Source: Candidatus Poriferihabitaceae bacterium (GTDB lineage Bacteria > Pseudomonadota > Gammaproteobacteria > Arenicellales > Poriferihabitantaceae). From it: a stretch of 64,000 nucleotides of DNA. The stretch spans positions 520,719 to 584,718 of the forward strand of contig CBDBJR010000002.1 in the NCBI GenBank assembly GCA_965206445.1, read 5' to 3'. Shown here one piece after another: positions 1-64,000 of the stretch. The notes under the pieces were generated by a model. The model was given only the letters and a program-made list of their open reading frames with translations. It did not search any database and was not told the origin of the DNA. Position numbers and translations under genes: made by a program. Numbering within the stretch: position 1 is the stretch's first letter; each line of letters begins with the position of its first letter.

Positions 1-36
1 TCCCTCTCCCTCTGGGAGAGGGATTAAGGGTGAGGG
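1..36. repeat. REP-like palindromic element (ccctctccc-tctg-ggagaggg followed by gggtgaggg)
   Basis: Inverted repeat CCCTCTCC/GGAGAGGG. The same family recurs at 39469-39506 (inverted), 39617-39653, 40167-40205, 40244-40280 and 40321-40357. Confidence 0.7.
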
Positions 37-872
37 AAAATAATCTGCTGCACTCAAAAAGAAAAAACAAAATCACAAAAACCCTCGAATCCCGCATGGC
101 ACTGCACCGCTTCATGTGCCACCAATTCGGCTACCAAACCCTGCGTGAAATCCTGGATCGCCTGAAATACCTATCAGATCAATTAGACAAAAAACAAGGC
201 AGCGATTTTGCTCAGGGGATATTGATAAACCTTCAAAGCACCACCCCCACAACAAAGCAAGACTTTGCCCGTTACGATACCAACATCGCCCTCCATAGCC
301 AGACTCTGGGCATGACCGATGAAAAAGGCAGATCGTGGAAACCGTTTCAATATCTCGCCCTGCTCTTTACCGAGCGCTACCTCGATTTGTATTTCCAGGA
401 CCCGGAAACCCTGATTAAAAAACTAAACCAATGGAAACAGACCGAACGCGCCTACACCGACATTCCCGAATATACGATCGACGATCTCCAGACCCTGGCC
501 TTCCAAAGCGCGACCGGTTCGGGCAAAACACTGCTTTTGCACGCCAACATTTTGCAATACCGGCATTATCTGGAACAGCACAAGCGACTGCACAAACTCA
601 ATAAAATCATACTGGTAACCCCGGACGAGGGGATGTCCCGCCAGCACTTGCGCGAACTGCAAGCAAGCAACATTCCGGCGCAGCTGTTCTCGGACGATGC
701 GGCAACCGACGTTTTTTCCCGTGGCGGCACGATGGTGGATATTATCGATATACACAAGTTTGCCGACAAAAAAGGCATAAAACGGGTTACACCGGAAGCG
801 TTTGAAGAAAACAATCTTGTGATGGTGGGCGAGGGGCATTTGGGAACCGGCGGCAAGAAGCCGTGCCGCTGA
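30..872 (+). pseudogene. N-terminal fragment of a DEAD/DEAH (superfamily 2, Res-like) helicase-nuclease gene
   Basis: Walker A motif FQSATGSGKTLL. The ORF stops right after a motif II-like VMVGEGH, and the next ORF overlaps it by 10 nt in another frame. No helicase C-terminal domain follows. Confidence 0.45.
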
Positions 873-1582
873 AGAATGACAACCCGAACTATGTTGAGAA
901 GTATGAGTTGTCTGTCGATGCGAAGGAAAAAAAGCTGATAAAAGAGATTGAACAATTGGTGAAAGAGGTCAAACAGAGCAGATATCAGCTTGCAGATACA
1001 TACGAGTTGAACTTGCTGGATGGAGCGGAGTTATCGCTTCTGGAACCGGAATTTCATGCTTACATACCGCTGCTTCATTGCGACACACGGAAAGACATTC
1101 AAATCTCGCCCGTCGCTTTGAATGGCGGAGAAGCTAAATTTGTAAAACAGCTAAAAGTTGTTGTGGAAGGCAAGCACAGGACTGACTTTCTGCACGGCAA
1201 GGAGATATACCTGATGCGAAATTTGAGTCGTGGGAAAGGCGTTTCGTTCTTTGATGATTTTTCTTTCTACCCGGATTTTATTCTCTGGGTAAAAGATGCG
1301 AACAGGCAGGACATTCTGTTTATAGACCCGAAAGGGCTTGCGTACTATGACTCCAAGATCAAATCTAAAGTGGACCTGCATAGACGAATAAAGGAAACGC
1401 AGAAAAAAATCCAACAGAAGCATACTGAACTGTTTTTACATTCCTATATCTGGACGAACACAAAACCCACAAACATTGGCAGCGACACAAAAATGACGCT
1501 GAAAGAGTGCCGGAAACTGGGCATATTCCTTGATAGCAACCTGGAAATCATATTAAAGCATGCCCTTACAAGTGACGCCTGA
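863..1582 (+). pseudogene. C-terminal fragment of the same helicase-nuclease (PD-(D/E)xK-like tail)
   Basis: YPDFILWVK...ILFIDPKG resembles a PD...(D/E)xK nuclease core. It overlaps the upstream ORF out of frame. The region is AT-richer than the backbone. Confidence 0.4.
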
Positions 1583-1787
1583 CCGATTGCCGACAGCATC
1601 ACACACGCCATCGGCGGATAAGTGCAGTCGCAATCGATCTAACGACGCTTCCAGGGCATGGCCAGCTCTCCCGCCCCTGCTTCCCAACGGCAATGCGCTA
1701 CCAGGTTGCGCCACGCCCATCGCACACAACCGGGGACGGCACGCGACGCTCCTGGTATCGCTGATTCCCGCACTAACTGCGGGCCGG

Positions 1788-2249
1788 TTACTGCTTGATT
1801 GCCGCCACCACCGCCTGGGCGCATTTGCGGTCGTTTTCTATCGCACTGCCGGCCACGCCGATGGCGCCGGTCAATTGGTTGTCGGCGGAGAAAATCGGTT
1901 CACCACCGCCGATCGGCAGCAGGCCGGGGAGTTGCTTGAACTCGGGTTTTTGCGCGACGATTTCGGCGACTTTGTCGGTTGACGAGAACCACGACAGCGC
2001 CGTCTCCGCTTTGAGCGTCGCGCCGGTGTAGGCGGCGGACAAGGCCCCATCCATGCGCAACGAGGCGATCACCCGCTGTCCGCGATCCACGATGACCATG
2101 GCCACGTTCCAGCCGTTTTGTTGCGCCAGGCTATGGCAGGCACGGACACCGGTCAGGGCGTCGGCGGCGGTCAGGTAGGGGCGCGTGGCTTGTGCGCCGG
2201 CAGTAGAGACGGCGAGCAGGAGGGCGGCGCCAACAATAATCTGTTTCAT
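1788..2249 (-). CDS. GlcG/HbpS-like (DUF336) haem-binding protein, secreted
   Basis: 153 aa with an N-terminal signal peptide (MKQIIVGAALLLAVSTAGAQA). The GAIGVAGS motif is typical of the GlcG/DUF336 family. Confidence 0.7.
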   Translation of the reverse strand: MKQIIVGAALLLAVSTAGAQATRPYLTAADALTGVRACHSLAQQNGWNVAMVIVDRGQRVIASLRMDGALSAAYTGATLKAETALSWFSSTDKVAEIVAQKPEFKQLPGLLPIGGGEPIFSADNQLTGAIGVAGSAIENDRKCAQAVVAAIKQ

Positions 2250-2525
2250 TCTATTTCCTCATAAATGGTTTGAATTGGCTAATATAGCAATATCCGCGGT
2301 CGGGCGACCAAAGAGCCGGTCAGCCGACGCGGGTCAGGTAGAAAATACCACAGATTACCATCTCAATTCACGACAGGCACCGATTGAAAACGCGCTTTTT
2401 TTATCGCCCGGTGGCGCTGCGAGCGGCGGCGGAATCTGCGCCCCGGTGTCCGGCAGCGCCACTCGGGGATGAACCGCCCGACGGTGGGGCGAGAATTTGG
2501 TGGCGGATGCTGGTATAAGGTGGCC

Positions 2526-3956
2526 ATGAGCGCTGAAAATCAATCCACCGGCTGGGGTGCTCTGCTGACGCGGGCGCATTTGCCCCGGCTGGCCGTGATG
2601 GCGCTGGCGCTCTGGCTGCACGCGTCCAATTCCCTGCTGGCGGCGACCACTTTGCCCAGCGCCATCGCGGATATCGGCGGGCTCAATCTGATTAGCTGGG
2701 CGTTTGCGCTGTATCTGATGGGCTCGATCACGGCCGGCCCCTGCGTCAGTCTGCTGGTGCATCGCTTCGATATTCGCGGAACCATGCTGCGCGCCACGCT
2801 GATTTTCGCTCTGGGCTGCGCCATTTGCGCCTCGGCGCCCAGCATTTACCTGTTGCTGGCGGGGCGGATCATTCAGGGGTTCGGCGGCGGCCTGCTGGTG
2901 GCGCTGGTCTATATTTGCCAGGTGCGGTTTTTTCCCAACCGGTTCGTGCCCAGGATAGTGGCCTGCATGTCAATGGTGTGGATGCTGTCGGCGCTTTGCG
3001 GGCCGCTGATCGGCGGGGCGTTCGCCACCTGGGGCCTCTGGCGCATGGCATTTTGGGCCTACGCGCTCCAGGCGCTGGCGCTGCTGCTGGCGGTCCGGGT
3101 GATGCCGTCCGGGGACGAAGCATTGCCGGTGGAATCGAAACGCATTCCGCTGGTGCGGCTGACCTTTCTCGTCGGCGCCATCCTGTCGGTGTCCCTGGCG
3201 GGCGCGTATTTTCACCCGCTCTTCTCGCCGCTGCTGATTCTGGTCGGCATCGGCGCACTGGCGGCATTCATCTACTGGGATCGACGGGCCGCCGTCAACC
3301 GCATGCTGCCGCTGGCGCTGACCCGGCTCGACCACCGCGTCGGCAGCGGCATCACGATGACGTTTTGCCTCAGCCTGTCGATCATGTCTTTTATCGTGTA
3401 CGGCCCGCTGATTCTGATCAATCTGTATGGGCTGTCGCCGTTGCAGGTGGGCTTTGTAATCATGCTCGAATCGGTCGGCTGGACGCTGGGCGCGGTTTTC
3501 CTGTCGGGGCTTTCCCCGCAGGCCGAACGCTACCTGATTCGCAGCGGCAGTGTGCTGGTCGCCTTCGGCCTGATCAGCATGGCCGCGTTTTTGCCCAACG
3601 GCCCCCTGGCCGTCGTCATCGTCTGCATCATGCTGCAAAACGTCGGCATGGGCATGATGTGGGGCTACATCGTCCGGCGGGTAGTGGACTCCGCCGACGC
3701 CGACGAGAAAGACCGCACGTCCACGCTGATTCCGGCCACCCAGCAATTGGGGTTTGCCCTTGGTGCGGCATTGAGCGGGCTGATCGCCAACGGCCTCGGC
3801 TTGAGCGCCGCCCTGTCCCCGGAGCGACTAAAGGTGATCACCGTCTGGCTGTTCATCGGCTTCCTGCCCTGCGCTCTGGTGGGCATCGTGCTGGCGTGGA
3901 AATTTACCCGGCAACCGACGACTGTGGCGCAGGCGGAGTCTGGGGGGGTGCTGTGA
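2526..3956 (+). CDS. MFS transporter
   Basis: Long hydrophobic multi-TM ORF with 12-14 predicted helices by eye. The start is placed at the internal ATG 2526 (MSAENQ) and is uncertain. Confidence 0.75.
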   Translation: MSAENQSTGWGALLTRAHLPRLAVMALALWLHASNSLLAATTLPSAIADIGGLNLISWAFALYLMGSITAGPCVSLLVHRFDIRGTMLRATLIFALGCAICASAPSIYLLLAGRIIQGFGGGLLVALVYICQVRFFPNRFVPRIVACMSMVWMLSALCGPLIGGAFATWGLWRMAFWAYALQALALLLAVRVMPSGDEALPVESKRIPLVRLTFLVGAILSVSLAGAYFHPLFSPLLILVGIGALAAFIYWDRRAAVNRMLPLALTRLDHRVGSGITMTFCLSLSIMSFIVYGPLILINLYGLSPLQVGFVIMLESVGWTLGAVFLSGLSPQAERYLIRSGSVLVAFGLISMAAFLPNGPLAVVIVCIMLQNVGMGMMWGYIVRRVVDSADADEKDRTSTLIPATQQLGFALGAALSGLIANGLGLSAALSPERLKVITVWLFIGFLPCALVGIVLAWKFTRQPTTVAQAESGGVL

Positions 3957-4014
3957 TGCAGTGGGGGAGTGTGATGGGTTGGATGCGAGTGGCGGCGGTT
4001 GTCAGCTTGCCGGC
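3673..4014. repeat. Direct repeat copy 1 (3' end of the MFS gene plus ~55 nt downstream)
   Basis: Near-identical to 5721-6051. Only a few substitutions and small indels are seen by eye. Confidence 0.9.
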
Positions 4015-4077
4015 GGTAGACAAATGCTTTGCAGCATTGGTCGACAAATTGCAGTGCGAAAAGTGGGGGGTAGAGGT

Positions 4078-4938
4078 ATGCATGCGCAATATCAAATCAT
4101 AGAGATTGGTCTCGCCTCGGTGGAGGAGAGTGAGACGATGGGCACCAGAGAGAAATTCTGGTTTCGTGATGTGGACGGGCGTCCCTGGCTATTCAAGCAT
4201 CCGCGTAAAAATACGGGCGAGCACTGGGCGGAGAAGATTGCCGCATCAGTAGCATCCATGCTCAAGGTTGCGCATGCGAAGGTAGAGCTGGCAAAGTTTG
4301 GCGGTGTGCGTGGCTCGGCGACAGCGTCTTTTATCTGTAATGATGAAGCTTTGTTTCATGGCAACGAGCTATTGGAAGAGTTCATTGATGATTACGATCC
4401 TGAGGCCGGATTTCGCTACTCAAGCCATACACTGAAAAATATCTTGAGCTTAGGACCAGATTTCGACATGAAGCAAGCCATTGCTGAATACATGGTTTTG
4501 GATGCATTGATTGGCAATACGGACCGTCACCACGAAAACTGGGGGATGATCTACAACACTGGGGATAAAAGCTGGCAGGTTTTGGCAGCCCCTTCGTTCG
4601 ATCACGCATCTTCTTTAGGGCGGGAGCTTCTGGATGAGAAGCGCGATAGGCTGATGAAGGAGGATCGGGTCGGCCACTATGCGAAAAGGGGACACGGTGC
4701 GATTTACTGGTCGGAGGACGAAAAACGCGGCCCCAGCCCGCTGGAACTGGTGCGCCGTGCGGCCAGCACCTATTCGAATCTTTTCCATAAGGTAGCCGGA
4801 AATCTTAAAAAGATACGCGAGGATGATTTTGATCAAATAATCGCCAGGATCCCTGCGGATTGGATGACAGGCCCGGAGCGGCAGTTTGCAGCTGAACTTA
4901 TGCGCTATAATTACAGCAAGCTACGGGAGGTTTTATGA
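4078..4938 (+). CDS. HipA-like Ser/Thr kinase (C-terminal kinase domain type)
   Basis: The LIGNTDRHHENWG catalytic-loop motif is characteristic of the HipA C-terminal domain. ATG 4078 is preceded by gaggt. The stop overlaps the next gene start (ATGA). Confidence 0.75.
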   Translation: MHAQYQIIEIGLASVEESETMGTREKFWFRDVDGRPWLFKHPRKNTGEHWAEKIAASVASMLKVAHAKVELAKFGGVRGSATASFICNDEALFHGNELLEEFIDDYDPEAGFRYSSHTLKNILSLGPDFDMKQAIAEYMVLDALIGNTDRHHENWGMIYNTGDKSWQVLAAPSFDHASSLGRELLDEKRDRLMKEDRVGHYAKRGHGAIYWSEDEKRGPSPLELVRRAASTYSNLFHKVAGNLKKIREDDFDQIIARIPADWMTGPERQFAAELMRYNYSKLREVL

Positions 4939-5681
4939 ATACAAAAGTCTTATTTTTGGCATGGCAGGGTAAAAAAGCAGACGGCCAGCCCTGGTTTCCG
5001 GTCGGCAGGTTGGATGTCGAGTCTGATACGTCCTATCGCTTCCGCTACATCGGCGGTGTACAACGAGCAGTAGAAAGGGCGGGGTTTTCGCCGTTGCCCA
5101 GCTTTCTTGATCTGGAAAAAGATTATCGTTCCTCAAAGCTGTTTGCCCTGTTCCAAAATCGGATTATGAAGCCGGCAAGACCCGACTTCGAGGCGTATTT
5201 GCGCAGCCTTGACTTGCACAATAACGCCAACCCCATCGAAATTTTATCGGCCAATGGCGGTACCCGGGCAACGGATACTTTCGAGGTTTTTCCGAAGCCC
5301 GAAAAGGACGCTAAAGGCAATTTTACCTGTCGCTTCTTCCTGCACAGCTGGCGATATAGCAATGAATTCGCTCGACAACGAATTGATTTCTTGAAGGAGG
5401 GTGAAGACTTGTACCTGACCCTGGAACTGACCAATCCGGAAACCGGACTGGCGGTACAGGTTCAGACGACGGACTATTACATGATCGGCTGGGCACCGCG
5501 TTATCTCGTGGATGATTTGGCGAGTGCGATGGTCGAAGGCCCCGTTGATTACAAAGCGAAAGTAATACGCTTAATCCCTCAGTCGGCGCGATCGAAACAG
5601 CGTGTTTTGATCGAGATGAGCGGGCGCTGGAATAAGCACGAACCAATGAGCAGCCCGGATTTCGAGCCTTTGGTTGAGTGA
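4935..5681 (+). CDS. HIRAN domain-containing protein
   Basis: The C-terminal half (LYLTLELTNPETGLAVQVQTTDYYMIGWAPRYL) fits the HIRAN pattern (L.L..E..NP.D..AV.V....IG..PR). It is translationally coupled to the HipA-like gene. Confidence 0.6.
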   Translation: MNTKVLFLAWQGKKADGQPWFPVGRLDVESDTSYRFRYIGGVQRAVERAGFSPLPSFLDLEKDYRSSKLFALFQNRIMKPARPDFEAYLRSLDLHNNANPIEILSANGGTRATDTFEVFPKPEKDAKGNFTCRFFLHSWRYSNEFARQRIDFLKEGEDLYLTLELTNPETGLAVQVQTTDYYMIGWAPRYLVDDLASAMVEGPVDYKAKVIRLIPQSARSKQRVLIEMSGRWNKHEPMSSPDFEPLVE

Positions 5682-5720
5682 CTCTCTTCCGATAACACAG
5701 TCCGTCACAACGCGACAACA

Positions 5721-6051
5721 TCCGGCGGGTAGTGGACTCTGCCGACGCCGACGAGAAAGACCGCACGTCCACGCTGATTCCGGCCACCCAGCAATTGGGG
5801 TTTGCCCTTGGTGCGGCATTAAGCGGGCTGATCGCCAACGGCCTCGGCTTGAGTGCCGCCCTGTCCCCGGAGCGACTAAAGGTGATCACCGTCTGGCTGT
5901 TCATCGGCTTCCTGCCCTGCGCTCTGGCGGGCATCGTGCTGGCGTGGAAATTTACCCGGCAAACGACGACTGTGGCGCAGGCGGAGTCTGGGGGGTGCCG
6001 TGATGAAGCAGGTGAGTGTAACGGGTTGGATGCGAGCGGCGGCGGTTGTCA
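5721..6051 (+). pseudogene. Duplicated 3' fragment of the MFS gene (direct repeat copy 2)
   Basis: Encodes VDSADADEKDRTSTLIPATQQLGFALGAALSGLIANG...AQAESGG, almost identical to the C-terminus of the 2526-3956 product. It has no N-terminal part. Confidence 0.9.
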
Positions 6052-6086
6052 CGAGATGATTGTCGTGTAGAAAATCGCCTCCACAC

Positions 6087-6611
6087 TTATAGATTGAGCA
6101 CTTTTTTTAGCCATTCGGCGGCGGCGTTGACATCGCACAGGGCGGTCACTTCGGCTCCTTGTCGGCGGTAATCGATTTTCTCTCCTGCCAATTTGGCCGA
6201 CCAACCGCCGCTTTTCGACATCACCGCAACCGGTTTGTCGAGTTGCCATGCAAAAGCAATTTCGGAAAGCGTTCCCGACCCCCCGCGCACGCCGATACAG
6301 GCGTCACCGGCACGGGCAACAAGCAAATTACGAAACAGATCGAGCCCGGTCGGGATGACAATATCGACGAACGAATTGGCGTCATCGAACTTGGCCGACG
6401 GAATAATGCCGATGGTGTCGCCCGGCTCGTAGCCGGTGGCGGTTTTTGCACCGCGGCATACGGCGGTCATTGCGCCGCCGAGTCCACCACAAACGATTCG
6501 GCAGTTCAGGTTCACAATCTCCCGCCCAAGGTCTTCGCACAGCGACTCGACTTCGGGCGCACCGGAAAGATCGTGGGAGCCGAATACGGCAACGGATGGT
6601 TTTCTTTTCAT
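6087..6611 (-). CDS. TIGR00725/LOG-like (SLOG Rossmann fold) protein
   Basis: 174 aa. The motifs VFGS...CGGLGGAM...GGSGTLSEI are typical of the lysine-decarboxylase-like/LOG superfamily. Confidence 0.65.
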   Translation of the reverse strand: MKRKPSVAVFGSHDLSGAPEVESLCEDLGREIVNLNCRIVCGGLGGAMTAVCRGAKTATGYEPGDTIGIIPSAKFDDANSFVDIVIPTGLDLFRNLLVARAGDACIGVRGGSGTLSEIAFAWQLDKPVAVMSKSGGWSAKLAGEKIDYRRQGAEVTALCDVNAAAEWLKKVLNL

Positions 6612-6771
6612 TTGATGAATTATACAGGTTTATAGAGATAACAAGACGCCAAAAAAAAATCCGTCAAAGGGGTGTATAAGCTCAGAAACGGTTGGCAGTT
6701 TGCTATAATGCCGCCTCGGTGCCTGGCTTAACCGGCACATTGCCGACAATGGAAATTTTATACTCAGACCA

Positions 6772-7872
6772 ATGATAAAGCGCATCCACATTGACAACTA
6801 CAAGTGCATGAGCAACTTTGACCTGCACTTTGGCGATTTAACGCTGCTTGCCGGGCCAAACGGCTGCGGCAAGTCCGCCGTGTTTGAAGTGGCGCAGAAA
6901 TTGCGCGACCTCATCCACAACGAAAAGCGGGTCGATCAATTGTTTTTCGCCGCCGACCTTACGCGCTGGAGCAACAACCTTAAGCAGCGCTTTGAGTTGG
7001 AAATCACCCGCAAGGAAGGCGGCGATTATCTTTATCAGCTCACCATTGAGCATCACCACGACAAGCCGCTGGTGCGCGTGATAAAAGAAAACCTGTTGTT
7101 TAACGACAAGCCGCTGTTCGCGTCCGAAAACGGCGATGTGCAGCTGTACCGAAATAACCACAGCGAAGGGCCGACGTTTTCGATGGGTTGGACACAGTCC
7201 GGGCTTGCCGTGGTGGCCGACCGGCCCGATAACACGCTGCTGCAGGAATTTCGCCAGCAAGTCCACCGTTTGACGATAGTCTCGCTGGAGCCCAGACAAA
7301 TGCTGGCGGTTTCCGATGTCGAAGCGAATACGCCGGCCGTCAGCGGGAAAAATTTTGCCTCGTGGTATCGCGGAAGATTGCAGGCAGATCCCACGCGCAC
7401 GGTAAAAGTCGACGACCATTTGCGAGATATTCTGCCGGGATTCTGCGGCCTGAAATCCATGCGGCAAAGCACCGAGCACTGGGAACTGCATGCGGAATTT
7501 TCTTCGGCGGAGGGAAAGCAAAAAAGCACCTATCGCTTTGACGCACTCTCCGACGGGCAGCGCGCATTGATTGTGCTTTATCTGCTGCTGTTTGCCGATG
7601 ATGCCAACCGTACGCTGCTGTTGGACGAGCCGGACAACTATGTCACCCTGCCGGAACTACAGCCCTGGCTGGCCGAGTTAAAAGACGAATGCGGCGATGA
7701 ATTGCCGCAAACCGTATTGATTTCGCATCACCCGGAAGCATTGAATTTTCTCCCTAACGACACGATCTGGCTGACGCGCGAACCGGAAAGCCACACGCGC
7801 ATTGCCGAACCCTCGTTAAATGGTACCGGACTCAGCATCTCTGAACTTTACGCGAGAAGGCAGATTCCATGA
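6772..7872 (+). CDS. ABC-type (AAA_15/21-like) ATPase
   Basis: Walker A GPNGCGKSA, ABC signature LSDGQRAL, Walker B LLLDEPDNY. No TM segments. The stop overlaps the next gene start (ATGA). Confidence 0.75.
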   Translation: MIKRIHIDNYKCMSNFDLHFGDLTLLAGPNGCGKSAVFEVAQKLRDLIHNEKRVDQLFFAADLTRWSNNLKQRFELEITRKEGGDYLYQLTIEHHHDKPLVRVIKENLLFNDKPLFASENGDVQLYRNNHSEGPTFSMGWTQSGLAVVADRPDNTLLQEFRQQVHRLTIVSLEPRQMLAVSDVEANTPAVSGKNFASWYRGRLQADPTRTVKVDDHLRDILPGFCGLKSMRQSTEHWELHAEFSSAEGKQKSTYRFDALSDGQRALIVLYLLLFADDANRTLLLDEPDNYVTLPELQPWLAELKDECGDELPQTVLISHHPEALNFLPNDTIWLTREPESHTRIAEPSLNGTGLSISELYARRQIP

Positions 7873-8399
7873 GCCGCCCGTTCACCACCATCCTTTGCGA
7901 AGATCAGCAACAACAAACATTCATTTACCGCTTTTTGAAACGACGAGGATGGAAGAAAGACAACTTTCGCCTGATTGCAGTACCGGCAGGAAAGGCTGAC
8001 GGCAAGCAACATGTCCGAGAAAAATACCCCTTTGAATTGCGCGCTTTGCGTACCGCCACAAAACACACCGCGCTTGTGGTGATGACTGACGGCAACGGGG
8101 ACGGCATACAGAAAAGGATGAACCAATTGGATAATGCCTGCGACAAGGAAAATATTGGGCGCCGAAAATCCGACGACAAAGTGGTTGTGCTCATCCCCAC
8201 CCGCAACATTGAAACATGGCTCGCCTATTTGGGTGGCGAATCCGTGGATGAAACGCAGCCATATCTCCAATTCAAGAAAGAAGGGAAATACAAGCGTCAT
8301 GTGACCGCACTGATACAAATGTGCAATGCCAACGAATTGCGCCCCCCCGCACCGCCCTCGTTGCAAGCAGCATGCGAGGAATACGCAAAATTGCGGTGA
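7869..8399 (+). CDS. Small TOPRIM-like protein (DUF4276/RloB-like partner of the ATPase)
   Basis: 176 aa with an N-terminal acidic ILCED, a central DxD-type MTDGNGDG and a late IETW motif. This is the layout of split OLD-family TOPRIM partners. The family assignment is by pattern only. Confidence 0.45.
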   Translation: MSRPFTTILCEDQQQQTFIYRFLKRRGWKKDNFRLIAVPAGKADGKQHVREKYPFELRALRTATKHTALVVMTDGNGDGIQKRMNQLDNACDKENIGRRKSDDKVVVLIPTRNIETWLAYLGGESVDETQPYLQFKKEGKYKRHVTALIQMCNANELRPPAPPSLQAACEEYAKLR

Positions 8400-8549
8400 T
8401 ACCGCAATTTGATTCCGCTTCAACCACAAAAAACCGCCCACCTGTTTTTTCGATTCGCGCGATGTTGCCGCCAAAATCAATACCGTCAAAAACAGCGTAT
8501 CACACCCGCCAACCGAAACAGTTTTAACCCCCCTTACCCTTTACCCGCA

Positions 8550-9281
8550 CTACTTATCCTTCACATACTCCGTGCTGTAGCCATTAAACAAATGCCCAAA
8601 CAAACCGCGGTCAAGATCCGACGTGCCGAACCACCAATCCGCAATAGGAAACGTCAGGTTCATATTCTTGCGCATCATGATCGACTGGTTATGGTGCGCC
8701 GTATGGTGGCGGCGCAGCGTATTGACCAGCGGACAATGGCGAACAAACCAATTCTCATCGATATGACAGCAAAAGTGCATGAACTCGTAGATCAGGTAAA
8801 TACTAGTAGTGACGCCCATCAGCAGCCAGCCGGTATTCGGTGAAATCAGCCAGCCGGCGGCGAGTGCAGCGGGCGCCGACATCAGGATAAACACGACCAG
8901 GGCGTAGGGCGGGAAGACCGTCACGCGCCAGTCGATGGGGCCGGCAAAGCGCATTTCGGTGTCGGTGAAGAATTGGTGATGCATCAGCGTATGGCGGGTA
9001 TAGATCGCCCGCAGCGCCCGGTTTTTGCGCGGTCGGTGCATGACCTGGGCATGCAGCAACCACTCGAACAGGTTGGCCAGCACAAACACCACCGGGACCG
9101 TCAGCCACTCCCACCAGAGCGGTTGATGAATGTGCGCGCCGTACACATAGAGCGCACCGAAACCGATGGCATAAATTAAAACCACGTGTAAAAACCCGTT
9201 GTACCAGGCGACGATGCGTTCACGGTAAATTTGCCGGTAGTCAAACTGACGCGGGGTCATGGGGCTATCTGCTAATTCCAT
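8550..9281 (-). CDS. Fatty acid hydroxylase / sterol desaturase family membrane protein
   Basis: Three histidine boxes (HAQVMH, HTLMHH, HHTAHH) and several TM segments. Confidence 0.75.
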   Translation of the reverse strand: MELADSPMTPRQFDYRQIYRERIVAWYNGFLHVVLIYAIGFGALYVYGAHIHQPLWWEWLTVPVVFVLANLFEWLLHAQVMHRPRKNRALRAIYTRHTLMHHQFFTDTEMRFAGPIDWRVTVFPPYALVVFILMSAPAALAAGWLISPNTGWLLMGVTTSIYLIYEFMHFCCHIDENWFVRHCPLVNTLRRHHTAHHNQSIMMRKNMNLTFPIADWWFGTSDLDRGLFGHLFNGYSTEYVKDK

Positions 9282-9363
9282 TGTGTACCTCCAGGATCAG
9301 GGGGTGAGCGGGGCGGCGGTGGCTGCGGCGGCGCATCGATGCAGATGGAAGCCGACCCTTCCA

Positions 9364-10056
9364 CTACCACTCCAGGGCGTCGAGCGTAATGGATCTGATG
9401 TGATCCATCAGCTTATCGGAATGCTTCGCCGCGCTGTCGCCGTCGGCGTTGGCGATGGCCCGGGCCACCGCGGCATGACGCGCCGCGGTCGTGCGCAGGT
9501 CGGGCTGGCGCTGGTTGTGCATGAACCAAAACCGGCGCGACAGCCCGGCGACCAGCGCGATCGATTGGGTCAGAAATTTATTGCGCGCCGCCTGCACCAG
9601 CAGACGGTTGAATTCCTGGTCCAGCCGCATGAAGCGAATCGCATCACCCTGGCGCGCGCAGGCGGGCATCTCGCTGCCGATGCGGCGAAAGGCGGCGCGC
9701 TCCTGCACATTGGCCCGCTCGGCGGATTTGCGCGCCATCAGGCGCTCGATTTCCCGCCGCACCTCGAGCATCTGCAACTGTTCGCGCAGGTCCAGACTGG
9801 CCACCAGAATACCGCGGCGGGGCAACACCGTCACCAGCCCTTCCCGCCCCAGACGGTGCAGCGCCTCGCGCACCGGCGTACGGCCGATGCCCAGCAGCTG
9901 CGACAGCGCGAGCTCGGACAACACGGCGCCCGGCTTGAGCTCCAGCGTGACGATTTTCTCTTCGAGAATGCAGTACGCCTTTTCCGCGAGACTTGCCACC
10001 ACCCCCGGGGGTGTCGCGGTGAGTATGTGCAGGGAGGCGCTCACCGGGCCGGTCAA
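9364..10056 (-). CDS. GntR family transcriptional regulator (FadR/FCD type)
   Basis: N-terminal winged-HTH pattern LKPGAVLSELALSQLLGIGRTPVREALHRLGREGLV. It overlaps the panB stop by 4 nt. Confidence 0.8.
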   Translation of the reverse strand: MTGPVSASLHILTATPPGVVASLAEKAYCILEEKIVTLELKPGAVLSELALSQLLGIGRTPVREALHRLGREGLVTVLPRRGILVASLDLREQLQMLEVRREIERLMARKSAERANVQERAAFRRIGSEMPACARQGDAIRFMRLDQEFNRLLVQAARNKFLTQSIALVAGLSRRFWFMHNQRQPDLRTTAARHAAVARAIANADGDSAAKHSDKLMDHIRSITLDALEW

Positions 10057-10919
10057 TGTTGCACCCGATGTTCGAGCATGTTGCGAAACTGCTCCACCGC
10101 CTCATCATCGGCGCCGTAGCTGTGCTCCGCATCCGGGAAGGTGCCGGCCTTGACTTCCTCGACATAGCGCCGCAGGCCGCTGACCGCCGTTTCGGTCAGG
10201 TTGGCGTAGCGCTTGGTGAAGCGCGGTTTGAAATCCGTGAACACGCCGAGCAGATCGTAGGACAGCAGAATCTGGCCGTCGGTGCCGGCGCCGGCACCGA
10301 TGCCGATGGTGGGGATCTCCAACTGCTGCGAGATCAGCGCCGCCATCGGCGCCGGTACCGCTTCGAATTCGACCATGAAACAGCCGGCGTCCTGAATCGC
10401 CAGCGCATCTTCGAGAATGCGCATCGCGGCGGCGGCGGTTTGCCCCTGGGTTTTGAAGCCGCCGAAGACGGCGATGGTATGCGGCGTCAGCCCGATATGC
10501 GAGGCCGTGGGAATGCCGGCATCCACCAGCGCCTTCAGGATATGCGCCTGGGATTTGCCGCCCTGCGGTTTGACGGCGTCACACGCCGCCGCCTGCATAA
10601 ACCGCGCGGCGTTGGCCAGCGCCCGGTCGACGGTATGGTAGCTCTGGTACGGCATACAGCCGAGCACAAAGGTATTGGCCGCACCGCGCCGCACCGCCTG
10701 GGCGTGCAGCACCATCATGTCCATCGTTGCCGGAATAGTCGAGCTGTGGCCGTGGGCCACCATGGCGAGGCTGTCGCCGACGACGCAGACGTCCACGCCG
10801 GCCATTTCAGCCCAGCGCGCCGACGTGTAATCGGGCACCGACGTATAGGCCATTTTCTCGCCGTTGACTTTGGATTGCCGGATTTCGGTAATCGTGCGCT
10901 TGGGTTTCTGGGTTGACAT
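10053..10919 (-). CDS. panB: 3-methyl-2-oxobutanoate hydroxymethyltransferase
   Basis: Conserved PanB blocks VGDSLAMV.HGH.ST, KPQGG and HIGLTPH. The start is set at ATG 10919 (MSTQKPK) rather than the upstream extension of the ORF. Confidence 0.85.
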   Translation of the reverse strand: MSTQKPKRTITEIRQSKVNGEKMAYTSVPDYTSARWAEMAGVDVCVVGDSLAMVAHGHSSTIPATMDMMVLHAQAVRRGAANTFVLGCMPYQSYHTVDRALANAARFMQAAACDAVKPQGGKSQAHILKALVDAGIPTASHIGLTPHTIAVFGGFKTQGQTAAAAMRILEDALAIQDAGCFMVEFEAVPAPMAALISQQLEIPTIGIGAGAGTDGQILLSYDLLGVFTDFKPRFTKRYANLTETAVSGLRRYVEEVKAGTFPDAEHSYGADDEAVEQFRNMLEHRVQH

Positions 10920-11001
10920 TGAGCGTTTCCGGTTGCAACCGGCCAGGGATGCAGCGCGCCGATTGCGCGGCGGGCAGCGTAAACCAGGGCCGTATAGCGG
11001 T

Positions 11002-11083
11002 ATGCATATTACGGCATGCATATTACGGCATGCATATTACGGCATGCATATTACGGCATGCATATTACGGCATGCATATTACT
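11002..11083. repeat. 14-bp tandem repeat, ~5.8 copies (atgcatattacggc)
   Basis: Perfect head-to-tail copies read directly from the sequence. Each unit carries the palindrome ATGCAT. The array lies ~85 nt upstream of the panB start. Confidence 0.95.
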
Positions 11084-11194
11084 TTGGCCATGATATATAT
11101 GCAAGTGATATAAATGTTGTATTTTACTTATATATCAATTAAATTTCAGCCCTAAGCTATCTTAATCTATCTATCGCCCCGATTTCGCGGGGCA

Positions 11195-11533
11195 TTGAGC
11201 GCCATGAAACGCTACCGGGGAGATCGCACCATTGACGGTATTGTCGTACTGGTTGACGACCGGCCGCTGGATCAGCGGCTGGATTTGCAGCAGTTTTCCG
11301 ATAACGGCTTTGAGTGGACCTACGAAGGCGCCGCGCCGCGTCAACTCGCGCTGGCGCTGCTGGCCGAGCATCTCGGCGCGGATACAGCGCGCGCGGTGCG
11401 CCTCAGCGACGCATTCATGCGCCATGTCGTGGCCGGGCTCGGCAACACCTGGGAGCTGACCGGCGAGCAGATCGACGCGGCGCTGCGGGCAATCGACCCG
11501 GCCGCCGACAACCCGCCCACCACCGAAAATTGA
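11195..11533 (+). CDS. Hypothetical protein (112 aa)
   Basis: ORF with backbone-like composition. No motif recognised. Confidence 0.4.
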   Translation: MSAMKRYRGDRTIDGIVVLVDDRPLDQRLDLQQFSDNGFEWTYEGAAPRQLALALLAEHLGADTARAVRLSDAFMRHVVAGLGNTWELTGEQIDAALRAIDPAADNPPTTEN

Positions 11534-11545
11534 CCGCACCCATCG

Positions 11546-11797
11546 ATGCCGCCCCTGCTTAAAGCCGCATTGTCTATCGCCGCCCTGCTGGTCTGCCTGG
11601 CGCTTTTTTCCTACGACCTGCGCCACGATGCGGGGCCGGAAAAATGGATCGCCCTGCTGCTCGGGCCGCTGATGGTGTTCGGCATCTGGATTTTCCCCGA
11701 AGCCTCGGCGAAAGAGATTCGCCGGCAGGCGGCGGACAAGCGCTCGACCAACAAATGCGCGGTGAACAAATGCTCAGTGAAAGATTACACGAATTAA
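11546..11797 (+). CDS. Small membrane protein (hypothetical)
   Basis: 83 aa with two hydrophobic helices. Weak support. Confidence 0.3.
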   Translation: MPPLLKAALSIAALLVCLALFSYDLRHDAGPEKWIALLLGPLMVFGIWIFPEASAKEIRRQAADKRSTNKCAVNKCSVKDYTN

Positions 11798-11883
11798 CCC
11801 GCCTGCGCCGCCGTACTATCGGTACGCACCGGCACCGGCACCGAATCACAATCAACCATCAATCAACCATGAGGAACCTGACC

Positions 11884-12957
11884 ATGAAATATCCCCATAG
11901 CAAACACCTGTATCGCACCCTGCTCGCGCGGGCCGCTGTCGGCGCGTCGCTGGTCCTGGCCATCAGTACCGTCGCATCGGCCGAGGTGGAGCACAAATGG
12001 AAGATGACCAGCGCCTGGAGCGGCGGCCCGCTGCATGAGCTCGCCGCCAAGGGGTTCGCCAACCGGGTCGAGCTCTTGACCGACGGGCGCATCGAGATCG
12101 ACGTGTTTCCGGCCGGCACGCTGGGCGAATCGTTCAAGGTAACGGAAACGGTGCGCAACGGCATTGCCCAGGTCGGCCACCACTGGCCCGGCTACGACTG
12201 GGGCAAAGACACCACCGCGGTGGTGTTCGGCAGCTTCGCCGGCAGCATGGATTCCGAGCGCATCCTGCACTGGATTTACGAAGGCGACGGGCTGGCGCTC
12301 TGGCGCCAATGGCGGCAAGAGAAGTTCGGCGTCGTCGGGCTGCCGTGCGGCATCCGCACCGCCGAGGCATTTCTGCATTCGCGCAAAGCCGTCCGCACAC
12401 TGGCAGACCTCAAGGGCCTGAAACTGCGCACCGCCGGCGCCTGGCAGGAAATCTCGAAAAACCTCGGTGCGTCACCGGTCAGCCTGCCCGGCGGCGAGGT
12501 CTTCACCTCGCTGGAACGCGGCGCCATTGACGCCACCGAATGGGGCACGCTGTACGAAAACATTACCCCCGGTTTCCACAAAATCGCCAAATACGTCATC
12601 ATCCCCGGCGTGCATCAGCCGTCCGCGCCGTTTGAATGCGTCATCAGCAACACCGCCTGGGACGCGCTGTCGGAGCGCGACCGGGAGCTGGTGGCATTGG
12701 CGGCCAAAATGACCACCCTCGATTTCTGGATGCGGGTCGGGCACGAAGACGCCAAAGCGCTGGTGTTTTACCAGGATGCCGGCAACGAAATTATCGAGCT
12801 GGACGAATCCGTACAAAAACAGGTCAAGGTGATGGCCGATGCCTGGGCCGACGAACAGGCCGCCAAAAACCCCTGGTTCAAAAAGGCATGGGAGCACCAG
12901 CAGGGATACGAAGTACTGTGGAAAAACGCCGCGCGCTATCGCAACATCAAACGCTGA
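11884..12957 (+). CDS. TRAP transporter substrate-binding protein (DctP family)
   Basis: Signal peptide (MKYPHSKHLYRTLLARAAVGASLVLAISTVASA), followed by DctQ- and DctM-like genes. The start is chosen at ATG 11884 after aggaa; ATG 11869 is also possible. Confidence 0.8.
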   Translation: MKYPHSKHLYRTLLARAAVGASLVLAISTVASAEVEHKWKMTSAWSGGPLHELAAKGFANRVELLTDGRIEIDVFPAGTLGESFKVTETVRNGIAQVGHHWPGYDWGKDTTAVVFGSFAGSMDSERILHWIYEGDGLALWRQWRQEKFGVVGLPCGIRTAEAFLHSRKAVRTLADLKGLKLRTAGAWQEISKNLGASPVSLPGGEVFTSLERGAIDATEWGTLYENITPGFHKIAKYVIIPGVHQPSAPFECVISNTAWDALSERDRELVALAAKMTTLDFWMRVGHEDAKALVFYQDAGNEIIELDESVQKQVKVMADAWADEQAAKNPWFKKAWEHQQGYEVLWKNAARYRNIKR

Positions 12958-12974
12958 GTTAGCGCGCGTTTCCC

Positions 12975-13490
12975 ATGGCCCGGCTGATGGTGCGGCTGAT
13001 CGAGCGCCTCACCGGCGGCGCCGGCCTGCTGGCCTGCTGGCTGGTGGTGCTGCTGGTGACGGCCACCTGCTACGAAGTGTTCTCGCGCTACGTGCTGAAC
13101 GACCCGACGCTGTGGGCCTACGAAGTCGGGTATATGGCCACCGGCACCAACTTCATGCTCGGCATGGCCTATACCCTGCGCGAACGCGGACACATTCGGA
13201 TCGACGTCCTCTACAGCCGGTTCAGCGTCCGCACCCGCGCCGTGATCGACCTGGTCGGCATGGTTGTTTTTATGCTGCCGACGGCGTTCTGGCTGACGCT
13301 CATGCTGTGGGGCTATGCGTACGACGCCTGGCAGCTCGGCGAAACCACCGGTGAATCGGCATGGAATCCGGTGGTCTGGCCGTTTCGCACGACGTTTTTC
13401 CTCGGCTTCGCCCTGCTCAGTCTGCAAGGCGTGGCCGAGGTGTTGAAAACGCTGCGGGTGCTGGCCGATACCCCCTCGGCACGGGCCTGA
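12975..13490 (+). CDS. dctQ: TRAP transporter small permease (DctQ family)
   Basis: 171 aa, 4 TM helices, positioned between the SBP and large permease genes. Confidence 0.8.
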   Translation: MARLMVRLIERLTGGAGLLACWLVVLLVTATCYEVFSRYVLNDPTLWAYEVGYMATGTNFMLGMAYTLRERGHIRIDVLYSRFSVRTRAVIDLVGMVVFMLPTAFWLTLMLWGYAYDAWQLGETTGESAWNPVVWPFRTTFFLGFALLSLQGVAEVLKTLRVLADTPSARA

Positions 13491-13493
13491 CGG

Positions 13494-14816
13494 ATGGGCG
13501 AATATTTTGCCCTGCTGATGTTCCCCGCGGTGCTGCTGGCGGTATTTCTGGGCATCCCGGTGGCCTTCTCGCTGATGGGGGTGGCGCTGTTTTTCGGCCT
13601 GATCACGTTCGACGCCGTGGTTATTTTTCAGTTCATCCAGAAGGTCGAGAGCGTGTCGTCGAATTTTGTGCTCGCCGCCGTGCCGCTGTTCATTTTCATG
13701 GGCGCAATGATGGAGCGCTCCGGCATCGCCGAGCGTTTGTTCGAGGCCATCCACCTGTGGACGCGCCGCCTGCCGGGCGGGCTGGCGCTTGGCACCGTGA
13801 TCATGTGCGTCATCTTCGCGGCCTCATCGGGCGTAATCGGCGCCACCGAAACCGTGGTCGGGCTGCTGGCGATCCCGGTGATGATGAAGTACGCCTACGA
13901 CAAGGGTCTGATTGCCGGCACCATCTGCGCCGGCGGCTCGCTGGGCACAATCATCCCGCCGTCGGTGGTGGTCGTGGTGCTGGGGCCGGTGGCCGATGTC
14001 TCGGTTGGCGATCTGTTCGTCGGCATGGTGTTCCCCGGCATGATCATGGCGTCGGCGTATCTGCTCTATATTCTCATCCGCTGCCTGCTCGACCCGGCCG
14101 CCGGCCCGCGCATCCCGCCGGCCGCCGACGACCCTCCGCTGGCGGCCCGACTGCGCATCACGGCGGTTGCGCTGCTGCCACCGATCACGCTGATTTGCAC
14201 CGTGCTGGGCTCGATCATGTTCGGCTGGGCGGCGCCGACCGAAGCGGCCGGCATGGGGGCGATGGGGTCGGTGGTGCTGACGGTGCTCTACCGCACCTTT
14301 TCGCTGGCCACACTGCAACAGGCGCTACTGAAAACCCTCAAGGTCACCTGCATGATTATGCTGATTCTGCTCGCCGGCAGTCTGTTCTCAGGCGTGTTTA
14401 TTGCCGCCGGCGGCGTGGCCGTCACCGAGCGCCTGCTGCAAGGCGCAAACCTGGGGCCGTGGGCGATGCTGATCCTGTTTCTGGCGATATTCTTTGTCGT
14501 CGGCTTTTTCCTGGACTGGATCTCGATACTGTTGATCTTCATCCCGGTGTTTATCCCGCTGGTCACCGGCATGGGATTCGACCCGGTATGGTTCTGCGTC
14601 CTCTTTCTGATCATGATTCAGACCAGCTATCTGACGCCGCCAATGGCGCCCGCGATCTTTTATCTGCGCGGCATCAGCCCGCCGGAAATCACGCTGGGGC
14701 ACATGTTTCGCGGCGTGATTCCGTTTATCATTTTGCAGCTGATCACGCTGGCCGTGGTGATGGCGTTTCCGCAAATCGTGCTGTGGCTGCCGTCGAAATT
14801 GTTGGGCTTTGCATGA
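13494..14816 (+). CDS. dctM: TRAP transporter large permease (DctM family)
   Basis: 440 aa polytopic membrane protein in the canonical operon position. Confidence 0.85.
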   Translation: MGEYFALLMFPAVLLAVFLGIPVAFSLMGVALFFGLITFDAVVIFQFIQKVESVSSNFVLAAVPLFIFMGAMMERSGIAERLFEAIHLWTRRLPGGLALGTVIMCVIFAASSGVIGATETVVGLLAIPVMMKYAYDKGLIAGTICAGGSLGTIIPPSVVVVVLGPVADVSVGDLFVGMVFPGMIMASAYLLYILIRCLLDPAAGPRIPPAADDPPLAARLRITAVALLPPITLICTVLGSIMFGWAAPTEAAGMGAMGSVVLTVLYRTFSLATLQQALLKTLKVTCMIMLILLAGSLFSGVFIAAGGVAVTERLLQGANLGPWAMLILFLAIFFVVGFFLDWISILLIFIPVFIPLVTGMGFDPVWFCVLFLIMIQTSYLTPPMAPAIFYLRGISPPEITLGHMFRGVIPFIILQLITLAVVMAFPQIVLWLPSKLLGFA

Positions 14817-14822
14817 GCCCAC

Positions 14823-14933
14823 CGCCGCCTTCGGCGGGAATTATGCCGCCTACGGCGGGAATTAGGAATTAGGAATGAAATCCGCCTGCGGCGGGAATTA
14901 GGAATTAGGAATTAGGAATTAGGAATTAGGAAA
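14823..14933. repeat. Three GC hairpins (ccgccNNcggcgg), each followed by tandem ggaatta heptamers (2.5 and 5.5 copies)
   Basis: Read directly: ccgccttcggcgg, ccgcctacggcgg and ccgcctgcggcgg, then (ggaatta)n. Located just after the dctM stop. Confidence 0.9.
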
Positions 14934-14984
14934 CCCGATGCTGAGGCGTAAATGCCAACGTAGCCATTCTCGAGGAGGTTCATT

Positions 14985-15893
14985 ATGACACCGGAAGCAA
15001 TTTTGTCGTATCCGCCGCGTATTTTGACTCAGGTCCAGCGCGAGCACTATTTCACTCAGGGTTATGTCGCGGTTGACAGTCTGGTGCCTGTTGCGCTCTT
15101 GACTGAGCTCAATCGGGTAACTGATGCGTTTGTCGACGCCAGCCGTACCGAAACCTGCTCCGGGCAACGGTTCGATCTCGGGCCCGGGCACTCCTCGGAC
15201 AAACCGGTGATCAGGCGCCTGAAGCGGCCTGACGAACAGCACGACGCCTATTGGCGCTTTGCCAGCGGCATCATGGCCGACGTGGCCGCCGATCTGGCCG
15301 GCCCGGATGTGGTGTTTCACCACTCCAAGCTGAACTTTAAGTGGTTCGACCACAGTGACGCCGTCCGCTGGCACCAGGACATCCAGTTTTTCCCGCACAC
15401 TAACTATCAGGTCTTCACCATCGGCTGTTATCTCACCGACACCGACCTGTCGAACGGGCCGCTGGCGGTGCTTCCGGGCAGCCATAACGGGCCGCTGTAC
15501 AACCTGTACGCGCCCGACGGCAACTGGGCCGGGTGCCTGAACGATGACGATGCGGGCAAAATTGACGCCTCGAAAGCCGTCCATCTGACCGGGCCGGCGG
15601 GCTCGATTACGGTGCACAACTGCCGCACGCTGCACTGTTCACCGCCGAGCAAAGCGCCGCAGCCGCGACCGCTGCTGCTCAATTGCTATACCGCCGCCGA
15701 CGCCAAAGCCTATACGCCGCACCCCGACCTGTCGCCCCACGCCGGCGAGGTGGTGCGCGGCAAACCGGCGCAGTGGGCGCAGCATGACCACCGCCCGTGC
15801 CTGATTCCGCCCGACTGGTCGGCCGGGTATACGTCGATTTTCGCCGCGCAGGCCGGGGAGCAGACCGGGGAGCAGGCCGAAAACCGGCCATAA
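14985..15893 (+). CDS. Phytanoyl-CoA dioxygenase (PhyH) family Fe(II)/2OG oxygenase
   Basis: WHQD (HxD) iron-binding motif and a distal H in GSITVHNCRTLH. Confidence 0.75.
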   Translation: MTPEAILSYPPRILTQVQREHYFTQGYVAVDSLVPVALLTELNRVTDAFVDASRTETCSGQRFDLGPGHSSDKPVIRRLKRPDEQHDAYWRFASGIMADVAADLAGPDVVFHHSKLNFKWFDHSDAVRWHQDIQFFPHTNYQVFTIGCYLTDTDLSNGPLAVLPGSHNGPLYNLYAPDGNWAGCLNDDDAGKIDASKAVHLTGPAGSITVHNCRTLHCSPPSKAPQPRPLLLNCYTAADAKAYTPHPDLSPHAGEVVRGKPAQWAQHDHRPCLIPPDWSAGYTSIFAAQAGEQTGEQAENRP

Positions 15894-16358
15894 CCGCCGC
15901 CGCGGCGAGCAGAAATCCCCGCCCGGGCATAACCGCACCCCACCCGCGAACGGCCGGACGCCGGGGGCGGGCGCCGCCATTCGGATAAGCAACGCCGACC
16001 CTGTTGCGGGCCGGAGCGCTACGCAGGGCGGCCAGCGGGCGTCAACCGCAATGACGCCCGCCCGCATAAAGCGATACCGCCCATCCGAAACCCGCTTCCG
16101 ATGGGGACACTTCGGACCGTCAGCCCGACAACAACCCCAGCGCGCACCGGCGCTGCAATCCCCGCTGCAATCCCGGCCCACCAAACACCCCGGGCGCCTT
16201 GTCGTATGGGCATACAGGAACTTACGCCGGTCAAAAAATGATAGTATTTGACCCCATCCAGATGCCGCACAACCGGCGTGTGCACACGGCCCGGCAAACC
16301 GCGGCGCAGGGTGCCGGCCACCACGCGCATCCGGGCCGCCACTACCCATCACAAACCC

Positions 16359-18332
16359 ATGCAGCAGAACAAATTCACCTGGATCACCAATTTTATCTGG
16401 GGCATCGCCGACGCGACGCTGAGAGATGTTTCCAATAAGGGCAAGTACCGCGATGTGATCCTGCCGATGGCCGTGCTGCGGCGCTTTGACGTCGTGCTGG
16501 AGGAAAGCAAGCAGGCGGTTCTGGAACAAAAAACCTCACTCGACCACGCCGGCGTGGTGGAGCAGGAACAGGCGCTGCGCCAGGCCGCCGGGCAGGCTTT
16601 CTATAACACCTCGAAGTTTACGCTGCGCGACCTGCATGCGCGCGGCAGACAGGCGCAGCTCAAAGCCGACTTTGAAGACTATCTGGATGGCTTCTCGCAC
16701 AATGTGCAGGACATCCTGAACAATTTTGAATTCCGCAATCGGATCCCCCGACTGGTTAAAGCCGATGCGCTGGGGACGCTGATTGAAAAATTCCTTTCGC
16801 CGGAAATCAACCTGGGCCCAAAACCGGTGCTCAACGGCGACGGCTCGGTTAAACATCCGGGCCTCGACAATCACGCCATGGGCACGATTTTTGAAGAACT
16901 GGTACGCCGTTTCAACGAAGACAACAACGAAGAGGCGGGCGAGCACTGGACCCCGCGCGACGCCGTCGAGCTGATGGCCCGCTTGATCTTTCTGCCGATT
17001 GCCGATGACATCAAATCCAGCACCTATTTGCTGTACGACGGCGCCTGCGGCACCGGCGGTATGCTGACCGTGGCCGAGGAAACGCTGCAACGTCTGGCCA
17101 AAGAGCGCAACAAGCAGGTGTCGATCCATCTCTACGGCCAGGAAATCAACGCCGAAACCTACGCCATCTGCAAAGCCGACCTGCTGCTCAAGGGCGAGGG
17201 CGAGGCGGCGGACAATATCGTCGGCGGCTCCGAGCATTCCACGCTTTCCAACGACGCCTTCCCGTCACACGAGTTTGACTTCATGCTCAGCAATCCCCCG
17301 TACGGCAAGGATTGGAAAGTCGATTTGGAACGCATGGGCGGCAAGCGCGACCTCAACGACCCGCGCTTTATAGTTGAGCACAACGGCGATAATGCGTATT
17401 CGCTGGTCACCCGATCGAGTGACGGCCAGATGCTCTTCCTCGCCAACCTGCTGTCGAAGATGAAGCGCAATACAAAACTCGGCAGCCGCCTCGCCGAGGT
17501 GCACAACGGCAGCTCCCTGTTCACCGGTGACGCCGGCCAGGGCGAGAGCAACATCCGCCGCTGGATGATCGAAAACGATTGGCTCGAAGCCATTGTCGCC
17601 CTGCCGCTCAACCTGTTTTACAACACCGGCATCGCCACCTACATCTGGGTGCTGACCAACCGCAAACCCGAACACCGCCGGGGCAAAGTGCAGCTCATCA
17701 ACGCCACCGAGTGGTACCGACCACTGCGCAAAAACCTGGGCAAGAAAAACTGCGAGCTGGGCGAGGATGATATTCAACGCATCTGCGATGCATTTCTTGG
17801 CTTCAAGGAAACCGAGCAGAGCAAAATCTTCGATAACCGGGCTTTCGGCTACTGGAAAGTCACTGTGGAGCGGCCATTGCGCATTGCGGGTGCTGATTCT
17901 GACCGTGTCTGCAAGGCTGCTGAGATTAAGAAACTCAAGGAGGAAGGTGCCCGTAGCGAGGATGCTCGGCCTGTTGTCAGGAAGATACATAAACAGGGCA
18001 CCGTGCCTGACCCGCTGCGCGGTCTGTTTGCAGCGACTATCAACGGCAAGCCCGCCGTGGTAGAGTACGAACCCGACACCGACCTGCGCGACACCGAGCA
18101 GATTCCGCTGCTGGAAGAGGGTGGGATTGCGGCGTTTCTTGAGCGTGAAGTGTTGCCCTATGCTGCTGATGCGTGGTATGTTGAAGATAGCGTCAAGATT
18201 GGGTATGAGATCAGTTTTACTCGTTATTTTTATAAGCCGCAGCCGATGCGGACGCTGGAAGAAATCCGGGCGGATATTCTGGCATTGGAAGGCGAAACCG
18301 AGGGGCTGTTGTGCAAAATCATTGATGGATAG
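16359..18332 (+). CDS. hsdM: Type I restriction-modification system, methyltransferase subunit
   Basis: HsdM N-terminal pattern (NFIWGIAD.LRD), AdoMet motif LYDGACGTGGML and catalytic NPPYG. The start is at ATG 16359. Confidence 0.9.
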   Translation: MQQNKFTWITNFIWGIADATLRDVSNKGKYRDVILPMAVLRRFDVVLEESKQAVLEQKTSLDHAGVVEQEQALRQAAGQAFYNTSKFTLRDLHARGRQAQLKADFEDYLDGFSHNVQDILNNFEFRNRIPRLVKADALGTLIEKFLSPEINLGPKPVLNGDGSVKHPGLDNHAMGTIFEELVRRFNEDNNEEAGEHWTPRDAVELMARLIFLPIADDIKSSTYLLYDGACGTGGMLTVAEETLQRLAKERNKQVSIHLYGQEINAETYAICKADLLLKGEGEAADNIVGGSEHSTLSNDAFPSHEFDFMLSNPPYGKDWKVDLERMGGKRDLNDPRFIVEHNGDNAYSLVTRSSDGQMLFLANLLSKMKRNTKLGSRLAEVHNGSSLFTGDAGQGESNIRRWMIENDWLEAIVALPLNLFYNTGIATYIWVLTNRKPEHRRGKVQLINATEWYRPLRKNLGKKNCELGEDDIQRICDAFLGFKETEQSKIFDNRAFGYWKVTVERPLRIAGADSDRVCKAAEIKKLKEEGARSEDARPVVRKIHKQGTVPDPLRGLFAATINGKPAVVEYEPDTDLRDTEQIPLLEEGGIAAFLEREVLPYAADAWYVEDSVKIGYEISFTRYFYKPQPMRTLEEIRADILALEGETEGLLCKIIDG

Positions 18333-18396
18333 CGATCCGCTTATGGAGAATAAGGATATTAAAGAGTGGTAGATAGCTTTGTATTAAGCTAGAATT

Positions 18397-18426
18397 TTGA
18401 CTATGCTCATTTGCTTGTTGTACAAT
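18397..18426 (+). promoter_or_regulatory. Candidate sigma70 promoter for the DUF262 cassette
   Basis: -35 TTGACT (18397-18402), 18-nt spacer, -10 TACAAT (18421-18426). It lies ~40 nt upstream of ATG 18468. Confidence 0.4.
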
Positions 18427-18467
18427 AAAATTTGATACAGATTAAACGAGGGCTAAAAGGTGACATC

Positions 18468-19562
18468 ATGAATAAACCAGAAAATCTTAAATATATTGAG
18501 GAACAAACGTACATAGAAGATAGCAGTCCAGAGATACCGCCTCCTGACGTTGTCGCATACAATGAACTCCGGTCGTGTGCGGACCTCCATCGCATGGAGA
18601 CAAGTGGAATATTGAATATTCAACCTGAATTCCAACGCGAACTTGTATGGAAAAAGCCAGCTCAGACAAGATTTATCGATTCGCTAATTAAACAGCTTCC
18701 TATTCCAAGCATGTGCTTCAGTCTTGATTTTAAAGAACAAAAGTGGCAGGTAATCGATGGTCTCCAGAGAATGTCAGCAATTTGTAGTTTCCTTTCTGGA
18801 GAGCCGTGGAAATTATCACGTCTTGATGATATAGATAAAAAGATTTCAGGTCAGTCAGTCTCAGCTTTTCATAGTGATACATCTGATCTCCACCAATACT
18901 TGACTCGTGTTCAAAACCTGGCTCTCCCAATTACAGTAATACGGTGCGATTACTCTAATCAGTTGCATACCTATTATTTATTCACCATCTTTCATAGACT
19001 CAACACAGGAGGAATGAAGCTAAACAATCAAGAAATTCGGAACTGTATTTACTCAGGAGAACTGAATAATCTCTTAAAAAAGCTTGATCAATATCCGGAT
19101 TGGAAACGATTAAACCGTATTAAAAAGACAGTCGTATATCGATTCTCAAAACAGGAGCTTATTCTTCGCTTATTTGCATTTCACGATTCGTACAGGTCAT
19201 ACAATGGTCGATTGGCAAGTTTTTTAAACGAGTATATGAACAAGTATCGCAACTTACCAGAGAAGAAGAAAAATAAGAAACAAGACCTTTTTTGCCGCAC
19301 TGTAAATATAGTATACAGAAAGATATTCGAAGGAACTCCGCCACAGAAGCAATCTTTGTCCGTATTAGAAGCCTTACTTGTTGGTGTCTCTTTTAATCTG
19401 GATTATTTGGAGGCCATACCAAAAACAAAAATTATAAAACTGTACAAAGATCTTCTTAAACATGAAGAATTTTCGGAAGGAAAACTTATTGAGGGCCTCT
19501 CTGGCAAGCCACGAGTAATTGGTCGAATTGAAGCTGCACGTACGATATTTTCTGAAAAATGA
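18468..19562 (+). CDS. DUF262 (ParB-like/GmrSD N-terminal type) domain protein
   Basis: QPEFQRELVW and DGLQRM motifs (DUF262 FQR...W and DGQQR). No DUF1524/HNH tail. AT-rich. RBS aaaggtg. Confidence 0.75.
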   Translation: MNKPENLKYIEEQTYIEDSSPEIPPPDVVAYNELRSCADLHRMETSGILNIQPEFQRELVWKKPAQTRFIDSLIKQLPIPSMCFSLDFKEQKWQVIDGLQRMSAICSFLSGEPWKLSRLDDIDKKISGQSVSAFHSDTSDLHQYLTRVQNLALPITVIRCDYSNQLHTYYLFTIFHRLNTGGMKLNNQEIRNCIYSGELNNLLKKLDQYPDWKRLNRIKKTVVYRFSKQELILRLFAFHDSYRSYNGRLASFLNEYMNKYRNLPEKKKNKKQDLFCRTVNIVYRKIFEGTPPQKQSLSVLEALLVGVSFNLDYLEAIPKTKIIKLYKDLLKHEEFSEGKLIEGLSGKPRVIGRIEAARTIFSEK

Positions 19563-20053
19563 AAAACATTGAAAAGACGGAAATCGGTCAAAACCTAGAA
19601 ACTCTAAACATACTTTACACCAACAGTGCAAATAACAGAGAGGCTCTTTTTTACTCGAAACTTGCTGTGCTTGAACTTTGCGCGTGGCTTGAAGAAACCA
19701 TGGAAGAAGTGGTTCGGTCTTACGTTGTTCTTAATATAAAAAATAAAGAAAACCAAAATAGTATAGAAAACTCCATTATCAGACCAAATCATGGATTTGA
19801 CTATAAAGGTAATTTTCGGAAGATGCTTATTCGTGTTGTAGGGTTTCGAGGAATTGAGACTATGGAGGACGCAGCAGGTTCGGCTACAATCTATACTCTC
19901 GAAAGTACTACACGTACACTTAAGAAAACCAGAGACAGGCAAGTACACACTTATTTTAATACCACTATGAACTTGGAAGCCCCATCGATAATTATGGGAC
20001 ACTTTAATAATATGTTTCAAGCACTTGAGAAATTTCAGGATGCCATGAAATAA
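19559..20053 (+). CDS. Small HEPN-like protein (Rx4H motif), partner of DUF262
   Basis: 164 aa, all-helical by composition, with RDRQVH matching Rx4H near the C-terminal third. The start overlaps the DUF262 stop (ATGA). Confidence 0.45.
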   Translation: MKNIEKTEIGQNLETLNILYTNSANNREALFYSKLAVLELCAWLEETMEEVVRSYVVLNIKNKENQNSIENSIIRPNHGFDYKGNFRKMLIRVVGFRGIETMEDAAGSATIYTLESTTRTLKKTRDRQVHTYFNTTMNLEAPSIIMGHFNNMFQALEKFQDAMK

Positions 20054-20143
20054 GAATAGTTATAAAAAATTAGGATATTCTTTCAGGTTAAGGTTAATTA
20101 AATTAGTGAAAATAATAAGGCTAAAATAGCAAAGGTACTGAAA

Positions 20144-20446
20144 TTGCACCTCTATCCAAAATATAAAAATTCCATTGTTAAGTGGCTGATGGAAGCACCA
20201 GAGTATTCGAAAGTACGGCAGCTACGGGCTGTATCAGAGATGGGCGTCAGAAACGACGATAAACATTTCAGGGATAACTATGAGATTAGTTTTACTCGTT
20301 ATTTTTATAAGCCGCAGCCAATGCGGACGCTGGAAGAAATTCGGGCGGATATTCTGGCGTTGGAGCAGGAAAGTGGCGGGTTGGAAGCAATTATTGGGCG
20401 TGGAGAACTCAACATGAACTTGCTGGAGAAAATAAAAAATGACTAA
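20144..20446 (+). pseudogene. Chimeric scar: hsdS 5' stub fused to a copy of the hsdM 3' end
   Basis: N-terminal LYPKYKNSIVKWLMEAPEYSKVRQL resembles an HsdS N-terminus. 20279-20373 is near-identical to hsdM 18204-18298 (EISFTRYFYKPQPMRTLEEIRADILALE). Confidence 0.75.
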
Positions 20447-21896
20447 TGGCGCGCAAACATTCGACGACCACCAAAAAGGGATTCTGCTGAAACGGGCGGA
20501 ACCTGAAGTCAAGACTGATGAACCATGGGCAGATGACGCTTTAGATCGTAGTGAAGTGGCAAACGCGCTGACCAATCTTGTTTCGGGGCAGAAAGACCCG
20601 CTGGTTATAAGTCTGGATGGATACTGGGGAACAGGCAAAACATTTTTACTCAAGCGCTGGCAGGTGGAATTGGAAAAACAAGGCTTTCAGTCTATTTATT
20701 TCAATGCATGGGAAGACGACTTTTGCGACGATCCTCTTGTGGCCATCATAGGGCAACTATCAGCTAGCCTGGAAAAAGATTTTAAGAATATAGTAGATGA
20801 TATCAAAAAAGATATAGTACCTTTACTTGGAAAAATCCTTCTTAGCGTTATACACAATACCGCTGGTATAGATTTCGGTGGTGTCACTCTTAAAGAGCCC
20901 ACAGACTCGATTTTAGAAAAATATGCATCTCAAATAAAGCAGAAAAAAGAAATAAAAGAGCATTTGCAGAAAATATCAGACGAAGTAATGAAGAATACTA
21001 AGCAACCTTTGGTATTTATTATTGATGAACTTGATCGATGTCGCCCAACTTTCGCTATCGAGCTTTTGGAAAGAGTAAAACATATATTCGATATTCCCGG
21101 CATGGTTTTTGTTTTTGGTATCAATCAGGGCGAGCTGTGTTTAGCAATTAAATCAGTTTATGGGGACATTGATGCTGATACCTATCTTCGACGTTTTTTT
21201 GACATACCTTTATTATTGCCGAAAGCAAACATAGAGAATTTTTGTAGACATTTGATTGAGAAATATGAATTGGAAGAGTTTTTTTCGAAACTACGCATAA
21301 GTGCAAGTGACCCTATTCATCGGGAAGATTTTTATACTTTTAATACTTTCTTTCCTTCTTTCTATAATAATCTGGATTTGTCTCTTCGAGATGTTGATCA
21401 TTGTATCAGGGCATTTTCCTTTGTAGGAAAAAGTATTAAGAAAGGGCAAAAGATGTTTCCATTTCTTGTTGGCGCATTAATTGCCCTGCGAGTAAAAAAT
21501 CAGACCTGTTATCGAGATTTTATTACACAGAAATGTTTTGGAGCCGATGTTATGGATTACATCAATGAGGTGATGTCTGATGAAAATATAAATAGCAAAT
21601 TAGGAGACGCTCTCCGTGTTATAGAAATTATTTTGTATGTTACAGATCGTGGGCGCGGACGTGATTCTCTCGGACAATTAAGAATTTTTCTGGATGGCGA
21701 TGAGCCATCTCATCCAGAATATTTATCTAAAAAAATAAAAAAAATATGCAAAGAACAAGATTCAAATAAACAAATAATAGAGGCTTTTGATTTGCTGATA
21801 TCTGATAGCTGGGTTATCCGTGAAACTCCAGAGCTCAAGTATGTTTCCAGTTTGATTGAGCTTACTCAAATAACTACGCAGAGTAAGCCATGGTGA
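20439..21896 (+). CDS. KAP family P-loop NTPase
   Basis: Walker A in the KAP context (ISLDGYWGTGKTFLLKRW) and Walker B FIIDELDRC. 485 aa, AT-rich. Confidence 0.75.
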   Translation: MTNGAQTFDDHQKGILLKRAEPEVKTDEPWADDALDRSEVANALTNLVSGQKDPLVISLDGYWGTGKTFLLKRWQVELEKQGFQSIYFNAWEDDFCDDPLVAIIGQLSASLEKDFKNIVDDIKKDIVPLLGKILLSVIHNTAGIDFGGVTLKEPTDSILEKYASQIKQKKEIKEHLQKISDEVMKNTKQPLVFIIDELDRCRPTFAIELLERVKHIFDIPGMVFVFGINQGELCLAIKSVYGDIDADTYLRRFFDIPLLLPKANIENFCRHLIEKYELEEFFSKLRISASDPIHREDFYTFNTFFPSFYNNLDLSLRDVDHCIRAFSFVGKSIKKGQKMFPFLVGALIALRVKNQTCYRDFITQKCFGADVMDYINEVMSDENINSKLGDALRVIEIILYVTDRGRGRDSLGQLRIFLDGDEPSHPEYLSKKIKKICKEQDSNKQIIEAFDLLISDSWVIRETPELKYVSSLIELTQITTQSKPW

Positions 21897-22087
21897 AATT
21901 GCTTCCTTTCTCAGAATATGAAGATTCCATTGTTGGGTGGCTGATGGAAGTACCAGTGCATTGGAAAGTACAGCGGCTATGGATTGTCCTAAGGATGCGC
22001 ATCAGTAATTTAGACAAACACACTACGGATGGCGCGATTCCTGTTCGGCCCTGTAGCTTTGCTAAAAGGGTGATTTTTAACTGTTAG
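21890..22087 (+). pseudogene. hsdS 5' stub
   Basis: LLPFSEYEDSIVGWLMEVPVHWKVQRL parallels the N-terminus of the intact HsdS (KPYSKYKDSDVEWLGKISAHWKRL) and the stub at 20144. It is only 65 codons long. Confidence 0.65.
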
Positions 22088-22210
22088 GAATTCTTTAGTG
22101 TATGAGCCGAAGATATTTTCGGGAAAGGTAAGGATAATATGACAGATTATTTGTCTTTGGTTTCACTTCCAGATTAGGAATGTTAGACAAATATACTAAC
22201 CGCAAAATAT

Positions 22211-22786
22211 GTGCAGCAACCAGTAATTGAAGAAAAAATTGTGCGTGAAAAAACTTTTAAAGCATTAATAATTGGAGTAGTTGCCTCAGTATTGGGAGGG
22301 ATTTTTCTGCTATATGGCACAGAGTACATTGTCAAACCTTTTTTGTGGCTTAAGTCTGCTATTCTATGGTCTTGGAACTTTTTGATTTCATCTCATTCTC
22401 TGCCCGGATGGGTTTTGCTGATTGTTTTTTTGTTTGCTTCTCTGTTTATTATTTTTGCAGTGATTTATTTTTTGGTGAAGATCGATAAAAATTCTGAATC
22501 TAAACATCTACTGTATACCAAAGATATTATGTTTGGAGCAATATGGCGATGGAAGTGGATGGGAAATCAAATATCTAATATTTGGTGCTATTGCCCTTAC
22601 TGTGACACAATGCTGGTTTATGATGAGCATTGGGGAGAAACATACTTTAGATGTGAGAATTGCAATAACTCTGTTATAGCTACTTTTGACTGCTCTAAAA
22701 ACCGAGCGATACGTAGAGTCGCGCATCAGATTGATAGAAAACTCCGGTCGGGTGAATTTAGAAAAATTATCACATCTAACCAATAA
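22211..22786 (+). CDS. Membrane protein with C-terminal zinc ribbon (hypothetical)
   Basis: 2-3 N-terminal TM helices, then CYCPYC...(17)...CENC. GTG start, uncertain. Confidence 0.45.
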   Translation: MQQPVIEEKIVREKTFKALIIGVVASVLGGIFLLYGTEYIVKPFLWLKSAILWSWNFLISSHSLPGWVLLIVFLFASLFIIFAVIYFLVKIDKNSESKHLLYTKDIMFGAIWRWKWMGNQISNIWCYCPYCDTMLVYDEHWGETYFRCENCNNSVIATFDCSKNRAIRRVAHQIDRKLRSGEFRKIITSNQ

Positions 22787-22796
22787 CAAATAACCC

Positions 22797-24083
22797 ATGA
22801 ATACTCATCTTAAACCTTACTCAAAATACAAAGACTCTGACGTTGAGTGGCTGGGTAAAATATCGGCACACTGGAAACGATTGCCGGGTCGTGTGTGCTA
22901 TCGGGAGAAAAAGTCACCAAATACCGGCCCCCAAATTGACACAGTGCTGTCACTCAGCTTCGGCAAGATTGTCATAAAGCCACCTGAAAAGTTACATGGG
23001 CTAGTCCCGACATCTTTCGAGACATACCAGTTAATTGAACCCAATGATATTGTCATCCGCCCAACAGATCTACAAAATGACTGGAACAGCCTCCGGTTTG
23101 GTTTGGCGAACACAACAGGCATTATCACATCTGCCTATATTTGCCTCCGCACGAGTTCTGTACTCACACCACAATACGGACACCTACTGCTTCATACCTA
23201 CGATTTGAAAAAAATATTTTATGGATTAGGCTCTGGTTTGCGACAAAATTTAGCTTGGCGTGACTTTAAATATTTACCTTGCTTAGTTCCACCCCTACTC
23301 GAACAAACCGCTATTGTCCGTTATCTTGATTATTTCGACCGGCGGATTCGGCGTTATATTGATGCCAAGCAAAAGTTGATCAAGCTGTTGGAGGAGCAGA
23401 AGCAGGTCGTCATTCACCGCGCCGTTACTCGGGGGCTTGATCCTGATGTTCCTCTTAAGCCCTCCGGTGTTGAATGGTTGGGGGAGGTGCCGGAGCATTG
23501 GGAAATACGGCGGCTAAAGCTTTTGGCGCAAATTAGGACTGGTGGACATGATACTGTGGACAGAGTGGAAGAAGGAGCGTACCCGTTTTTTGTCCGCTCT
23601 CAGAATATTGAGCGGATCAACAGTTATTCGTTCAACGGTGAGGCTGTATTGACTGCTGGTGATGGTGCAGGAGTCGCCAAGGTGTTTCATTACTTCGTCG
23701 GCAAGTTTGATTACCACCAACGAGTCTACAAGTTCAGTAATTTTAGAGAAATCACAGGAAAATACTTCTTCTACTTCTTTAGGAATACACTCCGGTTTGA
23801 AGCATTCCGAGAAACAGCAAAGTCAACCGTCGATTCACTTCGACTTCCAATGCTCCAGAACTTTCCTGTTCCATTACCACCGCATAAAGAACAGGAGAAG
23901 ATCGTTGAGGTTATTGAATCTGATACTGCCGACATTGATGCCACGATTGAACGCGCCCGCCGCGGAATCGACCTGCTGCAAGAATACCGCACCCGCCTGA
24001 TTGCCGACGTGGTTACCGGCAAACTCGACGTGCGTGAAGTGGCGGCGGCGTTGCCCGATGATCCGGCGCCGCTATCGGGCTAG
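22797..24083 (+). CDS. hsdS: Type I restriction-modification system, specificity subunit
   Basis: Two TRD halves, each introduced by an (S/D)xVEWLGxxxxHW block, with conserved coiled-coil spacers (LLEEQKQVVIHRAVTRGL; LLQEYRTRLIADVVTGKLDVRE). Confidence 0.88.
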   Translation: MNTHLKPYSKYKDSDVEWLGKISAHWKRLPGRVCYREKKSPNTGPQIDTVLSLSFGKIVIKPPEKLHGLVPTSFETYQLIEPNDIVIRPTDLQNDWNSLRFGLANTTGIITSAYICLRTSSVLTPQYGHLLLHTYDLKKIFYGLGSGLRQNLAWRDFKYLPCLVPPLLEQTAIVRYLDYFDRRIRRYIDAKQKLIKLLEEQKQVVIHRAVTRGLDPDVPLKPSGVEWLGEVPEHWEIRRLKLLAQIRTGGHDTVDRVEEGAYPFFVRSQNIERINSYSFNGEAVLTAGDGAGVAKVFHYFVGKFDYHQRVYKFSNFREITGKYFFYFFRNTLRFEAFRETAKSTVDSLRLPMLQNFPVPLPPHKEQEKIVEVIESDTADIDATIERARRGIDLLQEYRTRLIADVVTGKLDVREVAAALPDDPAPLSG

Positions 24084-24322
24084 TGCTGGCCGAATGCAGG
24101 CGCCATTGCGCATGAATTCGGTCAGATACACACTCCAGACATTCAGATAGCGGATTTTTTGCGGGTACATCCGCTTTCCGTCGGCACCGGGAAGCACAAT
24201 GGTGCTGCATTGCTCCTTCGGTGCCGGGCACGTTATAATCGACCTGACGAGACAGCCTTCGTCAACCGGAATACGCCATATTATTGATTTGAGTACGTTA
24301 GAGCAGGAATCGGGGGAACACC

Positions 24323-27300
24323 ATGCTTATTGTTAAACCCTATGGCAGGAGTGCCATAACCAAACCCGTTTCGGGGGAGTCTCGCAGAGTACTGCGTAAA
24401 CGCGATGGGGGTATCGATCGTGATTTCAAGGAGTTCTGCCGGGAACACCCCGATCTGGTTCTTGCCCAATGGATTTCTGTTGTCGATAAAATTGCCCGCA
24501 AACCGTCCGGTCGAGGCCAGCCGCCGGAAGCCCAGCGCAAGTTTCGCCAGGAGATTGGCGCAGTGCTTTGGCCGTATCTGACTTCAAAGGAGATATTGTC
24601 GCCGGAGTTGGAGCAGAAATTCTGGTCAAAGGTTCATCCCTATCCGGAGCCTGATAGCAAGGATAAGCCCAGGAAAGCCAAACCGAAAGTGGCTAAATCG
24701 CACCCGAAAAAGACCGGTGGCGAGGCCAAACCCGAGGGCAGGTGGTACAAACGCTTCCTGGGCGATGCGGAACCTGATAACGCGGTTCTCAGTGATCTGC
24801 CGGACAAAATCTTTGCGCATCTGTATGAAACGGAATACCGGATTGCGCCCACCCGCCCGAACAAATCCAAAGGCTTGATTGCCGCACGCGCCGAGTCAAT
24901 TTCCGGTAACCTGTTGCAGCGATCATCCCTGTCCGGGTGTGACTGGACTGAAGACGACGAGGAAGCATACGCCCGGGGCGGCAATGTCGCCGCAGAGATA
25001 AAGAGGAAGATCAAGGAACTGGAGGTGCCTGCAAAGGGTAAGAAGTCGCAGAGGGCATCCCTGCGTGATGTCGCTCCTGTGCTGTTCGGGCAATATGGGC
25101 GGCTGTTCCACGGCGAAAATGATACCGCGCTATCCGTCGCCGAGGCCGGGCAAAAACATCCCGGCCTCTTGGCATTGCATCAGGCGGTGAAAGAGGCGTA
25201 CAAGCGCCGTCTGTCCGGCCACAAATCTGCCCGGCATAAATCGGTTGCCGAAGTGCTGCCCGATAGCATGGACGCGCTTTTTAGGCTGGTTCATAGCGCC
25301 CGGCAGAATGCCCGGGTCAGCAATTTGATCCGAATCGGAAAGATTGCCCATTATGAAGCCGCCCCGAATAGTATCGTCGATGACTGGCCGGCAGATCGTC
25401 TTGCTGCCAGTTTGTATTGGACCAGCGATGGTCAGGCGGAAATCAAACGGACTGATGCGTTTGTCCGTGTCTGGCGCACGGCACTGGTGCATGCGGCCCT
25501 GACGCTGACTGATTGGGCTGACCCGGAAGGCAGGATTGCCGACGATATATTAATCAGCGACAGCAAGGAAGAAGTACTCGACATGCTTGATAGTGCTGCT
25601 TTCGACCGCAAGGCATCTGTCCTGTTTGGCAGCCGAGCGCAGGATCTGACATGTCTGCCGCTTGAGAAGAAAAAAGAATGCTGGTCAGCCATTTGCACAG
25701 CAGTAGCACAGCTCCGTAACAGCAGTTTCCATTTCAAGGGGATTGACCGGTTTGCACAATCCATCAATGACGCTGCCACGGGCGATTTCCAGTTCGATTT
25801 TCTTGTCGACCTGTACAAACAGGACCGGGCTGCCCGGTTGAAATATCTGGTCGAAACACTGCAAGGTGTCAAGGCAGACCGGCACCTCGACAAGGGGCAA
25901 TTCAAACAGCTCATTCTGGAGATAAGCACCGGTTCACCCCGCATGATTCCGTTGCCGCGATTTCAGCGGGTGTTGGTGCGTTACAGGGACGCATTCTGGT
26001 CAAAAGAATCTTCTGTTGTGAAACTGCCTGCACCCGGGAATCGTCAGAAAATGGAAGAGTCCCCGGCGCTTCGCTGCCAGTACACATGCCTGAAACTGCT
26101 CTACGAGCGCGCTTTTCCGGCCTGGCTCAAAGACAGTGATACGGGCACATTGAGACGCTGGATTGACCGCGCCGTTAAGCGCGCCACCTCGGATGCACAA
26201 AAGATCAATCGTGATGCGTCGGCTGTTGCGCGCGCTACCGATATAATCTGCCTGCATGACGGCGACACGATTGCTACTTTCCTTGACCGTCTGGCGGCAG
26301 AGACGGCGACGGAAATCCGCGTACAAAAGGGATACGACCCTGATCCCGAAGCCGCCCGCAAGAAGTCGGCTTACCTGGACAATCTGAATTGTGACGTGAT
26401 GCTCCAGGCGTTTGGCGACTTTCTCAATGAGAAGAAATTCGACTGGTTGCTTGAACTGCAGGACGGTCAAGAGGATATGCCGCGATATGATCTGCCTGAG
26501 CTGCCCCCGAACGAAACCGGGATACAAGCATGGCAGCGTGTTCTTTATATTGTTTTGCACCTCGTCCCGGTTGGTGAAGTTTCCCGCCTGCTCCATCAGA
26601 TTCAAAAGTGGAACATTCTTACCCTGAAATCTGCGCACGGGGGCCGGAGTCGGCAGCCTGATGCGGCACGTTCGGATGAAGCTTTTGCCCCCTTGACGGA
26701 TGCTGACTGTCTGTTCGAGGTGCTCACGCTGTATCTCGATATGCACGACGCCAAGTTCGAGGGCGGCGAGAGCCTGATGAGAGGCGATGCGCTGCCTCGC
26801 TGGTTTGAATCTGAACAGGATTGCAAAAAGATTTTTCCCGAACAAGATGGGGCGCTTGATGACGCGCACCTGCCGCTTCGCGGTCTGCGGGAAATGCAGC
26901 GGTTTGGCGCCTTGAAATGCCTGGAACCGATTTTCGAAGCCCATAAGATCACCGGCGAGGAAGTGTCCGGGTATTTGGAATTGAATAGAGGGGAGGGCGG
27001 TGAATCGAAAATCGTGCGCGCCCAGAAGGTGCGTGAGACGCTGCACGCGGATTGGACCAGCAAGCCCAAAGATTTTGACAAAGACAAGAAGAAGCAGCGG
27101 TGTTATTGGGATGCGCTGGCAACGGTCACGCAGCACCGGCATTTTGCTAACCGCGTCCACCTGATTGATCATGTTCAGCTGTATTATCTCCTGATGCAGA
27201 TTTTGGGCAGGCTGGTTGATTTTGCCGGTTTGTGGGAGCGCGACCTTTATTTCACAGCGCTTGGCCTGATGATCGAGAAAAATGAGCAGCCGGATTCGAT

Positions 27301-27907
27301 ATTCAAGCCGAAAGGGATTAAGCGCCTGAAACAAGGCAGGATTGTGGAGGCGCTTCGTGAAATTATTGATGAGGATACCGGGCGGGAGATAAAACGGGAG
27401 ATAGAGCGACTCTTTGATTCGAATTTCACTTCCCGAGACAGAAATATCCGTATCAGGAACAATTTCATGCACTTCAATATGCTGCGCTCAGGGCGAAACC
27501 CCGACGCCGGTACAGCGGCAGTGCCCCTGAACCTGACCGCACTGGTAAACGACTGCCGATCACTTATGGGTTATGATCGCAAGCTGAAGAATGCAGTTTC
27601 TAAATCTGTGAAGGATTTATGTGCGCGTGAAAAGCTCGATTTGTGCTGGAAAACCGATCCCAGGCATTGTCTGACCCAGGCCACCGTCAACACGAAACAG
27701 GCCCGGCACCTCAAGACAAAATGTATCAGGGAGAATCTGTGCGGAATACACTACATAAAGATGGCTGCGGATCTTTTTGCCGGTAGAGAATTGTCCAGCA
27801 AGGATGTCACGTCAAAAGGCTTTGATGAAGCTGAACAGGAAAAGCAAAAAAATCGGCCAAAAAAGCGAGAAAAAAACGCCAGACAAGGCGGTCAACGAAG
27901 AAGATGA
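24323..27907 (+). CDS. cas13a: Cas13a (C2c2)-like type VI-A CRISPR effector, two HEPN RNase motifs
   Basis: 1194 aa. Rx4H motifs RNSSFH (R465/H470) and RNNFMH (R1045/H1050), spaced as in characterised Cas13a. It is directly followed by a co-oriented array whose repeat resembles Cas13a repeats. Confidence 0.8.
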   Translation: MLIVKPYGRSAITKPVSGESRRVLRKRDGGIDRDFKEFCREHPDLVLAQWISVVDKIARKPSGRGQPPEAQRKFRQEIGAVLWPYLTSKEILSPELEQKFWSKVHPYPEPDSKDKPRKAKPKVAKSHPKKTGGEAKPEGRWYKRFLGDAEPDNAVLSDLPDKIFAHLYETEYRIAPTRPNKSKGLIAARAESISGNLLQRSSLSGCDWTEDDEEAYARGGNVAAEIKRKIKELEVPAKGKKSQRASLRDVAPVLFGQYGRLFHGENDTALSVAEAGQKHPGLLALHQAVKEAYKRRLSGHKSARHKSVAEVLPDSMDALFRLVHSARQNARVSNLIRIGKIAHYEAAPNSIVDDWPADRLAASLYWTSDGQAEIKRTDAFVRVWRTALVHAALTLTDWADPEGRIADDILISDSKEEVLDMLDSAAFDRKASVLFGSRAQDLTCLPLEKKKECWSAICTAVAQLRNSSFHFKGIDRFAQSINDAATGDFQFDFLVDLYKQDRAARLKYLVETLQGVKADRHLDKGQFKQLILEISTGSPRMIPLPRFQRVLVRYRDAFWSKESSVVKLPAPGNRQKMEESPALRCQYTCLKLLYERAFPAWLKDSDTGTLRRWIDRAVKRATSDAQKINRDASAVARATDIICLHDGDTIATFLDRLAAETATEIRVQKGYDPDPEAARKKSAYLDNLNCDVMLQAFGDFLNEKKFDWLLELQDGQEDMPRYDLPELPPNETGIQAWQRVLYIVLHLVPVGEVSRLLHQIQKWNILTLKSAHGGRSRQPDAARSDEAFAPLTDADCLFEVLTLYLDMHDAKFEGGESLMRGDALPRWFESEQDCKKIFPEQDGALDDAHLPLRGLREMQRFGALKCLEPIFEAHKITGEEVSGYLELNRGEGGESKIVRAQKVRETLHADWTSKPKDFDKDKKKQRCYWDALATVTQHRHFANRVHLIDHVQLYYLLMQILGRLVDFAGLWERDLYFTALGLMIEKNEQPDSIFKPKGIKRLKQGRIVEALREIIDEDTGREIKREIERLFDSNFTSRDRNIRIRNNFMHFNMLRSGRNPDAGTAAVPLNLTALVNDCRSLMGYDRKLKNAVSKSVKDLCAREKLDLCWKTDPRHCLTQATVNTKQARHLKTKCIRENLCGIHYIKMAADLFAGRELSSKDVTSKGFDEAEQEKQKNRPKKREKNARQGGQRRR

Positions 27908-27972
27908 AACATATTTTTTTTTATTGCAAAAATCAGGATTTTCTTTATGTATTATTGCGTTATCAGTTAGCT
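27908..27972 (+). promoter_or_regulatory. CRISPR leader (AT-rich) of array 1
   Basis: 65-nt AT-rich stretch between the cas13a stop and the first repeat. The degenerate repeat is at the far end of the array. It is duplicated at 29860-29924. Confidence 0.6.
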
Positions 27973-28869
27973 GTTGAAGATGACCCCCATATGAAGGGGG
28001 ACTACACCGACAGATGTTCCCAATCCCACCGATTCTGCAGTTGAAGATGACCCCCATATGAAGGGGGACTACACCTAAAACGGCGTTATATCGCATCTGA
28101 CGGCCGTTGAAGATGACCCCCATATGAAGGGGGACTACACCCGTAATCCAGTTGGATCAAATTCTATTGCTGTTGAAGATGACCCCCATATGAAGGGGGA
28201 CTACACCTGCGTCCGACTGCACCAATTGCGCGGTCAGGTTGAAGATGACCCCCATATGAAGGGGGACTACACCTGCGTCCGACTGCACCAATTGCGCGGT
28301 CAGGTTGAAGATGACCCCCATATGAAGGGGGACTACACCCTTGCAAGGATGATGTTGTTTTGCTCGTTTGTTGAAGATGACCCCCATATGAAGGGGGACT
28401 ACACCCACAACGTCTTTGCGGTGCTCGTTCGCTTTCGTTGAAGATGACCCCCATATGAAGGGGGACTACACCTGATCAACCCGCCGATTAAATTCCGGCG
28501 TCGTTGAAGATGACCCCCATATGAAGGGGGACTACACCAGCGCGGACGGTGTATAGAAGGTGGTCGTAGTTGAAGATGACCCCCATATGAAGGGGGACTA
28601 CACCTGTATGGGCGTGATACTGCGCATTTGCACCGTTGAAGATGACCCCCATATGAAGGGGGACTACACCATCACCACCATTATTTCGCTGGCCGGCCTG
28701 GTTGAAGATGACCCCCATATGAAGGGGGACTACACCCGGATCCATTGACTCCATGCCTTCCCTATAGTTGAAGATGACCCCCATATGAAGGGGGACTACA
28801 CCCAAGACGTTATTTTTGTAATCTGTTTTTCAAGTTGAAGATAACCCCCATATAAAGAGGAACCACACG
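27973..28869 (+). CRISPR. CRISPR array 1: 14 x 36-nt repeat (gttgaagatgacccccatatgaagggggactacacc), 13 spacers of 30-31 nt
   Basis: All repeats were located by eye at 27973, 28040, 28106, 28172, 28238, 28304, 28370, 28437, 28503, 28569, 28635, 28701, 28767 and 28834. The last repeat is degenerate. Spacers 4 and 5 are identical. Confidence 0.97.
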
Positions 28870-29779
28870 ACGTAGCCAGAAAAGCAGGAACGAGCACTAC
28901 TTTGTTGCTCTCTGTGAGCCGAACAGCGTTACGGAGAAGATTGCCGCTGAGCGGCCAGCGGAGTATGGTGTCAGTTAGTTGTATGGCGAGGTGCGGGATT
29001 ACAACCGCGCACGCTCATCGACTTAAACCTTCCGGGGTGGAATGGTTAGGGGAGGCGCCGGCGCATTGGGACGTTTTTCGCCGCAAAACACAGGCGGCAA
29101 ACCGTACTGAGCGAATATCCATACATGAAAACACATCGTCCATCATCATACGGAATCCCGAGGCTGGCCACCGAAGCCGGCCCTGTTGGCCATCCCGGGC
29201 CGGCTGATTTGCCGGGGAAATGCGCACTCCATTGTCGCCATCAGCGTATAAATTTGTTTACCCGTTGTTTAGTTTTCGAGAATTTCTCGGAAAAAAATAC
29301 CCTGAATACAGTCAGTTAGGTCTGAAAAGTTGTTTACCCGTTGTTTTATTATCGGTCGATACAACCAGATATAACCTATCGTAGCGGGCAGGAGTCAATC
29401 GTACATCTGGCAGCGGATTGACACGGATTCTGTTGCGTGGGCAGAGCAAAACAGCAAGCTGTTGGGCGGTTACCTTATCAAATGCCGGTTCACGTGCTGT
29501 CGATGCCGGTGCCAACCCGGATCAATCAGGTAAGATTAATCGGACGGCTGTGCGGGCAAAACAGGGGACATCCTGTCAATATCGCAAACATAAATATCGC
29601 AAACGGGTGGAATGGCTTATGGCGGAAAGTTTTCCGTGGGATATGATTGCGCGTATTGGCGTACACTCGCGCAATGCTGGTGATCAGGCCACGGCGGCTC
29701 AAGCCGTCGGGCAGAAACCGACAGTCCAGATTTTCTCTGAGTGGTATTATTAGCGCGGGGGCAAACATGATCCATTTTA
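28870..29779. repeat. Post-array segment, copy 1 (non-coding; contains an hsdS-like fragment)
   Basis: Homologous to 30426-31336. 29021-29071 encodes LKPSGVEWLGEAPAHWD, matching the HsdS central block. It ends with the first 5 codons of the macro gene (ATGATCCATTTTAAA, ATG at 29767). Confidence 0.85.
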
Positions 29780-29924
29780 AAGCTGAACAGGAAAAGCAAA
29801 ATAATCGGCCAAAAAAGCGAGAAAAAAACACCAGACAAGGCGGTCAACGAAGAAGATGAAACATGTTTTTTTTTATTGCAAAAATCAGGATTTTCTTTAT
29901 GTATTATTGCGTTATCAGTTAGCT
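29780..29924 (+). pseudogene. Duplicated cas13a 3' end (~26 codons) plus leader copy
   Basis: Near-identical to 27828-27972. Together with the macro start codons it forms a chimeric 30-codon ORF, 29767-29859 (MIHFKAEQEKQNNRPKKREKNTRQGGQRRR). Confidence 0.85.
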
Positions 29925-30425
29925 GTTGAAGATGACCCCCATATGAAGGGGGACTACACCGCTCTCCACATGATCTAACTTACCATTAAAGTTGAAGATG
30001 ACCCCCATATGAAGGGGGACTACACCCCAAGTTCGGTAGTATTTTTAATCCAGAAGGTTGAAGATGACCCCCATATGAAGGGGGACTACACCAGTGTCGA
30101 TTGGATTAGTCGGCCATGTCATAGTTGAAGATGACCCCCATATGAAGGGGGACTACACCAGTGTCGATTGGATTAGTCGGCCATGTCATAGTTGAAGATG
30201 ACCCCCATATGAAGGGGGACTACACCTCAACCGAGCGGTATGTGACCGGGCTTGCGGTTGAAGATGACCCCCATATGAAGGGGGACTACACCAGCTGAAC
30301 CGCAATATGAGCGTGTCCGTCAGTTGAAGATGACCCCCATATGAAGGGGGACTACACCACGGGCGCGCGCGTCCCCTGATTTATCAAGAGTTGAAGATGA
30401 CCCCCATATAAAGGGGAACTACACG
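29925..30425 (+). CRISPR. CRISPR array 2: 8 x the same 36-nt repeat, 7 spacers of 30-31 nt
   Basis: Repeats at 29925, 29991, 30057, 30124, 30191, 30257, 30323 and 30390. The last repeat is degenerate. Spacers 3 and 4 are identical. No spacer is shared with array 1. Confidence 0.97.
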
Positions 30426-31322
30426 ACGTAGCCAGAAAAGCAGGAAGGAGCACTACCTTGTTGCTCTCTGTGAGCCGGGCAGCGTTACGGAGAAGGCTGC
30501 CGCTGAGCGCCCAGCGGGCTATGGTGTCAGTTAGTTATATGGCGAGGTGCGAGATTACAACCGCGCACGCTCATCGCCTTAAACCTCCCGGGGTGGCGTG
30601 GTTGGGGGAGGCGCCGGCGCATTGGGACGTTTTTCGCCGCAAAACACCGGCGGCAAACCGTACTGAGCGAGTATCCATACATGAAAACACATCGTCCATC
30701 ATCATACGGAATCCCGAGGCTGGCCACCGAAGCCGGCTCTGTCGGCCATGCCGGGCCGGCTGATTTGCCGGGGCAATGCGCACGCCATGGTCTCCATCAG
30801 CGTATAAATTTGTTTATACGTTGTTTAGTTTTCGAGGATTTCTCAGAAAAAAATACCCTGAATACAGGCAGTTAGGTCTGAAAAATTGTTTACCCGTTGT
30901 TTTATTATCGGCCGATACAACCAGATATAACCTATCGTAGCGGGCAGGAGTCAATCGTACATCTGGCAGCGGATTGACACGGATTCTGTTGCGTGGGCAG
31001 AGCAAAACAGCAAGCTGTTGGGCGGTTACCTTATCAAATGCCGGTTCACGTGCTGTCGATGCCTGTGCCGACCCGGATCAATCAGGTAAGATTAATCGGA
31101 CGGCTGTGCGGGCAAAACAGGGGACATCCTGTCAATATCGCAAACATAAATATCGCAAACGGGTGGAATGGCTTATGGCGGAAAGTTTTCCGTGGGATAT
31201 GATTGCGCGTATTGGCGTACACTCGCGCAATGCTGGTGATCAGGCCACGGCGGCTCAAGCCGTCGGGCAGAAACCGACAGTCCAGATTTTCCCTGAGTGG
31301 TATTATTAGCGCGGGGGCAAAC
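30426..31322. repeat. Post-array segment, copy 2
   Basis: Homologous to 28870-29766. The last ~340 nt show only 3 mismatches; the first ~530 nt are clearly more diverged. Confidence 0.85.
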
Positions 31323-31805
31323 ATGATCCATTTTAAAACGGGCAATATCCTGACCGAAGACGCCGAAGCAATCGTCAACACGGTCAACTGCGTCGGCGTC
31401 ATGGGCCGCGGTATCGCGCTGCAATTCAAACAGAGTTTTCCCGACAACTTCAAGGCGTATGCTGATGCGTGTAAGCAGAAAGCAGTACAGCCTGGGCGCA
31501 TGTTTATCTTTGCAACCGGGCAAACCACCAACCCCCGCTATATCATCAATTTTCCGACCAAGCGGCACTGGCGCGAAATGAGCCGGATGGAAGATATTGA
31601 GGCCGGGTTGTCGGCGCTGGTCAAAGAGATTGAAAAACGCAGGCTCCGTTCAATCGCGATTCCGCCCCTTGGCAGCGGTCTGGGCGGGCTGGACTGGGCG
31701 CAGGTTCGCCCGCGCATAGAAAAAGCGCTCCGGGGCTGTGACGACCTTCGGGTCATTGTCTATACACCGCACCCGGTACCGAAACCGGACAAGATGGCGT
31801 ATTAA
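31323..31805 (+). CDS. Macro domain (ADP-ribose binding/hydrolase) protein
   Basis: 160 aa. IVNTVNCVGVMGRGIALQFK and IAIPPLGSGLGGLDW match macro-domain signature blocks. The start is ATG 31323. Confidence 0.75.
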   Translation: MIHFKTGNILTEDAEAIVNTVNCVGVMGRGIALQFKQSFPDNFKAYADACKQKAVQPGRMFIFATGQTTNPRYIINFPTKRHWREMSRMEDIEAGLSALVKEIEKRRLRSIAIPPLGSGLGGLDWAQVRPRIEKALRGCDDLRVIVYTPHPVPKPDKMAY

Positions 31806-31844
31806 CACCATACCAACGGAACCCCGCAGGACTGGAAAGCAACG

Positions 31845-34800
31845 ATGCCCACCGACACCACCGAACGCGGTCTTGAGCGCCTGATCTGCGCGGCGCTGAC
31901 CGGCCACCCCGGCGATGCCGACTCAGCCGGCGGCACAGACTACAAAGTTGCCCTGCGCCCGACGCACTATTCCACCGTTTGGCTGTACGGCGATGCCAGC
32001 GATTACAACCGCGAATACTGTGTGGACTTGCGGCAGTTCTCGGCTTTCCTGCAGGCAACGCAGCCGCAGGTCGCCGCGGCGCTCGCCCTTGACGAGGACG
32101 GCGCGGCGCGGCGCAGCTTCCTGGCGCGACTGGAAGGCCAGATTTCCCGGCGCGGCGTGATTGATGTCTTGCGCAACGGCGTAAAACACGGCCCGCACCA
32201 GCTCGATCTCTTTTACGGCACGCCGTCGCCGGGCAACGAGAAAGCCCGGACGCTGTATGCCGACAACCGCTTTTCGGTGACCCGGCAGTTGCGCTACAGC
32301 AACGACGCCACGCGGCTGGCGCTTGACCTGGGGCTGTTTGTCAACGGCCTGCCGGTGGCAACGTTTGAGCTCAAGAACAGCCTGACCAAACAAACCGCGG
32401 CGGATGCGGTGCGGCAGTACCGGCGCGACCGCGACCCGCGTGAAAAGCTGTTCGCGTTTGGCCGCTGCGTGGTGCATTTTGCGGTGGATGAGAACGAGGT
32501 GTATTTTTGCACCCACCTCACCGGGAAAACGTCCTGGTTCCGGCCTTTCAATCGCGGCTGTAACGACGGCGCCGGCAATCCGCTCAACCCCAACGGCCTC
32601 AAGACCGACTACCTGTGGCGCGAGGTGCTGACCCGTCGGCGCCTTACCGATATCCTCGAAAACTACGCCCAGGTCGTCAAACTCAAAGACAACACCACCG
32701 CGACCACGAAAAAGGTGCAGATCTGGCCGCGCTACCACCAGCTCGACGTGGTGCGGCAACTGCTGGCGGATGTCAGGGCAAACGGGGCGGGGCGGCGTTA
32801 TCTGATCCAGCACTCGGCGGGCAGCGGCAAATCCAACTCGATCGCGTGGCTGGCGCATCAACTGATCGGCCTGGAGAAAGACGGCGGGACGGTGTTCGGT
32901 TCGATCATCGTCGTCACCGACCGGGTGCTGCTTGACCGCCAGATCCGCGACACCATCCGGCAGTACGCCCAGGTGAACGCGACCGTAGGCCACGCCGAGC
33001 GCTCGGGCGATTTGCGCAGGTTGATTGAAAGCGGCAAGCAGATCATCATCTCGACGGTGCAAAAATTCCCGTTCATCCTTGACGAGATCAGCAGCCAGCA
33101 ACGCGACCGCCGGTTTGCCATCATCATCGACGAGGCGCATTCAAGCCAGGGCGGCAAAACCTCGGCGGCGATTTCGCAGGCGCTTGCGCACGACGGTGAA
33201 GCGGGGGAGGAGGACACCTTTGAGGATCGGATCAACCGCTTGATAGCGGCGCGCCGGCTGCTGCCCAATGCCAGCTATTTCGCCTTCACCGCCACGCCCA
33301 AGGGGAAAACGCTGGAGGTCTTCGGCCGGCCGGAGCCGCAGGCGGACGGCACAACCCGACACCTGCCGTTCCATACCTACACGATGAAACAGGCCATTCA
33401 GGAAGGCTTTATTCTGGACGTGCTGGCACACTATACCCCGGTCAACAGCTACTATCGGCTGGTCAAAACGATAGAACCCGATCCGCAATTCGACACCCGG
33501 CGCGCGCAGAAAAAACTGCGCCGCTACGTGGAGGGGCATGAGCACGCTATCCGGCTCAAAGCGGAGATCATGGTGGATCATTTTCATCAGCAGGTGTTCG
33601 GTCCGCGCCGGGTCGGTGGGCAGGCGCGGGCGATGGTGGTGACCGGCGGCATCGCGCAGGCAATCCGGTACTTCCACGCCATCAGCGACTACCTGACCGA
33701 GTGCAACCGCCCGTATCGCGCCATCGTCGCGTTCTCCGGCGAGCACGATTACGGCGGCGCGAATGTGACCGAGGCATCGCTCAACGGCTTCGCCTCGAAC
33801 AAAATTGCCGATTGCATCCGGGCCGAGCCGTATCGTTTTCTGGTCTGCGCCGACAAGTTCCAGACCGGCTATGATGAACCGCTGCTGCACACGATGTACG
33901 TCGACAAAACCCTTTCCGGCATCAAGGCGGTGCAGACACTGTCGCGCCTCAACCGGGCGCATCCGAAAAAACACGATGTCTTTGTGCTCGATTTTATGAA
34001 CCAGACCGAGCTGATTCGAGAGGCGTTTTCCGACTATTATCGCGCGACGATTTTGTCCGCCGAAACCGACCCCAACAAACTGCACGATCTGCAAGCGGAC
34101 CTGGACGGCGCGCAGGTGTACTCGCAGCAGCAGATCGACGATTTCGCCGAGCGCTACCTCGGCGGGGCGAAACGCGAGCAGCTCGACCCGCTGCTCGACG
34201 CCTGCGTGGCGGTCTATCTCAACCAGCTCGACGAGGACGGCCAGGTGGATTTCAAGGGCAAGGCCAAGGGCTTCGTGCGCACCTATGGCTTCCTTTCCTC
34301 GCTGCTGCCCTATACCAACCTGCAGTGGGAGAAGCGCTCGATCTTTCTGAACTTCCTGATCTCCAAACTGCCGGCGCCGCAAGAGGCGGATCTCTCCAGG
34401 GGCATCCTCGATGCGATCGACATGGACAGCTATCGGGCGGAGAAACAGGCGATGCAGCAGATCCGGATTGCGGACGAGGACGCCGAGATCGACCCGGTGC
34501 CGGCCAGCGCCGGCGGCCACCGCACCGAGCCCGAGTTGGATCGGCTGTCAAACATCATCCGGAGCTTCAACGAGCACTTCGGCAACATCACCTGGGGGGA
34601 CACCGACCGGGTGATGCAGCTGATCACCGAAACCGTGCCCGTACAGGTGGCGAAGAACCGCGCTTACCGGAACGCACAACAGAACTCGGACAAGCGCAAT
34701 GCCCGCATCGAACACAGCAAGGCACTGTCGCGCGTGATGACCGCGATAATGAGAGACGATACCGAGTTGTTCCGCCAATTCATGGACAACCCGGACTTCA

Positions 34801-34856
34801 AGCGCTGGATGACCGACACGGTGTTTGACCTCACCTACCAAAGAGGCGCGCCCTGA
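31845..34856 (+). CDS. hsdR: Type I restriction enzyme, restriction/helicase subunit
   Basis: 1003 aa. N-terminal PD-(D/E)xK block (LDLGLFVNGLPVATFELKN), Walker A HSAGSGKSNS, DEAH box IIIDEAHSSQGG and a helicase C region. Confidence 0.9.
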   Translation: MPTDTTERGLERLICAALTGHPGDADSAGGTDYKVALRPTHYSTVWLYGDASDYNREYCVDLRQFSAFLQATQPQVAAALALDEDGAARRSFLARLEGQISRRGVIDVLRNGVKHGPHQLDLFYGTPSPGNEKARTLYADNRFSVTRQLRYSNDATRLALDLGLFVNGLPVATFELKNSLTKQTAADAVRQYRRDRDPREKLFAFGRCVVHFAVDENEVYFCTHLTGKTSWFRPFNRGCNDGAGNPLNPNGLKTDYLWREVLTRRRLTDILENYAQVVKLKDNTTATTKKVQIWPRYHQLDVVRQLLADVRANGAGRRYLIQHSAGSGKSNSIAWLAHQLIGLEKDGGTVFGSIIVVTDRVLLDRQIRDTIRQYAQVNATVGHAERSGDLRRLIESGKQIIISTVQKFPFILDEISSQQRDRRFAIIIDEAHSSQGGKTSAAISQALAHDGEAGEEDTFEDRINRLIAARRLLPNASYFAFTATPKGKTLEVFGRPEPQADGTTRHLPFHTYTMKQAIQEGFILDVLAHYTPVNSYYRLVKTIEPDPQFDTRRAQKKLRRYVEGHEHAIRLKAEIMVDHFHQQVFGPRRVGGQARAMVVTGGIAQAIRYFHAISDYLTECNRPYRAIVAFSGEHDYGGANVTEASLNGFASNKIADCIRAEPYRFLVCADKFQTGYDEPLLHTMYVDKTLSGIKAVQTLSRLNRAHPKKHDVFVLDFMNQTELIREAFSDYYRATILSAETDPNKLHDLQADLDGAQVYSQQQIDDFAERYLGGAKREQLDPLLDACVAVYLNQLDEDGQVDFKGKAKGFVRTYGFLSSLLPYTNLQWEKRSIFLNFLISKLPAPQEADLSRGILDAIDMDSYRAEKQAMQQIRIADEDAEIDPVPASAGGHRTEPELDRLSNIIRSFNEHFGNITWGDTDRVMQLITETVPVQVAKNRAYRNAQQNSDKRNARIEHSKALSRVMTAIMRDDTELFRQFMDNPDFKRWMTDTVFDLTYQRGAP

Positions 34857-34963
34857 CGACTCCGGCGGGCGGCCGCATCCCGTCCGCCGCCGGCGTGAAA
34901 AAAACCCGTGTTCGCCCTTCCCCTCGCCGACAACAGGGCATCGGCCCGGGCGGCGAAGACGCA

Positions 34964-35053
34964 TGGCGGAGAGGGTGGGATTTGAACCCACGAATCCCGT
35001 GAAGGATTGCCGGTTTTCGAGACCGGTGCATTCGACCACTCTGCCACCTCTCC
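34964..35053 (-). tRNA. tRNA-Ser (anticodon CGA)
   Basis: The reverse complement folds as a class II tRNA: 7-bp acceptor stem GGAGAGG/CCTCTCC, anticodon stem CCGGT/ACCGG with loop CTCGAAA, long variable arm, T-arm GGGTTCAAATCCC and encoded CCA. Confidence 0.9.
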
Positions 35054-35370
35054 AGATATGCGGCGAACCAACCCGCAGCAGCACAACCTTGCGACACCCC
35101 GCTATCCAACGGCAGCAGCCATGCACATCCGGCGCATCGGCTGGCGGATACCCCGATTTTACCGCACCGCCGAACCGGGCGCCGTTGATCAATCTACGAT
35201 AAAACCGTTCATCTGCCTGGCCCGCATGTTATCAGGCAAGTTATCAGGCCGGGTTTCACCGCCCCACCTCGCTTGCGTTGGCCGGTTAAATCATTATACT
35301 CCCAATCGACGCAGCGCCACCCGCGCGCTGGCATTGACAACCAAAAATCCACCACTACCGGAAAACCAAC

Positions 35371-36378
35371 ATGCAATCCATCACCACACGACTGGCGGCT
35401 CTGCTGCTCACCGCGGTTTTGATCGGCGCGGCGACCGCGCAGGAAATGACCTTTTTTCGCATTGGCACCGGCGGCGCCGGCGGCACCTATTTCCCGATTG
35501 GCGGCATCATTGCCAATGCCATTTCCAACCCGCCCGGGTCGCGGGCCTGCGATAAGGGCGGCAATTGCGGCGTCCCGGGGCTGGTCGCGATGGCGCAGTC
35601 CACCAATGCCTCGGCGCATAACGTCAACGCGATTCAGGCCGGGCAGATGGAAGCCGGGCTGTCCGGCGCCGCCACGCTGCATTTTGCCTACCACGGCATC
35701 GGTAAATTTGCCGACGCCGCCAAACCCGATCTGCGGGTTATCGCCAATCTGTACCCCGAAGATCTGCACCTCGTGCTACCCAAAGGCAGCAGCCTGAACG
35801 GGCTTGTAGACCTGAAAGGCAAGCGCGTCGGCATCGCGCAGGCCGGCTCGGGCACGCAGATTGCGGTCGAGTTGATCCTGGCCGACCACGGCGTCAATCG
35901 TGACAACATCAACGAGGCCGAATTGAACAATGCGCAAAGCGCCGAGCGCATCGCCGACGGGCAGTTGGACGCCTACTTCTATGCCGCCGGCACGCCGGTT
36001 TCCGCGATGATCCAGCTGGACAACACCAAAGGCATGGAGCTGTACTCGTTCACCGACGCGGAAGTCAAGCAGGCCAACCAGACGGTGCCCTACTATATTC
36101 CGTCAACCATACCGACCGACACCTACCCCGGCGTGCAGTACGACGTCAATACGGTCGCGGTCAGCGGTATTCTGGTCACCAACGCCAAACAGGATGACGA
36201 GCTGATCTATCAGGTCACCAAGGCGCTGTGGTCGGATACGGCGCGCAAACTGCTCGACAACGGCCACTCCAAAGGCAAAGTGATCACGCTCGAAACCGCA
36301 CTCGACGGCATCGACGGCATTGGCGTGCCGCTGCACCCGGGGGCCGAGCGGTTTTACCGTGAGCAGGGCATGCTGTAG
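35371..36378 (+). CDS. TAXI-family TRAP transporter solute receptor
   Basis: Signal peptide plus the FFRIGTGGAGGTYFPIGG motif typical of TAXI receptors. Confidence 0.85.
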   Translation: MQSITTRLAALLLTAVLIGAATAQEMTFFRIGTGGAGGTYFPIGGIIANAISNPPGSRACDKGGNCGVPGLVAMAQSTNASAHNVNAIQAGQMEAGLSGAATLHFAYHGIGKFADAAKPDLRVIANLYPEDLHLVLPKGSSLNGLVDLKGKRVGIAQAGSGTQIAVELILADHGVNRDNINEAELNNAQSAERIADGQLDAYFYAAGTPVSAMIQLDNTKGMELYSFTDAEVKQANQTVPYYIPSTIPTDTYPGVQYDVNTVAVSGILVTNAKQDDELIYQVTKALWSDTARKLLDNGHSKGKVITLETALDGIDGIGVPLHPGAERFYREQGML

Positions 36379-36568
36379 CCACCGGCATTAGTCAGACGCA
36401 ATCCGGGGGCGGTGGCGGCAGACGCCCCGCCCTTTTTGCTGCTCTTTTTGTTGCCCTTTTTTACGGCCTGTTTTAGCGCCCTTTTTAGCGCCTTTTTAAT
36501 CATCTTTTAATCGCCTTTTAATCACCTTATAACGCCCTTTTTAAGGTCGCATAGCCGACCGAACGACG

Positions 36569-38785
36569 ATGCCCGACCACCCGACGCCGGATCTGCAAAC
36601 GCTGGAGCGGCAATACGACACCGCCCTGCAAACCCGCGACAACGGCCAATCGCTTGGCCGCCTGCTGTATTGGTTGTCGATCGGGTTTGCGCTGTATCAC
36701 CTGTGGACTGCGGGCTTCGGCACGCCGGTGGACTACGTCCACATGGGGCTGCACCTGTCCGGGCTGTTTGTGTTCATCTTCATCGGCTTTCCGCTGCTGC
36801 GCAACCGGCACTACCTCGACTACCGCCCGCGCAGCGCCCTGGTCTGGGGCAACGTGCCGGCCTACGATTGGCTCCTGCTGACGCTGGGCGTCGCCGCCGC
36901 GCTGTTTCTGTGGCTCAGTTGGCGCGGGGTGGCGGTGCTCGACTGGTCGATCCCGGAGCAAATGCTCCGGCAGGGCAACCCGAGCGGCGTGGACGTTTTT
37001 TTCGGCTCTTTTCTGGTGCTCGCCTGCCTGGAAATCGCCCGCCGCACAATCGGCGTTATCCTACCGCTGATCATCCTGGTGTTTATCATCTTCGCGCTGT
37101 TCGGCCCGTACATGCCGGCGCAAATCCTGAAACACCCCGGCGTCGATTGGCGGCAGTTCATCAACAACATGTATTTCCCGTTTGAAGGCATCTTCGGCGT
37201 GACGCTGTGGGTGGTGTCCACCGTGGTGTTTCATTTCGTGCTGTTCGGCGTGATCGCCCAACGGATGGGGCTGGGGCAGTTTTTCGTTGACAATGCGATG
37301 ATCGTAGCCGGCCGCTACACCGGCGGCCCGGCCAAGGTCAGCGTCGTCTCGTCGGCTTTTTTCGGCACCATTTCCGGCTCCTCGATTGCCAACACGGTGT
37401 CCACCGGCTCGCTGACGATCCCGAATATGAAAAAAATGGGCTACCCCGGCTATTTCGCCGGCGCCGTCGAAGCGGCCGCCAGCGCCGGCGGGCAGATTAC
37501 GCCGCCGATCATGGGCGCCGCGAGTTTTCTCATGGCCGAGTATCTGGAAGTGCCGTATACCACCATCGTGATTGCCGCCATCGTACCGGCGGCGATGCAC
37601 TACATCAGCGTCATGTCGATCGTCCACTTCACGGCAAAACGGCTGGGGCTGGCGACCTACAGCAAAGCGCAACTGCCCAATCTGGTCGTCGTCTGGCGTA
37701 CCGGCTGGTTCACGGTCATCCCGCTGGTGGCGCTGCTGATGGTGCTGTTTTCCGGCTACTCGCCCAACATGGCGGCGTTTATCGGCATCAGCCTGTGCAT
37801 CGTCGTCGGCTTCACCTCGCTGCGCCAACCGGCCACGCTGCCGGTGCCGTTCGCGCTGCTGGCGTTTATTTTCTGGAAAGCGTCGCCGTTAAGCGGCGAA
37901 GGCTTTTCCCCGCTGATAGCCGGCGTGCTCGCCGCCGGCGTCGTGGTCGGGGTCCTGCACAACGGCGAGCGGCGCCGGTTCAGGCAACTGTTCGACAGCA
38001 TGCACGTCGGCGTCCAATACGCGCTGGCGGTGGGCGCCGCATCGGCGGCGGTCGGCATTGTCGTCGGCGTCATCAACACCACCGGGGTCGGGTTCCGGCT
38101 GGGGTTTATGGTCACCTCCGGCGCGGCCGACCTGTCCGTCGGCCTGCATGCGCTGATCGGCTGGATTCCGATAGCGGCGTTTTCGCCGGCCTCGCTGCAG
38201 CAGTTCTTATCGCTGGTGATGATCGCCATCGCCTGTATTTTGATGGGTGCCGGGCTGCCGACCACCGCGCTGTACATCATGCTGGTCGCGGTCGCCCAGC
38301 CGGCGCTGGCCGATTTGGGCGTGCCGGCGCTGGCAACCCACATGTTTGTGCTGTATTACGGCGTCATTTCCGAGATCACCCCGCCGGTCTGCGCCTCGGC
38401 CTATGCGGCCGCCGGCATCGCCAATGCCAACCCGTTTCGCACCGGCCTGAACGCCTTCACGCTCGGGCTGGGCAAGCTGATGGTGCCGATGGTGTTTGTC
38501 TATGCGCCCACCATCCTGCTGGTCATCCCCGGCTATTTCACGCTGTCCTCCTTCCTGCAAGTGGCGCTCACCTGCGCCATCGGCGTGTTTGCGATTGCCA
38601 CCGCGGTGTCGGCGTATTATTTGCAGCCGCTGACCGGCATCTGGCGCTTCGGCATGGCAGTCGGCGGGCTGCTGCTGGTGGCGCCGGGCACCAACAGCGA
38701 TCTGCTGGCGCTGGTGATCGTGCTGCCGGTGCTGCTGCAACAATACCGCGCGTTGAAGGCGCAGCCGGCGGTGCGCCCGGCCTAG
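36569..38785 (+). CDS. TRAP transporter fused (4TM/12TM) permease, TAXI-associated
   Basis: 738-aa polytopic protein immediately downstream of the TAXI receptor. Confidence 0.85.
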   Translation: MPDHPTPDLQTLERQYDTALQTRDNGQSLGRLLYWLSIGFALYHLWTAGFGTPVDYVHMGLHLSGLFVFIFIGFPLLRNRHYLDYRPRSALVWGNVPAYDWLLLTLGVAAALFLWLSWRGVAVLDWSIPEQMLRQGNPSGVDVFFGSFLVLACLEIARRTIGVILPLIILVFIIFALFGPYMPAQILKHPGVDWRQFINNMYFPFEGIFGVTLWVVSTVVFHFVLFGVIAQRMGLGQFFVDNAMIVAGRYTGGPAKVSVVSSAFFGTISGSSIANTVSTGSLTIPNMKKMGYPGYFAGAVEAAASAGGQITPPIMGAASFLMAEYLEVPYTTIVIAAIVPAAMHYISVMSIVHFTAKRLGLATYSKAQLPNLVVVWRTGWFTVIPLVALLMVLFSGYSPNMAAFIGISLCIVVGFTSLRQPATLPVPFALLAFIFWKASPLSGEGFSPLIAGVLAAGVVVGVLHNGERRRFRQLFDSMHVGVQYALAVGAASAAVGIVVGVINTTGVGFRLGFMVTSGAADLSVGLHALIGWIPIAAFSPASLQQFLSLVMIAIACILMGAGLPTTALYIMLVAVAQPALADLGVPALATHMFVLYYGVISEITPPVCASAYAAAGIANANPFRTGLNAFTLGLGKLMVPMVFVYAPTILLVIPGYFTLSSFLQVALTCAIGVFAIATAVSAYYLQPLTGIWRFGMAVGGLLLVAPGTNSDLLALVIVLPVLLQQYRALKAQPAVRPA

Positions 38786-38973
38786 TCGATGCGCCGACCG
38801 CCGGCGGTCATCGGCCCGGGCGGCAGTGCAACGCGCATGGATGCGCGCGGTTGGTGGTATACTGATTCGACTGACCGCCCCGCCCACGCCGGCACCAACC
38901 GCCGACCGGCCCCGGCGAATCGACATCGGCCCGCCGGTGGCGCCGGCAGGCGAGTCAATGCCGAGGAAACAGC

Positions 38974-39315
38974 ATGTCGAAAAAGCGCATCTACAAAATC
39001 CGCTTCCACCACCACGGACAATTGTACGAATTGTACGCACGCGAGGTAGCGCAAAGCAGCCTGTACGCATTCATCGAGGTGGCGGACATCATTTTCGGGG
39101 AAAAATCCAAGCTGGTGGTTGACCCGTCCGAAGAGCGCCTCAAGGCCGAGTTCAGCCAGGTCAAGCGCACCCATATCCCGCTGCACGCAGTTGTGCGCAT
39201 CGACGAAGTAGAAAAAGAAGGCACCAACAAAATCATCGGCAAAGCCGCCGACAACAGCACCGACAACAACATCACGCCGTTCCCGCTGCCGCCGCTGCAA
39301 CCCCGCCGCGACTGA
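38974..39315 (+). CDS. DUF1820-like small protein
   Basis: 113 aa. YKIRFHHHGQLYELYAREV...LVVDPSEERLKAEF..VKRTHIPLHAVVRIDEV resembles the DUF1820 consensus as I recall it. Confidence 0.55.
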   Translation: MSKKRIYKIRFHHHGQLYELYAREVAQSSLYAFIEVADIIFGEKSKLVVDPSEERLKAEFSQVKRTHIPLHAVVRIDEVEKEGTNKIIGKAADNSTDNNITPFPLPPLQPRRD

Positions 39316-39539
39316 CCGCCGACCGGAGCGCGGGTTTTCCAACCCGCGAAACACAAGCAAAAACTCTGTGGGTGGATGCAACCCCGAAGCGCAACCGGTG
39401 GGCCGGTGCCGAGCCATGCCGGTTGTCGCTCAGCGGGGCAGGTGGCGGGCTATTACAGATGTGTGTCTGCCCTCCCCCTCACCCAACCCTCTCCCACAGG
39501 GAGAGGGCTAAAGCCGACAACCGCCTTCTCCCCCGGAAA

Positions 39540-39598
39540 GGAGAACGGGTTTTCCAACCCGTTTATTTTAAAAACACGGACAGGAATGTCCGTGCTCC
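39540..39598 (+). repeat. Two-hairpin dispersed element, copy 1 (GGAG...CTCC bounded)
   Basis: ggag-aacggg-ttttccaa-cccgtt-tattttaaaaa-cacggac-aggaat-gtccgtg-ctcc. A homologous element lies at 43635-43695 on the other strand. Confidence 0.8.
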
Positions 39599-39658
39599 TG
39601 TTCGGGATAACCGGAACCTCCCTCTCCCTCTGGGAGAGGGCCGGGGTGAGGGCCGGCG

Positions 39659-40155
39659 CTACCCGTCGCCATACAAATACGCGATCACCTGATCAGCCAG
39701 TACATCCGCATCCCCGCCGGCGCTGTTCAGCACAATTTCGGCGTTTTCCGGCGGCTCGTACGCCGAGTCGATGCCGGTAAAGTTTTTTAGCGCCCCGCTG
39801 CGCGCCTGCTTATACAACCCCTTCGGGTCGCGCTGCTCGCACACGGCCAGCGGGGCATCGACAAAAATCTCAACAAACTCACCCGGCGCCATCAACGCGC
39901 GCGCCATTTGCCGCTCGGCGCGAAACGGAGAAATAAACGCCGCCAATACAATCAGCCCGGCGTCGAGCATCAGCCGGGCGATCTCGGCAATGCGGCGGAT
40001 ATTTTCCACCCGGTCGGCGGCGGTAAACCCCAGATCCTTGTTCAACCCATGGCGCAGGTTGTCGCCGTCCAGCAGATAGGTGTGCTTGCCCAGAGCGTGG
40101 AGTTTTTGCTCCAGGCGGTCGGCGGTGGTCGATTTGCCGTCGCCGGACAGACCCG
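39659..40155 (-). pseudogene. Duplicated 3' fragment of the APS kinase domain of the CysNC-like gene
   Basis: 39603-40155 is near-identical to 40308-40860. The encoded C-terminal 128+ aa match the CysNC-like C-terminus. The P-loop reads SGDGKST instead of SGAGKST, and nothing upstream belongs to the gene. Confidence 0.85.
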
Positions 40156-40372
40156 GGATAACTGGAACCTCCCTCTCCCTCCGGGAGAGGGCCGGGGTGA
40201 GGGCCGGCGCTACCCGGCACCGGACAGACCCGGGATAACCGGAACCTCCCTCTCCCTCCGGGAGAGGGCCGGGGTGAGGGCCGCCGCTACCCGTCGCCGG
40301 ACAGACCCGGGATAACCGGAACCTCCCTCTCCCTCCGGGAGAGGGCCGGGGTGAGGGCCGCCGCTACCGGTC
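40142..40372. repeat. 77-bp tandem repeat x3, each unit containing a REP-like palindrome
   Basis: Units start at 40142, 40219 and 40296. Unit sequence: ccggacagacccgggataaccggaacctccctctccctccgggagagggccggggtgagggccgccgctacccgtcg. Confidence 0.9.
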
Positions 40373-41896
40373 GCCATACAAATACGCGATCACCTGATCA
40401 GCCAGTACATCCGCATCCCCGCCGGCGCTGTTCAGCACAATTTCGGCGTTTTCCGGCGGCTCGTAGGCCGAGTCGATGCCGGTAAAGTTTTTTAGCGCCC
40501 CGCTGCGCGCCTGTTTATACAACCCCTTCGGGTCGCGCTGCTCGCACACGGCCAGCGGGGCATCGACAAAAATCTCAACAAACTCACCCGGCGCCATCAA
40601 CGCGCGCGCCATTTGCCGCTCGGCGCGAAACGGAGAAATAAACGCCGCCAATACAATCAGCCCGGCGTCGAGCATCAGCCTGGCGATCTCGGCAATGCGG
40701 CGGATATTTTCCACCCGGTCGGCGGCGGTAAACCCCAGATCCTTGTTCAACCCATGGCGCACATTGTCGCCGTCCAGCAGATAGGTGTGCTTGCCCAGCG
40801 CGTGGAGTTTTTGCTCCAGGCGGTCGGCGGTGGTCGATTTGCCGGCGCCGGACAGACCGGTAAACCACAGCACGCAGGGGTTTTGCCCGTTGGCGCGCGC
40901 CCGCGCCGCCTTATCGACCTTCATATCCCGCCAGACGACGTTGCCGGCGCGGCGCAGCGCGAAATCGACCATGCCGACCCCGACCGCGGCATGGGTGAAT
41001 TTGTCGCTGATAACAAACCGCCCGGCGCGGCGGTCGTCGGCGTCCACCGCCCGGTCGAGCGCCAGCTTGCAGTAGCCTATCCGGTTGGCGTCCAGCGTTT
41101 TCACCGCCGCCTTGCCCAGCGTCTCGACCTCGACCCGGTGCACCAGGTCGGTTATCTGCAACTCGACCTGCTGTGTGCCAAAGCGGGCCGGGTAGCTGCG
41201 CTCCGGCAGCAGCGGCGCGTCATCCAGCCACACCACGTGGGCGGCAAAGCGATCGGCGCGCGCGCGCACCGGCGCTGCGGTCGGCCGGTCGGCGCGCGCG
41301 GCCTCTTCCACCAGTACATCCGCCAGCCGCGGGCCGGTGTACCACGCCATCGGCGTGTCAGCGTCAGCATCAGCCGCGTCAGCAGCGGTCGCGTCAGCAG
41401 CGGCAAAACAGGCAACATTGTCCCCGGTGGCCGCACACACCGGTATCGCCCGCACCCGCTCGATGCCGGCGCGCTGCGCGAAATCGCGATAATCCGCCAC
41501 CACGGCGTCAAATACCGCGCGGCTGTAATCCACCCGATCCATCCCGTTCACCGCCAGCAGCCAGCGGCGCACGCCGAGCAGCGCGGCCGCATAAGTATGC
41601 AGGCGCGTCCGTGCCAGCAGGCCGGCGCCGGCGTCCACCACAACCAGCGCCAACCCGGCATCACCGGCGGCCGCGGCCACCAGCCGCAGATGCCGGTCGT
41701 CATCCGGAATATCGACCGCGCCAAACACCCGCCCGGCGAGCGCAAAACACCGATACGAAACCGCCGCCAGCGCGCTGCGCTCGACCTGCTCCGTCGCCCG
41801 GTCGTCGGCCGCGTCAATCAGGCGCGCGAGCAAGGTTGACTTGCCGTGCCCGACCGCCCCGCAGACAATCACCCCGGTTTGCCGGTGCGCACTCAC
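40364..41896 (-). CDS. cysNC: CysN-like GTPase domain fused to adenylylsulfate (APS) kinase
   Basis: The C-terminal APS kinase domain is intact ([13 protein letters not shown]...[17 protein letters not shown]). The N-terminal GTPase-like domain has G1 [10 protein letters not shown] but a degenerate G3 (DIPDDDRH) and G4 NGMD. The GTG start at 41896 overlaps the sulfotransferase stop (GTGA). Confidence 0.7.
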
Positions 41897-42633
41897 GCGA
41901 CCACCAGCCGCTGCGCGTACAGATGTTGGTAATGCGGCAGCACCTGCCGATACACCGCCTGCACCCACGGCGGCGCGGCGGCGATATCGGCATACCGGCG
42001 CGGCTGCGGCTTCAGCCCGTCGGAATCCCGCAGGTTGGCATGAAACGAGCCGCCGTCCCACCAGCTCACCGCATCGCGCGCGCCCGGCTGCCAGCGCATC
42101 GCCGCCGGCAGAAACGGAATCCGCACCGCGCGGCACCAGGCGGCGACCACGCGCTGCGGGTCGGCGAGCAAATCGTCGCTGTCGATCACCGGCGGTGGAC
42201 GACTGTCGTGCGCCCACAGGCGGTCAAACAACGCCCGCTGCTCGGCAAAGCCGACCTCCTTGATGTGAAAATCCGGCCATCGAGCAAACATTGACATCAG
42301 CGTCCGGGCCGGGTCGCGGATCAGAAAAGAGTGCGTGAACATATTCAGCAAGTCGTCGTCCCACAAGTGATCGATATACAACGGAAAGTCTTTCGTGAAC
42401 ACCGCGCCCCGGGCCGCCGCCGCGCGCAGCGTGTCGATAACGCGGTGCAGCGTCAGGCCGGGCGTGCGCAAACTGTCCGCCGTCACGCGCGGCCACAGCG
42501 GCTGCTCGCCCTGATACCAGGCTTCGCCGAACGGCTCGTGAAAGCAGGTCATATCACCGCGCTGGCGCATCATCCATTCAAACGCGGTCGAGGTCGAGCG
42601 GGGGACGGCCCACAGGGCGAGAATTTTGTTCAT
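41893..42633 (-). CDS. Sulfotransferase family protein
   Basis: N-terminal PAPS-binding-like [11 protein letters not shown] (PRSGST-type 5'-PSB loop). Coupled to the APS kinase gene. Confidence 0.65.
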
Positions 42634-42663
42634 GCCGGCGCCGGCAACGCAAACCGAAAGGCA

Positions 42664-43539
42664 CTACCCCGCCGGCGACAGCGTCGACAGCAACCGCCCC
42701 TGAGCGGTAACCGGCGCCAGCCCCAGGGTTTTGAAAATGCGCCAGTACAGCGCGCTGTCAGAGGCCACAATCGGCTTGCCCACCAGCGCCTCCAACTCGA
42801 CCTCGCAGGCCGACATGCGCCGCGGCAGGCCGTTTGCGGCGCGGAAATTGGGCATCCCGCAGACCGCATAGGCATCCACGTCGGGGGCCAGCTCGGCCAC
42901 CCGCTGCATCGAGCGCGCGGCCACGTCGGTGGGGAATATCCAGGTCAAATCGTTGACCTGCTGCTGCGTTGGATACAACCCCTGGTCAACAAAGTTGCCG
43001 TACCACACCAAATCGAAGCCGGCCTGACGGAGAAAACGGGCGATCCCGTCGCGCCAGTCGGGCCAATAATAAACCGCATTCAGCGCAATCTTTTCCGCGC
43101 CCAGCGCGCGCAACCCGTCAACCAGGCACAACCCGGCCATGTGAAACGGCGTCGCGTAGGTATCGCTGATGCGCTCACAAAGCGCGCGGATCTCGTCCGG
43201 CGTCCGGCCACCGGCGTGCACCCAGTTGGTACCGACCTGCGCGCACACATCGGCGCCGTTATTGGCCATGCACTCGACAAACTCCTCCAGCAAATCGAAA
43301 TTCTGCCGCCGCTGTTCGAGCGCGTGCGCATAGCCGGGCAAGTGCAGCATGCGCCCGTGCACCCCGACGGTAGCCGGCGCCAGGCGCAAAAAATCGCTCG
43401 GCGCCGCGTCGAAATCGTGCGGCGGAGCGGTGAACCCCACCTGATGCGGAAACAGCTTGTTAGCCGGGTCGCTCCATCTGGCCGGTTTGGTATAAGTCTG
43501 CATGTCGATCAGCCCGGTTAGTCGATTGCCATCCCGCAC
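42664..43539 (-). CDS. Asp/Glu racemase / maleate isomerase / arylmalonate decarboxylase superfamily protein
   Basis: About 290 aa with an alternating alpha/beta pattern and a conserved Cys context (AYAVCGMPNF). The start is uncertain (GTG 43539 or ATG 43503). Confidence 0.5.
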   Translation of the reverse strand: MRDGNRLTGLIDMQTYTKPARWSDPANKLFPHQVGFTAPPHDFDAAPSDFLRLAPATVGVHGRMLHLPGYAHALEQRRQNFDLLEEFVECMANNGADVCAQVGTNWVHAGGRTPDEIRALCERISDTYATPFHMAGLCLVDGLRALGAEKIALNAVYYWPDWRDGIARFLRQAGFDLVWYGNFVDQGLYPTQQQVNDLTWIFPTDVAARSMQRVAELAPDVDAYAVCGMPNFRAANGLPRRMSACEVELEALVGKPIVASDSALYWRIFKTLGLAPVTAQGRLLSTLSPAG

Positions 43540-43634
43540 GGTCGGGGCAGCCTGACCGCATATCGTAGCCGATTGCGCGGCCTGAGAATGAAACGGCGTT
43601 GATTATATACCGTACCAACAGTTGAATTGGGACA

Positions 43635-43695
43635 GGAGCACAGGCATTCCTGCCTGTGTTTATTTATATTTCGCGGGCTGGAAAGCCCGCGCTCC
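43635..43695 (-). repeat. Two-hairpin dispersed element, copy 2
   Basis: Minus strand reads ggag-cgcggg-ctttccag-cccgcg-aaatataaataaa-cacaggc-aggaat-gcctgtg-ctcc. The architecture matches 39540-39598, with compensatory stem changes. Confidence 0.8.
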
Positions 43696-43696
43696 T

Positions 43697-44896
43697 TTAG
43701 GCGGCACTGCGCCGCCGCGCTCGACGATGGGCCGCCAGGCACAGCCCCTGACCGACCGCCAGCAGCACAATCAACACCCACAGCAGCAGCCGATAGCCGC
43801 CCAGACGCCACACCAGCGAGCCGAAATACGGCGCCGCCGCCACGCCCGCCAGATACAGCAGCGCCAATGCTCCGGTTTTGTCGCCGAAGTTGTCGGCGCC
43901 CAGCACATCGCGTGCAATCAACGGGCGAATGATGCTGACCACGCCGTAGCCGCCGCCAAACAGCACCACGAAGCCGAGCAGCAATGCCGGTCGGTCGGCC
44001 GTGGCGGCGGATAGCAGCAGCACCGAGAGGCCGACGACGGCAAAACAGCCGATTGTGATGGCGGCATTGGATACGTATCGCTCGGCTGCCAGTATGACCA
44101 GCCGGCCGACAACCTGCATCGGGCCGATCAGCGACACCGCCAGGATGGCCACCCCGGCGGCAATGCCGCGTTCATCCAGCAGCGGCAGCAGGTGATGCAG
44201 TACCACGCCATGCGACAGCGCCATCATCGCAAAGCTCAGCCCCAGACACCAGAAGACCGCATTCGGCGAAAACACCGGCCACAGCCGGCTCCTGCCCGGT
44301 TGGCGGCGGTGGGTTTCGGCAGCGTCGCGCTCGGTGCACCGATTGACGCGCCGCGCACCCAGCCACATCAACGGCGCGGCAACCAATATCGCCATTGCGG
44401 CAAAAATCCGCACCGTGCTGCGCCAGCCGACCGCCTCGACCAGCACGTGGCTGAGCGGGAAGCTGATGCTGCTGGCAAATCCGGCAATCAGCGTGACCAG
44501 GATGATGGCGTGTTTGGCGCGCGCGCCGTGCGCTCGGGTAATCAGCGCAAAACACGGGTCGTACAGGCAGCCGGCCAGCATCACGCCGATCACGCCCCAT
44601 ACCGTGTAGAACTGCCACAGCGCCGTCACCTCCGCCAACGCGAGCAGGCACAGGCCGCCGACCACCGTGCTGCCGGTCATCAACAGCGGGCCCTGGTGCA
44701 GGTCGATCAACCGCCCCGCCAGCGGGGATACCAGCGCCGAGATGAATACGGCGAGTGTGATGGCGCTGGTCAATTCGACCCGGGACCAGCCGAGGGCGGT
44801 TTCCCAATGCAGCAGCAGCGCCGGGAAAAGATAATACAGGCTGGCCCAGGCCAGGGTCTGCGCCACCGCCAGCAGGATAATCGGCCGGTTGTTCAT
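43697..44896 (-). CDS. MFS transporter
   Basis: 399 aa, ~12 TM helices. Confidence 0.8.
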   Translation of the reverse strand: MNNRPIILLAVAQTLAWASLYYLFPALLLHWETALGWSRVELTSAITLAVFISALVSPLAGRLIDLHQGPLLMTGSTVVGGLCLLALAEVTALWQFYTVWGVIGVMLAGCLYDPCFALITRAHGARAKHAIILVTLIAGFASSISFPLSHVLVEAVGWRSTVRIFAAMAILVAAPLMWLGARRVNRCTERDAAETHRRQPGRSRLWPVFSPNAVFWCLGLSFAMMALSHGVVLHHLLPLLDERGIAAGVAILAVSLIGPMQVVGRLVILAAERYVSNAAITIGCFAVVGLSVLLLSAATADRPALLLGFVVLFGGGYGVVSIIRPLIARDVLGADNFGDKTGALALLYLAGVAAAPYFGSLVWRLGGYRLLLWVLIVLLAVGQGLCLAAHRRARRRSAA

Positions 44897-44935
44897 GCCG
44901 GGCCGGGTTTGTATGCCGCGCCGGGCCGCTGCCGC

Positions 44936-45856
44936 TTATGCGCTGATTCGATCAGCGCGCGCACGGGCGCCTTGCCGCTTCGAGGGTTGCCGACAGTCGG
45001 GGCAGACCGGCCCGGTGCCGTCGGGTTCGCCGGGTTGCTGCGGTCGGTTGATGGGCTGTCGGCAGGTGCGGCAGGGCGTGTAGCTGCCGGCGTTCAATTG
45101 CGGCGCGAGGGCGCCCCGATCGTCGAACACAAAACAATCCCCCTGCCAGCGGGATTGCGGCTGCGGCACCGTTGCCAGGTAATTGAGGATGCCGCCTTGC
45201 AGCTGATACACCTGCTCAAACCCCTGCTGCTTCAGGTAGGCGGCCGACTTTTCGCAGCGAATCCCGCCGGTGCAGAACAGCGCCACTTGCCGCTGCCGCG
45301 ACGGGTGCAGATGGTGCGCCACATACGCGGGGAATTGGCGAAAGCGGGTGGTATGCGGATTGACCGCATGGCGGAAGGTGCCGGCGGCGATCTCATATTC
45401 GTTGCGGTTGTCGATCACCAGCACCGCCGGGTCGTCCAGCAGCGCGTTCCAGTCGGCCGGCTCGACATAGCTCCCCGGGGTTTGCACGGGGTCGATGCCG
45501 GCGACGCCCAGCGTGACGATTTCCCGTTTCAGCTTGACTTTGCTGCGCCGAAACGGCGGCGTGTCGGTAAAGGATCGATGACAGCGCAGATCTGCCAGCC
45601 CGGGTTGTCGGCGCAGCCATTGCAGCAGCCGCTGTAGCGCCCGCCCGTCGCCGGCGACGGTGCCGTTGAGGCCCTCGCAGGCCAGCAGGATGGTGCCTTT
45701 GATGCGGTGCCGCTGCATCAGCGACAGCAGCGGCCGGCGCAGGCAGCGGTAGTGCTCGAGGCGGACGAATTTGTAAAACGCCAGCACCACCAGACGGTTT
45801 GAATCGAGCGCAGGCGCAGGCGCAACGGTAGCGGCCGGTGTGTGGGTTGCGGGCAT
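44936..45856 (-). CDS. trhO: Rhodanese-domain tRNA uridine(34) hydroxylase (UPF0176/YceA family)
   Basis: AFYKF..L N-terminal block, GTILLA.EG.NGT, rhodanese active-site CTGGIRCEK and a C-terminal Cys cluster. The start is ATG 45856. Confidence 0.8.
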   Translation of the reverse strand: MPATHTPAATVAPAPALDSNRLVVLAFYKFVRLEHYRCLRRPLLSLMQRHRIKGTILLACEGLNGTVAGDGRALQRLLQWLRRQPGLADLRCHRSFTDTPPFRRSKVKLKREIVTLGVAGIDPVQTPGSYVEPADWNALLDDPAVLVIDNRNEYEIAAGTFRHAVNPHTTRFRQFPAYVAHHLHPSRQRQVALFCTGGIRCEKSAAYLKQQGFEQVYQLQGGILNYLATVPQPQSRWQGDCFVFDDRGALAPQLNAGSYTPCRTCRQPINRPQQPGEPDGTGPVCPDCRQPSKRQGARARADRISA

Positions 45857-46009
45857 GGTCAATTTCCGGTTCGGCACGGATTCGCCGAGACGAATCCGAG
45901 CGCGACAGTGTAGCGCCAAACGCCGCTCCAGGCCAGCGTGATCGCCCGCGGTGAGTGCAGTGCGGCCGGTGCTGGCCGCCGGCCCGGGGTGGGGGCCGCG
46001 CCGCCGGGG

Positions 46010-47638
46010 TCAGGTTGCCGGCGCGTCCGGCGGCGCCGGATAACGGCAGTTTTTGATGTAGCTCAATACTTGCAGAAACGATCGGACGGTATCCTGGTGG
46101 ATCGAGCTTGAGCTCAGGCTCTCGGCGCGGCGGTCACTCAGACGCAGCCGGTGGTTGGAGATGCTGGCTTCACACTGCTGCTCAATGGTGTCGATTTTTG
46201 TTTTGGTGAGTTCTATCCCCGCTGCCTGCCCGAGTGCGAAGTCGTTGACGGTCAGCTGGAGCAGGCTCAGCAGCTCGGCGTGGATCAACGCCAGTTCATC
46301 CCGTCCCTTGCTGGACAGCCGCACCTGCCGGCCCAGCCGTTTGTTCGCCAGGCGCGCCAGATCGTAGGCCACGCTGTCGCCGATATTCTCCATGCAGGTG
46401 GCAAATTGCAGAATTTCATCCAACTGCTGCTCCTGCCGGTGCTCGCGGATATGCCGCCGCGCTTCGGACAGATAGCGCTGGATGGCTTTGTTGCGGGCGT
46501 TGATCTCCTGGTCGAGCGCCGCCAGGCGGTCTATTTCCGCGCGATCACCGGCCTCGAACATCGACAGCGCGCGCGCAAACAGCGACTCGGTGTTGTCGGC
46601 CAGCCGCATGGCCTCGCGCCGGGAGCTGGACAGCGCCAGCGTGGGGTGGTCGATATGGGCCGCATCCAGCCCGCTGCCGGGGTCGATCGACAGGCGATTG
46701 TCGGCCGGCTGTCGGGATTCGATAAAACGCTTGACCGGGCCGGCAATGCTGCCGGCAAACGGGGTGCACAGCAACGCCAGCAGGCCGTTGAACAGCAGGT
46801 GCAGATAGATGATCTGCTCACCGGGCTGGCGGCTCAGCAGGCCGATGTGCGGCAGGATGCGCTCGAGCAGCAGCAGCGCAGTCACCGCCAGCGCACTGCG
46901 CAGCAGCAGATTGGTCAACACTGCCGCATGGATATCCAACTGTCGGCGGTCAACCAGCGGCCAGGCAATCAACCCGGCGCCGATGTTGGCGCCGAGCAGC
47001 ATCGGCACCGCCAACTGCGGCGGTATCAGGCCGGTTTGCGCCAGCGTGCCGGCCACCAGCAACACCGCAATGCTGGAATGCGCCAGCCAGGTCAGCAGGG
47101 CGGTCGCCAGCATGCACAGCCACGGCACCGCGCTTAACGCCAGCAGCAGATCGCTCGCCGCCGCACTGCTGCTCAGCGGCAGGATCTGCTGTCGCATCAA
47201 CCGGATCGACAGCAGGATCAGCCCGAGCCCAATCAACACCCGGCCGAACTGCCGCCAGCGCCAGGGGCGGCTGAGCAGATGCAGGCTGATGCCGCCGCAC
47301 AGGCACAGCGGCGAGAGTATCGACCAATCGAAAAACAGCAGCCGCACCGCCAGCGCCGAGCCGGCATCCGCGCCCAGTATGATCACCACCGCCAGCGGCA
47401 GCGACAGCAGCCCGCTGCCGATAAAAGAGGCGGTCAGCAGGATGGTCGCGGTCGCGCTTTGCATCACCACCGCGGCGACGGCGCCGCATATCAGCGCGTG
47501 GAATCTGGACGCCGTCGCCGCGATAATGAGCTTGCGCAGCTCGGTCGAAAAGGCCCGCTCGACCGCGCTGCGGAGCATATAGCTGCCCCACAACAGCACG
47601 GCAATGCTGCCGGCGAGATGCAGCGGGCTTAAGTCCAT
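46010..47638 (-). CDS. Na+/phosphate symporter family protein with PhoU-like C-terminal domain
   Basis: N-terminal polytopic NptA-like half plus a helical C-terminal half. The start is ATG 47638 (MDLSPLHLAG). Confidence 0.7.
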   Translation of the reverse strand: MDLSPLHLAGSIAVLLWGSYMLRSAVERAFSTELRKLIIAATASRFHALICGAVAAVVMQSATATILLTASFIGSGLLSLPLAVVIILGADAGSALAVRLLFFDWSILSPLCLCGGISLHLLSRPWRWRQFGRVLIGLGLILLSIRLMRQQILPLSSSAAASDLLLALSAVPWLCMLATALLTWLAHSSIAVLLVAGTLAQTGLIPPQLAVPMLLGANIGAGLIAWPLVDRRQLDIHAAVLTNLLLRSALAVTALLLLERILPHIGLLSRQPGEQIIYLHLLFNGLLALLCTPFAGSIAGPVKRFIESRQPADNRLSIDPGSGLDAAHIDHPTLALSSSRREAMRLADNTESLFARALSMFEAGDRAEIDRLAALDQEINARNKAIQRYLSEARRHIREHRQEQQLDEILQFATCMENIGDSVAYDLARLANKRLGRQVRLSSKGRDELALIHAELLSLLQLTVNDFALGQAAGIELTKTKIDTIEQQCEASISNHRLRLSDRRAESLSSSSIHQDTVRSFLQVLSYIKNCRYPAPPDAPAT

Positions 47639-47921
47639 GCGGTGTGCCCCCGGCCACTGACGCCCGCCGGCAACGGGACAGGCGCGCCGTCCGGTGTCCG
47701 GGATGCCCCGGTTGCGGCTGGCGGGGGGCGGCTGGCGGGATGGGCAGTAACGGCGACGGTGGAGCACAGGTGTGGGGCATGGTGCAAGTATAGGGCAGGC
47801 GTGGCGGTTGAGTACAGGCGGCGCGGGTGGTGAGTGGCCGGTTTGTGCTTGCAAAACGCCGGCGGGGGTCGGATAATTTGCGATTCAACTTTAATTGACC
47901 CTTCAACCACCCATTACGCTT

Positions 47922-49274
47922 ATGAACGCACCACTGACCAATGCCAAACTGCTGAATAAAGATCAGCAGCATCTGATTCATCCGCTGCACCATACCGCCG
48001 GCCATGTCGATGGCCGGGTCTGGGTGCGCGGCGAGGGCTCGCACCTGTTCGACGCCGACGGCAACCGCTTTATCGACGGTCTGTCCTGCCTGTGGAATGT
48101 CAGCGCCGGGCACGGGCGCAAAGAGCTGGCCGACGCCGCCCACCGGCAAATGTCGCAGCTGGCATTCAGCTCGAGCTATACCGGCGGCTCGAACCGCCCG
48201 GCAATCGAGCTGGCCGAACGCCTGGCCGAGATAACCTATCCGAATATCAACAACTTCTACTTCACCTCCGGCGGCGGTGAATCCACCGACAGCAATTTCA
48301 AGCTGGCGCGCTTTTATTGGAAGGCGAAAGGCAAGCCGGAAAAAACCAAAGTCATCTCGCGCATCTGGGGCTACCACGGGGTGACCTTCGCCGCCATGTG
48401 CGCCACCGGCATCAGCAGCTACTGGCCACAGTTTGAGCCGCGCATTCCCGGTTTCAGCCACATCCCGGCACCCGACCCGTATCACTACCCGATGCCGACC
48501 GACGGCTCTTCCCAGGGCATTGCCGCCGCCAACGAATTGGAGAAAGAAATTCTCAAGCAGGGGCCGGAAACCGTCGCCATGTTTATCGCCGAGCCGGTGC
48601 AGGGCGCGGGCGGTGTGATTGTGCCGCAGGACGACTATTTTCAGCGCATCCGGGAAATCTGCGATCAGTACGAAGTGCTGCTGGTGTCGGATGAAGTGAT
48701 TACCGGCTTTGGCCGCACCGGCCCGATGTTTGGGCTGGAGCATTACGGCATACAGCCCGACCTGATTCAGTTTGCCAAATCCATCACGTCCGGCGCCGTA
48801 CCGCTGGGCGGCATCGGCCTCAGCGATGAAATTGCCGCCACGGTTACCTCGGGCGCCAAGCCGTGGATGCACGCCTATACCTACAGCGGCCACCCCACCT
48901 GCTGCGCCGTGGCGCTGGCAACGCTGGATATCATTCAGGCGGAAGACCTGCCGGGCCAGGCCGCGGTCAAGGGCAAAAAACTGCTGCAAAACCTTCACCA
49001 GGCGCTGGACGACCTGCCGCACGTCGGCAACGTGCGCGGTTTGGGGCTGATGTGCGGCGTCGAAATCGTCGCCGACAAGGACAGCAAGGCCTGGTTCGAG
49101 GCCGACTTCGGCCTCGGCGCAAAACTCTCCGCCGCGCTGCTCGAGCGCAAACTGTTCACGCGCGTGCGCAACGAAGTCATCTGCCTCGCGCCGCCGCTGT
49201 CCACCGACGAATCGACGCTGGACGAAATCGTCGACATCACCCGCGACACGATTGTCGCTGTGACCGGCAGGTAA
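47922..49274 (+). CDS. Class III (omega) pyridoxal-phosphate aminotransferase
   Basis: Blocks GSHLFDADGNRFIDG, SGGGESTD, LVSDEVITGFGRTG and FAKSITSG (PLP-binding Lys). Confidence 0.85.
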   Translation: MNAPLTNAKLLNKDQQHLIHPLHHTAGHVDGRVWVRGEGSHLFDADGNRFIDGLSCLWNVSAGHGRKELADAAHRQMSQLAFSSSYTGGSNRPAIELAERLAEITYPNINNFYFTSGGGESTDSNFKLARFYWKAKGKPEKTKVISRIWGYHGVTFAAMCATGISSYWPQFEPRIPGFSHIPAPDPYHYPMPTDGSSQGIAAANELEKEILKQGPETVAMFIAEPVQGAGGVIVPQDDYFQRIREICDQYEVLLVSDEVITGFGRTGPMFGLEHYGIQPDLIQFAKSITSGAVPLGGIGLSDEIAATVTSGAKPWMHAYTYSGHPTCCAVALATLDIIQAEDLPGQAAVKGKKLLQNLHQALDDLPHVGNVRGLGLMCGVEIVADKDSKAWFEADFGLGAKLSAALLERKLFTRVRNEVICLAPPLSTDESTLDEIVDITRDTIVAVTGR

Positions 49275-49425
49275 TTGACGCCGCCCCGCCGGCGCCGCGC
49301 TGTTTGCTGCGGCGTCCGGCTATGGGTGCCATCCGCGCTGTCGGGTCGCCGCGTGCTACCGCGGCTATGGGCGCATTGACTATCCCATCCCTATTGCCGT
49401 ACCAAACAAGAGGACAGTTGGCTGC

Positions 49426-50364
49426 GTGATGCCGGTGAAAAAACCCAAACCCGATTGCACCCAGGCCGACACCCAGGCCGACACTCAGGCCAATGCGCGC
49501 CTCGTCAACGGCGAGGCGATAGCGGTGCTGAACAGCCTGCCGGACAACAGCATTGATTTGATTTTTGCCGACCCGCCGTACAATCTTTCCAATAACGGCT
49601 TTACGTGCCATGCCGGGCGGCGAGCCAGTGTCAATAAGGGCGGGTGGGACAAAAGCCGGGGAATAGAACAGGACTTTGAATTTCACTATGACTGGATTGC
49701 GGCGTGCCGCAGGGTTTTGAAAGACAGCGGGTCGTTGTGGATTTCGGGCACCTATCATTCGATTTATGCCTGCGGTTTTGCCTTGCAGCGCCAGGGCTGG
49801 CACGTGCTTAACGAAATCTGCTGGTACAAGCCGAATGCCGCTCCCAATCTGGCGTGCAGAATGTTTGCCGCCAGCCATGAGACCTTGCTGTGGGCGCGCA
49901 AAACAAAGCAGGCAAAGCACACATTCAATTATCAAGTGATGAAAAAAACGGCATGGGCGGGCGATTTCATTAAGAAGCCGGACAGGCAGATGCGCAGTGT
50001 GTGGGCGATCAATACGCCGCGGAAGGGAGAGAAAAAATACGGCAAACACCCGACCCAGAAACCCGAATTGCTGTTGCAGCGAATTATCCTGGCCTGCACA
50101 CATGAGAACGACATTGTGCTCGACCCGTTCTGCGGCAGTGCAACCACCGGCGTCGCGGCGCTGCGGGAAAACAGGAATTTTGTCGGCATTGATTTTGAAT
50201 TGGCGTATCTTGAGAAACTGGCCGTCAAGAGAATTCGTGATGTGCTACAGGCGCGCGCGCCGAGGCCCGAGGTTGCGCAAGCGCAGACGGGTAATCGGTT
50301 GGACGCCGTCGTGCCCAAAGCAGGATGGCCCGAAAGCAAACAGCAGTTTGTGCCGGTTTTTTAG
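49426..50364 (+). CDS. Site-specific DNA methyltransferase (beta-class N6A/N4C), apparently solitary
   Basis: DPPY motif (IFADPPYNL) precedes the AdoMet motif (VLDPFCGSATTGVAA), plus HPTQKP. No adjacent endonuclease candidate. Confidence 0.8.
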   Translation: MMPVKKPKPDCTQADTQADTQANARLVNGEAIAVLNSLPDNSIDLIFADPPYNLSNNGFTCHAGRRASVNKGGWDKSRGIEQDFEFHYDWIAACRRVLKDSGSLWISGTYHSIYACGFALQRQGWHVLNEICWYKPNAAPNLACRMFAASHETLLWARKTKQAKHTFNYQVMKKTAWAGDFIKKPDRQMRSVWAINTPRKGEKKYGKHPTQKPELLLQRIILACTHENDIVLDPFCGSATTGVAALRENRNFVGIDFELAYLEKLAVKRIRDVLQARAPRPEVAQAQTGNRLDAVVPKAGWPESKQQFVPVF

Positions 50365-50375
50365 CCCGGGTCGGC

Positions 50376-50540
50376 GTTGGCCAAATCAGGTAGCCATTGG
50401 CTAATATCAGGTATGCCAATGGCATATATCAGGTATGCCATTGGCATATATCAAGTATGCCATTGGCATACATCAAGTATGCTATTGGCTAATATCAGGT
50501 AAGCCATTGGCCTATAGTAACCGTTGGCTAATATCAATCA
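50376..50540. repeat. ~21-22-bp tandem repeat, ~7 copies (atatcaggtatgccattggcat)
   Basis: Read directly. Each unit contains an imperfect palindrome (T)GCCAWTGGC(A). It sits between the convergent MTase and MFS genes. Confidence 0.9.
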
Positions 50541-50576
50541 GCAAACAAAACGCCGGTCAAAATCCATAACGGATGC

Positions 50577-51755
50577 TCACCGCAGCCGCGCCGGAATGTA
50601 GCGACAAAACCCGGTGGCGGTGAACATCCATAGCGCTGCCGTCGCAAACACCATCGGCAGCGCAAAGTAGTGCAGCAGTACGGCAAACAGCCCCGGCGTG
50701 AGTATCTGCCCGGTATCGCGGTAGGTCACGAATATGGCCGACATGGCGGCCTGTTCATGCGCGCGGACTACGCGGAAAAACAGCACGTTGCCGACCCCGT
50801 CCAGCATCGTGGCGCCCAGCGCCGACATAACCAGCAGCACCGATGCCGTCAACGGCATCGCGGCCAGTCCGTAAACGCACAGGCTGAACAGGCCGGTCGT
50901 GGCATACCCGAGGGCCAGCACTTTGCGCACGCCGTAACGCCGCGCAACCCACCCCCACAGCGGCACCGAAAAAGTCCAGGCGGTGCCAATCGATACCAGC
51001 GCCGCGCCGGTCAGCTCACCCAGCCCCGAAGCGGTGGCATAAATCGGCGTATAGATCACGAACATGGTCCACCAGCAGGAGCGCGCCATGGTCAGGCTGT
51101 AAGCCAGCACCAGCCGCGGCTGCTTGAAATACCGCGCCAGGTGATTGAGCGGATTGACGCCGGCAGAGGTCGGGGCGCGAAATGGCAGGTGCCGCAGCCC
51201 GAGTCGATGAAAGCACCCCAGCGACACCAGCGTGCACAGCGCACAGAGGACAAAGGGCAGCGCGTGTGCCACGTTGCGTTCGAGGTACACCCCGAGAAAA
51301 GGGCCGATGGTCAGCGCCACTACGGTAAACACGATCCGCAGCGGCTCAAACCCGGTCAACTCATTGCGCGGAATTTTGGTCAGCACCAGCAGGGACAGCA
51401 CCACTTCCGCCGAGGCGATGGAAAACGCGTGGCAGAACAGGCCGATAGAAAAAATGGTCACCTGATCCAGCGACATCAGCGCCGCCGATGCGATCATGGC
51501 CGCGCAGGAGAACAGGAAGGCGCGGTAAACCCCGACCAGTTTGATCACCAGCGGCTGCACCAGAGCCGCGATGATGCCGCCGACCGCGACGATGAACAGC
51601 AGCGCACTGGCATCTCGCGGGCTGCCCAGCAATTCCAGCGCCTGCAGCGGGATGATCGAGAGCATCATCCCGCGCGGCAGGGCTTGCAGCAGGAAAAAAA
51701 ACGCCAGCCCCGCGTATTTGGAATAAAAAGCGAATCGAGGCAGGATAATCGGCAC
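50577..51755 (-). CDS. MFS transporter
   Basis: 392 aa, ~12 TM helices. Confidence 0.8.
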   Translation of the reverse strand: MPIILPRFAFYSKYAGLAFFFLLQALPRGMMLSIIPLQALELLGSPRDASALLFIVAVGGIIAALVQPLVIKLVGVYRAFLFSCAAMIASAALMSLDQVTIFSIGLFCHAFSIASAEVVLSLLVLTKIPRNELTGFEPLRIVFTVVALTIGPFLGVYLERNVAHALPFVLCALCTLVSLGCFHRLGLRHLPFRAPTSAGVNPLNHLARYFKQPRLVLAYSLTMARSCWWTMFVIYTPIYATASGLGELTGAALVSIGTAWTFSVPLWGWVARRYGVRKVLALGYATTGLFSLCVYGLAAMPLTASVLLVMSALGATMLDGVGNVLFFRVVRAHEQAAMSAIFVTYRDTGQILTPGLFAVLLHYFALPMVFATAALWMFTATGFCRYIPARLR

Positions 51756-51960
51756 CGGATGGCATGGGTGAAACCGTGCATCCTAATGCAAATCTGCGCT
51801 CACGGGCGGAATAATTTTGGGGTTAAAGCCGGCGCGTTTTTATGTTTTGAGATTTCAGATCAAATGTGCGACTATTGCTGCGTATTTGATTGATTAACCC
51901 GCGATGAAGCAGCCGACTGCATTTTCGCAGGCGGTGTCCTGGTAAAACCCGTACGGAGGA

Positions 51961-53571
51961 ATGATGAAACCATCGAATAGATCGAAATCCCAGCGGTATG
52001 TCGGCGATCGGTATACCGGCAATGTATCGAGACGTGATTTTTTACAGCAAACCGGCGTACTCGGCCTGGCTTCGGCCATTCCGTCCGCATTGATCGGCGG
52101 CAGTGCGCAGGCGGCAACCCCCCGGCGGGGCGGGCATTTGCGGGTGGCAACCGTGCAAGGGTCGTCAACCGATCGACTCGACCCGACCCAGCTGACCAGC
52201 GGGCACACCAATTTTCTGTTTTACGCGATGCATAATTGTCTCACCGAGGTGGGCCCGGATGGCCGGTTGGCGCCGCTGCTGGCAGAGTCTTTCGAGCCGG
52301 GCGCCGACCCGTCCGAATGGATTTTCAAACTGCGCACCGGGGTCGAATTCCACAACGGCAAGTCGCTGACGGCCAACGATGTTATCGCCTCGCTCGACCG
52401 CCATCGCGGCGACGCTTCGGCCTCGGCGATGAAGTCCTTTATGGAAGAAATCGTCAGCATGACCAGCGACGGCGACCACGTTGTCAAGTTGAAGCTGAAA
52501 TCACCCAGCGTCGATTTTCCGGTTATTTTAAGCGCCAGTTCCCTGTCCATACTGCCGGCAAAAGACGGCCGGATTGAGACGTTCGATATCGGCAATGGCG
52601 CCTATATGCTCGAAGAGTTCGAACCGGGGCAATATTCCCGCTTGAAACGGAATCCCAATTATTATCTGTCGGATCGGGCATTCGTCGACTCGGCGGAAAT
52701 TCTGACCATCGCCGATTCGACCGCGCGACAAAATGCGCTGGTCACCGATGCGGTGGATGTCATCGGCGATGTCGATGCGACCACCGCCGATTTGCTGGCT
52801 CTCAACCCGCGGCTGAGCATTTTGGATATCACCAGCACCCAGCACTACACCTTCCCGATGCGCACCGATCTCGCGCCGTTTGACAATAACCACGTGCGCA
52901 TGGCGCTCAAGTTGTCGATCGACCGGGAAGAGGTGCTGGAAAAGGTGTTAAACGGCTATGGTCTGGTTGGCAACGACCACCCGATTTCACCGGCAAATCG
53001 CTACTACAACGCCGAGCTCGAACAGCGTACATACGACCCGGAGAAAGCAAAGTGGCATTTGCAGCAGGCCGGGCTGAGCAGCCTCAAGGTCGAATTGAGT
53101 GCGTCTGACGGGCTGTATGCCGGCGCGGTCGATACCACGGTGCTGTTCAGCGAACACGCCAAACAGTCCGGTATCGAGCTGACCCCCAAACGGGTTCCTG
53201 ACGACGGCTACTGGTCGGACGTCTGGCTCAAACACCCGTGGTGTGCGAGCTACTGGAGCGGGCGCCCAACCGAAGACTGGATGTTTACCCAGGGGTACTC
53301 GGCGGGCTCCAACTGGAATGAAACCTTCTGGAAAAACGAGCGTTTCAATCAACTGCTGGTCGCGGCACGCGCTGAGCTGGATGATAACCAGCGGCGTCAA
53401 ATGTATTATGAAATGCAGGCCATTTGCCGCGATGATGGCGGCTCGGTTATCCACGCCTTTGCCAACCACATTTCGGCGCACAGCGAGCAGGTCGGCGTGC
53501 CCGAGACGGTTGCCGGCAACTGGGAGTTCGACGGCTATAAGCTGATTGAACGGTGGTGGCTGAACGGATAA
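51961..53571 (+). CDS. ABC transporter substrate-binding protein, family 5 (peptide/nickel/opine type), Tat-exported
   Basis: Twin-arginine signal SRRDFLQQTGVLGLASA. Its size and blocks are typical of SBP_bac_5. Confidence 0.8.
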   Translation: MMKPSNRSKSQRYVGDRYTGNVSRRDFLQQTGVLGLASAIPSALIGGSAQAATPRRGGHLRVATVQGSSTDRLDPTQLTSGHTNFLFYAMHNCLTEVGPDGRLAPLLAESFEPGADPSEWIFKLRTGVEFHNGKSLTANDVIASLDRHRGDASASAMKSFMEEIVSMTSDGDHVVKLKLKSPSVDFPVILSASSLSILPAKDGRIETFDIGNGAYMLEEFEPGQYSRLKRNPNYYLSDRAFVDSAEILTIADSTARQNALVTDAVDVIGDVDATTADLLALNPRLSILDITSTQHYTFPMRTDLAPFDNNHVRMALKLSIDREEVLEKVLNGYGLVGNDHPISPANRYYNAELEQRTYDPEKAKWHLQQAGLSSLKVELSASDGLYAGAVDTTVLFSEHAKQSGIELTPKRVPDDGYWSDVWLKHPWCASYWSGRPTEDWMFTQGYSAGSNWNETFWKNERFNQLLVAARAELDDNQRRQMYYEMQAICRDDGGSVIHAFANHISAHSEQVGVPETVAGNWEFDGYKLIERWWLNG

Positions 53572-53704
53572 GCACCGCCGGGAGAAGGGTGTTTTGCAGT
53601 CTGTTCCGGCGGCCGGCGGGTCGCCGGATTTTGCTGGCCCGGCTGACCTGGCCGGTACGACTTGATGCGCGCCGCCGGAAATTGCCGATACCGTCGGCGT
53701 CGCG

Positions 53705-55150
53705 ATGAGTGCAGCCGAAACCCGCCGCCGCGGTGACCGGGGGCACCGGGCCAAGGCCGAGCGCAAGGTCAATGCCGCCCATGCGACCACCAAACTGACG
53801 CAACACGTCGCACTCGAGCTGGTCGATGCGTCGCAGGCGGCGCGTATCCACGCGACGGTCAAGTCTATCCTGTGGCAGGTCGGGGTCATCATCGAGCATC
53901 AGCCGACGCGCGATTTGCTGGTCAAGCAGCACGGCTGTCGTCAGGATAGCGACGGGCGTATTCACCTGATGCCGGAGCTGGTTGAGCGGGCGATCGCCAG
54001 CGTTCCCGACCGCATCCGGCTCTACGATCAGGACGGCAATCTGCGGGTGGATACCGCCAGCCGGATGGCGAGTTTTTGCCCGGGGCATAACTGCGTCCGC
54101 ATTCTCGACTTTCGCAGCGGCGAGCTGCGGCCCTGCCGACTGGACGATATTCGAGAAACCGCGAAACTGTGCCAGCAACTGGCCAATATCGATATGGTGT
54201 GTTCGCTCGGCTACCCGAGCGAGGTGCCGCCGGAGGATGAAGTCGTCGCAACGGTGCGCGCGATGTATGAGCATTGCAGCAAGCCGGCGGCATTGCTGGC
54301 GCATGATGAAGTCATTCAGGAGCGCATGCTGAACCTGATCGCCGATATGACCGGCGGCTGGAGTCGGATGGCCGATAAACCGGTCTGCCTCGAACTGATG
54401 GGGCCGGTATCGCCGCTTAAGCTGCCCGCAGAGCTATGCCTTAGACTGATCAACTGCGCGCGCTGGCGCATCCCGGTGGTCTGTTATCCGGCGACCTTTC
54501 CCGGCATGTCCTGCCCGATCTCCAATGCCGGTGCGATCGCGCAGTCTTCCGCCGAGGCGATTGCCGGCATCGTCGTGCACCAGCTGGTTGAGCCCGGGGC
54601 GCCGGTCATGAGTGGCTCCGCCATCCTGCCGATGGACCTGCGCCAGGCGAATCTGGCGTATGGGTCGCCCGAGTACATGCTGGCGGGGCTCGGTGCCAGC
54701 GATTATTTTCGCTCGATTGGCATCCCGTCATGGGTGGGTGCGGGCTGCTCCGATTCACACCAATTCGATGCCCAGGCGGCGGCCGAAGCGGGCGCCAACC
54801 TGGCAATCGCAGCGCTGGCCTCGACGCCGTTTGTGCATAACCTCGGGTTTTTGTCCGGCGGTCGGACCGGCTCGCTGCAACTGCTGGTACTGTGTGACGA
54901 GCTGATCGGCTGGTCAAGCAAGATGGCGGCCGGGGTGGACGTGACCGCGGATACGATTGCGCTCGAGGTGGTCAGGCGTGCCGCCCACGATAATGCGTAT
55001 TTGACCGACGACCACACCCAGGAGCGATTTTTAACCGAAAACTGGTATCCGGGGCTGTGCGAGCGCTCCGATGCCGATGCCTGGCTTGAGGCCGGCGGGC
55101 GGGATATGACGGCACGGGTCAATCAGCGCCTGCGGGAATTGCTCGGTTAG
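53705..55150 (+). CDS. MttB-family (trimethylamine methyltransferase-like, non-pyrrolysine) methyltransferase
   Basis: 481 aa with no in-frame stop. N-terminal blocks (ILWQVGV...HLMPELVERAI..VP) resemble MttB superfamily members. The start is uncertain. Confidence 0.6.
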   Translation: MSAAETRRRGDRGHRAKAERKVNAAHATTKLTQHVALELVDASQAARIHATVKSILWQVGVIIEHQPTRDLLVKQHGCRQDSDGRIHLMPELVERAIASVPDRIRLYDQDGNLRVDTASRMASFCPGHNCVRILDFRSGELRPCRLDDIRETAKLCQQLANIDMVCSLGYPSEVPPEDEVVATVRAMYEHCSKPAALLAHDEVIQERMLNLIADMTGGWSRMADKPVCLELMGPVSPLKLPAELCLRLINCARWRIPVVCYPATFPGMSCPISNAGAIAQSSAEAIAGIVVHQLVEPGAPVMSGSAILPMDLRQANLAYGSPEYMLAGLGASDYFRSIGIPSWVGAGCSDSHQFDAQAAAEAGANLAIAALASTPFVHNLGFLSGGRTGSLQLLVLCDELIGWSSKMAAGVDVTADTIALEVVRRAAHDNAYLTDDHTQERFLTENWYPGLCERSDADAWLEAGGRDMTARVNQRLRELLG

Positions 55151-55219
55151 CGTCGATGCGTGCTATCGGGTCGCGACAGGCAGCACACGCGGACGCATGC
55201 GCCCGGTAAAGGTGACCGC

Positions 55220-56176
55220 GTGAACCCTATCGTCCGCATGCTGGCGCAGCGGATTGCGCTCGGCCTGTTGATTCTGTTTGTGGTTTCGCTGATTATTTTT
55301 CTCGGCGTCTCGATGCTGCCGGGCGATGCGGCGCAGGCGATTCTGGGGCAGGCCGCCACCCCCGATACGCTGGCCGCGTTGCGCCGGCAATTGGGCCTCG
55401 ATCTGCCCGCACATACGCGCTACATCCGTTGGCTGGGCGGTATTTTGCAGGGCGATTTTGGCACCTCGATCGGCAATGGCCGGGTAATCGGCGACTTCAT
55501 CGGTGTGCGCTTTTCGAATACCCTTTTCCTGGCGGCGTTTGCCGCCTGCATCGCGGTGCCATTGGCGCTGGCGCTTGGGATTCTGGCGGCGTTGTATCGC
55601 AATTCGCTGTACGATCGCAGTGTCAATGCGCTAACCCTGACCTCGATTTCGACGCCCGAGTTTTTTGTCGCCTACATTCTGATCCTGTTTGTCTCGGTAA
55701 AAGCCGGCTGGTTTCCGAGTCTGTCGAATATCCAGGCCGATACGACCTGGTTCGAGCGGCTGGAAAAAACCCTGCTGCCGGCGATCACGCTGTCGCTGGT
55801 GTCGATTGCGCACATGATGCGCATGACGCGCGCCGCGATCATTAGTCTGTTATCGCACCCCTACATCGAGATGGCGGCGCTCAAGGGGATGAAAAAATCC
55901 TGGATCATCCTCCACCACGCGCTGCCCAATGCCTGGGCGCCGATCGTCAACGTGGTGGTGCTGAATCTGGCCTATCTGGTGGTCGGCGTGGTCGTGGTCG
56001 AGGTCGTGTTCGTGTATCCGGGGCTCGGCCAATTGCTGGTCGACGCGGTGCAGCGGCGCGATATGCCGGTGGTGCAGGCCTGCTGTTTGATTTTTGCCGC
56101 CACCTACGTCGGTTTGAATCTGGTCGCCGATATCCTGTCGATTCTGACCAACCCGCGGCTGCTGCACCCCAAATGA
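55220..56176 (+). CDS. ABC transporter permease (DppB/OppB-like)
   Basis: Polytopic protein with an EAA-like loop. A GTG start at 55220 after aggtga is proposed. Confidence 0.8.
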   Translation: MNPIVRMLAQRIALGLLILFVVSLIIFLGVSMLPGDAAQAILGQAATPDTLAALRRQLGLDLPAHTRYIRWLGGILQGDFGTSIGNGRVIGDFIGVRFSNTLFLAAFAACIAVPLALALGILAALYRNSLYDRSVNALTLTSISTPEFFVAYILILFVSVKAGWFPSLSNIQADTTWFERLEKTLLPAITLSLVSIAHMMRMTRAAIISLLSHPYIEMAALKGMKKSWIILHHALPNAWAPIVNVVVLNLAYLVVGVVVVEVVFVYPGLGQLLVDAVQRRDMPVVQACCLIFAATYVGLNLVADILSILTNPRLLHPK

Positions 56177-57063
56177 GCGCGTCGACGGCACCACCGCAGC
56201 CGACGCCGCTCGAGGGCGCAAAAACCTCCCGTACGGCGCGCGCGATCAAGGCGCTGATTGCCGCGCCAATCAGCGCCAAACTGAGCCTGCTGGTGATTCT
56301 CGTCTATGTGCTCACGGCGATTTTCGCACCGTTGATTGCGCCTTTTGGCGAGTCCGAAATTGTCGGTAAAAAATACCTGCAGTGGAGCGGTGAGTTTCTG
56401 CTGGGCACGGATAATCTGGGGCGCGATATGCTGACCCGGATCATTTACGGTGCGCGCAACACGGTCGGAGTGGCGTTGGTGACGACGGTCTATGCATTCC
56501 TGCTGGGCGGGGCGCTCGGCATCATCGCGGCGGTCGTCGGCGGCTGGGCCGATCAGCTGTTGAGCCGCATCGTCGATGTGTTCATGGCCATCCCGGCGCT
56601 GATTTTTGCCATGCTGCTGCTGTCGATTTTCGGCACCTCGATTCTCAGTCTGGTGCTGATCATCGGCTTGCTGGATGCAACCCGGGTGTTTCGCATTGCC
56701 CGCGCGGTGAGCCTCAACGTGGTCGTCATGGACTATGTCGAAGCCGCCAGATTGCGCGGCGAGAAGCTGCCGTGGATTGTCGTGCGCGAGATACTGCCCA
56801 ATATTTCGGCGCCGATGGCGGCCGAATTCGGCATCCGGTTTTGTTTCGTATTTTTGACTATCAGCGCACTGAGTTTTCTCGGCCTCGGCATCCAGCCGCC
56901 GACCGCGGACTGGGGTTCGATGGTGCGCGACACGGCGGATCTGATTACCTTTGAACAGTATACGCCGCTGATTCCCGCGGCGGCGATTGCGGTGTTGACC
57001 ATCGGGGTTAATTTTGTCGTCGACTGGTTCCTGCACCAAACCAGCGGGCTCAAAGATGAATGA
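56173..57063 (+). CDS. ABC transporter permease (DppC/OppC-like)
   Basis: Polytopic protein that overlaps the preceding stop by 4 nt. Confidence 0.8.
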   Translation: MSASTAPPQPTPLEGAKTSRTARAIKALIAAPISAKLSLLVILVYVLTAIFAPLIAPFGESEIVGKKYLQWSGEFLLGTDNLGRDMLTRIIYGARNTVGVALVTTVYAFLLGGALGIIAAVVGGWADQLLSRIVDVFMAIPALIFAMLLLSIFGTSILSLVLIIGLLDATRVFRIARAVSLNVVVMDYVEAARLRGEKLPWIVVREILPNISAPMAAEFGIRFCFVFLTISALSFLGLGIQPPTADWGSMVRDTADLITFEQYTPLIPAAAIAVLTIGVNFVVDWFLHQTSGLKDE

Positions 57064-57072
57064 GGCATCAAG

Positions 57073-58728
<1,656 letters not shown>

Positions 58729-58732
58729 CCGC

Positions 58733-59524
58733 TTAGCGGCGGCAGGCGACCGGATATTGCGCGCTGTCCAGCGCCTGGCCCTGTTGCAGCGTGGGGTTGG
58801 TGATCCTGGGGTTGACCTCGGCGCTGGTGTGGTAGGTGGCGCCGTCGCCGGCATAGCGCACCGCGTAGCCTCGCCGGATACCGCCCGATCGATTCGCACG
58901 CGCCCCATGCACGACCAGCGCGTCGAATACCAGCACATCGCCGGGCGCCATCTCCCAGCACAGGATGGTGTGTTGACCGCGTTCGGCTTCGAAGTCGGGC
59001 AGCGGCTCAAACAGGGCGTCGGTGCCGGCATAAACGGCGTCGACGCTGCCGTCGTTTTGCGTCATAAAAGGCTGAAACCACCGATTCCATCGGTGCGACC
59101 CGGCAATAAACTCAAGCGCCCCCGATTCAAATTTGACCGCATCCAGCGCCAGCCACACGCTAATCACCGGACCGCCGCGCACCGGCCAGTAGGGCAGGTC
59201 GTTGTGCCAGGGGGTGGCGGGGCCGGCGGCTGCTTTTGCAAACACCTGGTCGTAGAGCAGATTGACCTTGCTTGACCGCATCAGCATCGCGGCCAGTTGT
59301 GCCGCTGTCGAATCGAGGCAATAGTCGCGGCACACCGGGTCGTATTCCCACACCCGCTGCCGCCGGAAATAGTTTTCCGATTGCGCGCAGGCGGCATCGA
59401 CCGAATCCCGCAGCGCGGCTACGACTGCATCGGCGATCACCGCTTCGAGCCGTATCGCGCCGTCGCGTTCGAATGCCGCCAGAGTAGATCGGTCGACCCG
59501 ACCGGCGACGCTATGTTTTCCCAT
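58733..59524 (-). CDS. Phytanoyl-CoA dioxygenase (PhyH) family oxygenase
   Basis: WHND (HxD) motif. The start is set at ATG 59524 (MGKHSVAG); the longer upstream extension of the ORF overlaps the next gene. Confidence 0.7.
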   Translation of the reverse strand: MGKHSVAGRVDRSTLAAFERDGAIRLEAVIADAVVAALRDSVDAACAQSENYFRRQRVWEYDPVCRDYCLDSTAAQLAAMLMRSSKVNLLYDQVFAKAAAGPATPWHNDLPYWPVRGGPVISVWLALDAVKFESGALEFIAGSHRWNRWFQPFMTQNDGSVDAVYAGTDALFEPLPDFEAERGQHTILCWEMAPGDVLVFDALVVHGARANRSGGIRRGYAVRYAGDGATYHTSAEVNPRITNPTLQQGQALDSAQYPVACRR

Positions 59525-60155
59525 CAGCAGCACTCTCCGATTGGCTGGTCTGCACGGCGGACACATCGTCGGATTCCCCGTCCGGCCGAATCCCCAGCGC
59601 GTTGATAAACCGCACCCAATAGGCGAAGCAGGAGGTCGCCTGCACCGCCTCGAGAATTTCCGTATCGTCGGCGCCGGCTGTGCGCAGGGCGTTGATATCC
59701 TGTTCGCGCATCGACTCGGGTGCGCGGCATAACCGGGCGCCGTATTGCAACAATGCCGCCTGCTTCCCGGTAAACAGCGCGCGGTCGTCAAAGCAATCTT
59801 CACGCACCGCTTGCAGCATGGCATCGGCCTTGTGCGCATCACCCAGCAGGGCTTTGAAGTTGGCGCCGTGGTTGCGTAGCGCGTAGTCGCAATCGGCGAT
59901 AATAGCCGCCTGGCTGGCGAGCAGTTCGAGCAGCCACGGCGGCGAGTGGTTGTTTTTATTATGCAGCACATCCCGATAATGCCGATCAGCGGCAATCAGC
60001 GGCTGCGGCTGCAACGAAAAAGCGCGGTAGAGATTATGCAGCTTGTTATGTGCCGCGCCGACCTGCCGATACATTACCAGCAATGCCGCCGACGCCTGTT
60101 CGGGTTCGATGGTCTCTATCCAGCAGGGGGATGAGATTTTGCCGCTCTTTGTCAT
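59511..60155 (-). CDS. Carboxymuconolactone decarboxylase (CMD/AhpD-like) family, peroxidase-related protein
   Basis: 214 aa. A two-CMD-repeat layout and the blocks LLELLASQAAIIADCDYALRNH resemble peroxidase-related CMD proteins. Confidence 0.6.
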   Translation of the reverse strand: MTKSGKISSPCWIETIEPEQASAALLVMYRQVGAAHNKLHNLYRAFSLQPQPLIAADRHYRDVLHNKNNHSPPWLLELLASQAAIIADCDYALRNHGANFKALLGDAHKADAMLQAVREDCFDDRALFTGKQAALLQYGARLCRAPESMREQDINALRTAGADDTEILEAVQATSCFAYWVRFINALGIRPDGESDDVSAVQTSQSESAADGKT

Positions 60156-60541
60156 GGCTTGATGGCGGTGGTAGCGTTGATACGGCGGACGCTGATGCTC
60201 GGCCCCTGCTATCGATCTGCTCGGATTTCAGGTGCGCCGCAATCAGTCGACCGCCTTGTTTTTTGGCAATCGGAACCTCGCCCAACGGTGTCGAAAACCG
60301 AGCTGTGCGCAACGGCGGTGCCGTGAGTTTGCCAGAAGTGCAGGGTTTGCATTCGTCATTGAGCATGAGCGTTAATTGACCAACGATACCTGATCCGGGC
60401 GACTCGGTAAACCCTTTTTATCCGGCAGCTGATGTGCTGGATTTACATGGCTTCTCCTCCTGGGTTCAGGAATGACCTCAAGCGCCCGCCCTACGGTACC
60501 CTAAGTGTATTCCAGCATAATCTACTGCGGTCAATATTTAT

Positions 60542-60570
60542 TTGCTAATCTCGTTCCTATTGGCGATAAT
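60542..60570 (+). promoter_or_regulatory. Candidate sigma70 promoter of the ParB/SNF2 island
   Basis: -35 TTGCTA (60542-60547), 17-nt spacer, -10 GATAAT (60565-60570). It lies ~105 nt upstream of ATG 60677. Confidence 0.3.
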
Positions 60571-60676
60571 AAAAGCAGTGCTGAAATTCAGGTAGCTGAT
60601 TGGGTTTTTCACCTAATCTGTATTATGATCTGGACCAAGCGTTATTCATCATTTGATACATGTTTTCGGAGGGAAA

Positions 60677-61717
60677 ATGGACGAAAATCACACGATGTTG
60701 GGTGTCGAAAAGATAGATTTTGACACTGAAAATCCAAGAATAAAAATGGCTTTGGAGAAGTATGGCGAACAATTGAATGCAGATCGCATTCATTTCGCAT
60801 TGCGTTCGGCTACTGAAAACGGAGCAAGAGGCACTTCTTCATACAATGGGCTTAAAGATTCCATCCTTGCCAGCGGTCGTATAGTAACTCCAATCACTGT
60901 CGTAAAGAAAGACGATAAGTATGTCTGTATTGATGGAAATACCAGGCTTGCTATCTACAAACAGTTTATTAGAGAAAAAACCTTAGGGGATTGGTCGGAG
61001 ATCAAAGCGATAGTCTTGAACAATGCCAGCCCACGCGATATAGAGACAATTCGTGTTTCCGCTCATCTCGTTGGCTCCAGGCAATGGCCTGCCTATGAGA
61101 AAGCGAGATATCTTCATCATCTCCGCAACCAGCAGTTGATGGACTATGGTGAAATGATCGCATTATGTGGTGGCAATAGAGTCGACATAGAACGGCAGAT
61201 TGACGCTTACCATGACATGAATGAATATTATCGTGATGTGGTTGATGACTCGGCGTTTAGGATGGAACGGTATAGCGGTTTTGTTGAGCTCCAAAAACCA
61301 CAGATCAAGGAAGCCATATTCGAAGTCGGTTTAGACCTGAAAGATTTTGGGGAATGGATTCGTGATGGCAAAATATATCGACTGGACACTGTAAGGCAGT
61401 TGCCCAGAGTTCTCCGGGATGACGAAGCAAGGAATACATTTCTTAATGGTGGTCCTCGGTCTATAGAGAGTGCTATCAGGTTGCTTGATCAACGGCGGTC
61501 GGAAAATGAACGTGACGGAACAATCGATAATATAACGCTAGAGAATGCATCTATATATCATCTGGCAAAGGTTCTTACACAGCGTATCAACAGTTTTCCT
61601 CTTGAAGAATTAGATGCTCTAAGGAAAAAGGAACGCGAAGATTCTGTAGAACAGATAGGTGTACTAGAGAATTTGTCTGCGCGTTTGCATATTTTGATCG
61701 AAAATGTCTCAGAGTGA
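60677..61717 (+). CDS. ParB/Sulfiredoxin-like N-terminal domain protein
   Basis: ENPR ... L.DSI...G.I.TPI.V......Y.CIDGNTRLA pattern of the ParB-like nuclease/NTPase domain. RBS ggaggg. AT-rich. Confidence 0.6.
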   Translation: MDENHTMLGVEKIDFDTENPRIKMALEKYGEQLNADRIHFALRSATENGARGTSSYNGLKDSILASGRIVTPITVVKKDDKYVCIDGNTRLAIYKQFIREKTLGDWSEIKAIVLNNASPRDIETIRVSAHLVGSRQWPAYEKARYLHHLRNQQLMDYGEMIALCGGNRVDIERQIDAYHDMNEYYRDVVDDSAFRMERYSGFVELQKPQIKEAIFEVGLDLKDFGEWIRDGKIYRLDTVRQLPRVLRDDEARNTFLNGGPRSIESAIRLLDQRRSENERDGTIDNITLENASIYHLAKVLTQRINSFPLEELDALRKKEREDSVEQIGVLENLSARLHILIENVSE

Positions 61718-62150
61718 TGTGCATAGAGACTTGGTATTTCAGGTCGCTAAAGAAATTGAATCACGTTATCCGCACATTTCTCTCATCACCGATGTGCAAC
61801 ATAGTCCAGGCGGCGATGTACCTCCAATAATTGATGGATTCCGTCCCGATGTGTATGCCATACAATCAATGGGTCATCCTTTGATTATCATTGCAGAAGC
61901 AAAGACCGACAATGATCTTGATAATCAACATGCCGATGACCAATTATCTGCTTTCATCAGTTATCTTGAACGAAGGGAGAATGGAGCTTTCATCTTGTCT
62001 GTAACTGGTCGTAGAGCCGACCATGCAAAGACTGTACTGCGATTTTTGAATCGTAGTATCAATGTGAAAGGCACAATACTGTCTGTATTTGATGGTTGTG
62101 ATCTCTGGTTCTTGGACTCAATTTCGGGTGTCAAATGGCATTTAAGCTAA
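61704..62150 (+). CDS. PD-(D/E)xK restriction-endonuclease-fold protein
   Basis: 148 aa with GFRPDVYA ... LIIIAEAKT, i.e. a PD...ExK core. It overlaps both neighbouring genes. Confidence 0.5.
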   Translation: MSQSDVHRDLVFQVAKEIESRYPHISLITDVQHSPGGDVPPIIDGFRPDVYAIQSMGHPLIIIAEAKTDNDLDNQHADDQLSAFISYLERRENGAFILSVTGRRADHAKTVLRFLNRSINVKGTILSVFDGCDLWFLDSISGVKWHLS

Positions 62151-63613
62151 GAAAGCCACCTGTTCTGGTTTCCAAACATGAGGCTTACCCGTATCAGCTT
62201 GATGCTGTGCGGGCAGTACAGTCGTTACCTTACGCTGCAATATTCCATGAGCAAGGGCTAGGTAAAACAAAGATCGCAGCCGATCTAATGCTGCTTTGGC
62301 TGGATGAAGATGTAGTTGACACGGTGTTTGTCGTTGTAAAAAAGACCTTGGTTCAAAACTGGGTGGATGAACTGGCATCACACTCCTATGTTACACCTAG
62401 AGTTCTATCTGCTAATCGACGGGGAAACAGCGTTGCGCTAAATTCACCTGTGCTGATTTACGTAATGAATTATGAGGTTATATCAACAAATTTTGATCTC
62501 ATACGTGAGTTTTTGACCACGTGCCGAGTAGCGGCTTTCCTTGACGAAAGCCAAAAGATTAAAAATCCTGACTCACAGCTTTCACGCTGTTTCCATTCTT
62601 TAGCAAGCGGATTCACACGACGCATCATTATGACTGGAACTCCTGTAGCTAATCGACCTTACGATATCTGGTCTCAGATTAGGTTTCTTGACAATGGAGA
62701 CACATTTGGTGATTCGTTCTCTGAATTCAAAGACTCACTTGATCTTCCTCCTGATTTTACCAATACTTCAGACTATGGGTTGCGACTAGCTGATGTTATG
62801 GATAGGATTAAAAACTTTTCCATACGTGAAACCAAGAATTCGGTGAGCCTTGAGCTTCCGAATAAAACCATCCTGACTCATTTAGTCGAGCTTGCCCCTC
62901 GGCAGTCTGCTATTTACACTTCATATCGGGACGAGATGGCTTATGAATTAAAAAACGACAAGCAACATATTATTGACGACGCAGAAGATATTTTAAAGCG
63001 TTTATTACGTCTTGTACAGTGTGCTTCCAATCCTGCTCTCGTGGACCGACTCTATGACGAGCTCCCCGGCAAATATCCCAAGCTGGTTGAGTTGCTGGAA
63101 AGAATTGATATTCAATCATACAAGGCAATTATATGGACTGGATTTGTGAGCAACGTCGAATGGTTAAGCCAAATGCTGGATCAATACGCGCCACAAAAGA
63201 TTCATGGGCACATGCCTGTTTTTAGCCGAAACGAGTCAATCAGAAGATTTAAAGAAGATGATGGCTGTCGAATTTTACTGGCTACACCCGGAGCCGCGAA
63301 GGAAGGATTGACTTTGACAGTTGCGAATCATGCAATATTTTATGATCGTGGATTCAGTCTTGATGACTATATTCAAGCGCAAGACAGAATTCACAGAATT
63401 TCACAAACTGATGAGTGTTTCGTACACAATATTATTGCTAAAGGCACCATTGATGAATGGATAGATATACTACTTAATGCCAAGTATCAGGCGGCACAGT
63501 TGATGCAAGGTGATATATCACGCGAAACGTTTGATGCAACTTTTAGGTGTGACTTGTCCGAAGCATTGACACAAATACTTTCACCCACAGAACCTATCCA
63601 GATAATGCACTAA
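62135..63613 (+). CDS. SNF2-family helicase/ATPase
   Basis: Motif I EQGLGKTK, motif II FLDESQKIKN, TGTPVANR, and helicase C motifs (LLATPGAAKEGLTLT, QAQDRIHRISQ). Confidence 0.8.
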   Translation: MAFKLRKPPVLVSKHEAYPYQLDAVRAVQSLPYAAIFHEQGLGKTKIAADLMLLWLDEDVVDTVFVVVKKTLVQNWVDELASHSYVTPRVLSANRRGNSVALNSPVLIYVMNYEVISTNFDLIREFLTTCRVAAFLDESQKIKNPDSQLSRCFHSLASGFTRRIIMTGTPVANRPYDIWSQIRFLDNGDTFGDSFSEFKDSLDLPPDFTNTSDYGLRLADVMDRIKNFSIRETKNSVSLELPNKTILTHLVELAPRQSAIYTSYRDEMAYELKNDKQHIIDDAEDILKRLLRLVQCASNPALVDRLYDELPGKYPKLVELLERIDIQSYKAIIWTGFVSNVEWLSQMLDQYAPQKIHGHMPVFSRNESIRRFKEDDGCRILLATPGAAKEGLTLTVANHAIFYDRGFSLDDYIQAQDRIHRISQTDECFVHNIIAKGTIDEWIDILLNAKYQAAQLMQGDISRETFDATFRCDLSEALTQILSPTEPIQIMH

Positions 63614-63624
63614 GGAGAAATCAT

Positions 63625-64000
63625 ATGAAACAGATGACAATTTTAGGTGAAACTATCGGTATTAGTGATGATTACATCAACATACATGAACTCAAGTTTC
63701 TGAAAGATAACCCCAGGGTTTATGCCTGTACGCATGGAGAACCGGGATTCGAAGATTTACCCGATGAAGAACAACAGGATATCATATATAAAAAGCTTTT
63801 AGATGAGCCCAGTGTGAAAAATTTACTGCCAGAGATAAAACGACATGGCGGCCTTATGGAGTCCATATTAATCCGTCTTGACACAATGGAGGTTATTGAA
63901 GGCAATTCGCGTTTGGCTGTTTATCTCAAGCTGCATAGTGACCCCAAAGAAAACGATGAGTGGAGCCTTATCCCCTGCGACATAGCAAGTAGTCTGACAG
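63625..64000 (+). CDS. Second ParB-like domain protein (partial; runs off the window)
   Basis: RBS aaggag, then ATG 63625. DNPRV ... ESILIRLDTMEVIEGNSRLAVY parallels the 60677 product. The frame is open to the window end. Confidence 0.55.
   Translation, partial: MKQMTILGETIGISDDYINIHELKFLKDNPRVYACTHGEPGFEDLPDEEQQDIIYKKLLDEPSVKNLLPEIKRHGGLMESILIRLDTMEVIEGNSRLAVYLKLHSDPKENDEWSLIPCDIASSLT

What the first reader, a model, noticed from the sequence alone, without database searches (positions are those of the whole stretch)
60500..64000. AT-rich island encoding ParB-like / PD-(D/E)xK / SNF2 helicase / ParB-like: candidate uncharacterised defence or DNA-modification module
- At about 60.5 kb the composition drops sharply. 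Four tightly packed or overlapping same-strand genes follow.
- The genes are a ParB/Srx-like domain protein (DGNTRLA), a 148-aa PD...ExK nuclease-fold protein, an SNF2 ATPase with all core motifs, and a second, paralogous ParB-like protein (EGNSRLA) that runs off the window.
- ParB-like proteins combined with SNF2 helicases are reminiscent of components of the dpd (7-deazaguanine) and other modification-dependent systems. This gene order, with two ParB paralogues flanking a nuclease-helicase core, matches no named system I know.
- The module is truncated by the window end, so further genes are likely.
Basis: partly seen in the sequence, partly recalled or inferred. Interest (0 to 1): 0.7.

Follow-up and report, generated by a model that had tools for sequence, protein, structure and literature searches.

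The report
ParB–nuclease–SNF2 block of radical-SAM cassette
The AT-rich island is real and is the first four genes of a horizontally spreading, uncharacterised six-to-seven-gene cassette whose unseen downstream genes are a B12-type radical-SAM enzyme and a GHKL ATPase, most likely a new kind of DNA-modification-based defence system.

Summary
Observation confirmed. GC falls from 0.62 to 0.34 at base 60,500. Four translationally coupled + strand genes follow: ParB-like 1 (60677-61717), a 148-aa PD-(D/E)xK protein, an intact SNF2 ATPase, and a paralogous ParB-like 2 that is cut by the window end.

In 77 related loci from GTDB genomes the block is strictly co-conserved. 61 of 64 nuclease-SNF2 loci also carry a radical-SAM gene; the other three contigs end first. 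52 carry a GHKL ATPase as well. The radical-SAM protein has an invariant CX3CX2C motif, a B12-binding-like N-domain, and TsrM as its best fold match.

On plasmids of cultured Alphaproteobacteria the core is DndB-rSAM-GHKL. There the four-gene block is one of several interchangeable effector modules; others are PIN_8+GHKL and DndB-HEPN. The core occurs without the block, but the block never occurs without the core.

No PADLOC, NCBIfam or Pfam system model describes the cassette, and neither does any paper in the searchable library.

Best reading (inferred, untested): a restriction-modification-like system in which a radical-SAM enzyme writes the self mark and the ParB-nuclease-SNF2-ParB block attacks unmarked DNA.

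The window-type lineage is found almost only in MAGs of sponge-symbiont lineages, across at least 12 phyla.

The parts
60501..60676 (+). AT-rich leader and left edge of the island. It holds a weak sigma-70-like site (60542-60570) and a GGAGG ribosome-binding site before the ATG.
   Evidence: GC steps from 0.62 to 0.34 at 60500. The promoter-like match is no more frequent than in shuffled sequence. The leader is not conserved outside close relatives. No tRNA or integrase lies at the edge.
60677..61717 (+). ParB-like protein 1 (346 aa). It has an N-terminal ParB/Srx-type domain (DNPR...DGNTRLA...AYEKA), then an HTH region and a helical C-terminus.
   Evidence: Identical to database protein P0001. 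The family is 46-79% identical across phyla. A merged N-domain profile has H. pylori ParB 4umk as top PDB hit, aligned over the GxxRLxA box (E 0.012), and 8 of 15 weak hits are ParB-superfamily entries. Pfam ParB_N matches 8 of 39 members. PHROGs ParB-like partition families match at 1.7e-5.
61704..62150 (+). 148-aa stand-alone PD-(D/E)xK (restriction-endonuclease-fold) protein, overlapping ParB1 by 14 nt.
   Evidence: H7, D30, P48-D49, E65-x-K67-T68, Q80, D130 and D133 are invariant. The AlphaFold model has pLDDT 92.7 and pTM 0.89. Top Foldseek PDB hits are MspJI (E 2.3e-3, prob 0.99), PaqCI, NucS/EndoMS, SfsA, R.BspD6I, Mus81 and BamHI. No Pfam, NCBIfam or PADLOC family matches.
62135..63613 (+). 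SNF2-family ATPase/translocase (492 aa) made of the helicase core only, overlapping the nuclease gene by 16 nt.
   Evidence: Pfam SNF2-rel_dom 6.2e-28 and Helicase_C 1.4e-15, both above cut-off. Motifs I, II, III and VI are at least 95% conserved. PADLOC ZorD 6.4e-48 and DpdE 1.1e-34 match over the helicase part only. All NCBIfam system models score far below cut-off.
63625..64000 (+). 5' part (125 of about 335 codons) of ParB-like protein 2, a paralogue of ParB1 with the motif EGNSRLA, cut by the window end.
   Evidence: Translation. 72% identical to the L001 orthologue. Family-to-family hhalign probability 99.5%. A central HTH is detected in 7 of 38 members. PHROGs ParB-like partition family at 5.7e-9.

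Best explanation
The island is the upstream four-gene module (ParB1, PD-(D/E)xK nuclease, SNF2 translocase, ParB2) of a self-contained, horizontally transferred cassette of about 7.1 kb. In all close relatives the cassette continues with a B12-binding-domain radical-SAM enzyme and a GHKL (Hsp90/MORC-type) ATPase.

Proposed mechanism, by analogy with Dnd and Dpd:
- The (DndB or ParB2)-rSAM-GHKL core is a DNA-modification 'writer'. The ParB/DndB-type protein and the GHKL ATPase engage and hold DNA, and the radical-SAM enzyme installs an unusual mark, possibly a radical C-methylation.
- The ParB1-nuclease-SNF2-ParB2 module is the 'restriction' arm. ParB-type NTPase/DNA-binding subunits read DNA status or sequence and license an ATP-driven SNF2 translocase coupled to the small nuclease. 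Together these degrade DNA that lacks the mark (phage or plasmid DNA).

What is shown:
- gene content, order and co-conservation;
- domain identities and intact catalytic motifs;
- modular exchange of effector modules;
- the horizontal-transfer signature.

What is inferred:
- that the substrate is DNA;
- that the mark protects self DNA;
- the division of labour among the proteins;
- the chemistry.

Confidence by layer: four-gene block as part of the conserved six-to-seven-gene cassette, about 0.95. Conflict or defence role, about 0.75. The specific writer/eraser mechanism, about 0.4.
For: Co-conservation:
- In 77 GTDB loci anchored on ParB1, 52 have all six genes in the same order.
- 61 of 64 loci with the nuclease-SNF2 pair also have the rSAM. 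The other three contigs end 227-795 nt after SNF2.
- The closest relatives (75-79% ParB1 identity) have the same six genes.
- Anchoring on the rSAM instead gives the same picture. 7 of 11 IMG/VR contigs carry the block; in L092 the nuclease was not detected. Several alphaproteobacterial plasmids carry it too.

rSAM identity:
- C173-x3-C177-x2-C180 is invariant and the N-terminus is typical of B12-domain rSAMs.
- Foldseek best hit is TsrM (E 2.3e-5, probability 1.00, about 435 columns).
- Weak Pfam B12-binding, Pfam Radical_SAM and NCBIfam B12-rSAM hits.

GHKL identity:
- Bergerat motifs are invariant.
- HATPase_c_3 matches 29 of 33 members.
- HtpG N-domain at 1.2e-11.

Link to DNA modification:
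- In the plasmid lineage a bona fide DndB-family protein (PF14072, 1.8e-11, above cut-off) immediately precedes and overlaps the rSAM gene.

Modularity typical of modification/restriction systems:
- The four-gene block is collinear, inverted as a unit, or circularly permuted relative to the core.
- It is accompanied or replaced by PIN_8+GHKL and DndB-HEPN effectors.
- The core occurs without the block (pNL1, Agrobacterium S7/73, L078, L091). The block was never seen without the rSAM.

Mobility and defence-island context:
- The cassette has lower GC than its flanks in 42 of 43 loci, by 9.5 points on average.
- Flanks are not conserved.
- Neighbours include toxin-antitoxin genes, conjugation genes and serine recombinases.
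- About 10 loci hold decayed remnants.

The SNF2 protein is most similar to the helicase cores of the defence effectors ZorD and DpdE.
Against: - No experiment and no DNA-modification data exist. The rSAM substrate is unknown.
- The rSAM model is of modest confidence (pLDDT 64.8), and cobalamin binding is untested.
- The window lineage lacks DndB (no tblastn hit in the 77 loci). ParB2 shows no detectable similarity to DndB, so what targets the writer in this lineage is conjecture.
- ParB2 usually travels with the SNF2 block rather than with the rSAM. L025 is the only counter-example.
- Seven loci with room lack a detectable GHKL.
- No fusion of the nuclease to a helicase was found among the best 150 of 810 representatives.
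- The window itself ends before the rSAM and GHKL genes, so their presence here is inferred from relatives.
Confidence: 0.5

Rival explanations
1. A defence system that does not mark self DNA. The rSAM-GHKL pair would be an effector or sensor instead. It might make an antiviral small molecule or nucleotide analogue (as viperins do, and as proposed for Ophion), or it might damage invading DNA directly. The ParB-nuclease-SNF2 block would then act independently or as a second layer.
For: Radical-SAM enzymes already serve defence without self-marking: Ophion is rSAM+PHP+PRTase, and viperins do the same (my knowledge). The window lineage lacks DndB. The ParB/Srx fold binds nucleotides (CTP in ParB; established knowledge). 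A related rSAM family occurs in phages (phrog_9298, 4.5e-38).
Against: PADLOC, which includes viperin models, gives no hit for the rSAM. The architecture is class B-like (TsrM), not viperin-like. The gene is tightly and overlappingly coupled to a DndB-family gene in the plasmid lineage. The block-needs-core asymmetry is what a toxic restriction arm that needs a protective writer would produce.
Confidence: 0.2
2. A selfish module of mobile elements rather than host immunity. It would modify the element's or host's DNA to evade restriction, and it would use the nuclease-translocase arm against competing plasmids or ICEs, or as an addiction (post-segregational killing) device.
For: The cassette sits on conjugative plasmids (pNL1, pR132505), beside TraC/TraG/relaxase genes and serine recombinases (L079), and on IMG/VR contigs. 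The ParB N-domains resemble those fused to phage and plasmid methyltransferases (phrog_498). The ParB superfamily is implicated in conflict between plasmids (Maindola et al. 2014, cited in PMC10853773).
Against: Most of the 77 loci are chromosomal insertions between housekeeping genes, with no element genes nearby. The two roles are not mutually exclusive with defence, and the predicted biochemistry would be the same.
Confidence: 0.15
3. A DNA-repair or chromosome-maintenance module. The rSAM would be a lesion-reversing enzyme like spore photoproduct lyase, the GHKL would be MutL-like, and the SNF2 plus nuclease would process the lesion.
For: Radical-SAM DNA repair has a precedent in spore photoproduct lyase (my knowledge). 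The GHKL weakly matches a MutL model (3.3e-4). The nuclease model resembles NucS/EndoMS among others.
Against: The distribution is patchy and driven by horizontal transfer, with a GC deficit and frequent decay. The cassette associates with PIN, HEPN, toxin-antitoxin and DndB genes. No repair-family model reaches its cut-off.
Confidence: 0.05
4. A plasmid or prophage partition/replication module, with the ParB proteins acting as centromere-binding proteins.
For: Both paralogues have a ParB-like domain order (N-domain, HTH, helical C-terminus). They hit PHROGs 'ParB-like partition protein' families.
Against: The cassette has no ParA partner; all six genes were scanned. It lies in chromosomes between housekeeping genes. 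The partners are a nuclease, an SNF2 ATPase, an rSAM and a GHKL ATPase. The GxxR box is DGNTR/EGNSR, closer to the DGQHR/DGQQR type than to the partition-ParB GERRxRA (sequence).
Confidence: 0.03

Closest known systems
Dnd phosphorothioation system (DndABCDE with DndFGH and other restriction modules)
   Same: In the plasmid lineage a true DndB-family (DGQHR) protein precedes an Fe-S enzyme and an ATPase as a three-gene core. Variable nuclease/helicase effector modules are attached, and the core can occur alone. Both are defence islands spread by horizontal transfer.
   Different: There are no DndA, DndC, DndD or DndE homologues. The Fe-S enzyme is a radical-SAM TIM-barrel protein with a B12-like domain, not a PP-loop ATPase. 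The ATPase is GHKL, not SMC/ABC. The window lineage has no DndB at all.
Dpd 7-deazaguanine DNA modification/restriction island (DpdA-K)
   Same: A ParB/DGQHR-type protein partners a DNA-modifying enzyme, and an SNF2-type helicase sits in the restriction arm. PADLOC DpdE models hit the window SNF2 at 1e-34.
   Different: There is no DpdA transglycosylase, DpdC or preQ0 pathway. NCBIfam DpdE scores 39 bits against a cut-off of 500. The window SNF2 is a 492-aa core, against DpdE of more than 1000 aa.
ZorD of type I Zorya (SNF2 helicase fused to an Mrr-like nuclease)
   Same: It gives the best PADLOC hit (6.4e-48) over the helicase core. The pairing of an SNF2 motor with a PD-(D/E)xK nuclease is functionally equivalent.
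   Different: Here the nuclease is a separate 148-aa protein, never seen fused among the best 150 representatives listed. None of the six cassette proteins matched ZorA, ZorB or ZorC in PADLOC. NCBIfam ZorD scores 68 bits against a cut-off of 1500.
Class B (cobalamin-dependent) radical-SAM methyltransferases, e.g. TsrM
   Same: The downstream rSAM shares the Rossmann-like N-domain plus radical-SAM barrel architecture. TsrM is its only strong structural match (E 2e-5, probability 1.0). The CX3CX2C motif is invariant.
   Different: Sequence identity is about 15%. The Pfam B12-binding and Radical_SAM scores are below cut-off. The genomic context is DNA conflict, not natural-product or cofactor biosynthesis. 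I know of no class B enzyme that acts on DNA.
Prokaryotic MORC/paraMORC GHKL ATPases linked to restriction-modification systems (Iyer, Abhiman and Aravind 2008, my knowledge; PMC8011034 was listed but not read)
   Same: A HATPase_c_3-type GHKL ATPase is embedded in an operon with a helicase and a restriction-fold nuclease.
   Different: The 350 residues C-terminal to the GHKL domain match nothing. No S5/transducer domain was detected. The partner is a radical-SAM enzyme rather than a SAM-dependent methyltransferase.
Radical-SAM defence systems: prokaryotic viperins and Ophion (OpnABC)
   Same: They show that a radical-SAM enzyme can be an essential part of an anti-phage system.
   Different: The partners are different (PHP and PRTase in Ophion). 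The rSAM class is different, and PADLOC gives no hit.

Membership tests
ParB/Srx superfamily (ParB1, ParB2) | N-terminal ParB/Srx domain with the GxxR nucleotide-binding box | tested here: met
   (D/E)GN(T/S)R is invariant in both paralogues. The top PDB hit of the merged profile is ParB 4umk, aligned on this box (E 0.012), and 8 of 15 hits are ParB-superfamily entries. Pfam ParB_N matches 8 of 39 members, best 1.6e-4. PHROGs ParB-like families match at 5.7e-9 and 1.7e-5. The proteins are divergent, and single sequences fall below Pfam cut-offs.
Partition ParB (ParABS systems) | Cognate ParA ATPase gene and a parS centromere | tested here: not met
   No ParA-like protein is among the six cassette genes. 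The cassette lies between chromosomal housekeeping genes.
ParB/Srx superfamily | NTP (CTP/ATP) binding or hydrolysis, or nuclease activity | not testable with these tools
   This needs biochemistry.
PD-(D/E)xK nuclease superfamily (148-aa protein) | Core alpha-beta-beta-beta-alpha-beta fold with D...(D/E)xK catalytic residues | tested here: met
   D49, E65 and K67 are invariant. The model has pLDDT 92.7. Foldseek hits are mostly restriction-endonuclease-fold proteins, with modest TM scores of 0.4-0.5.
SNF2 family ATPases | SNF2-rel_dom plus Helicase_C above cut-off, with motifs I-VI | tested here: met
   98.2 and 57.9 bits against cut-offs of 24.9 and 23.5. Motifs are conserved.
Type I Zorya (ZorABCD) | ZorD equivalog score and the presence of ZorA/B/C | tested here: not met
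   NCBIfam ZorD scores 68.2 bits against a cut-off of 1500. No cassette protein hits ZorA-C in PADLOC.
Dpd system | DpdA transglycosylase, DpdB and DpdC, plus DpdE equivalog score | tested here: not met
   DpdE scores 39.2 bits against a cut-off of 500. No TGT-like gene is in the cassette.
DISARM | DrmD equivalog score together with DrmA/B and a methylase | tested here: not met
   DrmD scores 38.4 and 32.4 bits against cut-offs of 950 and 610. The other DISARM components are absent.
Dnd system | DndB (PF14072) together with DndA/C/D/E | tested here: not met
   DndB is present only in the plasmid/IMG-VR lineage and absent from the 77 window-type loci. DndA, DndC, DndD and DndE are absent everywhere examined.
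Radical-SAM superfamily (downstream gene, seen only in relatives) | CX3CX2C [4Fe-4S] motif in a partial TIM barrel | tested here: met
   C173, C177 and C180 are invariant. Foldseek hits TsrM and LipA. Pfam Radical_SAM scores only 19.6 bits against a cut-off of 29.5.
Class B cobalamin-dependent radical-SAM methyltransferases | N-terminal cobalamin-binding Rossmann domain that binds B12, and methyl-transfer chemistry | tested here: inconclusive
   The domain architecture and the TsrM match support it. Pfam B12-binding is at E 0.015, below cut-off. Cofactor binding and chemistry are not testable here.
GHKL ATPases (MORC/Hsp90/MutL type; downstream gene, seen only in relatives) | Bergerat-fold motifs (ExxxNxxD, DxGxG, GxxGxG) | tested here: met
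   E39, N43, D46, D74, G76, G78, G103, G106 and G108 are invariant. HATPase_c_3 matches 29 of 33 members, best 1.6e-12. HtpG matches at 1.2e-11.
MORC/MutL subfamily | S5-fold transducer domain after the GHKL domain | tested here: inconclusive
   The profile of the C-terminal 350 residues finds nothing in the PDB or Pfam.
This cassette in the window itself | rSAM and GHKL genes present downstream of ParB2 | not testable with these tools
   The window ends at 64000. Exact-protein look-ups of the source contig failed. The inference rests on 61 of 64 relatives and on the two closest relatives.

The most novel reading that the evidence does not exclude
The cassette encodes the first restriction-modification-like immune system whose self mark is written by a cobalamin-type radical-SAM enzyme. 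That would mean a chemically new DNA modification, for example C-methylation of a base, sugar or backbone position that SAM-dependent SN2 methyltransferases cannot reach. A ParB/DndB-type NTPase and a GHKL clamp would deliver the enzyme, and paralogous ParB subunits on an SNF2-nuclease motor would read the mark. The system would have spread across at least 12 bacterial phyla within sponge holobionts and onto alphaproteobacterial plasmids.
Probability: 0.3. Interest if true: 0.92.

Novelty: new variant of a known kind. Interest (0 to 1): 0.78.

Why it matters
If the inference holds, the cassette adds a new enzymatic route, radical-SAM and possibly B12-dependent chemistry, to the short list of ways bacteria mark their own DNA. 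The existing routes are methylation, phosphorothioation and 7-deazaguanine. It would also predict an undiscovered DNA modification.

The system is immediately testable. Cultured, sequenced strains carry complete versions: Rhizobium leguminosarum WSM1325 pR132505, Novosphingobium aromaticivorans DSM 12444 pNL1 and Roseomonas mucosa AD3.

It would also give a mechanistic handle on three things:
- ParB-fold proteins working as readers or loaders outside chromosome partition.
- GHKL ATPases in bacterial immunity.
- The heavy defence load and cross-phylum gene sharing of sponge symbionts.

Even under the rival readings, it is a large, extremely conserved, unannotated conflict system that the current defence-system catalogues I searched do not contain.

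Tried and rejected
- Exact-protein look-ups to extend the contig failed for the SNF2 protein and for P0001. Cluster records carry no organism names.
- The island DNA has no match in E. coli genomes and only short helicase matches in plasmids.
- No tRNA, integrase or conserved leader marks the island edge. The promoter-like site is not above chance.
- Single-family PDB sequence searches were uninformative for ParB1 and the 148-aa protein, and nearly so for the rSAM.
- The GHKL C-terminal region matches nothing.
- ParB2 against the Rhizobium DndB protein: no similarity. I therefore dropped the idea that ParB2 is a cryptic DndB.
- Rosetta-stone test: among the best 150 of 810 representatives of the nuclease family, none is fused to a helicase.
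- IMG/VR scan with the ParB1 patterns found nothing, probably because the patterns were too specific.
- I first split the cassette as [ParB1-nuc-SNF2] + [ParB2-rSAM-GHKL] on the basis of L025. The plasmid and IMG/VR loci show that the usual units are [ParB1-nuc-SNF2-ParB2] + [(DndB)-rSAM-GHKL], so I revised the split.
- Nine literature searches found no paper describing the gene combination. The Dnd reappraisal (PMC10853773) and Ophion (bioRxiv 10.1101/2025.09.30.679545) concern different systems.
- I considered a MiaB/RimO-type methylthiotransferase identity for the rSAM, since these were its best sequence hits. I rejected it because no auxiliary-cluster cysteine triad is conserved in the N-domain.

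Full report
**1. The observation**

The compositional break is real and sharp.
- 500-nt windows fall from 0.57-0.66 GC to 0.39-0.46.
- In 50-nt windows the step is 0.62 (60451-60500) to 0.34 (60501-60550).
- Overall GC is 0.578 before 60.4 kb and 0.422 after 60.65 kb.

Four + strand genes follow:
- ParB-like 1 at 60677-61717. The ATG start matches database protein P0001 and the family consensus.
- A 148-aa protein at 61704-62150, overlapping ParB1 by 14 nt.
- An SNF2 ATPase at 62135-63613, overlapping the 148-aa gene by 16 nt.
- ParB-like 2 from 63625, 11 nt after the SNF2 stop, cut by the window end.

No tRNA or integrase marks the edge. The left neighbours are ordinary PhyH and CMD-family genes.

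**2. The four proteins**

SNF2:
- Pfam SNF2-rel_dom 6.2e-28 and Helicase_C 1.4e-15, both above cut-off.
- Motifs GLGKT, DESQ, TGTP and QAQDRIHRISQ are at least 95% conserved in 58 family members.
- PADLOC's best hits are the helicase cores of ZorD (6.4e-48) and DpdE (1.1e-34).
- Every NCBIfam system model is far below its cut-off: ZorD 68 against 1500, DpdE 39 against 500, DrmD 38 against 950.

The 148-aa protein:
- It matches no library family.
- Its family keeps H7, D30, P48-D49, E65-x-K67-T68, Q80, D130 and D133 invariant.
- A confident model (pLDDT 92.7, pTM 0.89) has as best PDB neighbours MspJI, PaqCI, NucS/EndoMS, SfsA, R.BspD6I, Mus81 and BamHI. These are restriction-endonuclease-fold proteins, although the scores are modest.

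The two ParB-like proteins:
- They are full-length paralogues (hhalign probability 99.5%, E 3e-22, 304 columns, about 20% identity).
- Both have an N-domain (DNPR...(D/E)GN(T/S)RLA...AYEKA), a central HTH and a helical C-terminus.
- ParB/Srx membership is supported by weak but concordant evidence. The merged N-domain profile puts H. pylori ParB first, aligned on the GxxRLxA box. Pfam ParB_N matches 8 of 39 members. PHROGs ParB-like partition families match at 5.7e-9 and 1.7e-5. NCBI names relatives 'ParB N-terminal domain-containing protein'.

**3. What lies beyond the window**

Exact look-ups of the source contig failed, so I used relatives.
- A profile scan of one genome per GTDB species returned 77 loci.
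- ORF clustering and tblastn show a six-gene cassette of about 7.1 kb: ParB1, nuclease, SNF2, ParB2, a protein of about 548 aa and a protein of about 504 aa.
- 52 of the 77 loci have all six genes.
- Of 64 loci with the nuclease-SNF2 pair, 61 also have the fifth gene. The other three contigs end 227-795 nt after SNF2.
- The two closest relatives (75-79% ParB1 identity) have the same six genes. In L097 the cassette lies cleanly between UbiA/DUF2970 and COX2-COX1, with no recombinase.

The fifth gene is a radical-SAM enzyme.
- SRGC173xRxC177xFC180G is invariant, and the N-terminus (LIEPxYxNKYPPLGLMKLAAY) is typical of B12-binding-domain radical-SAM proteins.
- Pfam and NCBIfam give only sub-threshold Radical_SAM, B12-binding, RimO and B12-rSAM hits.
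- A modest model (pLDDT 64.8) has the cobalamin-dependent methyltransferase TsrM as its only strong structural match (E 2.3e-5, probability 1.00, about 435 columns).

The sixth gene is a GHKL ATPase.
- All Bergerat motifs are invariant.
- HATPase_c_3 matches 29 of 33 members.
- The HtpG N-domain matches at 1.2e-11.
- The C-terminal 350 residues match nothing.

**4. Architecture of the wider family**

The radical-SAM family is much larger and more conserved than the ParB1 family: more than 7,366 hits (capped) against 674.

Anchoring on the rSAM in annotated plasmids of cultured Alphaproteobacteria (12 full-length hits at 55-57% identity) shows a constant core, DndB-rSAM-GHKL. The DndB gene is a genuine PF14072 member and overlaps the rSAM start.

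The window's four-gene block behaves as a single unit attached to that core:
- collinear in Rhizobium pR132505;
- inverted as a block in Roseomonas p2-AD3, Bradyrhizobium p187_1 and the IMG/VR contigs L083 and L087;
- circularly permuted in L060 and L079.

In L025 alone, ParB2 travels with the rSAM.

Other effector modules accompany or replace the block. PIN_8+GHKL and a DndB-HEPN fusion are found on pNL1 and Agrobacterium S7/73, which lack the SNF2 block. A 633-aa GHKL plus a PP_RS20740-like pair is found in L078 and L079.

So the core occurs without the block, but the block was never seen without the core.

**5. Mobility and ecology**

- The cassette has lower GC than its flanks in 42 of 43 complete loci, by 9.5 points on average, with partial amelioration (r = 0.70).
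- Flanks are unrelated except among close relatives.
- Neighbours include toxin-antitoxin genes, Fic, AbiEii-like genes, conjugation genes and serine recombinases.
- About ten loci hold solitary ParB1 remnants, and several are interrupted.
- All 77 GTDB loci are MAGs. Their taxa are Nitrospirales, Binatia, Latescibacterota, Acidobacteriota, Poribacteria, Arenicellales/Poriferihabitaceae including Spongiihabitans, Thermodesulfobacteriota, Nitrospinales, Gemmatimonadota, Chloroflexi, Bdellovibrionota, Rhodothermales, and Alpha- and Gammaproteobacteria.
- That set reproduces the signature described as typical of high-microbial-abundance sponges (PMC13087572). That these MAGs actually come from sponges is my inference from names and record style, not a verified fact.
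- The DndB-containing sister lineage is on plasmids from soil, plant and human isolates, so the system as a whole is not confined to sponges.

**6. Mechanism**

The best-supported reading is a restriction-modification-like system.
- The (DndB/ParB)-rSAM-GHKL core writes a mark on DNA.
- The ParB1-nuclease-SNF2-ParB2 block is a translocating nuclease that attacks unmarked DNA.

The support is contextual:
- the DndB linkage;
- the Dnd/Dpd-like organisation of a core with exchangeable effectors;
- the asymmetry that the block needs the core;
- the ZorD/DpdE-like motor;
- the intact catalytic motifs in every component;
- the defence-island behaviour.

Nothing shows that DNA is the substrate, what the chemistry is, or which ParB does what. 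My confidence is about 0.95 for the cassette assignment, about 0.75 for a conflict or defence role, and about 0.4 for the writer/eraser mechanism.

The rivals, in decreasing order of likelihood, are:
- a defence system that does not mark self DNA, with the rSAM acting as effector, as in viperins or Ophion;
- a selfish anti-restriction or addiction module of mobile elements;
- DNA repair;
- plasmid partition.

**7. Novelty**

PADLOC v2, NCBIfam r20 and Pfam contain no model for ParB1, ParB2, the nuclease or the rSAM as system components. Nine full-text searches found no description of the combination. The library is incomplete, so prior description elsewhere cannot be excluded.

I classify the cassette as a new variant of a known kind (multigene modification/restriction-type defence islands). 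There is a substantial chance that the modification chemistry itself is categorically new.

Noticed in passing
window 49426-50516: A 312-aa ORF at 49426-50364 (+) looks like a beta-class N6A/N4C DNA methyltransferase (IFADPPYNL ... FCGSATTG). It is followed at once by a 22-bp tandem repeat of about 6.2 copies (unit TTGGCAAATATCAGGTATGCCA, with inverted TGGCA/TGCCA ends) at 50377-50516.
   Followed up: partly
window 50500-51750: A strong A-over-T skew (0.31-0.35) is explained by a 392-aa multi-pass membrane protein gene on the minus strand (50577-51755). This is ordinary.
   Followed up: yes
L001-L077 (record titles): The window-type cassette was found only in MAGs whose taxa match the typical sponge-symbiont community, including Poribacteria, Poriferihabitaceae and Spongiihabitans. 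It spans at least 12 phyla at 46-71% ParB1 identity, which suggests cross-phylum transfer within sponge holobionts. Sample origin was not verifiable with the tools.
   Followed up: partly
L080 12218-15734; L081 4090-7643; L094 4221-7665; L095 1815-5137; L007, L055, L058: A gene pair of a PIN_8-domain protein (about 640 aa) and a second HATPase_c_3 GHKL ATPase (about 530 aa) recurs next to the rSAM core. It may be a separate effector module or an independent system.
   Followed up: partly
L081 12183-14492 (-); L095 5499-7859; L076: A large DndB-domain protein fused to a Swt1-like HEPN domain (about 770 aa) lies adjacent to the DndB-rSAM-GHKL core.
   Followed up: no
L078 13246-16176; L079 17252-20130 (-): Another recurrent pair, a 623-633-aa HATPase_c_3 protein plus a 332-338-aa protein with a faint PP_RS20740 (PF28273) signal, sits beside rSAM-GHKL. 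In L078 it does so in the absence of the SNF2 block.
   Followed up: no
L097 10001-17099: The cassette is inserted as a bare six-gene unit inside a cytochrome c oxidase gene neighbourhood (UbiA/DUF2970 | cassette | COX2-COX1-CtaG), with no recombinase. How it moves is unexplained.
   Followed up: no
L006, L028, L031, L034, L036, L043, L054, L059, L062/L063, L065; L048; L032, L050, L056, L068, L071: There are solitary ParB1 genes or truncated remnants, a frameshifted cassette (L048), and cassettes interrupted by insertions of 1.4-3 kb. This indicates frequent decay and turnover.
   Followed up: partly
L027, L044, L061, L066, L068, L072, L074: These divergent cassettes have the four-gene block and the rSAM but no detectable GHKL homologue, even though at least 8 kb of sequence continues past SNF2. 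The GHKL may be replaced or dispensable there.
   Followed up: no
rSAM family; phages: The rSAM is unusually conserved (72-92% identity among the top 120 hits) and its family is at least 10 times larger than the ParB1 family. A shorter phage family (phrog_9298, E 4.5e-38; e.g. Marinitoga camini virus 1, Bacteroides LoVEphage, Clostridium phage phiCT453B) is related to it. Its role in phages is unknown.
   Followed up: no
L012, L020, L036, L038, L062, L063, L072 (cluster c5): An AAA_14 + DUF4143 ATPase gene (about 383 aa) recurs near the cassette in seven loci, in varying position and orientation.
   Followed up: no
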